Assembly: GCF_009914755.1 (NCBI RefSeq)
Contig: NC_060935.1
DNA length: 64,000 nt
Reading direction: 5' to 3' (one strand)
Source: the human T2T-CHM13v2.0 reference genome, Homo sapiens
Positions 1 through 64,000 of this stretch are shown in pieces. Position 1 is the stretch's first letter; every line of letters starts with the position of its first letter. Made by a program: the position numbers and the translations under genes. The notes beneath the pieces are model-generated. The model searched no databases, had not been told where the DNA came from, and worked only from the letters and a program-made list of their open reading frames with translations.

Positions 1-149
1 TGCTTAAATATAGGAGATACAAATTAAATTAATATTTTACAAAGCTATTGTAAAAATAAAATTTAAAAAATATGAATAGAAATATTACAGCTGATAACTT
101 TTCTTTAAAAATCAACTATTAAAGTAACATTTCAAATGGAATTGTATCA

Positions 150-1260
150 TGTAATAGAAGCCATTTTAGGTATGAAAAGAAATCTTGAATTAGAAATTCA
201 CAAATTAAAATTGTATAGGTAAAAAATATGAAGAAATGTTATAGTTGTTAAACTCAGGAAGAAAATGTTTTCAACAGAGCAAAATCATATGAGAAATGAA
301 GAGTAAAGTCCAAGATGTCCAAGCAAGTATACATTTGCATGAACATTTAATAAGGAATATAGAAAAGAAGGAAAGTAAACATAAGAATGAAAATAATTCG
401 GCCGGGCGTGGTGGCTCATGTCTGTAATCCCAGCACTTTGGGAGGATTACCTTGAGGTCAGGAGTTCGAGACCAGCCTGGCCAACATAGTGAAACCCCAT
501 CTCTACTAAAAATACAAAAATTAGGTGGGTGTGGTGGCACATGCCTGTACCCAGCTACTCAGGAGGCTGAGGCAGGGGAATTGCTTTGAGCCCAGGAGTC
601 AAAGGTTGCAGTGAGCCGAGATCGCACCACTGCACTCCAGCCTGGCCAACAGAGTGAGACTCTGTCTCAAAAAAAAAAAAAAAATAATAATAATAATAAT
701 TCAAGAAAGGATTAAAGGGAGTAAGTTGAAATAGCAGTCATATAAAGGAGATCCAACATATAAATATTGGAGTCCCTGAATAGAAGAACAAACTAAACAA
801 CAATGGGGGAAAAAAAAACTGCCCAAAGTGTAATCCAAGGAAGCTTCCTAGAAATAGAAGAAGACAGAAGCTAAGCATTGATAGGGCTCGTGGGTACCTC
901 ATAATATTGACAAGAGCAATCAATTCTGAGATATACTCTATTAAAACCTAAAATTGGAAGATGGAAAAAAATCCTTAGGGCTTCCAGACAAAAAGATTAA
1001 ATAACGAATAAGGGAAAAATAATTATTTTTCTCAAATGCACAAAGTAAGGCAATGGTGAAGCAATGTTTTTAAGAAGTTTAAAGGAACAAAATAGGAGCC
1101 AGGGATTTTAGATCAAGCCAAGCTCTCTTTCAAGTATTAAGAACATAGAAAATCAGTTTGCAATATTCAAGAACACCAGAGTTCACTGTGTTCAAGTGCT
1201 GTTTCTGAGAATTCTACTGAAGGATGGGTGCCATCTAACCATAAATGCCTAGGGAAACTT
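150..1260 (+). mobile_element. Ancient L1 ORF1-like (HAL1/L1M) fragment interrupted by an Alu
   Basis: A-rich degenerate ORF1 motifs (ggagatccaacatataaatattggagtccctgaa; aaaatccttagggcttccag; gccaagctctctttcaag); boundaries approximate. Confidence 0.5.
400..694 (+). mobile_element. AluS (Sx/Sz-like), full length
   Basis: ggccgggcgtggtggctca start, dimeric body, A/(AAT)n tail, short TSD aataattc on both sides. Confidence 0.95.
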
Positions 1261-1791
1261 TGAAAACATAGGCTACTGGATCATTTATTATTTTCAATCA
1301 TAGAACCAACATACAACCAAGAGTGGTAACATTAAAAAATATTATGTAAACATATGATTTGACAAGTAGAAAACATTGCTACTAAAATTATCAGAAGAGC
1401 AAGAGAAAGGGGAAAGATTCAAATTATTCACTACTGGGCAGGTAATGTGTGAGAGTCAAAGAATACCATTTAACAATGATGGATAAAATAATGAAAGATT
1501 GATTGAAAAGTGGGAATAAATAACCATGAATACCAATATATGAACTCATGTAAATTGAAAAGAAGTTAAACATATATCAAATAAAACACACAATTAAAAA
1601 CTTCAACTTTTTCTTAGGAATTTGTCCTTAAACTGTTTTGTGTTATAGATTGAAAAAATGAGTAAATGGATTGACAATTTTGGGAGCTGCAGTTTTATAA
1701 ACTACATGATATATTATGAAGCTCATTACAGTTTGAGAATATCTTTTGAACATAATATAGTTGAAAACACATTTTAAAAAATTTTTTTTTA

Positions 1792-4353
1792 GACAAGTCA
1801 TCAAGATGACTGACTAGAAGTACATGGCACTTACCTTCTCCACGAAGAAGAAACAAAACAGCCAGTAGATAATCAAAAATAGAATAGAGTTTCTAAGGAA
1901 GAACACAGGAATTCAGCAGGGAAGTGACAGGAACTCTCTGAGCCATAAAAACTTGAGATGGCAGCATAGAGAGGGACGTGAAGCAGCCAGTGAGGACAGG
2001 CTCAGAGCCAGAGAGGACTCTATGGTTATAGGAGAAATGGTAGGTGAGACATTGTCAATAGTCCACCTTTCCACCACATATGTCTGCAATCCTAGTAACA
2101 GGGGAGCTCCTAAGTCCTTAGAGGCCCTGAGGTTAGTGTAGGAAACTACCTGGAGTCCATACAACTACATTATTTCAAAGAGGATATTTACATTGGGTCT
2201 CGTCCACACACTGGGACCCAGGATGCTGCAGCACAGTGGCATTTGGAGAGCAGAGGCAACACCATATTACATCCTTCCCTGGAGCCCAATTAACCCTGTA
2301 TTTTCACATTCTTAGGGCCCAACTGACATTACCTCATGTTGACTCAGTTGACTGCAGCATTATGACACCAGCTGGACCCAGTGGTGCCATCATGTCTCTG
2401 GTACCCGAGTCCATACAGTATCCTATATCCCAGGGAAGAGATAATTGAGCATATCCAGGAGGCTGCACCCAGGAAATAGGGAGCCAAAGCATGTGCTCCG
2501 TGGATTCTGAGAGCTGCTTGACTAGGGACACAGACATCAATACAATCTCACCCCTCCAGAGCGCAGGCTGCTGTGCATCCATGTGTACCACCTGGAGACT
2601 GAAAACCTGGCCTCCTACTGCCACCAGAGTTACCTGTGCATAATGTCCAGGGTCTAAGGACTGGCCTGTCTGGACTGCCACCACTACTGCCTGTGACCAC
2701 ACAACCTGCCACAGGAGCCTGAGGCTATATCCAGCCGCCAACATCACTCTGTCTGTATGAGCCATCAGGGGAACTGAGTACTAGTTTACCCATGGCCCAC
2801 TACCACCACAACTGGTACCCAAGTATGCCACCCTGGAGCCTAGGGAGAAATCCACCCAGTGCCCTAGTCTCCAGCAAAGCCTTACTACAGCCTCCACACA
2901 CAACCACAGCCTAAGCCAGTGAGGAACTTACAGATACCACTGATATTTATTAAAGCTGAAGAAATCCTATGGAGACTACACTAAGGTACCCACCCAACAC
3001 CAAAGCTAATGTGTTTTATTCAGTTGACACTATAGATACATCTGCAAGAAGAAAGTACTCCCAGACAGAAGCTACTCCATAATATGGGAAGAAGTGAGTT
3101 TTATACCAGATGTGTAGATATCAATGTACTGACACAAGAAACATGAAAAAGTAGGGGAACATGAAAGTAGGGAAACGTGACATCTCCAAAGAAATACTAT
3201 AACTCCCTAGTAAAAGACTGTGAAGAAAAGAATATCTATGTAATGTTTGAAAAGGAATTCAAAAATAATGATCTTCAGGAAATAAAACAGAACACACATA
3301 CATAATACAAAAATATCAGAAAAACAATTTATGATCAAACGAATGTGACATTAAATAAGGTGCATAACATAAAAACAAACCAGACAGAAACCTTAGAACT
3401 GAAGAATTCAATGGATGAAATAAAAATACAATAGAAAGTAAAGTAAAAATAGAGTATGAAAAAAGTGTATGTAACATGGAACATCATCAAATAAACAAAT
3501 ATTTGAGTTTTGAGAGTTTCAGAAGAGATAAGGAAAAACCATGAAAAAACAATTTAATAATATAATAGCTTAAAAAATTCTCAAATCTTGGAAGAGAGAT
3601 ACATATACAGGAAGCTGAAAGTTTCCCAAATACATTCATCCAAAGAGTTTCTCTTCAGGCACCTTATACTCAAATTTTCAAAAGACAACAACAAAGAGAA
3701 TTCGAAGAACAGCAAGAGGAAAGTGCCAAGTCATTCATAAGGAAATCCTATCAAACTATTAACAGCAGATTTCTCAGGAAAACCCTTACAGGCAAGGAAA
3801 AAATAGAATAATATATGCAAAGAGTATAAAAATGATTACTGTCAGCTAGGAATAATACACACAGTAAAGGTATCCTTCTGAAATGAAGGAGAAATAGTCT
3901 TTCCCAGGCAAAGAAAAAAATGGAGAGAATTCACCACCCTACACGAAATGCTTAAAGGAATGATTGATCTGAAAATGAAAGAATAGTATCTACCATCATG
4001 AGGGCACACAAAATTATAAAACTCACTGTGAAAGCACATACACAAATAAAAAAGAAAGGAATCAAGTTATCACTATAGAAAACTACCAAATCACAAAGAT
4101 AAACAGTAAGAGACCAAGATAAGAAAAAATAACATACAAGATAATCAGAAGCCAATTAACAAAATGACTGAAGTATGTCCTCACTTATCAATAACAACCT
4201 TGAGTGTCAAAGTTTTAAATCCTCCAATTAAGATACAGACAAGCTAAATAGATGTTTTCAAAAGACCCCACTGTATTCTGCCTAAAAAACACTCTAATCA
4301 CCTGTAAAGATTCACATAACTGAAAGTGAAGGTTTGAAAAAAGATATTCCATA
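1792..4353 (+). mobile_element. Old L1 (L1PB/L1MA-type): 5'UTR, decayed ORF1 and start of ORF2 endonuclease
   Basis: caagatgactgactagaag 5' start, GC-richer 5'UTR, ORF1 remnants about 3160-4000, ORF2 start atgactgaagtatgtcctcacttatcaataacaaccttgagtg near 4163. Confidence 0.85.
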
Positions 4354-6119
4354 TAAATCACTAGCATTCATATACACCAACAACAGTCAATACAAGGACC
4401 AAAGCAACAATAAACTGTCATTCAGAATTGCCACAAAAAGAATAAAATACCTACAGATACAACTAACTATAGAAATGAAAGATCTCTACCAAGAGAACTA
4501 CAAACCACTGCTCAAAGAAATCAGAGATGACACAAATGGAAAAACATGTCATGCTCATGGACAAGAAGAATCAATATTGTTAAAATGTCCATACTGCCCA
4601 ATGCGATTTGTACATTTAATGCTATTTATTACTATTCAACTACCATTGACATTCTTCACAGAACTAGAAAAATTACTTCAAAATTCATATGAAACCAATA
4701 AAGAACCTAAATAGCCAAGGCAGTCCTAAGCAAAAAGAACAAAGCTGGAGGCATCACATTACCTGAATTCAAACTATACTACAGGGATCGAGTAAGCAAA
4801 ACAGTAGGTCCTGGTGCAAAAACAGACACATAGATCAATGGGACAAAATAGAGAACCCAGAAATATGACCGTACACCTACAACTCTCTGATCTTCAACAA
4901 ACCTGACAAAAGCAATGGAGAAAGGATTCCCTATTCAATCAATGGTGCTGAAAAACTGCTAGCCATATGCAGAAGAATGAAACTGGATTCGTTCCTTACA
5001 CTATGTGCAAAAATTAATTCAAGATGGATTAAAGACTTAAATGTAAAACCCAAAACTATAAAAATCCTAACAACATAGGCAATACCATTTAGGGCACAGG
5101 CAAAGATTTTACAAAGAAGATGCAAAAAGCAATTGCAACAAAAGCAAAAATTGACAAATGGGATATAATGAAACTACAGACCTTCTGCACAGCAAAAGAA
5201 GCTGTCCTCACAGTAATAGGAGAAAATTTTACAAACTGTGCATTTGACAGAGGTCTAATATCCAGCATCTATAAGAAACAAATTTACAATAAAAAAACAC
5301 ACACAACCCCATAAAAAAGTGGGCAAAGGACACGAACAGACACATTTAAAAAGAAGACATACATGTAGCCAACAAGTACATAAACAAAAGCTCAACATTA
5401 CTGATGAGAGAAATGCAAATCAAAACCACAATGAGATACCATCTCAAACCAGTCAGAATGGCCATTATTAAAAAGTCAAAAAATAACAGATGCTGGCAAG
5501 GTTGTGGAGAGAAAGCATACACTGCTGGTGGGAGTGGAAATTAGCCCACCCATTGTGGAAGACAGTGTGGCAATTCCTCAAAGACCTAAAGACAGAAATA
5601 CCATTTGGCCCAGCAATCCCATTACGGGGTACGTACTCAAAGAATTATAAATCATTCTATTATAAAGACATATGCACACATATGTTAATTGCAGTACTAT
5701 TTACAATAGCAAAGACATGCAATTAACCTAAATGTCCATCAGTGATAGACTGGATAAAGAAAATGTGGTACATATACACTATGGAATACTGTGCAGCCAC
5801 GAAAAAGAACAATATGCCCTTTGCAGGAACATGGACCGAGCCAGAGGCCATTATCCTTAGCAAACTAACACAGGAACAGAAAACCAAATACAGAATGTTC
5901 TTATAAGTGGAAGCTAAATGATAACATATGGGCACATAGAGGGGAAAAACATACTGGGGCCTTTTGGGGAATGGAGGGTGAGAGGAGGGAGAGGATCAGG
6001 AAAAACAGTGGGTACTAGGCTTAATACCTGGATGATGAAATCTGTACAATAAACCCCTATGACATAAGTTTATCTATGTAACAAACCTGTACTTGTACCC
6101 TGAAATTAAAACAAAAGTT
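4354..6119 (+). mobile_element. 5'-truncated L1PA13-16-like element (ORF2 3' part and 3'UTR)
   Basis: ORF track shows [31 protein letters not shown]; 3'UTR ...gggtactaggcttaatacctgg...tgtaccctgaa. Confidence 0.9.
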
Positions 6120-6130
6120 GTTATACAAAC

Positions 6131-7488
6131 AAAAGCCCCAAATAAATAAAATCATAAAAAGGAGATAATACAACTGATACCACAGAAATACAAAGGATCA
6201 TTAGAGATAACTATGAACAGGTATATGCCAACAAATAGAAAACCTATAGGAAATGAATGAATTCATAGGCATATATTAGGAAGAAATGAAAAAGCTCACC
6301 ACACTAATAATAAATAACAAGTTTGAGTCAGTAATAAAAAGCCTCCCAATAAACCCCGGGACAGGACTGCTTTACTGCTGAATTCTGCCAATCTTTCAAA
6401 AAAGAGCAAACACCAATTCTACTCAAACTGTTCCAGAAATATAGAAAAGAATTATTCCTAATATATTCTATGAGGCCAGCATTACACTGTTTGAAAACCA
6501 AACAAGGATACAGTGAAAAAGAAAGCTATACGCCAATATGTCTAATTAGCATAGATGCAGAAATCATCAATAAAATAGTAGGAAACTGAATCCAAGAGCA
6601 CATCAAAAAGATAATATACGATTATTTATCCCAGTATGCATGTATGACTTACCCCAGCAATGCAAAGATGTGATTCATCACATCAATCAAATGATGGACA
6701 AAAAACATATGCTCATCTTAATAGGTGTAGACAGAGCATTTGATAAAGTGCAACTGTTCTCCATGATAAAAACTTGCAACAAGTTAGGAATAGAAGAAAT
6801 ATACCTCAACAGAATAAAGGCCATATATGACAATCCCACACCTAACACAATAGTGAATGCAGAAAAGGTTATCTCTAAGAACTGGAACAAAATGAGGATG
6901 CTGACTTTCACGCTCTTCTTCAATATAGTACTGGAGAAATTAGGCAAGAAGAAGAAATAAAGCCATCCAAATTGGAAAAGTGGAAGCAAAATTGTCCTCC
7001 ATTGTAGGCAATATGTTATGTAGAGAAATTCCTAAAAACTCAATCAAAATACTCTTAGAACTAATAAATGTAGTAGTTAGAGAAAAAAATTCCATAGTAT
7101 TTCTAGACACAAATAATGAACAAGATGAAAATGAAGTTAATCACATTTACAAAGACTACAAAAAATCTAGGAATTAATTGAGTAAGTAAAAGATTTCTAC
7201 ACTGAAAACCACAAACCACTGAGAAAAATTGAAAAGGATACAAATGGAGGGGCTTTCTGTGTTCGTGAATTGAAAGAATCAATATTGTTAAAATGACCAT
7301 ATTGCACACAGCAATCTACAGGTTTGATACTATCCCTTTTAAAACACCAATGACACTTTTCACAAAAATAGGAAAAAAGAATAAAGATTTGTATGGAACC
7401 ACAAAAGATCCCAAATAGCCAAAGCAATTCTGAACAAGAAGCACAAAGCTGGAGGCATCACACTGCCTGAATTCAACATACACTACAA
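6131..7488 (+). mobile_element. Continuation of the older host L1 ORF2 (RT region, decayed)
   Basis: ggagataatacaactgataccacagaaatac (GDITTD-like); ORF 6640-6960 VIHHIN...AFDKVQ...IKAIYDNPT. Confidence 0.85.
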
Positions 7489-10400
7489 GGGGTGGAACAA
7501 GATGGTGGAATAGAAGCCTACACTGTTCATCCCCCACACTAGAACGCCAAATTTTAACAACTGTCTTCACACAGAAAAACACTGTCACAAGAACCCAAAA
7601 TTAGGTGAGCATATTATGTCCATATTGTTGAAAGGGACATTGAGAAGGGTTTGAGAGAGTCTTGAATCTCTGACACCTCCCCTCCCCCATGTCCCTCAGC
7701 AGCAGCCCTGCTGTTTGGAGTAATAATGTTTGCACTTTGAGGAGGGACAGTGCAGGGATTGGAGGGCTTCACACAGAATTTGTGCTGCTTTGTCACAGCA
7801 GAGAATAAAGCTGAGCTGGGCTCAGCTAGCATCTGCACATGGAAAGAGCATTTGGACCAGCCCTAGCCAGACAGTCACCCATCACAGCAGTTGAAACTTT
7901 CTTGGCAAGCCTCATCACTGCAGACTGAAGTGCCCCAAGGTCCTAGGTAAACTTGAATTGTAGTCTAGAACACAAGGTTTGCAATTCCTAGGCAACTCCC
8001 AGTGCTAGGTTGGGCTTAGAGCCAGTGGACTAGGGTGGCACATGACCTAGTGAGATACCAGCTGGCATGGCAAAGGGAGGACATGTACCCTCCCTCCCAC
8101 AGCCCCAGGCAGTACAGCTCCTAGCAACAAAAGCACCTTCTTCCTTATGCTTAGGAGAGGACAGCAATGAGTAACGAGGACTTCGTCTTGCATCTCGAAT
8201 ATTAGCTCTGCCACAGAAGGATAAGGCACCGGGCAGAGTCATGAAGCCCCCATTCCAAGCCCTAGCTCCTGGATGGCATTCCTAGATACATCCTATGCCA
8301 AAAAGGATCCTGCTGTCTTGAAGGTAAGGACACAATCCTGGCAGGACTCATCACCTGCTAACTAAGGAGCCCTTGGGCTCTGGATAACTACCAGTGATAC
8401 CCAGGGAGTACACTATGGGCCTTGGGCTCTGAGATCTGCTGGCTTCAGGGGAGACTCAGCACATTCTCAGCTGTGGTGGCTATAGTGAAAGACTCCTCCT
8501 GTTTGAGAAAGGCAGAGGGAAAAGCAAAAGGGACATCTTCTTGCACCCTAGGTATCAGCTCGGCCACAGTGGAGTGGAGCAAAAAGCAGGCTTTCTGGGT
8601 CCTTGACTCCAGGTGTAGGCTCTTAGACAGCATTTCTTGACCTTCCCTGGGCCATGGGCGAGCCCACTTTCGTGTAGGGTGAGTTTCAGATCTGACAGCC
8701 TTCACCAAAAACTGATGGAAGAACCCTTGGACTTGAAGCAAACATTGTCAGTAGCCTCGCAGAAGTCCCCATAGACCAGTGGTGGTGGTGGCCAGAGGGA
8801 AGGCTTTTCTGCTTCTGTAAAGGGAAGGAAAGATGGGGAAGAACTTTGCATTGAGGTTTAAGTGCCAGCTTAGTCACAGTAGAATAGAACTTCAGGAAAA
8901 TTGCTAAGATTTTTGACTCTAATCCTTGTTCTCCAGACAACATCTCTGGATATGCCTGGGGCCTGGGGTAAATGACCACCCTGAAGGCAAGGGCCTTCGG
9001 CAGGGCCTAGTGCTACCCAGTTTTCAGTTCTGACCTAGCACTGTCTCAGTGGTGGTGGCCACAGGGGTGCTTGCATCACCAGCCTTCTAGTTTCAGGTGT
9101 CTCAGTACAGAGAAAGAGAGAGAGAGAGAGAGAGTCTGTACGTTTGGGAGAAAATAAGGGATAAGGACAGGAGACTCTGACTGGTAATCCAGAAAAGTCT
9201 TCTATATCTTATCCAAGATGACCAAAGTGTTACCTCTATGAGTCTTCAAAATCCACAATGTTATTGGGCTTGGGGCTAAGTCCCTTCAAAAACCTAGAAA
9301 AACCTTCTCAAGAAAGCCAGGCACAAACAAGCCCAGGCTGTGAAGACTACAATGAATACCTAACTCTTCAATGCCTAAATATCTAAGAACATCTACAAGT
9401 ATCAGCACCATCCAGGAAAACGTGACCTCACCCAATGAACTAAATAAGGCACCAGGGACTATCCTGGAGAAACAGAAATATGTGACCTTTCAGATAGAGA
9501 ATACAAAATAGCTGTCTGGAAGAAACTGAAAGAAATTCATTGTAACACAGAGTGGGAATTCAGAATTTAATCAGATAAAAAGAGATTGAAATAATTAAAA
9601 AGAATCAAAGGGAAAATATAGAGTTGAAAAATGCAATTGACATGCCAAAGAATGCATCAGAGTCTCTGAATAGCAGAACTGATCAAGCAGTAGAAAGAAT
9701 AAGAGCTTAAAGACAGTCTATTTGAAAATACATAGAGGAGGCAAAAGAAAAACAATTTTAAAAAACCATACCTACAAGATCTAGAAAATAGCATCAAAAG
9801 GACAAATCTAAGTTGTTGGCCTTAATAAAGAGGTAGAGAAAGAGACAGGGGTTGATAGTTGATTCAAAGGGTTAAAACAGAGAACTTCCCAAAACCAGAG
9901 AAAAATATCAACCTCCAAATACAAGAAGATTATAGAACACCAAGCATATTTAACCCAAAGATGACTACCTCAAGGCATTTAATAAATTTCCAAAGTCAAG
10001 CATTAAAAAAGGATCTTAAAAGCAGCAAGAGAAAAGAAAAAAATAACCTACAATGAAGCTCCAGTATGTCTGGTAGCAGACTTTTCAGTAGAAACCTTAC
10101 AGGCCAAAAGAGTGGCATGATATATTTGAAGTGCTGAAATAAGAAAAAATCTTTTAACCTAGAATTGTATAGCAAAAACATTCTTTAAGCATGAAAGTGA
10201 AGTAAAGAACTTCACAGATAAATAAAATCTGTGGGAACTCATCACCAGATCTGCCCTACATGAATTGGTAAAGGGAGATTTTAAATCTGAAATCAACAGA
10301 AGGTACAAAACTCACTGGTAATCTTTAAATGAGCAAGAAGAAATCAACTGAAGGTACAAAACTCACTGGTAATAGTAAGCACTGGAAAATATAGAATAGT

Positions 10401-13400
10401 ACAGTGCTATAATTTTACTGCATAAGCTTCTCAATTTAATTAGAAAGACTAAATGATGAACCAATCAAAAATAACTACAACTTTGCAAGACACAGTACAA
10501 AACATAAAAAGGAACAACAAAATGTTAAAAAGTGGAGGACAAAGTTAAAATGTAGAGTTTTTATTGTTTTTCTTTTGTGTGTGTGTTAATATAATCAGTG
10601 CTAAGTTGTCATCAATTTAAAATAATGGGTTATAGGATAGTATTTGCAAGCCGCATAGTAATTTCAAACCAAAAATAACAAAACATATGATGGATATGCA
10701 AAAAATAAAAAGCAAGAAATGCAAGCATACTACCAGAGAGTGTCATCTTCACTAAAAGGAAGACAGAAAGGAAGGGGAAAAGATAAGAGAAGAACACACA
10801 ACAACCAGAAAACAAATAACAAACTGGCAGGAGTAAGTTCCTACTTATTAATAATAACATTGAATGTAGGTGTACTAAACTCTCCAATCTGAAGACACAG
10901 AGTGGCTGAATGTATGAAAAAACAAGGCCCAGTGATCTTTTGCCTACAAGGTACAAGGAGCATGCTTCACCTATAAAGGTACATAGACTGAAAATAAAAG
11001 GATGGAAAAAAATATTCCATGACAATGGAAACCAAAAACAGCAGGAGTAGTTATATCAGAGAAAATAGATTTTGAGACCAACACTATAAGAAGAGACAGA
11101 GAAGGCCATTATATAATGATAAAAAGGTCAGTTCAGCAAAAGGGTATAATAGCTATAAATATATATCCACACAACCATGGAATACCAAGATATATAAAGC
11201 AAATATTATTAAAGGTAAAAAGAGAGATAGCTCCCAATACAATAATAGCTGGAGATTTCAGTACCCTACTTTAAGCATTGGACAGGTATTCCAGGCAGAA
11301 GATCACGAAATATTGGAAATAATCTGCACTATAGAATCAATGGACCTAATAGATATTTACAGAACATTTCATAAAATGGCTGCAGAATATACATTTTGTT
11401 CATTCTCAAAGATAGACCGTATGTTATATTGTAAAACAAGTCATAAAACATTCAAAAAATTGAAATAATATCAAGCATCTTCTCTGATTACAATGGAATA
11501 AAGCTACAAATCAATAACAAAGAATTCTGGAAACTATACAAACACATGGAAATTAAACAACATGACCCAGTGGATTAATGAGAAAATTGAAAAATTTCTT
11601 GGAAAAAAATGATAATGGAAACACAACATATTAAAACCTATGGAATACAATGAAAGCAGTCCTAAGAAGAAAATTTATAGCTATAAATGCCTACGTCAAA
11701 AAAGAATAAAAACTTCAATAACCTAATGATGCATCTTAAAGAACTGGAAAAGTAATACCAAACTGAACAGAAGTTAGTAGAAAAAAGAAATAAGAAAGAT
11801 CAGAGCAGAAACAAATGAAATGAAAACAACACAGAAAGATCAATAAAGCAAAAGTTGTTTTCTGAAAAGATAAACAAAATTACAAACTTGTATCCAGACT
11901 AACAAGAAAAAAAAGACCCAAAGAAATAAAACCAGAGGTAAAAAATGAAACATTAAAACTGATGCTGCAGAGATTCAAAGGATCATTAGTGGCTACCATA
12001 AGTAAGTATATGCTAATAAATAGGATAATCTAGAAGAAATGGGTCATTCCTGCACACTTACAACCTACTAAGATTGAACCAGGAAAATATCCAAAACCTG
12101 TTCAGACCAAGAACAAGTAAGGAGATCAAAGTCATAATAAAAAGTCTCCCAGCAAAGGAAAGCCCAGGACCCAATAACTTCACTTCAGAATTCTACCAAA
12201 CATTTAAAGAAGGCCTAATATCAATCCCATTCAAACTGCCCCCAAAAATAGTGGAAGTGGGAGTACTTGCAAACTCATCCTATCTGGCCAGTATTATCTT
12301 GATACCAAAACCAGAGACACATCAAAAAAAAAAAAAGAAAGAAAGAAAAAGAAAAAAAAACTAGAGGCCAATATCTCTGATGAATATTGATGCAAAAATA
12401 CTCAACAAAACAGCAAACCAAATTCAACAATATGTTAGAAAGATTATTCATCACGACCAAGTGGGATTTACCCCAGGGATGCAAGGGCCATTCAACATGC
12501 AAATCAATCAATGTAAAACATATCAACAGAATAAAGGGCAAGAACCATATGATCATTTCAGCAGATGCTGAAAAATCATTTGATAAATTTCAACATCCCT
12601 TCAGGATAAAAACCCTCAGAAACTGGATGTAGAAGGAACATACCTCAAAATAATAAAAGCCATATATATGACAGACCAACAGTTAGTATTGTACTGAATG
12701 GGGAACATCTGAAAGTCATTTCTCTCGGAACTGCAGCATGACAAAGATGCCCACTTTCACCATTATTATTCAATGTAGTACCGGAGGTCTTAGCTAGAGC
12801 AACTAGACAAGAGAAAGAAATAGAGAGCATCCAAATTGGAAAGAGAGAAGTCAAATTATGCCTATTCACTGGTATGATTTTATATTTGGAAAAACCTGAA
12901 TACTCAACCAAAAAAACTATTAGAACTGATAAACAAATTAAATAAATGTGCCAGATACAAAATCTACATACAAAAGTCAGCATTTCTATATACCAGTAAC
13001 AAAATCAAAAAGGTAATCCCATTTACAGCAGCTACAAATAAAATTAAATACCTAAGAATTAACCAAAGAAGTGAAAGATCTCTATAATAAAAACTATAAA
13101 ACACTGATGAAATAAAGAGGACACCAAAAATTGATAGATTCCATATTCATAGACTAGAATAATCAATATTGTTTAAATGTCCATACTACCCAAAGCAATA
13201 TAGAGTTAATGTAATCTCTATCAAATTACCAATAACATTCTTCACATAAATAGAAAAGTGAATTCCAAAATTTATATGAAACAACAAAAGACCCAGAGTA
13301 GATCAAGCTATCCTAAGGAAAAAAAATGGAGGAATCAATTTACATGACTTCCAATTGTTCTACAGAGTTATAGTAACCCAAACAGCATGGTACTGGCATA

Positions 13401-13683
13401 AAAATAGACGGATAGACCAATAGAAGAGAATAGAGAACCCAGAAACAAATCCACACACCTATAGTGAACTCATTTTTGACAAAGGTGCCAAGAACATACC
13501 TTGAGGAAAAGACAGTCTCTTAAATGTGCTGGGGAAACTGGATTTTTATATGCAGAAGAATGAACTTGATCCCTATCTCTTGCCTTATACAAAAATGAAA
13601 TCAAAATGGATTAAAGACTTAAATCTAAGACTTCAAAGATATCTGCACTCCTATGTTTACAAGAGCCAAGATTGAAAGCAACT
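7489..13683 (+). mobile_element. Near full-length old L1 (L1M1/L1MA1-3-like), 3'-truncated
   Basis: New 5' start caagatggtggaatagaag, about 1.9-kb 5'UTR with (GA)n, ORF1 about 9420-10300, ORF2 remnants ([16 protein letters not shown]); jumps at about 13637 to the ORF2 C-terminus and stops. Confidence 0.9.
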
Positions 13684-14499
13684 TATGGGAAGCAGAATTG
13701 TCTTATTCTCAGTATGATTCATTTTGTCTATAGTAATGAAAGTAAGAAAAACTCTAGAAGACTATACAAATCAAATGAAAGAGAGATGGAGGCTGTGGGA
13801 ATGGTAGTTCTGCCCACCTGGGCACATGCCTTTAGTGTTAAAGTTTTAGAGTTCTAATAACTGTTTGAATTAGAGAGTTGACTCATTGGCTATTGGTAAG
13901 GATATATCAGTATTGATCAGTACTTAACCCAAGATAATTTTATTCACAATTAACTTGCTTCTTAAGTTAGCTGATCTGTGAAGGATGCTGCACCACACAG
14001 AAATTTTATTTGCACAAGTATTAAAAAATTTAGGCCTTTCTGTGAAGTGTATTTAGTGCAAAGCTTTAGGTTTATTGACTACCTATGACATCTTTTACAT
14101 AAAGAGCCAAGAGTAAAGCTTTATGAAGTTTATAACCCTAATGATATTTTAATTGTTTTGAATGATAGTTCATGCTATTGTTTCTAGTACATGTTCTTTT
14201 TAACACTGCTTATTTAGTAATTGTTATTATATTTTACAGTTATTGAGCACTCAAATGTGATCACTTTACAGAATAGAACACTTCAGATGATCCTTCCTTA
14301 TTTAATTAAAAATAAACCCTTTAAGAGTAGGTCACCAGCACTCTATTTTTACATCCAGAGTCTTTTAATTATGTAAGAATTTTAGTAACTTTAATCTTTC
14401 TGTGATTACTTTTAGTAAAAACATAGAGATCCAAAATTAAGAAAATAAATATGGTTTGAAAATGCAGATAGCATTAAGAAATCGATTTTTTTAAAAAAA

Positions 14500-14612
14500 G
14501 GTTGTATAGTGTAGAATAATAGGTTACATATTTGTAGTCAAATGGTCAGTGTTGGAATATTGACTTTTTCTGAGATTGGCCAAACTTACTCTCTAAGTGC
14601 CATACTTTTCAC
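14500..14612 (+). mobile_element. MIR fragment
   Basis: Degenerate MIR core (gtatagtgtagaat...ttggccaaacttactctctaagtgcc). Confidence 0.45.
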
Positions 14613-15154
14613 ATAATGCTTCTGATTTGTTGAGAAACACATGAAGTTCTGTGAAAGAAATTTTGAAAGTGCTAAATAATTATAAAATGTTATTAAGATT
14701 ACCATATTACCCAGATCTAAAATGTCTTTGTCATAAGGTGTGAATATAGTTAAGGGTTCTAGAGTTTTTAAAAACATAGATAAAACAACAAGTTGAGTAG
14801 GGAGACAGAGTAAAAGGAAATTGAACCAAACAATGCCAATAAAACAGAAAATACATAAAAAGTCTTCTTGTTAAAAAAAACCACACTCAATGTGTTCTAG
14901 AATGCTGAATATATCACAAATTTCAAATTTCATTGTAGTGACCAAATTGATAGTTTTCAAAATTAAATATATCACATTTAACATCCTGTAGAATGCTATT
15001 CAGGTGTATCTTTCAATTTGGGCCACTTTTCTCCAGACCTTCTGGCCATTTATTCAGCACTTCACCGTGCCTTGCTTCAACTGTTATTGTTAAAGTCACC
15101 TTTTTGATCATTATCAATATTTCTCCCCAAGTTACTATTTTTAAATAAAAATAT

Positions 15155-15172
15155 AAGACTAGCCCTTTTCTT
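15155..15172. repeat. Left target-site duplication of the L1 transduction insertion
   Basis: aagactagcccttttctt, identical to 17766-17783. Confidence 0.9.
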
Positions 15173-15203
15173 TTTTTCTTCTTTTTTCTTAGTAAACCCT
15201 TTC

Positions 15204-15209
15204 TTTATT
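15204..15209 (-). terminator. Polyadenylation signal AATAAA used by the read-through L1 transcript
   Basis: Minus strand reads AATAAA-gaaagggtttact-AAGAAAAAAGAAGAAAAAAA then the TSD. Confidence 0.75.
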
Positions 15210-15485
15210 GATGATATCAAAGCACAATGAACAAAAATTCTGAATCATTAATATTTTTAAGTAACACTGGATGATCATGTATCTAGGTTAGTTTTTATAA
15301 TTAAATGAAGCTTAAGAGTTTTGCTGAAACACTGAAGATGATACCGACCTTTACAAATATTTGGCCCCTTTCTTGAAGTTGGTAGTTAAAAATGATAAGA
15401 AAATGTATAGAAATTATTTATTAGCCATTTTGGAACCATGAAAAAAAGTTAAACTACACTCAAAAAATTATCCTTTGGATTTCAG

Positions 15486-15530
15486 GCCCTCCAGGAAAAC
15501 AAGGTAAGCGAGGCCGAAGAGGAGAATCTG
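15486..15530 (+). pseudogene. COL25A1: Orphan 45-nt collagen exon, a COL25A1-like exon copy (phase 1-1)
   Basis: ttcag|GCCCTCCAGGAAAACAAGGTAAGCGAGGCCGAAGAGGAGAATCTG|gtaact encodes (G)PPGKQGKRGRRGES(G); matches recalled collagen XXV COL1 start GPPGKRGKRGRRGESG with one R>Q change; no other collagen exon seen. Confidence 0.75.
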
Positions 15531-16049
15531 GTAACTCTCTCTTTCAGCTACTCTATGTCACTCGTTCTGGTTAAGTTCTGGTGTCTGTTCTTCCTAGTTA
15601 ATGATAATATTGTCTTGTTGGAGGTTGTGTGTGTGTTTAAATCTTCTCTGCTAGACCTACTTTTTTTTTTAAATCTTCTCCTTATTTCTATCCAGCTGTA
15701 AAAAGGAGAAGTTTGCAAAGTATTGTTAATTGCAGTTTAGTAACAATTGGTACCCATTTTTGGCTTATTTACTGGGTCAAGTTAAGTCTGTCCTTTCTAT
15801 ATACAATGGAGGGTTTCTCAGCTGCACACAGTGTGATAGCATCGCCCTCATTTCCATCTATGTAGGTGGTCAGTAAATGTAGGTCCTTTGCAAAAACACC
15901 TGCCTTGGGACACTAGGGCACGTGTCTTAGCTGTATTATTATTTTATCCAATTGGCACAATTTTGTCATGCTTTTACTCTCATTCTTTTCAAAATTTGGG
16001 AATGTTTTTTCCTTTTTGTACAACCATGGAATTTTAGTGATGACAGGAG

Positions 16050-16190
16050 CACTAGTAATCAATCCACAATTTTCATTTTGTAGGTGAGGAAATTGAGTCC
16101 CACAACAGTCAGGTGATTTGGCCAAGGCAGAACTTGAAACAGAACCAATTGTCCTGATTCCTACTTCAGTACATTTTTGCTTTCAGGCCA
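16050..16190 (-). mobile_element. MIR fragment inside the transduced segment
   Basis: cattttgtaggtgaggaaattgagtccca...gtgatttggccaagg...cagaacttgaaac. Confidence 0.65.
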
Positions 16191-16599
16191 TATCCTTATA
16201 CGTAAAACAAATCACCAGTGTGAAACAGAAAAGTCAAGTAAAATTTCTTTTGAAACTGAGGTGATCTGTATAAACGAGTTCACTTAACTGTTTTACTTTT
16301 TTTGGAAATGACACAATAAGTCTTATCAGACCATTAATTCTTCCGTGCAAGATAAAAGTAATTTGAGGTTTGACTCTAGCATGCTGTAAATTGTTATTTT
16401 TCAGTATCTTCTATAAGTATTTATCAATATTAAAAATAATCAATTACTAAGTGCTGAAACAGTAGAAGCATTAACCTATCAAGAGCTGACGGCAGATTGA
16501 TGTGGGGTTTTTTTCCATCTCATTTCCTCTTCCATTTTAAGAAAGATGTTAATGTAAAAAGGGTTTATGAAAAATTATTAATTTGAGTAGTGTAGTTGC

Positions 16600-17765
16600 T
16601 TTTTTTAATTTTACTTTAAGTTCTGGGAACATGTGCAGAATGTGCAGGTTTGTTTCATAGGTATACACGTGCCAAGGTGGTTTGCTGCACCTATCAACCT
16701 ATCATCTAGGTGTTAAGCCCCGTGTAAATTAGATGTTTGTCCTAATGTTCTCCCTCCCCTTGCTACCCAGCCCCTGACAGGCCCCTGTGTGTGATGATCC
16801 CCTCCCTGTGTCCATGTGTTCTCACTGTTCAACTCAAAAGTGGATTAAAGACTTAAACATAAGACCTAAAACCATAAAAACCCCAGAAGAAAACCTAGGC
16901 AACACCATTCAGGACATAGGCATGGGCAAAGACTTTATGACTAAAACACCAAAAGCAATTGCAACAAAAGCCAAAATTGGCAAATGGGATCTAACTAAAC
17001 TAAAGAGCACAGCAAAAGAAACTATCATCAGAGTGAACAGGCAACCTACAGAATGGGAGAAAATTTTGCAATCTACCCATCTGACAAAGGTCTAATATCC
17101 AGAATCTACAAGGAACTTAAATTTACAAGAAAAAAAAACCCCATCATAAAGTGGGCAAAGGATATGAACAGATATTTCTCAAAAGAAGACGTTTGTGCAG
17201 CCAACAGACATATGAAAAAAGCTCATCATCACTGGTCATTAGAGAAATGCAAATCAAAACCACAATGAGATACCATCTCATGCCAGTTACAATAGCAATC
17301 ATTAAGTCAGGAAACAACAGATGCTGGCAAGGCTGTGGAGAAATAGGAACACTTTTACACTGTTGGTGGGAGTGTAAATTAGTTCAATCATTGTTGAATA
17401 CAGTGTGGCGATTCCTCAAGGATCTAGAACCAGAAATACCATTTGACCCAGTAATCCTATTACTGGGTATATACCCAAAGGATTATAAATCATTCTACTA
17501 TAAAGACACATGCACACGTATGTTTCTTGCAGCACATTTTACGATAGCAAAGACTTGGATCCAACCCACATATCCATCAACGATAGACTGGATAAAGAAA
17601 ATGTGGCACATAAAATACCATGGAATACTATGCAGCCATAAAAAAGGATGAGTTCATGTCCTTTGTAGGGGCATGGATGAAGCTGGATGACATAATTCTC
17701 AGCAAACTAACACAGGAACAGAAAACCAAATACTGCATGTTCTCACTCATAAGCGGGAGTTGAAC
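16600..17765 (-). mobile_element. 5'-truncated, 5'-inverted L1PA7/8-like element (twin priming)
   Basis: Poly(T) plus antisense 3'UTR 16600-16835, then sense ORF2 C-terminus 16831-17767 ([10 protein letters not shown]...HCWWECKL); aactc microhomology at the inversion point. Confidence 0.92.
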
Positions 17766-17783
17766 AAGACTAGCCCTTTTCTT
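17766..17783. repeat. Right target-site duplication
   Basis: aagactagcccttttctt followed by a; TCTT/A resembles the L1 endonuclease site. Confidence 0.9.
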
Positions 17784-17984
17784 ATTTAAAAAGCTCTCTA
17801 CAATTACAAGTTGCCTATGTTTAAAAAATTTTAAAATATTTATAGCACACAAAATCCATGCATAAACTCTCTGTCATCAGTGTCTTCTATGCATCTAAGT
17901 TTCTGCTTAACTTTTACATAGCAACATCAGTGTCATTGTTTTTAATTTGCAACTTTCAGCCATTTTATATGCTATTATGATTAC

Positions 17985-18290
17985 CTAAAATGTCTTCACT
18001 TCTCTTTTTCTCCTGGCAAACTCTTTCTCAGTCTTTAAGACCCAGCTCAAATGGCCCATCCACAGAGAGGCCCCCTCCAACTTCACAACACTTGTTCTGT
18101 TTATGTTATTAAATGTGATAGCACTTCCTCAGTTGTGGTGTATCTTTTTTGAGGGTTTTATTTCTCACATTTTATTTTATTTCTCAAATTGTGAGCCTCT
18201 TTGTTTAGAGGTAGTGCTTGGCTTGTAATTTATGTTTAATATTTAAATCCTTGTTAATGGGTGGACAAATGGATGGATGTGTGGATAGAA
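17985..18290 (+). mobile_element. L2 3' fragment
   Basis: cctggcaaactc...ctttaagacccagctcaaatg...gtgcttggc...tgttaatgggtggacaaatggatggatg. Confidence 0.55.
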
Positions 18291-19568
18291 GAAGAGGAAG
18301 ATGAAAGCTTAGGACCCCAAAATTAGTCTAATTCTCAGTTCAGGTTTCTGATTCCTTCATCTCCTGTATACCTCCTACCAATATATTCTTTGTCCTTCTG
18401 TTCTTCACTGATTAAGGCAACTATCCCTTGTGTAGCTACGATGCAGTAGGGATAGCTCAATTCATTTATTTTCCATTTTCCTTCAGACAGTACCTAAGTC
18501 TAGGAGCTCTTATAGCAAATGTGTGAGAGTAAACCACATCGTGTTAGTCATGGACTATTTAAACAGAGATATTATTAGTTGATATTGGAATTAGCTTTTT
18601 TTCTCATTTATAACTGATTTAAAAAATCAAGTTCTTATTCACAATGTATGTATACTCACTCTCTATTGTCAGCTTAGAAAAAAAATTATCTAGAGTGATT
18701 GAAACTTACCTGAATCATTGCTAAGCTTCCTATATTACAGCATGGGCATGCCTACAAACTATACCCCTTTAATCATACTTGCTACCTACAAATCTCTCCT
18801 AAAAAGCACATAATACTTTTAAATTAATAAGAAATGAATTATATTTGTAAAATTTTTAATGCTCATTCTGGTTTACTTCAGTTCCTGGACTTAGGGTCAA
18901 TTCTTAATTCTGTATATATTTCAGCCTCCTGCAAACAGGACAAATCTAGCAATAGAAAAAAGTTTTCTGCCTGCAAGCCAAACAGTCAAAATGTTAACAA
19001 GGATCCCTGATTCCATAAATAAGAGTTTCCTTACCAGCGGTAAAATTTCTAGAAACTCCTGCTGTGTAAGCTAGAAGGCTTCAAGCTGAGCTCTTTTTTT
19101 AGCAGCAAGTTGCCCTTAGATAAATTACACTGATGACTAAGTAAAACCAAGGTAATGTGAGACCAGAGTATAGCTAACATTCTTCACGTCATGCACCATT
19201 ATCAGACTCAACAAAGCAAACCTTTAGAGATCAAAGAATAAACCTTGTCCTCACTGCTTTTTGCTGTGCTGAAAATTTTAACTGCTGGTTAGTCTATTTT
19301 TAACTTATTTAAATGGAGCCAACTGCTTACTGGCTCAGAGGGTGCTTAGCTAAGAAACTACTGCCTGGCTTATATTGTCCTATCATCTAAGAACTTGATG
19401 CCCTAGATTTCCCAAGGCAGACCCTGTTTTAGGACTTGCAGGTTTAAGATCTGATTTGTACTCCCTGGCTCCAGTGAAAAATAACCTGAAACCAACCTAG
19501 TTGGAGAGATAATTCATATTAGGTGATACTAGATTGAAAGATTTAAATAACAATTGGAATTTAGACCT

Positions 19569-20078
19569 TGTTGGGAACAAGCTCCCCAAAATCTGGCCAT
19601 AAACTGGCCCCAAAACTGGCCATAAAAAAAAATCTCTGCAGCACTGTGACATGTTCATGATGGCCATAATGTCCATGCTGGAAGATTATGGGTTTACAGG
19701 AATGAGGGCAAGGAAGACCTGGCCCACCCAGGGCGGAAAACCGCTTAAAGACATTCTTAAGCCACAAACAATAGCATGAGCAAGCTGTGCCTTAAGGACA
19801 TGCTCCTGCTGCAGTTAACTAGCCCAACCTATTCCTTTAATTCGGCCCATCCCTTCATTTCCCATAAGGGATACTTTTAATTTAATATCTATAGAAACAA
19901 TGCTAATGACTGGCTTGCTGTTAATAAATACGTGGGTAAATCTCTGTTTGGGGCTCTCACCTCTGAAGGCTGTGAGACCCCTGATTTCCTACTACACACT
20001 TCTATATTTCTGTGTGTGTGTCTTTAATTCCTCTAGCGCCACTGGGTTAGGGTCTCCCCGACTGAGCTGGTCTCGGTA
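19569..20078 (+). mobile_element. MER9 solo LTR (HERV-K HML-3)
   Basis: tgttgggaac...aaatctggccataaactggccccaaaactggccataaa start; ends ggtctccccgactgagctggtctcggta; aataaa at 19923; about 510 bp. Confidence 0.88.
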
Positions 20079-20287
20079 AGGACTAATATGATAGACCATA
20101 AACAGCTATAGTAGATTCTTGACTTGAGAGAAACAATAAACAAATTTTTAACAATAGTAAAAAAAAATAGATGATATTGTATATTATCAATTAATTATGG
20201 AGTTATGTTGGAATTAAGATCTTATGTGGCCAAAAGACTGGTTTTCTGCTTTGGCTATTTATGCATCCTTAGAGGGCCTCAACCCTG

Positions 20288-20735
20288 TGTGTTGGGAAAA
20301 CTCTCTGTGCTAACCAAGAACTGCTCTTGATAAGCTCAGGACAAAGAATGAGGCAGACCATTCAAGGTTGGTAAGTAGTCAAATATTTATTCAGAGGGAA
20401 TTTATAAGGCAGTCTTGGGTGTCAGTAAGACAGGGCACATCTCTGTGTGTAATGGATACCTGTCTAGACTTTTTCCCTTTCCTCTTTCTTTTCATGGTAT
20501 AAAAGAGAAAAAAAGTTGCAAATGTGTTAAGCCATCTGTTTGCATTCTTAATCTATGTACTCTCTACTTAAAGATATTATTTGGATTTCCTATAATCTGT
20601 CCAACATTCCTAAGGTGGGGGAATGTTATGGGCAGCAGCAATTGATGCTTGTATGTTTCTTCCAGTCGCTGCATCCTACCTCCACTTCGTGGTCACATAT
20701 GCAGAAAACATCTTCACAACACTCTATTCCTCATG
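20288..20735 (-). mobile_element. Probable 3' LTR of the class III ERV remnant
   Basis: Follows env and a purine-rich tract on the minus strand; tttatt poly(A) signal near 20387; family not determined. Confidence 0.55.
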
Positions 20736-20779
20736 ATCACCCTCCAGTTTTAAATACCTCCTCCCCATGAGAGTCCTTG

Positions 20780-21700
20780 GGTATCACTATGGGTTCTATA
20801 GTGAGGGTGATAGCCTTATTGGCAACTTGATGCCACATTACAGGATGATTTCACAGCAACAATAGAGACACATAAGGAAAAAACGCAAAGCAATGAAGTA
20901 AGCAAATAATGATTAGCAACTGTTTTATCAATTTACTAAGATTTTAAAATCAATATGACAACTATTGATGGGGCGGCATCACTTACAGTATTTATCTATG
21001 ATGCCATGTGTTGCACTAGAGTGGTGACGTTTTATTTGTAACATATAGATAGCATTCTGTTATGATAATGGCACAGATGCTGCCTTGTGCCATAGTCTTT
21101 ACATGAAAGCGGTTTCTGTGTTGAATGCTAGAATGTCCTGTCTGCTGTCCTTTAGAGCTCGTCTAGTGAGATTAGTTGATGTCTTTATACGAGCTATTAT
21201 ATTTCTTATGCTTATTTGAGGACTAAAGAGGGCAGCTATATGACCATACCAGTAGAAGGCAGATCACCCTCCCATCCAGCTCTGAGCTATGGGTGATTGG
21301 CAGCAGCAGTCAGTTTATTCCATAACTGTTCCATTGCCCAGCAGAACCAGAGGGTACAACATCCCATCCATCTGGGGGCAGCCAGGCCTACAGGTTGGAA
21401 CCACACAGCAACCATGTTTCATTAGGGGCCACCCAGTGTTTGTCTGATCATTTTACCCTGTCAGTGGCATACCAATCAGGGTTTAGCAGGGTAACCATGA
21501 TATTATGGGTGGAAGGAGGCACTACTCTGTGTATGGAGTGGTCTTTGGAATTATGTTTTTGCTGTGATTTTCTTTCCGGCAGAGAGGGACAACTTGACTC
21601 AACTTTTCATAGCCTGGGGTTATTTACATACATTTATTTCAGACCTGTGTACATTTTTTGTTAATACTTACTACTGATTTTTGGGCTATTTGAGACTTTA
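20780..21700 (-). pseudogene. env: Decayed retroviral env (TM subunit recognisable)
   Basis: Minus-strand translation AFYWYGHIAALFSPQIS...TNLTRRALKDSRQDILAFNTE then TMAQGSICAIIITECYLYV (degenerate CX6CC), followed by a hydrophobic Cys-rich segment. Confidence 0.7.
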
Positions 21701-22559
21701 AAAAATTTTTATTTTTGTGGCATTACATGAGAGTGGGAAGGGGTGTCCCTTGTTTGATAAAGTATCGTTAATGGGCCATTGGATGGGGTCTTACCTAGTA
21801 ATATCTGCAGTATTTCAAGTACTCACATTTTTTCCCCCAAAACGTATGACTGTAATGCAACCCAGAAAGTTTCTGTAAAGAGTTTAGCCTCCATGTCTGA
21901 ACAGAGATTCCTAACAGCAGCACCTGTCCATAAGCCTAATAAGCTGATGTATTTATCATTTGGGCATAGGACACAGCCCAATATAAGAACACATTTTTTT
22001 AGACTATGTCCTGTAATGTTTACATTTCATATTAGCAACAGGAAGCTAGAGGCAGTGAAACAAAATTCTAATACACATTTGTGAAGGCAGATCATCTCCT
22101 TCAACAAGGATTATACTGGTGGATTGTATTTGAGTGGTCAAAACAGTAGCTGCTGGGGTGGCTTCCCAGGAGAAACATACCATATGTGCTGTCCAGGGAA
22201 AGTAGGCGTGCCTCCCATGAGGATTCTGACTGCAGAGGGGCTTATATGCCAGACCAGGAACCTGATGACTTCTCCCCTCTGCAAAGTGCAAGTGCCTCTC
22301 CACTGGTACATTATTACCTCAAGCCCAGTGTCTAGCAGTACGATGAGAGTCCAAGTCAGTAAGGTGTGGTTCTCAGCCCTGCAGGACGAAGTATCCCACT
22401 GAACCTGGTAGGGGATCCCATGCTAATTTTCACTGCACCAGACCATCTCTTGGTTGGATGTTTCAAGGGGTGTGCATAACCATAATGCACTTAGTAGGGG
22501 CCAGCTGAGGCAAGAACGTATCTCACTGTTTTCCATTCTCTTAAACTTAGTGAGGGCCC

Positions 22560-22990
22560 ATCTAGCTTTCTTTGCCTGGCAAATGGGGTAACAGGGTAGC
22601 TTGTGGCAATACTTTCATCTACCTGGCCAGGTTAGGAGTACCTATAAGTGCTTTTATCTGCTGTTTGAATACCCTGGTTTTTTGTTCCATCAGCCCTGTT
22701 GCATGTGGGTTATAAGGTAGATGGAATCTCTACAGGACTTTATTTTGTCATGCCCATTTTGTATATCATGTCCTTTGAAGTGGTTTTTAATCACTACTTT
22801 ATGGGGCATGTCATTCGTTAACACTTAATTTTTTTTTTTAAGTCTCTAGGGCTTGCTGGTTAGCCCTATGACAGGGGAAAGCCAATGTCAGGCCAGTGGC
22901 TGTGTCCACACACACTAGTGTATACTTAATCCCCTCACTTATGGGTAATGGGTCAGTATACTCTATCTGCTGTTACTTGACAGATGTCAA
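22560..22990 (-). pseudogene. pol: Decayed ERVL/class III-type integrase core
   Basis: Minus strand QQIEYTDPLPISEGIKYTLVCVDTATGLTLAFPC and FHLPYNPHATGLMEQ...KQQIKA. Confidence 0.75.
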
Positions 22991-23046
22991 CCCTCTGTAT
23001 GTCTTTTCATGCTGCAATAACTTGGACCATATTTGTGTGTATGTTT

Positions 23047-23150
23047 ATTTCATTCCTTCAACAAATATTAATAAGCAGATACTTTCCTAGGCACCAGGAC
23101 ACAAGATTGAACAAAACAGATAAAAACTCTGACCTCATGGAACTTATATC
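23047..23150 (-). mobile_element. L2 3' end fragment
   Basis: ttcattccttcaacaaatatt...ctaggcac...gacctcatggaactta. Confidence 0.6.
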
Positions 23151-23413
23151 CTGTTTTATTTGTTTATATTGTTGTATTTTAAAATGTTATTCCTCAAGAT
23201 ACTTAATATGATAGCAACATTAAAATACCTATAATGTAATAGATATGCATTTCATTGTAGTTTCTATAGACAGCAATCTCTTCAAAAGAGTTTGTGTAGA
23301 AAAGGTTAGATTCAGCATTCTGACAGCATTCTAACTGGGATGTGCTCAGGTTTAAAATAGACTCTTAAGGGAATTTAGGGAGCTACTTTTTGAAGGTTAT
23401 TTTTTCCCCTAGA

Positions 23414-23899
23414 TGTTTCAGACTGAAATGGCCTCTCAAAAGTTCACCATTCTCCAGTCATATATGTATATAATCTGAATGTTACTTGGTAAATAGGTTC
23501 TTTGCAGTTGTGATTAAGTTAAAGATTTGGAGATGGGTAGATTGTCCTGTGTTATCCATGTGGGCCCTCAATACTGTCACAAATGTCCTTATAAAAGAGA
23601 GGCAAACTGAGACTTGACTCAGGCCTAAGAGGAGAATGCAGTGTGACCAAGGAGGCAGAGATGGGAGTGATGCAGTCACAAGGCAAAGAATACCAGTGGC
23701 CATGATGAGCTGAAAGAGCTAAGAAACATTGTTCCCTAGAGCACCTGGAGTGAGCATAGCCCTGTTGACTTTGTAGTTTTAGCCTAGTAATAAACATTGC
23801 AAAGTTATGGCCTCCAGAACTGCGAGAAAATAAATGTCTACTGTTTTAAGCCACCTAGGTTGTCGGAATTTCTTACAGCAGTCATAGTAAATGAATACA
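23414..23899 (+). mobile_element. MaLR LTR (MLT1C/D-like)
   Basis: ttctttgcagttgtgattaagttaaagat, ggcctccagaactgcgagaaaataaat, end ttacagcagtcatagtaaatgaataca. Confidence 0.8.
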
Positions 23900-24534
23900 T
23901 TTCTTAATTCTTATTCCTTCTTCCTATTTAAGATATTTGCTGCAACTTCTAATTATATGCCCTTTATAAGGTTAAGAACATAGGGCCTATTCTTAGTATG
24001 CTAAGAGTTTTTTATAATAAATGGGTGATAAATTAAAATTTTCTGCATTAATGATCCTCTATTAATAACACAAATTGTACATACACACATTCACACATGC
24101 ATTCTTCTAAGAATAATTTTTTTCCTAAGATAAACTCAACTAGAACATGATGCATTATCTTTTACTAGATGTGGTTTGCCAATAATTAGTTAGAACATTT
24201 GTATCTATATTTACTAGTGAGATTGACTTACAATATTCCTTTTTTGTACTGTATCTATTTTGGTTTGGGTATACAAGACATGCTAGCTTCAAACAATTAG
24301 TTGAACATTGCTTTCTTGTTTCCTACCCGTTGGAAGTGTTTGTACACCAATGAATGACCACATCCCCGGCAAGGTTTTTTTTTAAATTTATTTTATTTTT
24401 TATTGTTTATTTTATTTTTTATTTTATTTACGTAAGGAAGGTAACCTCAATGCCCAAAACACAATTTTGATAGCACTAAATCTAATTTTGTGTGTGTGTG
24501 TGTTTTGATGATGGTACTAATGGGTAGGTCATAC

Positions 24535-24946
24535 CTTTATTACATTTAACAAAGTAGAGCTAAATGTGAATGTAGCTCCATTACCAAGCTTCAAGGAAAG
24601 TTAGATGATTGTGCCTTATCTCCTTGTAACATGATAACTAGACCTCTGAAAAACAGACTATTAATACTTGCTATGGCATCTGAACATAAAAATTAATGAT
24701 ACTTATTTGAAGTATCATTACATTTAACAAAGTAGAGCTAAATTTATTTACATTTAACAAAGTAGAGCTTTATTACATTTAACAAAGTAGAGCTAAATGT
24801 GAATGTAGCTCCATTACCAAGCTTCAAGGAAAGTTAGATGATTGTGCCTTATCTCCTTGTAACATGATAACTAGACCTCTGAAAAACAGACTATTAATAC
24901 TTGTTATGGCATCTGAACATAAAAATTAATGATACTTGTTTGAAGT
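24535..24946. repeat. 179-bp direct duplication with two partial copies at the junction
   Basis: 24535-24713 vs 24768-24946, 2 mismatches; spacer repeats ttacatttaacaaagtagagc twice. Confidence 0.95.
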
Positions 24947-24984
24947 GTTGTTTTTATAAACTACTATAGTCAACCACAGTTGTG

Positions 24985-25215
24985 TCTTGCGTAACTTAAG
25001 AGTACCGACTTCAAAGTCTGCCTTCCTGGGTTCAGATCTTAGATCTTGATATTTCCGTGTGATGTCGGGCAAATTACTTAGCCTCTCTATGACTTAGTTG
25101 CCCCCATCTGGGAAAAGACAGATAATACCTCATATGTTTGTTATGGGGCTTAAGTGAGTGAGCATTTGTTGACGCACACAGAATATTTTTTTGTATCTAG
25201 GAAGGGTTTTATATG
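24985..25215 (+). mobile_element. MIR
   Basis: cctgggttcagatc...tgtgatgtcgggcaaattacttagcctctct. Confidence 0.7.
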
Positions 25216-28200
25216 CATTAACTAGTATTTTTATCATGTTCTATACCATTTATCTTCTAAACATATTAGAACACTTCACATCAATTATCTGGCCCAGCAT
25301 CAGAACCTTTGTGTATGTGGCAAGAAATTCCCCATTTAATATGTGGAGTAGTTGAATGTTGGAGGTTTGTGACTAGATTATAGATAAACCAGCCTGAGAG
25401 GGGCGCAAAGTGCTGACTATAAGCTAGATCCAAGGTGTGTTTTTTATTATCTTACACTTACTTCACTAATTGTATTAAATAAAAGAGTAAGAAAATTGCA
25501 TTTAATGTGTGATCTGCCTTTTGATCCATATGTTTTCTCAGATTCTGCCTGGCAGTTAATGTACTTGATGAAATCACTGATTAGTACTGTGCTGAATTAT
25601 TTATCTTTTAGTTTTAAAGGTTTAAGGAGAATAAATTGTAGGTAGCAAAAATTGAGATAGGATATTATGGTTTTCTTATTAGGAAAGTCTTCTCATTTCA
25701 GTTCCTTATCTTTGTTTGCTTGTTAAATAAACTTTTATATCAATGTGGCCTGGATCTAAGACTGACTTCTATTACTATTGTCAGATAATTTTCTATGAAT
25801 GTAAATGTGTCTTAACATACAGATAAAATTCCCCATGCTGTATAACTATATATTCAAGTTGTCAATTGTAGGCAATGATTTTATAACTCTACCCTTCCAT
25901 GTTGAATAATAATAAGTAGCGACCATTGAAGGATGGGTAAGGATTCCAACAGTTTGAGCACAGTCTATCACATTTTCTCCAAATGAAATGTTACTTTTTT
26001 GGTCAATCAGGGCACATCTGGCAAAATATTTTTAAGCATGTAAATATCTGTCTCCTCTCATATTAAACTGGCTGATGCTCAACATCTAAAATTGGATATG
26101 TACAAACTAACTTGCCAAGCAAGTAGGGAATTTTTTGGAGGTTTTCAAATTATATTTCAAATTTTAATTTTTCAAATTATATTTGAAAAATAATGTAAAT
26201 TTTAATGGGATTTTTGTTACATAATTAGTTTAAAAATTAAACAGTGTGCAAATATAATTATACCAAATAGAATAGAAAAAGTTGCCTCAAATGTGATTAA
26301 AAATGATCCTGATGTAGTATATAGTTTTTAGAACTTACTGCAGTAAGTCATTTTGTGAGTAATGAGATGGATGGTGTGAGTTTTTCCCCAAGAGCAAGAA
26401 AGAAGAAAAGAGAAGCATGAAACAAGGAAAAAAAAAAAAAGAAAGAATGACTTTCTACGGTGTTCATTACAGCCAAAATTAAGAAAAAATACATAAAAGT
26501 AGGTAAATCTGTAGTATATTTTAGCTTTATGTTATTCAAATAGAAAATATATACTCAACTGGACTATATATATATATATATATGTATATATATTTAACTG
26601 GAGTAATAGATTTTGGTGTTCATATGTAATATATACATTCGTGTCTACATATATTATAGATAATATTAATGCATATAATATGGAATGCACCATTTTATAA
26701 CTATGCCATATATAATATATATAATACCTAATTTCATATTTAGAAATGTGATGTCGGGCAAGTTACTTAGCCTCCCTATGACTTAGTTGCCCCCATCTGG
26801 AAAAGAGAGATGATACCTCATATGTTTGTTATGGGGCTTATGTGATTGAGCATTAAGCATCCCTTATTACAAGGATGTCTAGGAGAAATTTTTGCCTATT
26901 GTTCCAAGAATGATATATATTTTGAATAATTCTATTTTTATATTTATATATGGCATAGTTATAAAATGGTGCATTAAATAAGATTAGCAAACTAATAGTT
27001 ATTGAAACATTAAATGAGATAATGTATGTAAAGTTCTTAGTATAGTGCTGACACTTTGCAAGTATTAAATGCAGGTGTTATTAATGCTCTATTGTTACTA
27101 CTACTGGTAGTACTAGCGGTAGAAGTAGGGTCTTGAAAGCTTTTATAAAAATGTTTGAAACACCAAAGGCATAAGAGTTGGGGGAAGGTTTCCCTAGTGA
27201 TATGCTGGTTTTTGAGGAAATGCATACCTTTCCCTAATCAATCAAAATAACGTTATTAATATTTATCTCTGTAAAGGCTTACAATATATGTTCAAAAACA
27301 GACACAATTATACAGACATGCATAGAAATATTTTAATGAGAAAAAGGTACTGAAAGAATGAAATTCAGAAGACAATAATTGCTACTTCCACTTTTCAGGA
27401 CTTAAGATAGTATATACTAATTACAATTTTTTAAAAAATAGATTAATACACCTGGAAGAAAAAAAGTTGCCAAAGAGATTAGATTTAGGCTGAATTATGA
27501 TGGATGACTGGAGTTGATCCTGAAGAAAGGTCATTGTAAAAGCAGTTACCAAACTCAACTAAAAATGTTACTGGAAATTAAATATATCAAGTAGATGGGC
27601 AGTAGTAGATACTTGTGTAACACCACGGGAGGAGATTAAGGAATAAACAACAAAGGTATGAGTACCAAGTGAAATTAGATGAACAGAAAGCTGGTAATTG
27701 GAATGCAACCCATTGGGCCCCAAAGAGCTACATATTCTAAACTATACTTTGGTGCAATATTATTAGTCTGATATGTGGATCTTTATTTAAATTATCAACT
27801 CTAGGTAACTCATTGCTATTTTTTAAGAATAATGTTCAGGGACATTTTTCTTACCTCATGTGGTATCTTTATTAGAAGGATGTCTAGGATAAATTCTTGT
27901 CTAATTATTGTTCCAAGAATGATTCATATTTTGAATATTTCAAATTTTTTATATTTTTATTTTTGTATAATAAATTGAATAATTAACCATATCCATGTCG
28001 AACATTAGAACTGCATAGCCCAATATAGCTCAGATAAAAATTGCCAGTGTCTAGTGAAACAGAGGCACAGGTAGTGGAGATGGAGACAGAGTATGTTCTT
28101 ACAGTGCCTCTGGAATTTTTCAGCCAATGACACAGCAGTGAGACAGAGAGGCATCTCATTAGAACAGTCTCCCACACAATAATAATGGGAGACTTTAATA

Positions 28201-28854
28201 CCCCACTGTCAACATTAGACAGATCAACGAGACAGAAAGTTAAAATGGATATCCAGGAATTGAACTCAGCTCTGCACCAAGCAGACCTAATAGATATCTA
28301 CAGAACTGTCCACCCCAAATCAACAGAATATACATTCTTCTCAGCACCACATCACACTTATTCCAAAACTGACCACATAGTTGGAAGTGAAGCACTCCTC
28401 AGCAAATGTAAAAGAACAGAAATTATAACAAACTGTCTCTCAGACCACAGTGCAATCAAACTAGAACTCAGGATTAAGAAACTCACTCAAAACTGCTCAA
28501 CTACATGGAAACTGAACAATCTGCTCCTGAATGACTACTGGGTACATAACAAAATGAAGGCAGAAATAAAGATGTTATTTGAAACCAATGAGAACAAAGA
28601 CACAACATATCAGAATCTCTGGGACACATTTAAAGCAGTGTGCAGAGGGAAATTTATAGCATTAAATGCCCACAAGAGTAAGCAGGAAAGATCTAAAGTC
28701 AACACCCTAACATCACAATTAAAAGAACTAGAGAAGCTCTAGATCCCTGAGGAATCGCCACACTGTCTTCCACAATGGTTGTACTAGTTTACAGTCCCAC
28801 CAACAGTGTAAAAGCATTCCTATTTCTCCACATCCTCTCCAGCACGTTTCCTGA

Positions 28855-30222
<1,368 letters not shown>

Positions 30223-30225
30223 TGA

Positions 30226-31179
<954 letters not shown>

Positions 31180-31381
31180 TGGCATCACGCTACCTGACTT
31201 CAAACTATACTACAAGGCTACAGTAACCAAAACATCATGGTACTGGTACCAAAACAGAGATATAGACCAATGGAACAGAACAGAGCCCTCAGAAATAATA
31301 CCACACATCTACAACCATCTGATCTTTGACAAAGCTGACAAAAACAAGAAATGGGGAAAGGATTCCCTATTTAATAAATGA

Positions 31382-31921
<540 letters not shown>

Positions 31922-33399
31922 TAGAATGGCAATCATTAAAAAGTCAGGAAACAACAGGTGCTGGAGCGGATGTGGAAAAATAGGAAAACTTTTACACTGT
32001 TGGTGGCACTGTAAACTAGTTCAACCACTGTGGAAGTCAGTGTGGCGATTCCTCAGGGATCTAGAACTGGAAATGCCATTTGACCCAGCCATCCCATTAC
32101 TGTGTATATACCCAAAGGATTATAAATCATGCTGCTATAAAGACACATGCACACATATGATTATTGTGGCACTATTCACAATAGCAAAGACTTGGAACCA
32201 GCCCAAATGTCCATCAATGATAGACTGGATTAAGAAAATGTGGCACATATACACCATGGAATACTATACAGCCATAAAAAAGGATGAGTTCATGTCCTTT
32301 GTAGGGACATGGATGAAGCTGGAAACCATCATTCTCAGCAAACTGTCGCAAGGACAAAAAACCAAACACTGCATGTTCTCACTCATAGGTGGGAATTGAA
32401 CGATGAGAACACTTGGACAGAGGAAGGGGAACATCACACACCAGGGCCTGTCGTAGGGTGGGGGGAAGGGGGGAGAGATAGCATTAGGAGATATACCTAA
32501 TGTAAATGACAAGTTAATGGGTGCAGCACACCAACATGGCACATATATACATATGTAACAAACCTGCACATTGTGCATATGTACCCTAGAACTTAAAGTA
32601 TAATAATAATAATAATAATAAAGAACAGTCTCAAGAGATCAAGTTGGAATGAGAATAAAGAGAAAGATTATAGCAATGAAATAATATAGGGATTATCAGC
32701 TCCTTCTGCCCACCGCCCAACTCCTTGGAATATACACACACACATGCACTCATACAATAGAGCCACATGAAATAATGTACTGTGTATGTGGCACAAAGTA
32801 AGTATTTTATTAATTCCCTGCTTGACTATTTTTCAAGACTAGTTAGATAATGAATATGAAAATAAAATATAAATATGCACAAAATTGAAGAAAGGGCAAA
32901 GGGCAGGGAACAAGTGGGGAGAGTAAAAGTTTCATTGGTTCAAGTACAAAGTTAATTTAGAGTAGAATTAAACATTGAGACTAGATAGAATGTTTGGTAG
33001 CATATGTAGAAGTTAGGAACAGATGTAAGGCTCTGACTATAACACAGGAGTTTAATTTTATTCTGTAACTTAATAGAAAACTGTTTTAGACATTTGTGTA
33101 GGGTACTAATGTTATAATGCATTATAGGAAGATTAATTTGGTAATGTAACCTCAGTCTAGTCTCACAATTATTTATAAAGTACCTACCATTTTTAAGAAG
33201 ATATGCTAAGTGCTTCCGGTGGTATAATTTGACTTTGTGTTTAAAAGTTTGACCAAGATGGGTTTAATAGTTACTGTGTAACAGGGATAGTGCTAGGTAC
33301 TCAGAGTCAAACAGGTGGGAATGGGAGAATAAGGAAGACAAGAACACAAATAATAATAAAACATGTTTGATTTAGTTAGGTTCATATAAACAGTGTGTA

Positions 33400-36300
33400 A
33401 TCAAATGCTATGGAAATTTAAAAGAGGCAGAAATTGCATTCAATTGGCTATAGAAGACAGCAGCCACTTCATTTTTCAACATAGTTGGTATCAGCACCTT
33501 ATCACTTGGTAAACAAAGAAACCTCCTAGCCCTCCTGAAGAATATTGTCAGCTTCTGATATCTTGGTCTTTCATAATAAATCCATTTTAGCATACCCACT
33601 TCTGTGAGCCTTTATTCTCATCCTTTGTGGTTTACCATGAGAATTTTAGCATCTAATCTAATGAGAGTGCTAGCCATTTTCCAAGCTTCCATCAGTCATC
33701 TGAAAAGAGCGTTACAACTGTCTCCCAGAGCCCTTAAAATGATGTTAAATCTTGTGGCAAGGGAGAGTTCTCCCACACTAAAAAAATCTCCCTTCTGCAG
33801 CACCCTCAGGATCTATCTGTAGGCACACTCCCATTTTTTCCCCAGTAGTTGTTAACCATAACCTGGCGTGACTTGTGGAATATAATTATTCTCCTCCCTT
33901 AGCAACTTTGGTGCTTCCTTCTTGGGACTTGCTTGGATTTGACTCAATTTATTTATTTGGTGGCTAAACGGTTTTCTAGGTGGCTTCATACTTGGACTGA
34001 CACAATTCTCTCCTGTTTCTTGCTTTTAGTTTTCAAGAATAACTAGACTATCCTGGGAATACCACATCCTGAGACTGGGGAGGGACTAGTCAGAAGAGCC
34101 CAGGGCTGTTTTCCACTCTCTTAGAAACAGCATGTCCTTCAATGCATTCACCCAGCATGTCTTGTTTCCCCTGAGGTAAATAACCTGGGTGGGATGCATT
34201 TTGGAATTCCTCAGTAGTGGTGCAAGTAGAGTATACAGAGTAGGGACACCCTGGGCAGTTTACCGGAGCCTGGGGGACCAGCTCACAAGAATCTTATGCT
34301 TCCATTGTTTCTTGTTGCCTGTCTATAAATAATAAATCCAGTTTATATAACTTATTGCATGAATGGATGTTCTGTGTCACTGATATCAGATAAGTTAGTA
34401 ACCAGTGCAGTTAGCCAGCTTGATAGTGGCCAACAGAAGAGAGATATGTCGATTGTAAGGGAGAAAAGCATTGTCTGTAAGGTACCTGTCTAGTCTTCAA
34501 TCAAAACAGGGTCTACTATCATCTAACAAAGAGAGTAGGAAACTTCTGAAAACCCAGGAAATTCAGTGTAATCAGAGCTTTCAGTGTTCTTGAGAGTGCT
34601 CATTTAAATCAATTGTAATATCAGGGCCAACATTGGCTGAAAACCTAGCCTCCTGTTAATTCAGCCATTCTTGCAATTATGCATCCCAAATTCAGCTCAT
34701 CCTGCCATCTGGTTCCAGGAAATAAGAATCTATTCAAATGTTATCAAAGAGTATTATATAGGACAACAGTTCATCTGAGTCAGGTATTTTCTCTATAGAA
34801 AGCACTTATGATGCTCAGCAGTAGGCACAGACTTTAACCTCCTCTACTTCTCAAGTGCCTGAGCTATAGCATCAAACTGTGCATCCCCTTCCAGTTCACT
34901 AAATGTGAACATTTTAGCAATTGTACTTTGTCATGCCAGGGATCATCAAAATTTTACCTTTCACCAGTAATGGGATCCTCAGTTATATGGCCAGAGAGTG
35001 AGTCAACTCTAGGATCCTGTTCTTAGAGTCTGTTTCTTAGGATCCTTTGTGTTATTAACTGTTTTAGTTCAGAGCCCAAATAAGCAGAGCCTGAGATGAG
35101 AATATCATGAGATAGATTTCTGGAATGTTTGCTCTTAATGCAGAATATGTAAAGGAATGAGAGTATCTCAAAGAAAGAAGCTAGGCAAAGAAGTGTGTTT
35201 AGCTTAAGTCTAGCCTTAGCCTGACTCCATAAGGAACTCTATGGTACCACAAAATTGTCTCATTTAGAAGAAATGAGGCTGGACTTCTGAACCCCATTTC
35301 ATTCAGTTATTGGTGAGGGGACAGTCCAAGAACGGAGCATAGCCTTCCAGGCATTTCTGGGCAAAACAACTTTTAACAAGAATGAAACATTAAAAAATGA
35401 ATTGAGTCTCTTCATTACATATACCAACAGCAACTACTAGAGAAGGCCACTGTAACTTTTACCTCTTAATTTAAAAACCTGTGAATCCTGGCTATTGAGA
35501 ACATAGTACCACACATTAGCTGGTATTTCAGCATATTTAACATGCCTTTAAGAATAAAATCCTAACTCTGAAACATTGCTGTCCTCAAGCTGACACCCTA
35601 AATGAACTTTAACAGACCATTGTGGCATATCATTAGTCCTGTTTCTTAAATATAAGGTATACGATCAAGTACTTGGGCCTATTGAAATATTTTCTTTGCT
35701 GTGAAATTGTCCTTTGGGCTGAGGCAACATTGCATGGGATAACATATCAACAGATGAATTATTATAAAAAGCCACATGTTAGTGCTGCTAATGGAAGGAA
35801 AACTCATTTTGCAGTAAGTAGCACTTCTGAGTGAGAGTGAATTGCTCCACCCTCCAGGTTGGAAGGGATCTGATGAGTCACATCTTCAAGTAGATAACAG
35901 GTCTTCTCAAATTGTGCCATGTCTAGGGCTCAATCTTTGTTTCAACTGCGGGCAGCAGCAATAGCTAGATCAGCCTTGATAAGATGGAACTCAGGCTGTT
36001 AAACTAATGTGTAGATTCTCCTCTGCTACAATGACATATATGTTCATTGCCCTATTGAGCCAACACTTGTATGGCCAAGAAGAGAGGCTAACTGGCATCC
36101 ACAGAACCAATGATTCTATCTATCTAGCTTTGGAGAATTCCCTCTGAAGTGGATGCTCTCTGAGGACATTAATGCTAGACAAGACTATTTGTATGATTTC
36201 CGTTCAATTTTATTATTCCAGCCACATAATTCTTACCCACACAACCTTGTCTTTTATCCTCTAAATCAGTTTATGTCTAGCTCCTTACCAACCAGACAAG

Positions 36301-37900
36301 GTGGTTTTCACTGCTCAGAAGTCCATGCACATTTTTACGTGAGATATTTCTCTCCATATATGAATTAAATGGATATATTGCTTCATGCTCTGCTTACCAT
36401 ATTTCTTTACACTAATATCATTTTTGCCCAGGTACTAATACAATGGAATGGTACAGTAATGAATGCAGTCTTCTTATAGATAGCACCATCACATTTGTGG
36501 ACTGAGTTCAAATTGTTTCTTTTTCATTAAGACTGTTGAACAGGTCATTACATGAGACCACGTCTATGAGTTGAGGAAGAGGTTTTGGTGAGACATATAG
36601 GTAACATGGCTATTTGGGTCACCTTTTAATTCATGCCTTTTGAACCTGCTCTGTTGGTAATTTAAATGCACCATTCAAATAAAATGGTTTTAGTTGTGCC
36701 TGATTTCCTGTTTGGGGAGAACTCATTATAGCCACCTCATGATGGGCAGCTTCAGTCACAGCGTAATTTGTTGTCAGAGTTTCAAACATTGAATAGTGTT
36801 CTGTTGCAGAACAGGTGACATTATTCCAGAACCAGGGGGTACTTATACTTGGTCCTTCTTATAATATTTCATCTTGCTTCACAGGTCATGAAACCTAAAT
36901 AAGGATTTTCCAAGTTACCAAGTATATCTTCACATTATACATCTGGAGAGCAGACAACTCACTGCAGGCTGGGTCTATGAATCCACTGGAAACACTGTGT
37001 TATACATTTTGGCCAAAAAAAATCATTTATCATCTGACCTCTATTAGCCCCATTCCAATCAGAAATGATGGAATATTGCATTCCATAGTTTTAATCTTGT
37101 TTCAGACCTTATATGTCCTGTCTTGAAAAGTCAAAATATTTCCCATTCTCTAGGGCATAGGTGCCATTGAAATTGGCTCAGGTCCCTTTGGGGAAAATAG
37201 TAGGCATTTTTTTTAACATGTTACATTAGCAGGACAGTTCCCTTCTCAAGGAATTCTGGGTCAGTGAATAGAGTTAGGTCTTGAAACTCAGTGAAGGAGA
37301 ACAATTTTTATTGTAGCTTTTGATGATAGTTTTCTGCTTCCCGAAAATAGATTTTATTTTGCAAAATGAGCAACATCTTACATGTCTGTCTTCCTGAGGA
37401 ACATTAATAGCTCTTCAACATATGCCTGTGTGTTGAGGCATCTTTATTATCACTCCAAACTTGCTGCCTTTTATGTTGATCACATCTACCCTGCATATAT
37501 GGATTAAGTGTTGACATCTAGCTTCTGGCATTCTGGGATCTCCTCATCTCTGGTTTATATTAAGGAGCCTGGTTCCACAGAAGCATCTCCTACTGTAAAC
37601 CTTGTCCTGCAAAGGATAGCTACCACCAAACTTCTCAAAGATTCTGTTGTCTTCTTCATCAGTTAATTTCTTATTGACCTAGTGAAAGGTCTTGCTGAGC
37701 AACATGTTCAGGTGGTGCATTCTTAGTGCTTACAAAATGAAAATCCATCTTAATAGTCCCACTTTTCTGAGTTTTCTGATCCCTTCTTCAGTACTATATC
37801 AAAAACTTTGCCATTTCTTTTGCTGTAAGTAATTTTTATTTTCAGATTTCCAGTAGTGATCCCAGTTGACTTTTAGGTCTGGCTGCAAGTGTTATTGCAA
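33400..37900 (-). mobile_element. Highly decayed ERVL/MaLR internal and LTR remnants
   Basis: ERVL/MaLR-like phrases such as cagtaatgggatcctcag and aagcagagcctgagatgag; boundaries and families uncertain. Confidence 0.4.
33850..34425 (+). mobile_element. ERVL solo LTR (MER74-like)
   Basis: catcctgagactggggagggact...aataaatcc...gataagttagtaaccagtgcag terminal motifs. Confidence 0.6.
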
Positions 37901-38199
37901 ATATATTTAATCCTCTGTAACACATGAGTGCTCCATATGATTAAAATCTCCCCACACCAGCCCTGTATGTCGCAGCCGTTCCTTCAGCTCAGTCCAGCAC
38001 ATCAACATCCACTTTGGCACATGCTTTCTCATTTCCTGCAAATACATATTAATCAGGTTCTGCATCTTGGGCAAAATATATGGGTGTGTGTGTATATATA
38101 TATATGTTTATATACTTATATATACACAAATATTTAAAATACACATAATTTTTTCTCTGAGAAGTGGCTGATAAAACCTTAATGATTTTGAAACTCAAT

Positions 38200-38950
38200 A
38201 AGCACACTTATGCCTAATACTTTTGGTCTATCCAGAATATCTAAATAATTCTTAAAACTCAAGCATAAGACAAACAGCCAATTAAAAATTGAGCAAAATA
38301 CTTGAGCAGACAGCTAACAAAATAAGATAGACAAATGGCCAGAGAAATATGAAAAGATGTTTAGCATTATTAGACATCAGAGAAATCCAGATTATAAACA
38401 CAATGAGATACCACTACAGAGCCATGAGAATGGCTAGAATTATAGGAATTGTCATACTAAGTGTTGAATGGAATGTGTTTCAAACTTAATCTCTCATGTA
38501 ATTTGTCAGCTTCTTATAAAGACATATCATATATGCCATTTATTTGATGTATTACTTCTCAGCTCTGAATGCACCCTTCAATGTCTGCTCTATGATAAAC
38601 AATTGGATGCTGTTAAACGGTCTTCCTTTAAAGTGTGTACAGTGTCAAGTTTTCTCAGTAGAGAGAGCTGGTAAAACACTGTAAGAACCTAGGTTTCTTG
38701 AAATTTCCCACTTGTACCTGAGTAGAAGGTAAAGGTCTGTCTATAGATCACAGGTTGCTTGGGGGCAAAAATGAGGGTAGAACTGACTGCAAAGTGGTGA
38801 AAGAAACTATGGGGTAATAAAAACATTCTATATATTGAATCAGGGTAATTACCTAGGTGTACAAAATTGTCAAAGCTCATAAAAGTGTTTACCTAAGTTG
38901 TGTGCATTTCATTTTGTGTAAATGATACCTTGAAACAATTTATTTAAAAA
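38200..38950 (+). mobile_element. Old L1M (MC/ME) 3' fragments
   Basis: acaatgagataccactac, ggggtaataaaaacattctatatattg, tgtgcatttcatt...aaatgatacct. Confidence 0.6.
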
Positions 38951-41604
38951 TAAACATAGGACAAATGAATGGAACTTTAGAGTGTGTTTCAGAAGACCTA
39001 GATTTGATTCACAGTTTACTCTCTAACGTTGAAAAAATCATCTGACATAGATACTTTCTGCTTTCCCCCAACACAAGCAAAGCACACTCTATCCAGCTCT
39101 GAGGAAAAGAGATTGTGAAAAAGCTTCCATGATGTTGTGTTTCTAGAAGAAAAAAGAAAGTGCAAGGTTGAGGGGGAAAATGAATTGGTCAGTTGCACTA
39201 GATTTAAACTAAAGTTTGGCTGCAAAACTAAGATTTAATCAAAACACGAAACGAAAGACGGATAAATTTATGAGTTATAAAAAAAGAAACTAGAAGGAAA
39301 CAAGTCATTTGTGCACTAATTCAACAGGCATCTGAGTAGATATCTTGTACCAACACTTGTGCTAACATCAGGAGAAACAAAGTTCTCTTTAGTTAAGAAG
39401 AGTCCAATAGACAGGCAAGTAAAGCCACATATTTATAATTGGACAATATATTTTACTGATGGAGGTAATCCCAGTGTGCTTGCCAATGTGTACCACTGTG
39501 GCAGTAAGACCTGGATACAATAAGGGGTGTACGAGATTGATCAAGTAGAAGAGGTGATAGAGAAAGAGATGCCAAAATTATTTCATAATGTTGAGCAAAA
39601 AAGAAATTGCAAAATTAGTGGAAAATAATGAATTTCGCTTTGCCTAGGTCAAAGGTTGGTGATTATAATGCTGCCCTATAAGATTTGATAGTGTAAGATA
39701 TGGACGTATGTGAAATCTCCAAGAAAAGGATTAGAGAAAGTACAACAGAAATTCAAGTATTAAAAGTCAAAACTAAGGTGTCATTTTTAATGAAGGGTCA
39801 ATATGAGGAAGAAGTAACTGTGGTAACTATTATGCTACCAGCATTTCATTGAGGGTGTTCAGATATGACCCTGAATCAGAGCTATTTGCTAAGTTGGTTT
39901 TCGCAGCAGCCTTTAAGCTACACTGCATTAATATGAAAAGTAATGGCAAGTAATTTAAAGTTTAAAATGATGCAATAAAAGATGCTTCGCATTTCAATAG
40001 TTTTAGGACTGTAAAAACAAATTGTAAATATTCGATTTCATTGAATTTTTGCAATCTTTTAAGGTGGACAGGAAAGATATATTTATTATTTTCTGTTCAA
40101 GGAAATAAAAACTCTATCAAGTTTAATGATTTGCAGGAGATCTTACAACTAGTAAATGACAGAAATGGGACAAACACCTGAGTCATATTCCTAACTCAAT
40201 GCAGCTTCTACTGTATACTGCTTAATAGAAAATAATATTTTCCTACTTTGTACACTTAACTAATGCGAATTATGACAATCACCGCTTTCACTCTACAAGA
40301 TGAAGCACATTAAGAGTGGACTAGGGTAATGGGAGTGAAAATAGGGAAGACTGTGAATTTGAACATATGCAGAGTTTTTTGTTAATATTCCAACATGCCT
40401 CTCTCCTGATGATGAATTTCAGATAATAATGATTATCACTACTGGAATTAATTTTCTGTATGACTGTTTTGTAACCATTTAATCTAACTGATTTGCTTTT
40501 ACTGGCAATTATAGACTCTCACTATTAACTTAATGCATGTTTTTCTATTATCCATATATTTATGTGATATTTAGAAGTTTGGCGCATAAAAACTATAAAA
40601 GAAATCTACATAAACCATGTTAAATTATGCTTCCAGTAATCCTGAGAGCTTCAATAATACTAATGCCAACCTCCATATCTAAACAAAATGCTGCTACTTG
40701 CAGTACTCAGGATATATGCTTCTTTGAGTAAAAGTGATGGATTGGTCCCGGTCCATGTACTTTCTGTCCCTGGATTTAACTTGTGGCATGATGATGAATA
40801 TTTACAAGAGGGATGCCTAAGTAAGCAGTTTTATTTTTGGCCCTGGTGAGTCTAAGATAAATCTATGATGTGAGCAGCCTCTATCTATCTTAGGGGAACA
40901 TCAGAAAATATTATGTGAAAGTGATTTAATCTGTTGGGGAAAAAAAAGTGCTTTTAGACCCACATAACAATATAATGATGTTGTATAGTGTTTGACACAT
41001 CTTGCCTCACTATAGGGAATAAGATTAATCTATATCATGGCTAAATATAAATAAATTGGCATGCCTTGTGTATGTTTAAGGTCATGAGCAATCTAATTTT
41101 CCTGGAGCTAGTAGTAATTAATATATTATCCATGAGACTGTCCTTGGAAAGAAGTAGAGAGTAAACATAACCCTTAATTTAGAGACCGATTCTACAGTAA
41201 CTCAGACTGGAGTTCAATGTTAATTTTTTGAATATTTTTTATGATTAAAGTTTTTTCAATAAATTATTCTCAACCTAAAAAGTTTCCTCACATTTTTGCT
41301 TCTATTATGGTTCTTACCACAGTCTTCCCTGTATTGTCATCATTTTGTCATTTTCTTAACTCTCTACTTGAGAATGATCTTTCAAAATTCAAACTGAGCC
41401 TTATTCTTTGTTGCGTTTCTCATGATACCTGTCAGAGGAACCTGACAACAATGAATATTGAATAAATAAATGCTTTTTGAATGAAAAGTGTATGAAAGAA
41501 CATACATCTATTACTAAAAGATATAGAAACTTGATCTATAAGAGGACATAATGCTTCATCTTATTCTCAGTATATTTGTGCTTGGAAGGCTATACAGAGA
41601 AAAT

Positions 41605-42800
41605 GTATTTATTTAAATATGAGCAATATTACTTATCAAGCCCCTACTGTGTGCCAGACACTGTTCTTGACATTGAATAAGTAGCAGGAAATTAAACAGA
41701 TAAATCTAAAGCCTAATGAAGGTTGCATTCTAGTGGATAGCAGTAGACAAGAAGCAAACACACACATAAACTATAGAAAATGTGAGATGGGGATAACAGC
41801 TATCAAGGAAAATTAAGTAGAAAAAGTAGATAGGAAGTGACAGGTTGAGAACATTATGATTTATACTGTGAAGGTAAGGAAGGGCCTCATTGAAAGAGCA
41901 GGTATTTGGAAAAAGACTTAATGGAGGTCAAGGAGTAAGTCCCATAGATGCTTGACAGAAGGGCAATCTCAGCAGGGTGTTCTTTTCTAGCACCATTCCT
42001 CCAGAAAGCATGGAAAAACAAGAGGGCTCCTTTTCCTGTAATTAATAAAAGCATATATGAAAGTAGAAGAAGATGACATCTGAGAAACAGTGGGGAGATA
42101 GATACATAGATGTGTGTACATCATCATGTCGGTATGGGCCTTTATAGAAAGCAAGAGAAAGCCATTTGGAGGCTCGTTTTAGTAATCACTCTGGCAACAA
42201 TATTGAAATTAAACTACAGATTAAAAAGGGATTGCCATGAAGATCAGTGTAGAAGACTTTTGCAAAAATCCAGTAAATCTGATAATAGGGGAAAAATTGT
42301 TTCAATGTTGGTTAAGAACATTGTGATTTTAGAAATATTTTGAGGGTAGAGCCAACAGGATTTATTGACAGGTTGCATGTGGGATGTGAGAAAAGGAAAA
42401 AGTTCATAGATGACTACAAATTTTTTGGATTGAGGAACTAAAAGAATAAAGATACCATTAATGGACACAGGGAAGACCGTGTATGGGAGGAGGTTAAATA
42501 TTTTAAAAATTGGTGATTTTTATGATGAGTACTACACCCAGTTGGAGATATTAATTTGAAGAGCAGGAGTGGCATTCTGCCAGAAAATAGGGATTTAGAA
42601 GTCATTAACATTTAGATGCTTCCCACAGCCATGCTCCTGAAAGAGATCATCAAGAGAGTGAATGAAAATGAAGGAGAGGAGGGCAGGGAATGGGAGGATA
42701 GAAGAGAGGAGAGAAAAAGGAAGAGAAGGGAAGAAAAATTAAGAATAGATTATTGAAATGTTCCAGTATTAAGAAAAGAGAGACCAGAAAAGGAGGATAT
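41605..42800 (-). mobile_element. L2 fragment (continues after about 56590)
   Basis: cctactgtgtgccagacactgttct, gggtagagccaacaggattt, gatttagaagtcatt. Confidence 0.7.
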
Positions 42801-42802
42801 AT

Positions 42803-43025
42803 CTGTATTATTTTCTATTGTGCTGTAACAAAATACTACAAACTTAGTGGCTTAATATAGCACTGTCTTTCTTAGAATTCTGAAAGCCAGAAATTGAAAA
42901 TGGCCTTCACTGGACCAAAACCAAGAGGATTGCACTTCTGGAGCATCTATATGGAATGTGTTTCCTTGCCTTTTCCAGCTTCTAGAGGCCACCTCCATTT
43001 TTTGGTATGTGGCCCCTTTCTCCTA
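42803..43025 (-). mobile_element. MLT1 LTR, left part (split by the L1)
   Basis: tgtatta...gctgtaacaaaatactacaaacttagtggctta...ttccagcttctagaggcc. Confidence 0.75.
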
Positions 43026-46000
43026 TTTTTTTTTTCTTTTATTTTAAGTTCACGGTTACATGTGCAGGTTTGTTACATAGATAAACTTGTGTCATGGAGG
43101 ATTGTTGTATAGATTATTTCATCATCCAGGTATTAAGCCTAGTACCTGTTAGTTATTTTTCCTGATCTCTCTCCTCTCACCCTTCTACCCTCCACCATCC
43201 AATATGCCCCAGTATATGTTGTTCCCCTCTGTGTATCCATGTGTTCTTATTATTTAGCTCCCACTTATAAGTGAAAACGCGTATTTAGTTTTCTGTTCCT
43301 TCATTAGTTTGCTAAGGATAATGGCCTCCAGCTCCGTCCATGTCCCTACAAAGGGCATGATCTTGTTCTTTTTTATGGTTGCAAATATTCCGTGATGTAT
43401 ATGTACCACATTTTCTTTATCCAGTTTATTATTGTTGAGCATTTAGGTTGATTTCATGTCTTTGCTATTGTGAACAGTGCTGCAGTGAACATATGTGTGC
43501 ATGTGTCCTTATAACAGAATGATTTTTACACCTTTGGGTATATACCCAGGAATGGGATTGCTGGGTCAAATAGTATTTCTGTCTTTAGCTCTTTGAGGAA
43601 TTGCCATACTGTCTTCCACAATGAGTGAACTAATCTACACTCCAAACAACAGTGTATAAGTGACCCTTTCTCTCTACAACCTCGCCAGCATTGTTTTTTA
43701 TTTTTTTAACTTTCTAATAGTAGCCATTCTGACTGATGTGAGATGGTATCCCATTGTAGTTTTGATTTGCAATTCTCTAATATTCAGTGATATTGAGCTT
43801 TTTTCATATGATTGATGTCTCCATCAATTTTCCCCATTGGAAATTGTTCATGTCCATTGCCCACTTTTTAATTGGGTTGTTTGTTTTTTCTTTTTCTCAG
43901 AAACTTAAGTTCCTTATAGATGCTGGATATTAGATGTTTGTCAGATGTATAGTTTGCAAAAATTTTCTCCCATTTAGTAGTTTGTCTGTTTACTCCATGT
44001 ATAGTTTTTTTTCTTGCTGTGTGCAAAAGCTCTTTAGTTTAATTAGATCCCATTTGTCATTTTTTACTTTTGTTGCAATTCCTTTTGGTGTCTTCATCAT
44101 GAAATCTTTGCCTGCGCCTATGTCCTGAATGGTACTATGTAGATTGTTTTCCAGGATTTTTATAGTTTTGGTTTTACATTTGAGTCTTTAATTCATCTTG
44201 ATTTGATCTTTGTTTCTGGTGTAAAGAAGGGGTAAAATTTCAGTTTTGTACATATGGCCAGTCAGTTATTGCAGTATCATTGATTGAAAAGGGAATTGTT
44301 TCCCCATTGCTTGTTTTGGTCAGGTTTGTCAAAGATCAGTGTGTAGTCTTATTTCTGGGTTCCTCATTCTGTTTCATTGGTCTAATGTGTCTGCGTTTGT
44401 ACAAGTACCATGCTGTTTTGGTTACTGTAGCCCTGTAATATAGTTTGAAGGTGGGTAGCATGATGCCTCCAGCTTTGTTCTTTTTCCTTAGTATTGCCTT
44501 GGGTATTTGGGCTCTTTTTTGGTTACATATGAATTTTAAAATAGTATCTTCTAGTTCTGTGAAGAATTTCAATGGAAGTTTAAGAGTAATAGCATTAATC
44601 TGTAAACTGTTCTGGGCAGTTGGCCATTTTAACAATATTGATTATATGAGCATGGAATGTTTTTCTATTTGTTTGTGTCATCTTTGATTTCTTTGACCAG
44701 TAGCTTGTAGTTCTCCTTGTAGAAATCTTTCACCTTCCTAGTTAGCTCTAATCCTAGGTTTTTATTCTTTTTGTGGCAGTTGTGAATGGGAGTTCATTTC
44801 TGATGTGGCTCTTGGCTGGACTTTTATTGGTGTATAGCAATGTAAGTGATTTTGGCAAATTGATTTTGTATCCTGACACTTTCCTGAAGGTGCTCATCAG
44901 CTTAAAAAGCTTTTGGGCTGAGACTATGGGGTTTTGTAGATATAGGATTATGTTGTCTGCAAAAAGGGGTAGTTTTACTTCTATTCATACTATTTGGATG
45001 TGCTTTATTTCTTTCTCATGACTGATTGTCCTGGCCAGGACTTCCAATACTATGTTGAATAGGAGTAGGGAGAGAAGACATCCTTGTGTTGTGCCAGTTT
45101 TCAATGGAAATGCTTTCAGCTTTTGCCCATTCAGTATGATGTTGGCTGTGGATTTGTCATATATGGCTCTTATCATTTGGAGGTATGTTTCTTCAATACC
45201 TAGCTTACTGAGAGTTTTTAACATGAATGTTGAATTTTATCAAAAGATGTTTCTGCATCTGTTGAGATAATCATGTGGTATTTGTCTTTATTTCTGTTTA
45301 TATGATGAGTCACATTTATTGATTTGCATATGTTGAACCAAACTTGCATGACAGGGATTAAGCCTATTTAATTGTAGTGGATACGTTTTCTGTTGCGCTG
45401 TTGGATTCAGTTTGCCAGTATTGTGTTGAGGATTTTTGCATGGATTTTCATGAAGGATATTGGCCTGAAGTTTTCTTCTTTGTTGTCTCTCTGTTGGTTT
45501 TTGGTATCAGGATTATGTTGGCCTCTAGAATGAATTAGTAAGAAGTGTGTCCTTTTCAATTTTTTTGGAATAGTTTCAGTAGAAATGCTACCAGCTCTTC
45601 TTCATATATTGGGTAGAATTCAGCTGTGATTCCATCTGGTCCTTGTCTTTTTTTAATTGGTAGGCTACTTAATACTGCCTCAATTTCAGAGCTCATTATT
45701 GGTCTGTTTAGGGATTCAATTTCTTCCTGGTTCAGTCTTGGGAAGGTGTATGTGCCCAGGAATGTATCCATTTCTTCTAGATTTTCCAATTTATTTGCAT
45801 AGAAGTGTTTATAGTATTCTCGGATGGTTTGTATTTCTGTGGGGTCAGTGGTAATATCCCCCTTGTCATTTCTGACAGCGTTTATTCGAATCTTCTTTCT
45901 TTTCTTATTAGTATAGCTAGTGGTTTATCTATTTTATTAATTTTTTCAGAAACCAGATCCTGGATTTGTTGATCTGTTGAATGGTTTTTCATGTCTGTAT

Positions 46001-46038
46001 CTCCTTAAGTTTGGCTCTAATTTTTGGTTAATTCTTAT

Positions 46039-46603
46039 TATGATGGTTAATACTGAGTGTCAACTTGGATTGAAAGACACAAAGTATTAATCCTGGATGT
46101 GTCTATGAGGATGTTGCCAAAAGAGATTAACATTTGAGTCAGTGGGCTGGGGAAGGCAGATCCACTCTTAATATGGTGGACACAATCTAATCAGCTACCA
46201 GCAAATATAAAGCAGGCAGAAAAACACGAGAAAGAGAGACTGGCCTAGCCTCCCAGACTACATCTTTCTCCCATGCTGGATGCTTCCTGCCCTCCAACAA
46301 CGGACTCCAAGTTCTTCAGTTTGGGGACTTGGACTGGCTCTCCTTGATCCTTGATCCTCAGCATGCAGACGGCCTATTGTGGGGCCTTGTGATCATGTAA
46401 GTTAAAATTTATATATATATATATAAATTTTATTATATATTATATATAATTTATATATATATAAATTTTATTATATATTATATATAATTTATATATATAA
46501 ATTTTATTATATATTATATAATATAATTTATATATATAATATGTAATTTTTATCTATATATATATCTCCTATTGTGTTCCTTTAGAGAACCCTGACTAAT
46601 ACA
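46039..46603 (+). mobile_element. HERV-L 5' LTR (MLT2A)
   Basis: tgatggttaatactgagtgtcaact start, ends agaaccctgactaataca, followed by PBS region gattttggtaccaggagtgg. Confidence 0.92.
46405..46565. repeat. AT-only minisatellite (about 36-38-bp unit) in the 5' LTR
   Basis: aaattttattatatattatatataatttatatatatat repeated about 3-4 times. Confidence 0.85.
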
Positions 46604-49600
46604 GATTTTGGTACCAGGAGTGGTTCTAGAGGGACAGAATATTAAGGATGGAGTTCTTTCATTGGTTTTGGGGTTTCTGGAGTTGGCTGCTTAATATGAT
46701 TAGACCCAAAAATGCTAAGGACTGTACTTCTGATAATATGGAAAACACAGATAGTACTTGGCATGAACTGTTTAGAGAGTTTGGCAAAATAAATGCATTT
46801 GACACTCTTGATTCACCACTTGTAGGAGGCAAGGAGTTGAATGACTACACATAATACCTTTGACCATATGTGGAGAACCAAGGAACATAATGAACCTGGT
46901 TGGTTGCTTCTAAGTTCAGTGGACAAAGTGATGAAAGAAAACGATGAACTCAGCAATTCTGTCTCTTGCTTCAGAAGCAGATACTGAGCCTTAAATCTGC
47001 AAAGATTGTCCTGAGACTCTTATCTCCTATAGAGAAAGAGCGGTATGATACATTCGAAAAGAACTGAGTTCTCTAATTTATATGAACAACAATCTGGAGA
47101 ACAGGCATAGGAATGGATATTAAGGGTATGGGATAATGGTGGAAGGAACATAGAGTTAGATCAGGCTGAATTTATTGATTTTGGCCCACTGAGTAGGGAC
47201 TCTGCATTTAATGTTGCAGATCAAGGAGTAAAAAATGGTTCTTATAGTTTATTTGCTTGATTAGCTGAAATATGGATTAAAAGATGGCCCACTGTGAGTG
47301 GGCTGGAAATGCCTGGTCTCTCTTGGTTTAATGTAGAGGAAGGGATCCAAGGGCTTAGGGAGATTGGGATGGTGGACTGGATTTGTCACTTTAGATCAGC
47401 TTGGAGGGTACAGAAGATACACCCTTGACCAATGCCTTGTGAAACAGATTTGTGAGGGCAGCACCTGCATCTTTGAAGAGCCCTGTAATTGCTCTTCTCT
47501 GTATGTCAGATCTAATGGTGGGAACAGCAGTCACTAAACTAGAAAATTTAAATACAATGGGAATAATTGGATTCTGAGGTGGCAGAGGCCAAGTGGCAGC
47601 ACTCAACCACCAAAGGCAAGGTGGGTGTAGCTACGTGATGGACAGCAGAGGCAAAGTGGAAATCAGAATAGTCTGACTCATGTAGAGCTCTGGCATTGGC
47701 TAATCATGGTGTTTCTAGAAATAAAACTGAAAGGAAGCCTACTTCATTCCTACTTAATTTATACAAGCAGAAGACTCCTAGGCTGAATGGACAAAAGACA
47801 AATTTGAATTATAAAAACAGAGAATCACGGCTCCTCAGTAGATTTCCAGACTTGAGCCAGTTTACAGATCCAGAACTGCTTGAATGAAGGGGAGTCTGGG
47901 TCCCCTTGACAAAGGACCCCACTACATTACTGACAATTTATGCAGTGAATATTTCTCTCATCCTTCCCCAAGGAGACCATCAGCCTTTTGCCAGGGTAAC
48001 TGCACTGGGGAAAGGGAAATGATCAGACATTTCAGGGACTACTGGACACTGGCACTGAGCTGACATTGATTCCAGCAGGCCCAAAACCTCATTGTGGTCC
48101 TCCAGTTAAAGTAGGGACTTACGGAGGTCCAGTAATTAATGGAGTTTTAGCTCATGTCCCACTTACAGTGGGTCCACTGGGTCTCTGGACTCCTCCTGTG
48201 GTCATTTCCCCAATGCCAGAATGCAGGGGTGGTGATTTCCTCTACATCCCCGTTCAACTCTCCGATTTGGCCTGTGCAGGAGACAGACAGATTATGGAGT
48301 ATGACAGTGGATTATAGTAGGCTTAGCCAAATGGTGACTCTGATTGCAGCTGCTGTACCAGCTGTGGTTTCATTGCTTGAGCAAATTAACACATCTCCTG
48401 GTACCTGGTATGCAGCCACTGACTTGGCAAATGCTTTTTTTCCATTCCTGTCGATAAGGTCCACCAGAAGAAATTGGCCTTCAGCTGGCAAGACCAGCAA
48501 TATACCTTTACTGTCCTACCTCAGGGGTGTATCAACTCTCCAGCTTTGTGTCATAATCTTGTTCAAAGAGAACTTGATTGCTTTTCACTTCTGTGAGATA
48601 CCACACTCATCCATTACATTGATTGCCTTATCCTGATTGGATCCAGTGAGCAAGAAGTAGCAAACACACCGGACTTATTGGGGAGACATTTCTGTGTCAG
48701 AGGATGGGAAATAAATCTGACTGAAATTCAGAGACCTCATTAAAATTTCTTAAGGGTCCAGTGCTGTGGGGCCTGTCGAGATATTCCTTCTAAGGTAAAG
48801 GATAAGTTGCTGCATTTGGCCCCTCCTACAACCAAGAAAGGGGCACAACACATATTGCGCCTATTTGAATTTTGGAGGCAACACATTTCTCATTTGGGTA
48901 TGTTACTCTGGCTTATTTATTGAGTGACCTGAAAGGCTTCCAGTTTTTAGTAGGGTCCAGAACAGAAGGCTGTACATCAGGTCCAGGCCACTGTGCAAGC
49001 TGCTCTGCCACTTGGACCATATGACCCAGAATATCCAACGGTGCTTGAGGTGTCAGTGGCAGATATGGAAGCTGTTTGGAGTCTTTTGCAGGCCCCCATA
49101 GGTAAATCACAGTGGAGTCCTCTCTAGGATTTTGGAGTAAGGCTCTGCCATCTTCTGCAGATAAGTACTCTCCTTTTGAGAGACACCTCTTGGCCTGTTG
49201 CTAGGCTTTGGTGGAAACTGAACATGTGAAAATGGATCATCAAGTCACCATGTTACTTGAACTGCCTATCATGAACTGGGTGCTTTCTGACCCATCTAAC
49301 CTAAAGTGGGTCATGCACAGCAGCATTCCATCATCGAATGGAAGTAGTGTACATGATCAGGCTTGAGCAGGTCCTAAAAGCACAAATAAGTTACATGAGG
49401 AAGTGGCTCAAGTGCCCATTGTCTCCACTCCTGCCGCCCTGCCTTCTCTCCCCCAGCCCGCACTGATGGCCTCATGGGGAGTTTCCTATGATTAGTTGAT
49501 AGAGGAAGAGAAGACTAGGGCCTGGTTCACAGATGGTTTGGCATGATACGCAGGCACCACCCAAAAGTGGACAGCTGCATCACTACAGTCCCTTTCTAGG

Positions 49601-51543
49601 ACATCCCTAAAAGACAGTTGTGAAGGAAAATCTTTCCAGTGGGCAGAACTTCGAGCAGTGCACCTGGTTGTGCACTTTGCATGGAAGGAGACATGGTCAG
49701 ATGTGTGATTATATACTGATTCATGGGCTGTAGCCAATGGTTTAGCTGGATGGTCAGGGACTTGGAAGAAACATAATTGGAAAATTGGTGACAAATTTGG
49801 GGAAGAGGTATGTGGATGAACCTCTCTGAGTGGTCAAAAACTGAAGATATTTGTATGTCATGTGAGTGCTCACTAATGGGTGACCTCAGCAGATGAGGAT
49901 TTTAATGATCAAGTGGATAGGATGGCCGGTTTTGTGGACACCACTCAGCCTCTTTTCCCAGCCACCCTGTCATCATCCAATATGCCCATGAACAAAGCGG
50001 CCATGTTGGCCAGGATGGAGGTTACACATGGGCTCAGCAACATGAACTTCCACTTACCAAGGCTCACCTGGCTACAGCCACTGCTGAGTGCCCAATTTGC
50101 CAGCAGCAGAGACCAACACTAAGCCCTCAATATGGCACCATTCCTCAGGGTGATCAGCCAGCTGCCTGGTGGCAGGTTGATTATATTGGACCTCTTCCAT
50201 CATGGAAAGGACAGAGATTTGTCTTCACTGAAATAAACATTTACTCTGGATATGGGTTTGCCTATCCTGCATGCAATGCTTTTGCCAAGACTACCATCCG
50301 TGGACTCATGGAATGCCTTGTCCACCATCATGGTATTTCACACAGCATTGCCTCTGACCAAGGCACTCACTTTACAGCTGAAGAAGTGTGGCAGTAGGCT
50401 TGTGCTCATGGAATTCACTGGTCTTACCATGTTCCCCATCATCCTGAAACAGCTGTATGATAGAACGGTGGAATGGCCTTTTGAGGCCACAATTACAATG
50501 CCAACTAGGTGACAATACTTTGCAGGGCTGGGGCAAAGTTCTCCAGAAGGCTTTGTATGCTCTGAATCACTGTCCAATATATGTTACTGTTTCTTCTATA
50601 GCCAGGATTCACGGGTCCAGGAATCAAGGGGTGGAAGTGGAAGTAGCACCACTCACCATCACCCCTAGTGATGCACAAGCAAAATTTTTGCTTCCTGTTC
50701 CCATGACATTATGTTCTGCTGGCCTAGAGTTCCTAGTTCCAGAGGGAGGAATGCTGCCACCAGGAGACACGACAAAGATTTTATTAAACTGGAAGTTATG
50801 ATTGCCACCTCGGCACTTTGGGTTCCTCCTATGTTTAAGCCAACAGGCCAAGAAGGGAGTTAGAGTGTTGGCTGGGATGATTGACCTGGACTATCATGAT
50901 GAATTCAGTCCACAACTCCACAACGGAGGTAAGGAGGAATATTATGGAATATAGGAGATCCATTAGGGCATTTCTTACTATTAGGCATCTCTTACTATTA
51001 GGGCATGCTCTGTGATTAAGCTCAATGGGAAACTACAACAGTCCAGTCCAGGCAGGACTACAAATGGCCAAGACCCCTCAGAAATGAAGATTTGGGTCAC
51101 TCCTCCAGGAAAATACCATGACCTACTGGGGTGCTTGCTGAAGGCAAAGGAAATACAGAATGGGTAGTAAAAGAAGGTAGTCATCAATACCGGCACAACC
51201 ACATGACCAGCTGCAGAAATGGGGACTGTAATTGTCATGAGTATTTCCTCCTCCTTTTGCTAAAAACATGTTTGTGCCTGTATATACTTGTACACACACA
51301 AAAAAAAAACCTTTATTTCCTCTTCCTTTACTATGTGACATAAGATTTATTGACTTCATATCAGCATTTAAGTATTGTTAACTTTATGTGACAGTATTTG
51401 GGTTTAGGATTGGTGCGTTTCCAGTTGTAGGAGGGATAGATGTATTATGTTAGGAGTAATTATGACCTTATTATTGTCTTTATTTGAAGATTATATATGA
51501 TCTCAGGAGATGTGTATGGGTTCAAGCTGACAAGGGGTGGACT
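46604..51543 (+). mobile_element. HERV-L internal region: decayed gag, pro, RT, RNase H, IN, dUTPase; no env
   Basis: gag WSWLLNMIRPKNAKD; protease LLDTG near 48040; RT SPFNSPIWPV, DLANAFF; IN WQVDYIGPLP, IERWNGLL; PPT aaggggtggact. Confidence 0.92.
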
Positions 51544-52040
51544 TGTGATGGTTAATACTGAGTGTCAACTTGATAGGATTGAAAGATACAAAGTATTGAT
51601 CCTAGATATGTCTATAAGGGTGTTGCCAAAAGAGATTAACATCTGAGTTGGTGGGCTGGGGAAGGCAGATCCACCATTAGTATGGTGGACACAATCTAAT
51701 CAGTTGCCAGCAAATATAAAGCAGGCCGAAAAACGTGAGAAAGAGAGACTGGCCTAGCCTCCCAGCCTACATCTTTCTTCCGTGCTGGATGCTTCCTGCC
51801 CTCCAACACTGGACTCCAAGTTCTTCAGTTTTGGTACTCGGAATGGCTGTCTTTGATCCTCAGCTTGCAGACAGCCTATTGTGGGACCTTGTGATTGTGT
51901 AACTTAATACTTAAAAATCTCACATATATGTATATATGTATATATATGAGATACATATATGTATATATGTGTGTATATGTATGTGTATGTATATCTCCTA
52001 TTAGCTCCTTTTCTCTAGAGAACCCTGACTAATTAATACA
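51544..52040 (+). mobile_element. HERV-L 3' LTR (MLT2A)
   Basis: tgtgatggttaatactgagtgtcaact...agagaaccctgactaattaataca, homologous to the 5' LTR. Confidence 0.92.
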
Positions 52041-55000
52041 CTTCTAGATTCGGGATTTTTATGCTCTTGGTTCTCTAGTTGTTTTAGTTGTAATGTTAGG
52101 TTGTAAATTTGATCTAACTTTTTGATATGGGCATTTAGTGCTATACATTTCCCTTTTAACACTGCCTTAGCTGTGTCCCAGAGATGCTGGTATGTTGCAT
52201 CTTTGTTCTCATTAGTTTCAAGAAACTTATCGATTTCTTCCTTAATTTCATTATTCACCCAAAAGTCATTCGGGAGCAGGTTATTCAATTTCCATGTAAT
52301 TGTATGGTCTTGAGTGAATTTCTTGGTCTTGGTTTCTAATTTTATTGCACTGTGGTGCAAGAGATTTTTTTTTATGATTTCAGTTCTTTTGCATTTGTGA
52401 AGGACTGTTTTATTTCCAATTATGTGATCAATTTTAGATGTGATCTAAAATTAAGAATGAGAAGGATGTATATTCTCTTTTTGTGTGTGTGTATGTATGG
52501 AAAGTTCTGTATCTATCAGGTTCATTTGATCCAGTGCTGAGTTCAGGTCCTGACTATCTTTGTTAATTTTCTGTCTCACTGATCTGTCTAATATTGTCAG
52601 TGGGATGATGAAGTCTCCCATTGTGATTGTGTGGGAGCCTAGGTCTCTTTGAGAGTCTAAAAATTTGCTTTATGAATCTGGGTGCTCATGTGTTGCATAT
52701 GTATATATTTAGGATAGTTAGATCTTCTTGTTTATTTGAACCCTTTACCATTATATAATACCCTTCTTTGTATTTTTTAATATTTCTTGCTTTAAATCTG
52801 TTTTGTCAGACACTAGGATTACAACCCCTGCTTTTTTGTGTTTTCCATTTGTTTGGTAGACTTTTCTCCATTCCTTTATTTTGAACCTCTGTTTGTAATT
52901 GCATGTGAAATGGGTCTCTTGAAGACAACACACCAATGGGTCTTGATTCTTTATCCATTTTGCCACTCTGTGTCTTTTAATTGGGACATTTAGCCCATTT
53001 ACATTCAAGGTTAGTATTGATAAATAGGGATTTGTTCCTGTCATCATGATGTTAGCTGGTTATTTTGCAGACTCGGTTATGTGGTTACTTTATAGTGTCA
53101 CTGGTCTGTGTACTTCAGTGTGCTTTTGTAGTGGCTGGTAATGGTCTTTCCTTTCCACGTTTAGTGTTTCTTTCAGGAACTCTTGTAAGGCAGATCTGGT
53201 GATAACAAATTCTCTCAGAATTTGCCTGTATGATCTTATTTCTCCTTCACTTTTGAAGCTTAGTTTGGCTGGATATAAATTCTGGGTTGGAATTTATTTT
53301 CTTCAAGGATGTTGAATATTGACCCCCAATCTCCTCTGATTTTTAGGGTTTAAGCTGAGAGGTCCACTGTTAGTCTGATGGGCTTTCCTTTTAGGTGACC
53401 TGGCCTTTCTCTCTAGCTGCCCTTAACATTTCTTTTTTTTTCATTTTGACCTTAGAGAATTTGATGATTATGTGTTTTGGGGATGAACTTCTTGTGGAGT
53501 ATCTTGCCAGGGTTTTCATTTCTTGAATTTGAATGTTGGCCTCCCTAGCTAGGTTGGGAACGTTCTCATGGATGATATCCTGAACTATGTTTTCCAGGTT
53601 GGTTCCATTCTCCCCATCTCTTTCAGGTACACCAATCAGTCATAGATTTGGTTTCTTTATATAACCCCATATGTCTGAGAGGGCTTGCTCATTACTTTTC
53701 ATTCTTTTTTCTCTATTCTTGTCTGCCTGTCTTATTTCAGAAGGCCAGTCTTCAAGTTCCAAGATTTTTTCCTTTGCTTGGTCTATTCTGCTGCTCATAC
53801 TTTTGATTGCACTATGAAATTTTTGCAGTGTGTTATTCAGCTGTGTCAGGGTGGTTACGTTCTTCTCTGTACTGGTTATTTTGTCTGTCATCTCCCGCAA
53901 TGTTTTATAATGATTTTTAGCTTCCTTGCATTGAGTTACAATGTACTCCTGTAGCTCAATGAACTTTGCTCCTATTCATATTCTGAATTCTACTTCTTTT
54001 ATTTCAGCCATCTCAGCATTGGCCTGGAGATGTGATGCAGTAATTTGGAGGAAAGAAGGCATTCTGGGTTTTTGAGTTTTCAACATTCTTGCCTTGATTC
54101 TTTCTCATCTCTGTGAGCTCATCTATCTTCGGTCTTTGAGGTTGTTGACATTTGGATGGGTTCTTTTTTCTTTTATCCTATTTGATGACCTTGCGGGTTT
54201 GATTATGGTATAAGATAGATTCAGCTGACTGGCTTTGTTTCTGGGAGATTTTAGAGGACCAACAATCAGGTCCCAACTTGTGGACTTGTGATCTAACTCT
54301 GAAGGATTTGTATTGGACCCCAAATTTGTTCTCTGGCTCCTCAAGGCTTGGAGTCCACTGTGCTGGTGGGGGGTAAGGTACAGCAGCTGCAGCAGAGTGC
54401 TAGTGGATGCAAGGGTGCCTGATTGCCTGGGGGCATTTACTACAGTGGCAGGGGCAAAGTAGCCAGTGGGGTGCAGGGACAGGGGAAAAAACGGGGGCCC
54501 CTACTGGAGACTGTGTGAACTGTTTCACTGGAGCTGGTGTTGGCTTGGAGCAGGGTGCTGGCTGGTGCTGGTCTCAGTGCCTTCTCTGTGTCTCACAAGC
54601 AGGAGTGATTGCTCGGGTTGTGGGAGGATCCCCTGTTCTCTGTGCATAGTTAGTGCAAGATAGGGTACTGATAGAGGTGGGGCTTTCTGGCTCTGTGCCC
54701 ACCAGCCCCATCTGATGTGAGAGACTGCCCTGCAAAGTTCGGTCTGACAGTTCCCCTAGGGCTAAAGTCTCTTATGGCAGCAAGTGAAACCTAAAGGAAT
54801 GGCCATTCCTGGCCACGTTCTGCTACAGACACTCCCATACCAAACCTTCTGGGCTCCACCCATTCAAAATGGGTGGTGGCTTGCTGCCCCACTACTTTGC
54901 TTGTCTCCTGGGGGCTCCACCCCAGAGAGATGTGGGTCATCAATCATTCAGTGTAATCAGACCAGGATGAAGGATATGTGCTGTGCCCAAGTCAGGGGCT

Positions 55001-56329
55001 TCCTGTCTGGTGACCAGCAGTTGGAGTTGTGTGGGACCTATGAGAAGTGGACTGGCCACATCTTCTTGGGTCACCTGCAGCTTGTTGGAGGTGTGGATAA
55101 GACACTTGGGATCTTTGCTCCTTTGTTACCAATAACAGTTACAGTGTAGAGGCAGTAGCAGAAAGGTTTTCAGTTGCCCCTGGAGGCTCTGTCCAGGGAG
55201 TTGCCAAGTTGCTACTGACATCATAGCTCTGGCGGTGGGTGGCTAGAGGCCCAGGCCTGGAAGACCTGCCTGGTGAGGAGATATTGGAACAGGCACCCAA
55301 ATAACATTCTGGCTGCTTTTGCATAGGGCTGCTGTGGTATGCTTGGGGTCTGCTTGCCCCCAGTTCTAGTTGCCGTGGATTCCAGTACCTGGAGGTATCA
55401 CCAGTGAAGTCTGCAAAATAGCAAAGATGGCAGCCTGCCCCTTCCTCTGGGAGCTCCATCCCAGGGAGGTTTGAAAGCTCTGTTGGCAGGAGAACAGTGG
55501 CAGGGATGGCTGAAGACCCTGGTTGGAAGATCCTGCCCATGGAGGAGGAATGAGATCAGAGACCCACTTAAAGAAGCAGTCTGGCCATGTTTTCATAGAG
55601 TAGCTGTGTAGTGCTAGGTGATCCCTTTCACCCTTGGTTGGCTTGGACTCTCCAAAACCCGAAGGCTGGAAAGGCTAAGTCGCTGAAACAGCAAATATGG
55701 TGGCCCACCCCTCCCACTGGGAGCTCTGTCTCAGGGAGGTATAATGATGCTACCGGTGGCTGGCTAGAATTCAGAGCCAGTGGGTCTTATCCTGTGAGGT
55801 GCTCTGGAAGTGGAGCCTGCAGGCTATTGCTGCTCAACCCCCTAGATTCAGCCTCTTTTCTAGGGGATGTGTACAGGGGGTCTAACCTCCTCCCATTTTG
55901 CTGTAGTTGCAGTTGTTTTTTCTGGGAAGCCTGGAAAGCCTGAGTGGCTGCCCTGCTGAGACCTCACTGTGTGTCAGACTGAAGGCCCTTGGGTGGAATG
56001 GGTTTATGAGGCGATCTCCTGACCTGAGGGTTACAAAGATTCATGGGAGAAGCATGGGTTCCTAGGGTTACACATTCACTCATTGCTTTCCTAGGTGGGG
56101 GAGGTTCCCTTGGCTCTGTGTTGCTCCTGGGTGGGCCATTGTCCTGCCCTGCTTTTCTTCATTTCCCATGGGTTGAGTTGTTTCCTTGGTTACTCCCAGT
56201 GCATGTACCTGGATGTTGTAGTTGAAAGTGTTGTATTTACCTCCTCCTTCCGTTCCTCTCCATGAAAGCCACACACATACTAGCTGCTTCTAGTTGGCCA
56301 TCTTGGTCACTCCCCAACCCCTTCTTCCT

Positions 56330-56592
56330 TATTGAAAGCCAGAAATCCCATCCCTCTGACCACTGTTTTTGCCATGTCATCTTCTTCTCTGATTCTGACT
56401 CTCATCTTCCTCTTATAAAGAAACTTGTGATTTCACTGGGCCTACATGGCTAATATAGGATAATATCCCCATCCCAAGATCCTTAACTGAATCACATCTG
56501 CAAAGTCCTTTTGCCCTGCAAGGCAAATATGTTCACAAGTTCTAGGAATTAGACCATGTGCAACTTTAGGGGATAATTATTCTGCTTATCAT
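56330..56592 (-). mobile_element. MLT1 LTR, right part
   Basis: ctcttataaagaaacttgtgatt...atcacatctgcaaagtccttttgcc...attattctgc. Confidence 0.75.
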
Positions 56593-58212
56593 GATGATAA
56601 ATCAACTGGAGGGTTTAGAATTAATACCAAGACACTGTGTGGTCTTGAAAGCCAAATTAAGAACATGCTTTAAAAAGGAGAGATGTAGAGCCATGTCAAA
56701 TGCCTACTGATAGGTTAGGCAAGATGCAAGCTGAAAAATGAGATAACTATTAGAATTCATTGAACAATTGGAATAGAAGTTTGGGGGCAAAAGTTTAGAA
56801 GCTAGATTTAAGTATAGAGGAAGAAATTTAAAGTGGAAAATAAAAATGAGTAACAGATAAGAGAATGGCAGTCATTTAACATTTAACTATTAACAGGATA
56901 AATAACAAGTATAAACTACATGTATATACATCAGTATAACAATATATGGTGATATTAAGGATTTAGATAAGCTTGCATGAAGCAGAAGAGGGAGTATAAT
57001 AAACTGCTGCAGTCAAAGTTATTGAGTGGACAAATGGCAATAAGATTTAGTACCGAGTAGAAAGACCTTGCATATGAACAAAGCATGCCAGTAATAATGA
57101 GAGGGGAAAAAAGGTAGGTAGATATGTAAATGTGGGGTAGACATTTTTAATGTTTGCATTATTCTCAATGAGATGAGAAGTAATGTTAGAATGAAAATGA
57201 ACCAGAAGGCATTAGGATTTACAGGAAAAATGAGAAGGTATGAAATAATTATCCAGGAGACTGAGCAACTGGCCTGGTAAAAAGATTACATGATTCTGTG
57301 CAGCTCTACAGGCACACTTGATGTTTGATGTCATAAATTTTTCATGATACAATGCATGGAATGTGTGTACATTTCCAGCCCTATTCAATTACACAAGTAC
57401 AAATCAGAATAGGCAAGAGATTAAATTTTAAAAGTTCCAAGTTAAAGACATTAAATGAAAATGGGAAAAAGAAACTTAAGATGAAAGAGATTTCTTTGAT
57501 TGGATGATGAGACTTATCTAGGTTAAGGAGAAAAGAGAAGACATTATGGGATTGAGAGTTAATGAAAATTTGATCATGTACATGGTTTGCTGACGCTGCT
57601 GGTGTTCTAGAGGGCATGACATGGATATATAAGACACATCAGAGAGTGAGATTCTTGAAATTGAGATTATGATGAGGTTGCAGTTGTTGGTAATAACTGG
57701 ATCTAGCGTGTGTGTTGGGAATGATTGTCTCAGTAAAGTCCACATAAATGGGGATGAAGATATCAAGAATTTGAGAAGTCAACCATAGTTCTATGATCTA
57801 CACAAATAGCGAAGTAACCCAAAAATATGACAGGAGTGTTGGGGATAGTAATAAAAAAAATCAGGAACTAATTTTTAAAAGATAAAGGGGTGATGTAGGT
57901 TTTGTAGATGATTTCAACAAGTAAGAGTCATAGAAAATCTCTACAATGGTACAGCTTTTCAAGAATAAGAAAATGAAAGTGATTGGAAGAGTCAACAGTC
58001 AGAAGGGCACCCATTCTATTTTCAGGGTATATGGTAGAGAAAACATTCACTATTTGAGTAGGCTGCAGAAGTAGTATCTTCAAAGAAAGATTAAATTTCT
58101 GTTACAGCAAGAAGGGAACATTTTGAGGAGGTGTTGGGACTCTAGGTGGTTATGCTGATTTGTGCCTGTGAGTTCTACAGGTACAGAAGAATGTTTTAGG
58201 AGAAGGGGATAA

Positions 58213-58691
<479 letters not shown>

Positions 58692-59039
58692 TCATCACTA
58701 CTGCCAGTGTGAAAGCTGGGGAAAGAGCGCTCATATCCCTGGCTTACAGGTGTTTGCCCCAGCCTGCTCCCCTTCTTCTTTTTGTGGCTAAGTCTTAAAT
58801 TTTGTCAGTGTAGGGCTACAGAAGAAGCAGTATGAGTAGCTCATGGGCTTTCTCTTAGCTCTTTTGTTGTGGACTTGTTCTTTTCTGATTTTGTTAAGAA
58901 CTTTTAAACTGGATTATTGTTTGTTGCTACTATTGCTGTTGCTACTATTCCCTAATGTAAAAAATTTTAAAAAGATGCTGCTTCAACTTTGTTTCCAGTT
59001 GTTTCCTTAGCAAGAATCAGCCTGCAATAGTGAAAATTC

Positions 59040-59190
59040 AGCCTGGTGTGGGGCCCATGCTTGTCATCCCAGGACTCAGCTATTTAAGAGACTGAGGTGA
59101 GAGGATCCTCTGAGTCCTGGAGTTTGTGACTAGCCTGGGCAAAATATCAAGACTCCATCTATATAAAAAATAAAACAAACAAAAAAAATA
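59040..59190 (+). mobile_element. Free Alu monomer (FLAM-like)
   Basis: Single arm (gactgaggtgagaggatc...ggagtttgtgactagcctgggcaa) plus A-rich tail. Confidence 0.75.
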
Positions 59191-61904
59191 AACTGAGATC
59201 AAGAAAAGTACAACGTTTGACTGTGGTCACACCATTTATGGGTTGTACATGAGCAGTTTATAAAAGTCCCTTTTTGCTTTTTGATATGTATTTCAACTCT
59301 CTACATTTCAGCTTCCTGGTTTGTAAATGGAGATAATAGTGTCAAATTAATACAGCTATTGTGGGAATTAAATGAGAGATTCTTAGCAAAACATTCTGGT
59401 TAGAAAAAGCACTCAAATATAGACATGATTACTATTAACATGAACATCAAAAAGCACCCTAGTGAAAGAGTAATTGCTTAATCTCAGCTAACAAGTAATA
59501 GGTCATGAGTGTTTGAAAAGTGTGTCTCTGGAAAGCACACACATCTTGGCTATAATATTTTGTTGTCCTTAATCATTGTGTCTATTATTCCCAAAATAAT
59601 ATATAACTCTGCCTTCCATAGGAAACTATCTATAGATGGGTTCCCTAATTGGTTATGTACAATTTAAAATAATTTAAGAATTGCACCTGAATTCACAGTG
59701 TGTTCTAGTAATGACTTTTACAAAAAGATTTAAGATCATAACACTGATCCAGCTTCCCATTGCACTTTACCCATTATCTCTGTAAAAATTGCCTTCCTGA
59801 AGATTTAATTGGCACCCTAAGACATGGCAGATGATAATCAGATTTACTCCATTCAGGCTAACTTAATTTCATGTCTGTATAAACCTCAGAGTGATATAAA
59901 GGGGAAAAAGTTCTACTTAAAATGAAAACATTAATATTGTAAATATTCACTGTAATAGACATGTTGAATATTTTCATGGCATCCATTCTCCTTCTCATTC
60001 TAATAACATTCTATTGCTTTAGGAAGCCATTACTTCTTAGAAGTGTTACAGATATGAGTTGTGTATGATATACCCCATGTCCAGCTTCAGACTGAGCCCT
60101 GATAGATATAAGCAAATAAATACCCACTTTTGCAGAAACTGGGGCTGATGATACAGTACTGAGCCAATAAAACCACGGAATTCCATGTAGGTATTTTTTT
60201 CGTGTTTGTACAAATAGTGCGACCTTAAGGACTTTTGATTGGTGACGCTGACAGAAGTGTTTAGGAGTATAAACAAAGAAACGTTAATGTAGCTGCCACT
60301 GACCACTAAGTTGCGATAATGACCAAAACCAGGCTTCAGAGGCAAATTTCAGATGGAATGGAACTGCGAACCCAATATTACTTAACCTGGAACCCTTAAT
60401 ACCCCTCCACTTCTATATTTTCAGTTACAAAAATCTTTGATTATTTACCATTTTGAGTTCAGTTTTCTGTTACGACTGAAAGCATCCTGAATAATACACT
60501 TCTTTTAACTTGTCTACTCTTTGAAATGTAGGTTATTACTTTAGCTTCATGATGAGATGTTTAATAAAATTATAGTGGCCTTGGATATAATAGAATCCAG
60601 AGGTTTATCCTATATTTTAATGTCACATATATCATTGCTAGCAACTGAAGCATACCATTTTAGTGTCTAGCCAGAAGAACAAAACCCACACCAGGTAACT
60701 AAACAGAAGAAATTTAATACAGAAAATAAATTATGAAACTGTTAGGGTTGTAAGAGCAATCAGGAGGTATGCAATAACTCAGATTAGCAAAGGAAGAAAC
60801 TATTCTCAATCCTAGGGCTGGAGTGGCCAGGAGGAGGAGGCTCTGCAACCATTGTCGAGGAGCCAGGGCTATGTAGAAGAAACTGCAGCCATAGTTTCTT
60901 CTGCAAATCCTATTTGCAGGAGCAAACTGCAAATCCTATTGTAAACTGCAGATCCTATTTGCAGGAGCTCAACAATTAAAGTAGCCTCTGCTAGATATTT
61001 GCTAAAAGTAGGGATTAAGAGAGGGCAAGAAATATTTGCAGTTCTCTCTTCTTCTCACAGTTTAATCTCCTGCCAGTAGCTTCGGTTGGTGAAAACAGTT
61101 GGCATAGTTACCTGTGGGGGTGGGGAAAAGCCAAATAAACCTTTTCAAGAGTTAGCCATCTGCCAGAAAGAGCAAAGCATGAATCTGTAATACACAAGTC
61201 CCAAATTTGAGTGGTTTGACAAACATGAAGTTTATTTATCACTCAGTGAAGGCTAATCATGGATTTCATTCAATTCAGTAGAGGCACGGGGTTGCTGCAT
61301 CTCATAACACCACCTTCTAAGTCTTTATAGTATTATTTGGTTAATTGTCAGAAAGAAGGAAAAAAAATTTGGAAGGTCATTCATGGGAAGTTTTATGTGT
61401 CAGACCTGGGTATTTTGTGTATTACTTTCCCAAGTGGCACTGGAGTGACTGGGACCTGCCTGCACCTACCTTTAATGAATGGGAAACACAGTGTTGTTTG
61501 TTGTTGTGTGCCCATCAGAAAGGTGAGTAGGATCGGTGAGCACCTACTTGTCTCCGGCACAGATATCTCATACTGGGTTTAAGATATCACAGAGCAAACC
61601 TTTCCATTTTGGCAGGCAATAATGATTATGAAGTTCTTTCTATGGAGGCAAAATGTACTCTATAATTTTTGTGAAATGGTGTTAGTCCTGGCGATTTCAA
61701 CTTTTCTTCATAATATGCTTTCAAGTCACCTGAGTGTCCTAGTCGGCATTCTCCATATGATCTGTGTCTTGTCAATATTCATATGCAGAAAACATTCATG
61801 GTATGAAGCTATTAGGTACACATGAGCGAGAATCACGGTTTTGACGCTTAATGTGTGAGCTTGGAAAAGTCACTGTCTTTTAACAAAAATATATTGATCA
61901 TCGG

Positions 61905-62190
61905 AGTGGGGTTTTTAACTCCCAAGCTAGTCTAGACTAAGCTCCAGCAACTTGTCAATTACAGTTCACGTATTCCTATTTCTTCTCTCCTTTTTTCTCT
62001 AACCAAGATGTAATTCCAGCCACAGATTTCTCCTCCTAAGCACCAATTAATTTGTGATTCTCTGTATCTACCTCTGTCTTGTCTTAGGGTCTGTGGCTTA
62101 GCCCTGTGACCTCAATTCTCTGAGCGATAGAAGAAGAAATGTTTCTTGCATGTGACTGACTACTTCCAAGATAGGAAGCCAGAAGTTATT
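61905..62190 (-). mobile_element. Old L1M 5'UTR fragment
   Basis: cagcaacttgtcaattacagttca...gccctgtgacctcaattctctga...tacttccaag. Confidence 0.5.
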
Positions 62191-64000
62191 TGTACTTGTA
62201 AAAGTCAAAGAACCCAAGACACATGCTTCTCTACTAAATAATAATTTTTTTCTGAAATTGTTGTTTAGTCATTACTTATATTTACTTGACATCTCCCCAG
62301 AATTTGGCTATGATTCTGACTTTCAGGTTCGGAGACATATCTCTGAAAGAGAAAGGGGTTCATTTTCCCATTTCAAAATGTTTTACCTGGCTCCATTACT
62401 GCTTGATGCCTAGTACTTCATTAGTCTTTTCATAGTTTTATCACTTAGAAGAATATCTGTAAAATAAGAACAATTGAGAACAGAGTGTACCTTAGCATAA
62501 AATAATCTCTTTGTTTCTGAGATTAAAGGATGCTCTCTCTTTACCAAAATGCAGGATTGCTGTCCTATAGAAGAAGCTTAAGTAGGAGTGATATCATCAA
62601 TGACATCCTCAGGAGCCTGTCAGGTGATGTGAAGTAGTTCAGGATATGAATCTTTATGAAACATAAGAACATGGGTTGTTATTAATGGAATCTTACAATT
62701 CGATGGCCTCCGAGTCATTAGTTCTCACTTTATATTACACATTGGGAAACTGAGATGCAGAAGATTTTAAATAAACTGCTTGAGGTCACAGAGAATGTTG
62801 GTAGCAAAGCCACAATGAAAACCCAGGTCTTGGCATTTCCAGTGAAGTGTTTTGTTTTTCCTGTTTTCTTTTTCTTTTCTTCTTCTACCTACTAAGACCT
62901 GCTTTCTTTGATCTGCTCAGTTCTATTCTTTTCTATTTAGCTGTAGAAAGAAACACCTAATACATAGTGAGCAATCATGTATTAATTAGTGATAATAATG
63001 GCAACCGTGTTGGTGTGATGGAGTTGTATGACAAGCTATTTCTCTGGCTCACCATTTAATTTATTCTGCCATCGGACTTAGAAGAGATTGATTTTATTGC
63101 TTTACATTTTGGAACTTAGTGAGCATTTCTATTATAACCCTAGAGTCACATCACAACATCAGCCTCCATACAGTTACACTTCATAAAGAGGCTAATAGAA
63201 GTTCATCCTGAGAGTGGGCTGGGGCCTAGAGGGCCAGTACTGCTTCTTTCTGAACTGTGTGTGTTTGTGTTTTAAGTTACAGATGTTGAAGAAGAGCTTT
63301 AGAATTGTCCACTTTGAATACCTTGGGACGGAAATCTTGATTTCTGTTTTCAGCCATACCTCTGAATTACAAATGAGCTCTGAACCAGTCACTCTCTTTC
63401 CCTACTCCTTTTGCTGTCTTCATAATGAGGATAAGGAAGAAAACCTGCCCTCCAACTTACCTTACAGAAATACCCTGAGGACTAATGAGATCACATGCAT
63501 AAAACGACTTGGAGCACAAAGTATGACATCAATTATTCCTTCCTATTAATCTCATGAGATGTAATTCACCACTTTATAATGTGGCACTACATTGCAGTTT
63601 CAGGTATTCAGTGACAACTTATAAAAAGCTTTCTCTACTTTGTAGTTCTTCGTTTCTCACATAGGGAATAATAGTGTGGGGAAGATGAAGAGGCTCTCTC
63701 CAAACTCTGCAATAGCTAAGTCTAGAAAACTCATGTATCAACACTGGATGTTAAGAGTTAAAGGGCCCTAGACCAGACTCTTGTGATGCAACTATCCCAG
63801 GTACAACATCTCTGGCAGGTAATTAATTAACCACTGATTGAATATTTCTAGGGATGGAGACTTCACTGCCATCTAACACTGTCATTGTTGGGAAAAACTC
63901 ATAGCTACAAACTTCAGTCTTTGGAACTTGAATTGTGCCAGTAATCTGTGGTAAAGATGTTCTGTGCCCCCACCAGCCCTTCCCCCAATCCTCGTCATCG

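What the first reader, a model, noticed from the sequence alone, without database searches (positions are those of the whole stretch)
15155..17783. L1 3' transduction that moved a complete collagen (COL25A1-like) exon to a new locus
Seen: an identical 18-bp direct repeat (aagactagcccttttctt; 15155-15172 and 17766-17783) brackets 2.6 kb. On the minus strand the order is TSD, inverted/truncated L1, the L1's short poly(A) (16600-16606), about 1.4 kb of non-L1 DNA, AATAAA (15204-15209), 13 nt, a second poly(A) (15171-15190), TSD. No TSD fits the L1 alone. The extra DNA holds a 45-nt Gly-X-Y exon with both splice sites and intron flanks, plus a MIR fragment far older than the L1. Established: two tails within one TSD pair is the hallmark of L1 3' transduction. 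Inference: a source L1 lying antisense about 1.07 kb downstream of this exon in a COL25A1 intron read through it; being antisense, the exon escaped splicing and was copied intact. This would be a fossil of L1-driven exon shuffling.
Basis: partly seen in the sequence, partly recalled or inferred. Interest (0 to 1): 0.88.

Follow-up and report, generated by a model that had tools for sequence, protein, structure and literature searches.

The report
L1 jump carrying a collagen exon
An ancient L1 retrotransposon insertion on human chromosome 11 dragged along 1.4 kb of a chromosome 4 collagen-gene intron including one whole small exon, a clean but ordinary example of a well-known process, and the copied exon is not used by any annotated gene.

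Summary
A perfect 18-bp direct repeat (15155-15172 / 17766-17783) brackets one retrotransposition event on the minus strand. In order it holds an inverted L1 arm (16836-17765), an L1 3' arm (16607-16835), a 7-A run, 1.4 kb of non-L1 DNA, AATAAA and an A-rich tail. The non-L1 DNA has one other full-length copy in this genome, on chr4 at 112,351,136-112,352,581 (90.8% identity, K2P 0.0985). Homology stops at the poly(A) site on one side and at the A-run beside the L1 on the other. The chr11 flanks are single-copy. The chr4 site lies in the 4q25 interval between an ETNPPL-like and a SEC24-like gene. It sits on the strand that carries further tiny Gly-X-Y exons, so COL25A1 is the likely donor; the gene name rests partly on recall. 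The 45-nt exon was copied whole with both splice sites. The L1 arm and the carried DNA show the same decay (about 5% per lineage), roughly 25-45 Myr. No source L1 lies at the donor today (none within 42 kb), so a lost progenitor must be assumed. A template-switch chimera remains a minor rival. The kind is well known, and the exon is not part of any annotated transcript. Interest is low to moderate.

The parts
15155..15172 (.). Target-site duplication, the copy downstream of the poly(A) tail in L1 sense
   Evidence: It is an exact 18-mer also found at 17766-17783. 0 of 200 simulations reached 18.
15173..15187 (-). A-rich tail of the read-through transcript (minus strand AAAAAAGAAGAAAAAAA; the first 4 or so A are also in the donor)
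   Evidence: Donor homology ends at 15184-15187. Beyond that the donor reads TTGGTAGTTGAG, not A.
15204..15209 (-). AATAAA poly(A) signal used by the read-through RNA, conserved in the chr4 donor
   Evidence: The cleavage site lies 16-20 nt downstream, and the donor has a GT/T-rich stretch just beyond it.
15188..16599 (-). Transduced non-L1 DNA (about 1.41 kb), a copy of chr4:112,351,136-112,352,581 (COL25A1 interval), transcribed antisense to the collagen gene
   Evidence: 1288 matches and 130 mismatches, 10 gap events, K2P 0.0985. It is the only other full-length copy found in the genome.
15486..15530 (+). Copied 45-nt collagen exon (GPPGKQGKRGRRGESG), with ag acceptor and gtaact donor
   Evidence: The chr4 original reads GPPGKRGKRGRRGESG with ag / gtaagt. 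There are 3 substitutions in 45 nt.
16040..16170 (.).
   Evidence: It is 91% identical to the donor, and there is one weak chrX match (82% over 55 nt). The family name is recalled, not tested.
16600..16606 (-). A7 run between the L1 3' end and the transduced DNA. It may be the residual tail of the source L1, the A-rich start of its target site, or both
   Evidence: At the same place the donor reads AAAAAAAATAA (L1 sense), preceded by CTCTTT.
16607..16835 (-). L1 3' arm (end of ORF2 plus 3' UTR) in sense orientation relative to the tail
   Evidence: It matches the 3' ends of 11 of 11 fetched L1 copies at 75-87% identity.
16836..17765 (+). Inverted L1 arm (ORF2 C-terminal region), the twin-priming product. 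Its 3'-most L1 base abuts the TSD
   Evidence: ORF2p aa 1060-1227; 89-91% identity to other copies; 9-nt overlap with the 3' arm in 11 of 11 copies.
17766..17783 (.). Target-site duplication, the copy upstream in L1 sense
   Evidence: In L1 sense the site reads ...TTAAAT|AAGAAAAGGG, close to the recalled L1 endonuclease preference TT|AAAA.

Best explanation
This is one target-primed reverse-transcription event of an L1 read-through RNA, that is, a 3' transduction.

A now-absent L1 sat in an intron of the chr4 collagen gene (most likely COL25A1). It was antisense to the gene and about 1.07 kb downstream of a 45-nt Gly-X-Y exon. Transcription passed the L1's own weak signal and ran 1.4 kb through the exon on the antisense strand. 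It was cleaved 16-20 nt after an AATAAA that is still present in the donor.

L1 ORF2p nicked chr11 at ...AT|AAGAAAAGGG and primed on the new tail. It copied the 1.4 kb and 229 nt of L1. A second priming from the other target strand (twin priming) copied 930 nt further up the RNA in the opposite orientation. Joining left a 9-nt L1 overlap and an 18-bp TSD.

Shown here: the anatomy, the unique donor, the exact homology ends, the equal age of the L1 and its cargo, and the single-copy flanks. Inferred: that a progenitor L1 once existed at the donor, that the exon escaped splicing because the RNA was antisense, and the date of roughly 25-45 Myr.

The copied exon lies in an intron of a minus-strand lncRNA, antisense to it, and appears to be inert.
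For: - **Single event:** one exact 18-bp TSD pair encloses both the L1 and the extra DNA, and 0 of 200 simulations reached 18. No TSD of 7 nt or more fits the L1 alone.
- **Unique donor:** the extra DNA has one other full-length copy, on chr4 at 112,351,136-112,352,581, minus strand, with 90.8% ungapped identity.
- **Homology ends where a poly(A) site predicts:** it stops just after AATAAA plus 16-20 nt. The donor continues with a GT/T-rich stretch and has no tail.
- **Homology ends at the L1 on the other side:** it stops at the A-run abutting the L1 3' end. There the donor reads CTCTTT|AAAAAAAATAAGC in L1 sense, a good L1 endonuclease site, as expected for the empty allele of a source L1.
- **L1 identity and twin priming:** ORF2p aa 1060-1227; the two arms are contiguous with a 9-nt overlap in 11 of 11 colinear copies.
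- **Same age:** the L1 arm differs from the majority state of 11 relatives at 46 of 910 columns (5.05%). Half of the donor-to-copy K2P is 4.9%.
- **Not a duplication:** the chr11 flanks are single-copy and not homologous to chr4.
- **Donor gene context:** the donor lies between an Aminotran_3 gene at 112.05 Mb and a Sec24 gene at 112.82 Mb. PMC4678570 (passages) places COL25A1 at 4q25 together with AGXT2L1 and a SEC24 gene. Three further ag/gt-bounded Gly-X-Y exons lie on the same strand.
- **Known mechanism:** 3' transduction is described as common in PMC9311842 (passages) and in the abstract of PMC13009371 (listing).
Against: - **No progenitor L1 at the donor in this assembly.** The nearest L1 3' end on the correct strand is 42 kb from the boundary (200 kb examined).
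- **The internal 'tail' is very short.** It is only 7 A, and the empty donor site already has A8TAA. The source L1's own DNA-encoded tail must therefore have been very short or have contracted. By contrast, the terminal tail of the same insertion still spans about 15-17 A-rich nt.
- **No sibling or parent copy** carrying the same cargo was found (3 matches, namely the window itself, chr4, and a 55-nt chrX piece). That search reports lower bounds only.
- **No outgroup genome could be examined,** so the empty chr11 site is unseen.
- **The gene name and the exon status** of the chr4 sequence rest on position, splice sites, neighbouring exons and recalled coordinates, not on an annotation table.
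Confidence: 0.85

Rival explanations
1. A template-switch (or RNA-ligation) chimera rather than read-through. ORF2p began on the poly(A) tail of an independent, unspliced antisense RNA from the COL25A1 intron. It copied that RNA to its 5' end at the A-run, then jumped by A/T microhomology onto the start of the tail of an L1 mRNA from some other locus. Twin priming then finished the insertion. No L1 ever sat at the chr4 donor.
For: There is no L1 at or within 42 kb of the donor boundary. The junction is a shared A-run of only 7 nt, present both in the donor (A8TAA) and at the L1 end, so it looks like a microhomology join. Template switching and RNA ligation by the L1 machinery are documented for other chimeras (PMC13174262, passages).
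Against: The chimeras described in PMC13174262 place the foreign RNA 5' of the L1, with reverse transcription starting on the L1 tail (passages). Here the foreign RNA is at the 3' side and carries the priming tail. The model needs an otherwise unsupported germline antisense promoter at exactly this A-run. The donor boundary is a near-consensus L1 endonuclease site (CTCTTT|AAAAAAAA), which read-through from a lost L1 predicts directly. By recall, lost or non-reference progenitors are common for transductions.
Confidence: 0.1
2. Two separate events or a DNA-level rearrangement. A duplicated piece of the collagen intron landed on chr11, and an L1 inserted beside it later or earlier. The 18-bp repeat would then be coincidental or belong to only one of the events.
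For: Essentially none. The only point is that the internal A-run is too short to look like a fresh L1 tail.
Against: The exact 18-mer sits precisely at the outer ends of the L1 and of the A-rich tail, and 0 of 200 simulations reached that length. The cargo ends at a poly(A) site with a non-templated A-rich tail, which marks an RNA-mediated copy. No TSD fits either part alone beyond T-runs. The L1 and the cargo have equal divergence. The flanks are single-copy.
Confidence: 0.03

Closest known systems
L1 3' transduction (Moran et al. 1999; Goodier et al. 2000; Pickeral et al. 2000; I saw these only as entries in the reference list of PMC9311842)
   Same: It shares the L1 3' end, an internal A-run, unique downstream DNA from another locus, a downstream AATAAA, a second tail, and one TSD pair around everything.
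   Different: The progenitor L1 is no longer at the donor. The event is old (about 5% decay per lineage), whereas the catalogues I saw concern young or polymorphic L1s (PMC9311842, passages).
Retrotransposon-mediated movement of exons in the human genome: CFTR exon 9 copies (Rozmahel et al. 1997) and the ATM-region example of Ejima & Yang 2003. I saw both only as reference-list titles in PMC12533184; their content is recalled.
   Same: A genuine exon with flanking intron was copied by the L1 machinery to another chromosome.
   Different: The gene differs (a collagen at 4q25). Only a single copy was found. The cargo is antisense to the L1 transcript. There is no evidence that the copy is expressed.
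Twin-priming L1 inversion (Ostertag & Kazazian 2001, recalled; the mechanism is described in PMC13174262, passages)
   Same: The inverted 5' arm has its 3'-most base against the TSD. The arms are contiguous in L1 with a small (9-nt) overlap, and there are short microhomologies at the joins.
   Different: Here the first-strand cDNA includes 1.4 kb of transduced DNA before it reaches L1 sequence.
L1 chimeric insertions by template switching or RNA ligation (Law & Burns 2026, PMC13174262; abstract and passages)
   Same: L1 and non-L1 RNA-derived DNA lie within one TSD pair.
   Different: In those chimeras the foreign RNA is 5' of the L1. Here it is 3' of a complete L1 3' end and ends at a genomic poly(A) site, as read-through predicts.

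Membership tests
L1 3' transduction | One TSD pair encloses the L1 plus the extra 3' DNA, and none fits the L1 alone | tested here: met
   There is an exact 18-bp repeat at 15155-15172 / 17766-17783, and 0 of 200 simulations reached 18. No shared word of 7 nt or more exists for the L1 alone.
L1 3' transduction | A complete L1 3' end is followed by non-L1 DNA that ends in a second poly(A) tail 10-30 nt after a poly(A) signal | tested here: met
   The L1 3' arm is 16607-16835. AATAAA is at 15204-15209, and the A-rich tail starts 16-20 nt after it.
L1 3' transduction | The extra DNA is a copy of a unique locus elsewhere; homology ends at the poly(A) site and at the L1 junction; the donor has no tail | tested here: met
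   The donor is chr4:112,351,136-112,352,581, 90.8% identical, and the boundaries were aligned.
L1 3' transduction | Corroborating, not defining: the progenitor L1 is still present immediately upstream of the donor segment | tested here: not met
   There is no L1 3' end on the right strand within 42 kb of the boundary in the 200 kb examined. The donor boundary looks like an empty L1 endonuclease site.
L1 3' transduction | The L1 and the cargo arrived together: same age, and both present or both absent in outgroups | tested here: inconclusive
   The ages agree: 5.05% for the L1 arm against 4.9% per lineage for the cargo. No outgroup genomes are available here.
Twin-priming L1 inversion | The two L1 arms are in opposite orientation and contiguous in L1 coordinates with a small overlap or deletion; the inverted arm is next to the 5' TSD with its 3'-most base at the TSD | tested here: met
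   11 of 11 colinear L1 copies show a 9-nt overlap between the arms. The orientation follows and from the sequence.
COL25A1 exon (identity of the donor) | The donor lies inside the COL25A1 gene, on its coding strand, and is an annotated exon | tested here: inconclusive
   The donor is at 112.35 Mb, between an ETNPPL-like gene (112.05 Mb) and a SEC24-like gene (112.82 Mb), and distal to a LEF1-like gene. COL25A1 is placed at 4q25 with AGXT2L1 and a SEC24 gene in PMC4678570. Three more Gly-X-Y exons lie on the same strand. I saw no annotation table or protein sequence; the hg38 coordinates and the strand are recalled.
Exon shuffling in the functional sense | The moved exon is spliced into a transcript at the new locus | not testable with these tools
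   The hub annotation lists only a minus-strand lncRNA, and this element lies in its intron, antisense to the exon. No RNA data are available. The exon's divergence (3 of 45) is about neutral.

The most novel reading that the evidence does not exclude
The insertion is not a read-through product. It would instead be a 3'-side L1 chimera: reverse transcription started on an independent polyadenylated antisense RNA from the COL25A1 intron and then switched onto an L1 mRNA at its tail by A-run microhomology. This architecture is the reverse of the catalogued U6/L1-type chimeras. A second possibility is that the copied exon, still open and still carrying ag/gt, is used by an unannotated + strand transcript.
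Probability: 0.1. Interest if true: 0.5.

Novelty: new member of a known kind. Interest (0 to 1): 0.3.

Why it matters
It is a tidy genomic fossil of a process shown in cell culture and long proposed as a route to exon shuffling. A whole exon with both splice sites and intron flanks was moved between chromosomes by an L1. It is also an old transduction whose progenitor has vanished, and twin priming and transduction occur together in one event. It changes nothing about how L1 is thought to work, and the moved exon shows no sign of use. Its value is therefore as an example and as a dated marker for primate phylogeny, not as a discovery.

Tried and rejected
- **Naming the donor exon by protein search:** this failed because the 16-aa query is below the tool's 40-aa minimum. 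I did not pursue it further.
- **Full-text searches for the basic peptide motif of the exon:** both found 0 papers.
- **First scan of chr4 for Gly-X-Y runs:** a simple six-frame scan of 200 kb found only the donor exon. A splice-aware scan then found three more short exons among 28 candidate rows, most of which are obvious chance hits.
- **MIR identity:** the genome search gave only self, the donor and one weak chrX match, so the family is untested.
- **Pfam scan of the four L1 reading-frame pieces:** it gave no L1 family, only a sub-threshold Mcm10 zinc-motif hit that I take as chance. The PDB search identified ORF2p instead.
- **Segmental duplication and two-event models:** rejected.
- **Sibling or parent copies of the cargo:** none found, but that search gives lower bounds.
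- **Literature:** a search for COL25A1 + transduction + LINE-1 gave 2 papers. One mentions COL25A1 only as a target of somatic insertions in tumours. I did not open the other; judging by its title it is unrelated.
Full report
**Observation**

- AAGACTAGCCCTTTTCTT occurs at 15155-15172 and again at 17766-17783. It is the top direct-repeat family in 14000-19000.
- It is the longest exact direct repeat in that 5 kb. None of 200 first-order Markov simulations reached 18; the maximum was 16.
- No shared word of 7 nt or more could serve as a TSD for the L1 alone. For the non-L1 part alone, only T-runs are shared.

**The L1**

- 17121-17648 on the + strand translates to a 176-aa frame that matches human L1 ORF2p residues 1060-1227 of 1275 (8sxt, E 1.1e-71).
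- A genome search with 16607-17765 returned L1 copies in which query 225-1159 matches one strand at 88-91% and query 1-229 matches the opposite strand immediately adjacent. The tool scored 40 of 18,680 candidates.
- I fetched 11 of those copies. In 11 of 11, the ORF2 arm ends 9 nt after the point where the 3' arm begins.
- In L1 sense (the window's minus strand) the order is therefore: TSD, inverted arm 17765-16836 with its 3'-most L1 base against the TSD, sense arm 16835-16607, then the A7 run.
- This is the anatomy of twin priming. The mechanism is as described in PMC13174262 (passages); the original paper is recalled.

**The extra DNA**

- A search of the window's own genome with 15191-16599 gave three matches: itself, chr4:112,351,144-112,352,574 on the minus strand (89% identity, query 1-1409), and a 55-nt piece on chrX.
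- BLAST of window 14000-19500 against the chr4 locus gave one real alignment, window 15184-16606. All other hits were 36 nt or shorter.
- A global alignment has 1288 matches, 130 mismatches (83 transitions, 47 transversions) and 10 gap events. K2P is 0.0985, or 0.087 outside CpG.

At the tail end, donor and copy agree through AATAAA and the following GAAAGGGTTT(A/G)CTAAGAAAA. The copy then continues with an A-rich tail and the TSD. The donor continues TTGGTAGTTGAGTTTT, a GT/T-rich stretch of the kind found downstream of cleavage sites.

At the L1 end, agreement runs to GTAGTTGCTT and a T-run. The copy then continues into the L1 3' end. The donor continues TTTTAAAGAGTATTGTC, with no L1.

Read in L1 sense, the donor boundary is CTCTTT|AAAAAAAATAAGCAAC. 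That is close to the L1 endonuclease preference TT|AAAA; the motif is as quoted in PMC13174262.

**Direction and uniqueness**

- The chr11 copy has the tail, the TSDs and the L1; the chr4 copy has none of them. The direction is therefore chr4 to chr11.
- The 1.2 kb on either side of the TSDs matches only itself in the genome.

**The donor gene**

I could not see an annotation for chr4, so the evidence is indirect.
- Pfam searches of the genome place a LEF1-type CTNNB1_binding gene at chr4:111.39-111.47 Mb, an Aminotran_3 gene at 112.05 Mb and a Sec24-type gene at 112.82 Mb. The donor at 112.35 Mb lies between the last two.
- PMC4678570 (passages) places COL25A1 at 4q25 in a block with AGXT2L1 and a SEC24 family gene.
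- My recalled GRCh38 coordinates for LEF1, ETNPPL and COL25A1 give a constant offset of about 3.3 Mb. That puts the donor near the middle of COL25A1, on its coding strand. This part is recall, not a tool result.
- A splice-aware scan of 200 kb around the donor gave 28 candidate rows. Three of them are convincing further exons on the same (minus) strand: GQPGPQ at 112,312,453-470, GPPGPKGDK at 112,276,540-566 and GEQGDQGPR at 112,276,374-400. Each has a pyrimidine-rich ...cag acceptor and a gtaag donor. The remaining rows look like chance.
- The donor exon reads GPPGKRGKRGRRGESG with ag / gtaagt. [quoted passage not shown] 2005, which I saw only in a reference list. Whether it is this exon is my inference.
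- Two full-text searches for the motif found nothing.

**The copied exon**

- 15486-15530 reads GPPGKQGKRGRRGESG, keeps its ag acceptor, and has gtaact instead of gtaagt.
- It has three substitutions in 45 nt, against 9.2% overall, so there is no sign of constraint.
- According to the hub annotation the element lies in an intron of the minus-strand lncRNA LOC105369450, so the exon is antisense to the only annotated transcript.
- The exon was moved, but nothing shows that it was shuffled into a gene.

**Age**

- The L1 ORF2 arm differs from the majority state of 11 relatives at 46 of 910 columns (5.05%). Its mean K2P to them is 0.092.
- Half of the donor-to-copy distance is 4.9%. The L1 and its cargo therefore decayed equally, as one event predicts.
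- With commonly used primate neutral rates (recalled, about 1.2-2.2e-9 per site per year) this gives roughly 25-45 Myr.
- The 11 relatives were the best-scoring hits, not a random sample, so the L1 figure is approximate.

**What does not fit neatly**

- No L1 3' end lies on the right strand within 42 kb of the donor boundary, in the 200 kb examined.
- The A-run between the L1 and the cargo is only 7 nt, although the empty donor already has A8TAA. The terminal tail of the same insertion still spans about 15-17 A-rich nt.
- The simplest reading is a progenitor L1 that was never fixed or was later lost, with a short tail or later contraction of the run.
- The alternative is a template switch from an independent antisense intronic RNA onto an L1 mRNA by A-run microhomology. 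I give it about 10%. It needs an unsupported promoter at exactly an endonuclease-type site, and the catalogued chimeras have the opposite layout (PMC13174262, passages).

**Comparison with what is known**

- 3' transduction by L1 and its potential for exon shuffling are textbook material (PMC9311842, passages; abstract of PMC13009371 in the listing).
- Genomic cases of exon-carrying L1-mediated copies are cited in the literature: Rozmahel 1997 and Ejima & Yang 2003. I saw only their titles.
- A search for COL25A1 + transduction + LINE-1 found 2 papers. The one I opened mentions the gene only as a target of somatic insertions. I did not open the other.
- I therefore found no description of this particular insertion. 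Older catalogues and supplementary tables were not examined.

**Verdict**

This is a new, well-preserved member of a known kind, of modest interest.

Noticed in passing
L014 / chr4:112,351,136 (donor boundary); window 16600-16606: Read in L1 sense, the donor boundary is CTCTTT|AAAAAAAATAAGCAAC, a near-consensus L1 endonuclease site with no L1 in it. It looks like the empty allele of a vanished progenitor insertion.
   Followed up: partly
window 16607-16835 against loci L024-L034: The 3' UTR arm of this L1 is 75-87% identical to copies whose ORF2 arm is 89-91% identical. Only 3 of the 11 (L024, L032, L033) reach 84-87%. The best ORF2 relatives therefore mostly carry a different 3' UTR variant, and the subfamily was not determined.
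   Followed up: partly
window 15637-15663 against the chr4 donor: Donor and copy differ by a 15-nt indel in a T-rich stretch and by the length of a (TG)n run. These are the largest length differences between the two copies.
   Followed up: no
G000 chrX 47.56-47.86 Mb and 51.90-52.03 Mb: The Aminotran_3 search lit up more than a dozen intronless-looking, stop-containing copies clustered on chrX. They are presumably the known ornithine-aminotransferase-like pseudogene cluster (recalled) and are unrelated to the finding.
   Followed up: no
window 15204-15209 and 16607-16625, minus strand: The insertion places an AATAAA and an ATTAAA-containing L1 end in the sense orientation inside the intron of lncRNA LOC105369450. 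I did not examine whether they cause premature polyadenylation.
   Followed up: no
chr4:112,304,875-112,305,355 (L035): Another small L1 with opposite-strand arms, twin-priming-like, lies 46 kb from the donor. Its 3' end is on the wrong strand for it to be the source. Its 3' UTR is 85.5% identical to the window's L1.
   Followed up: no
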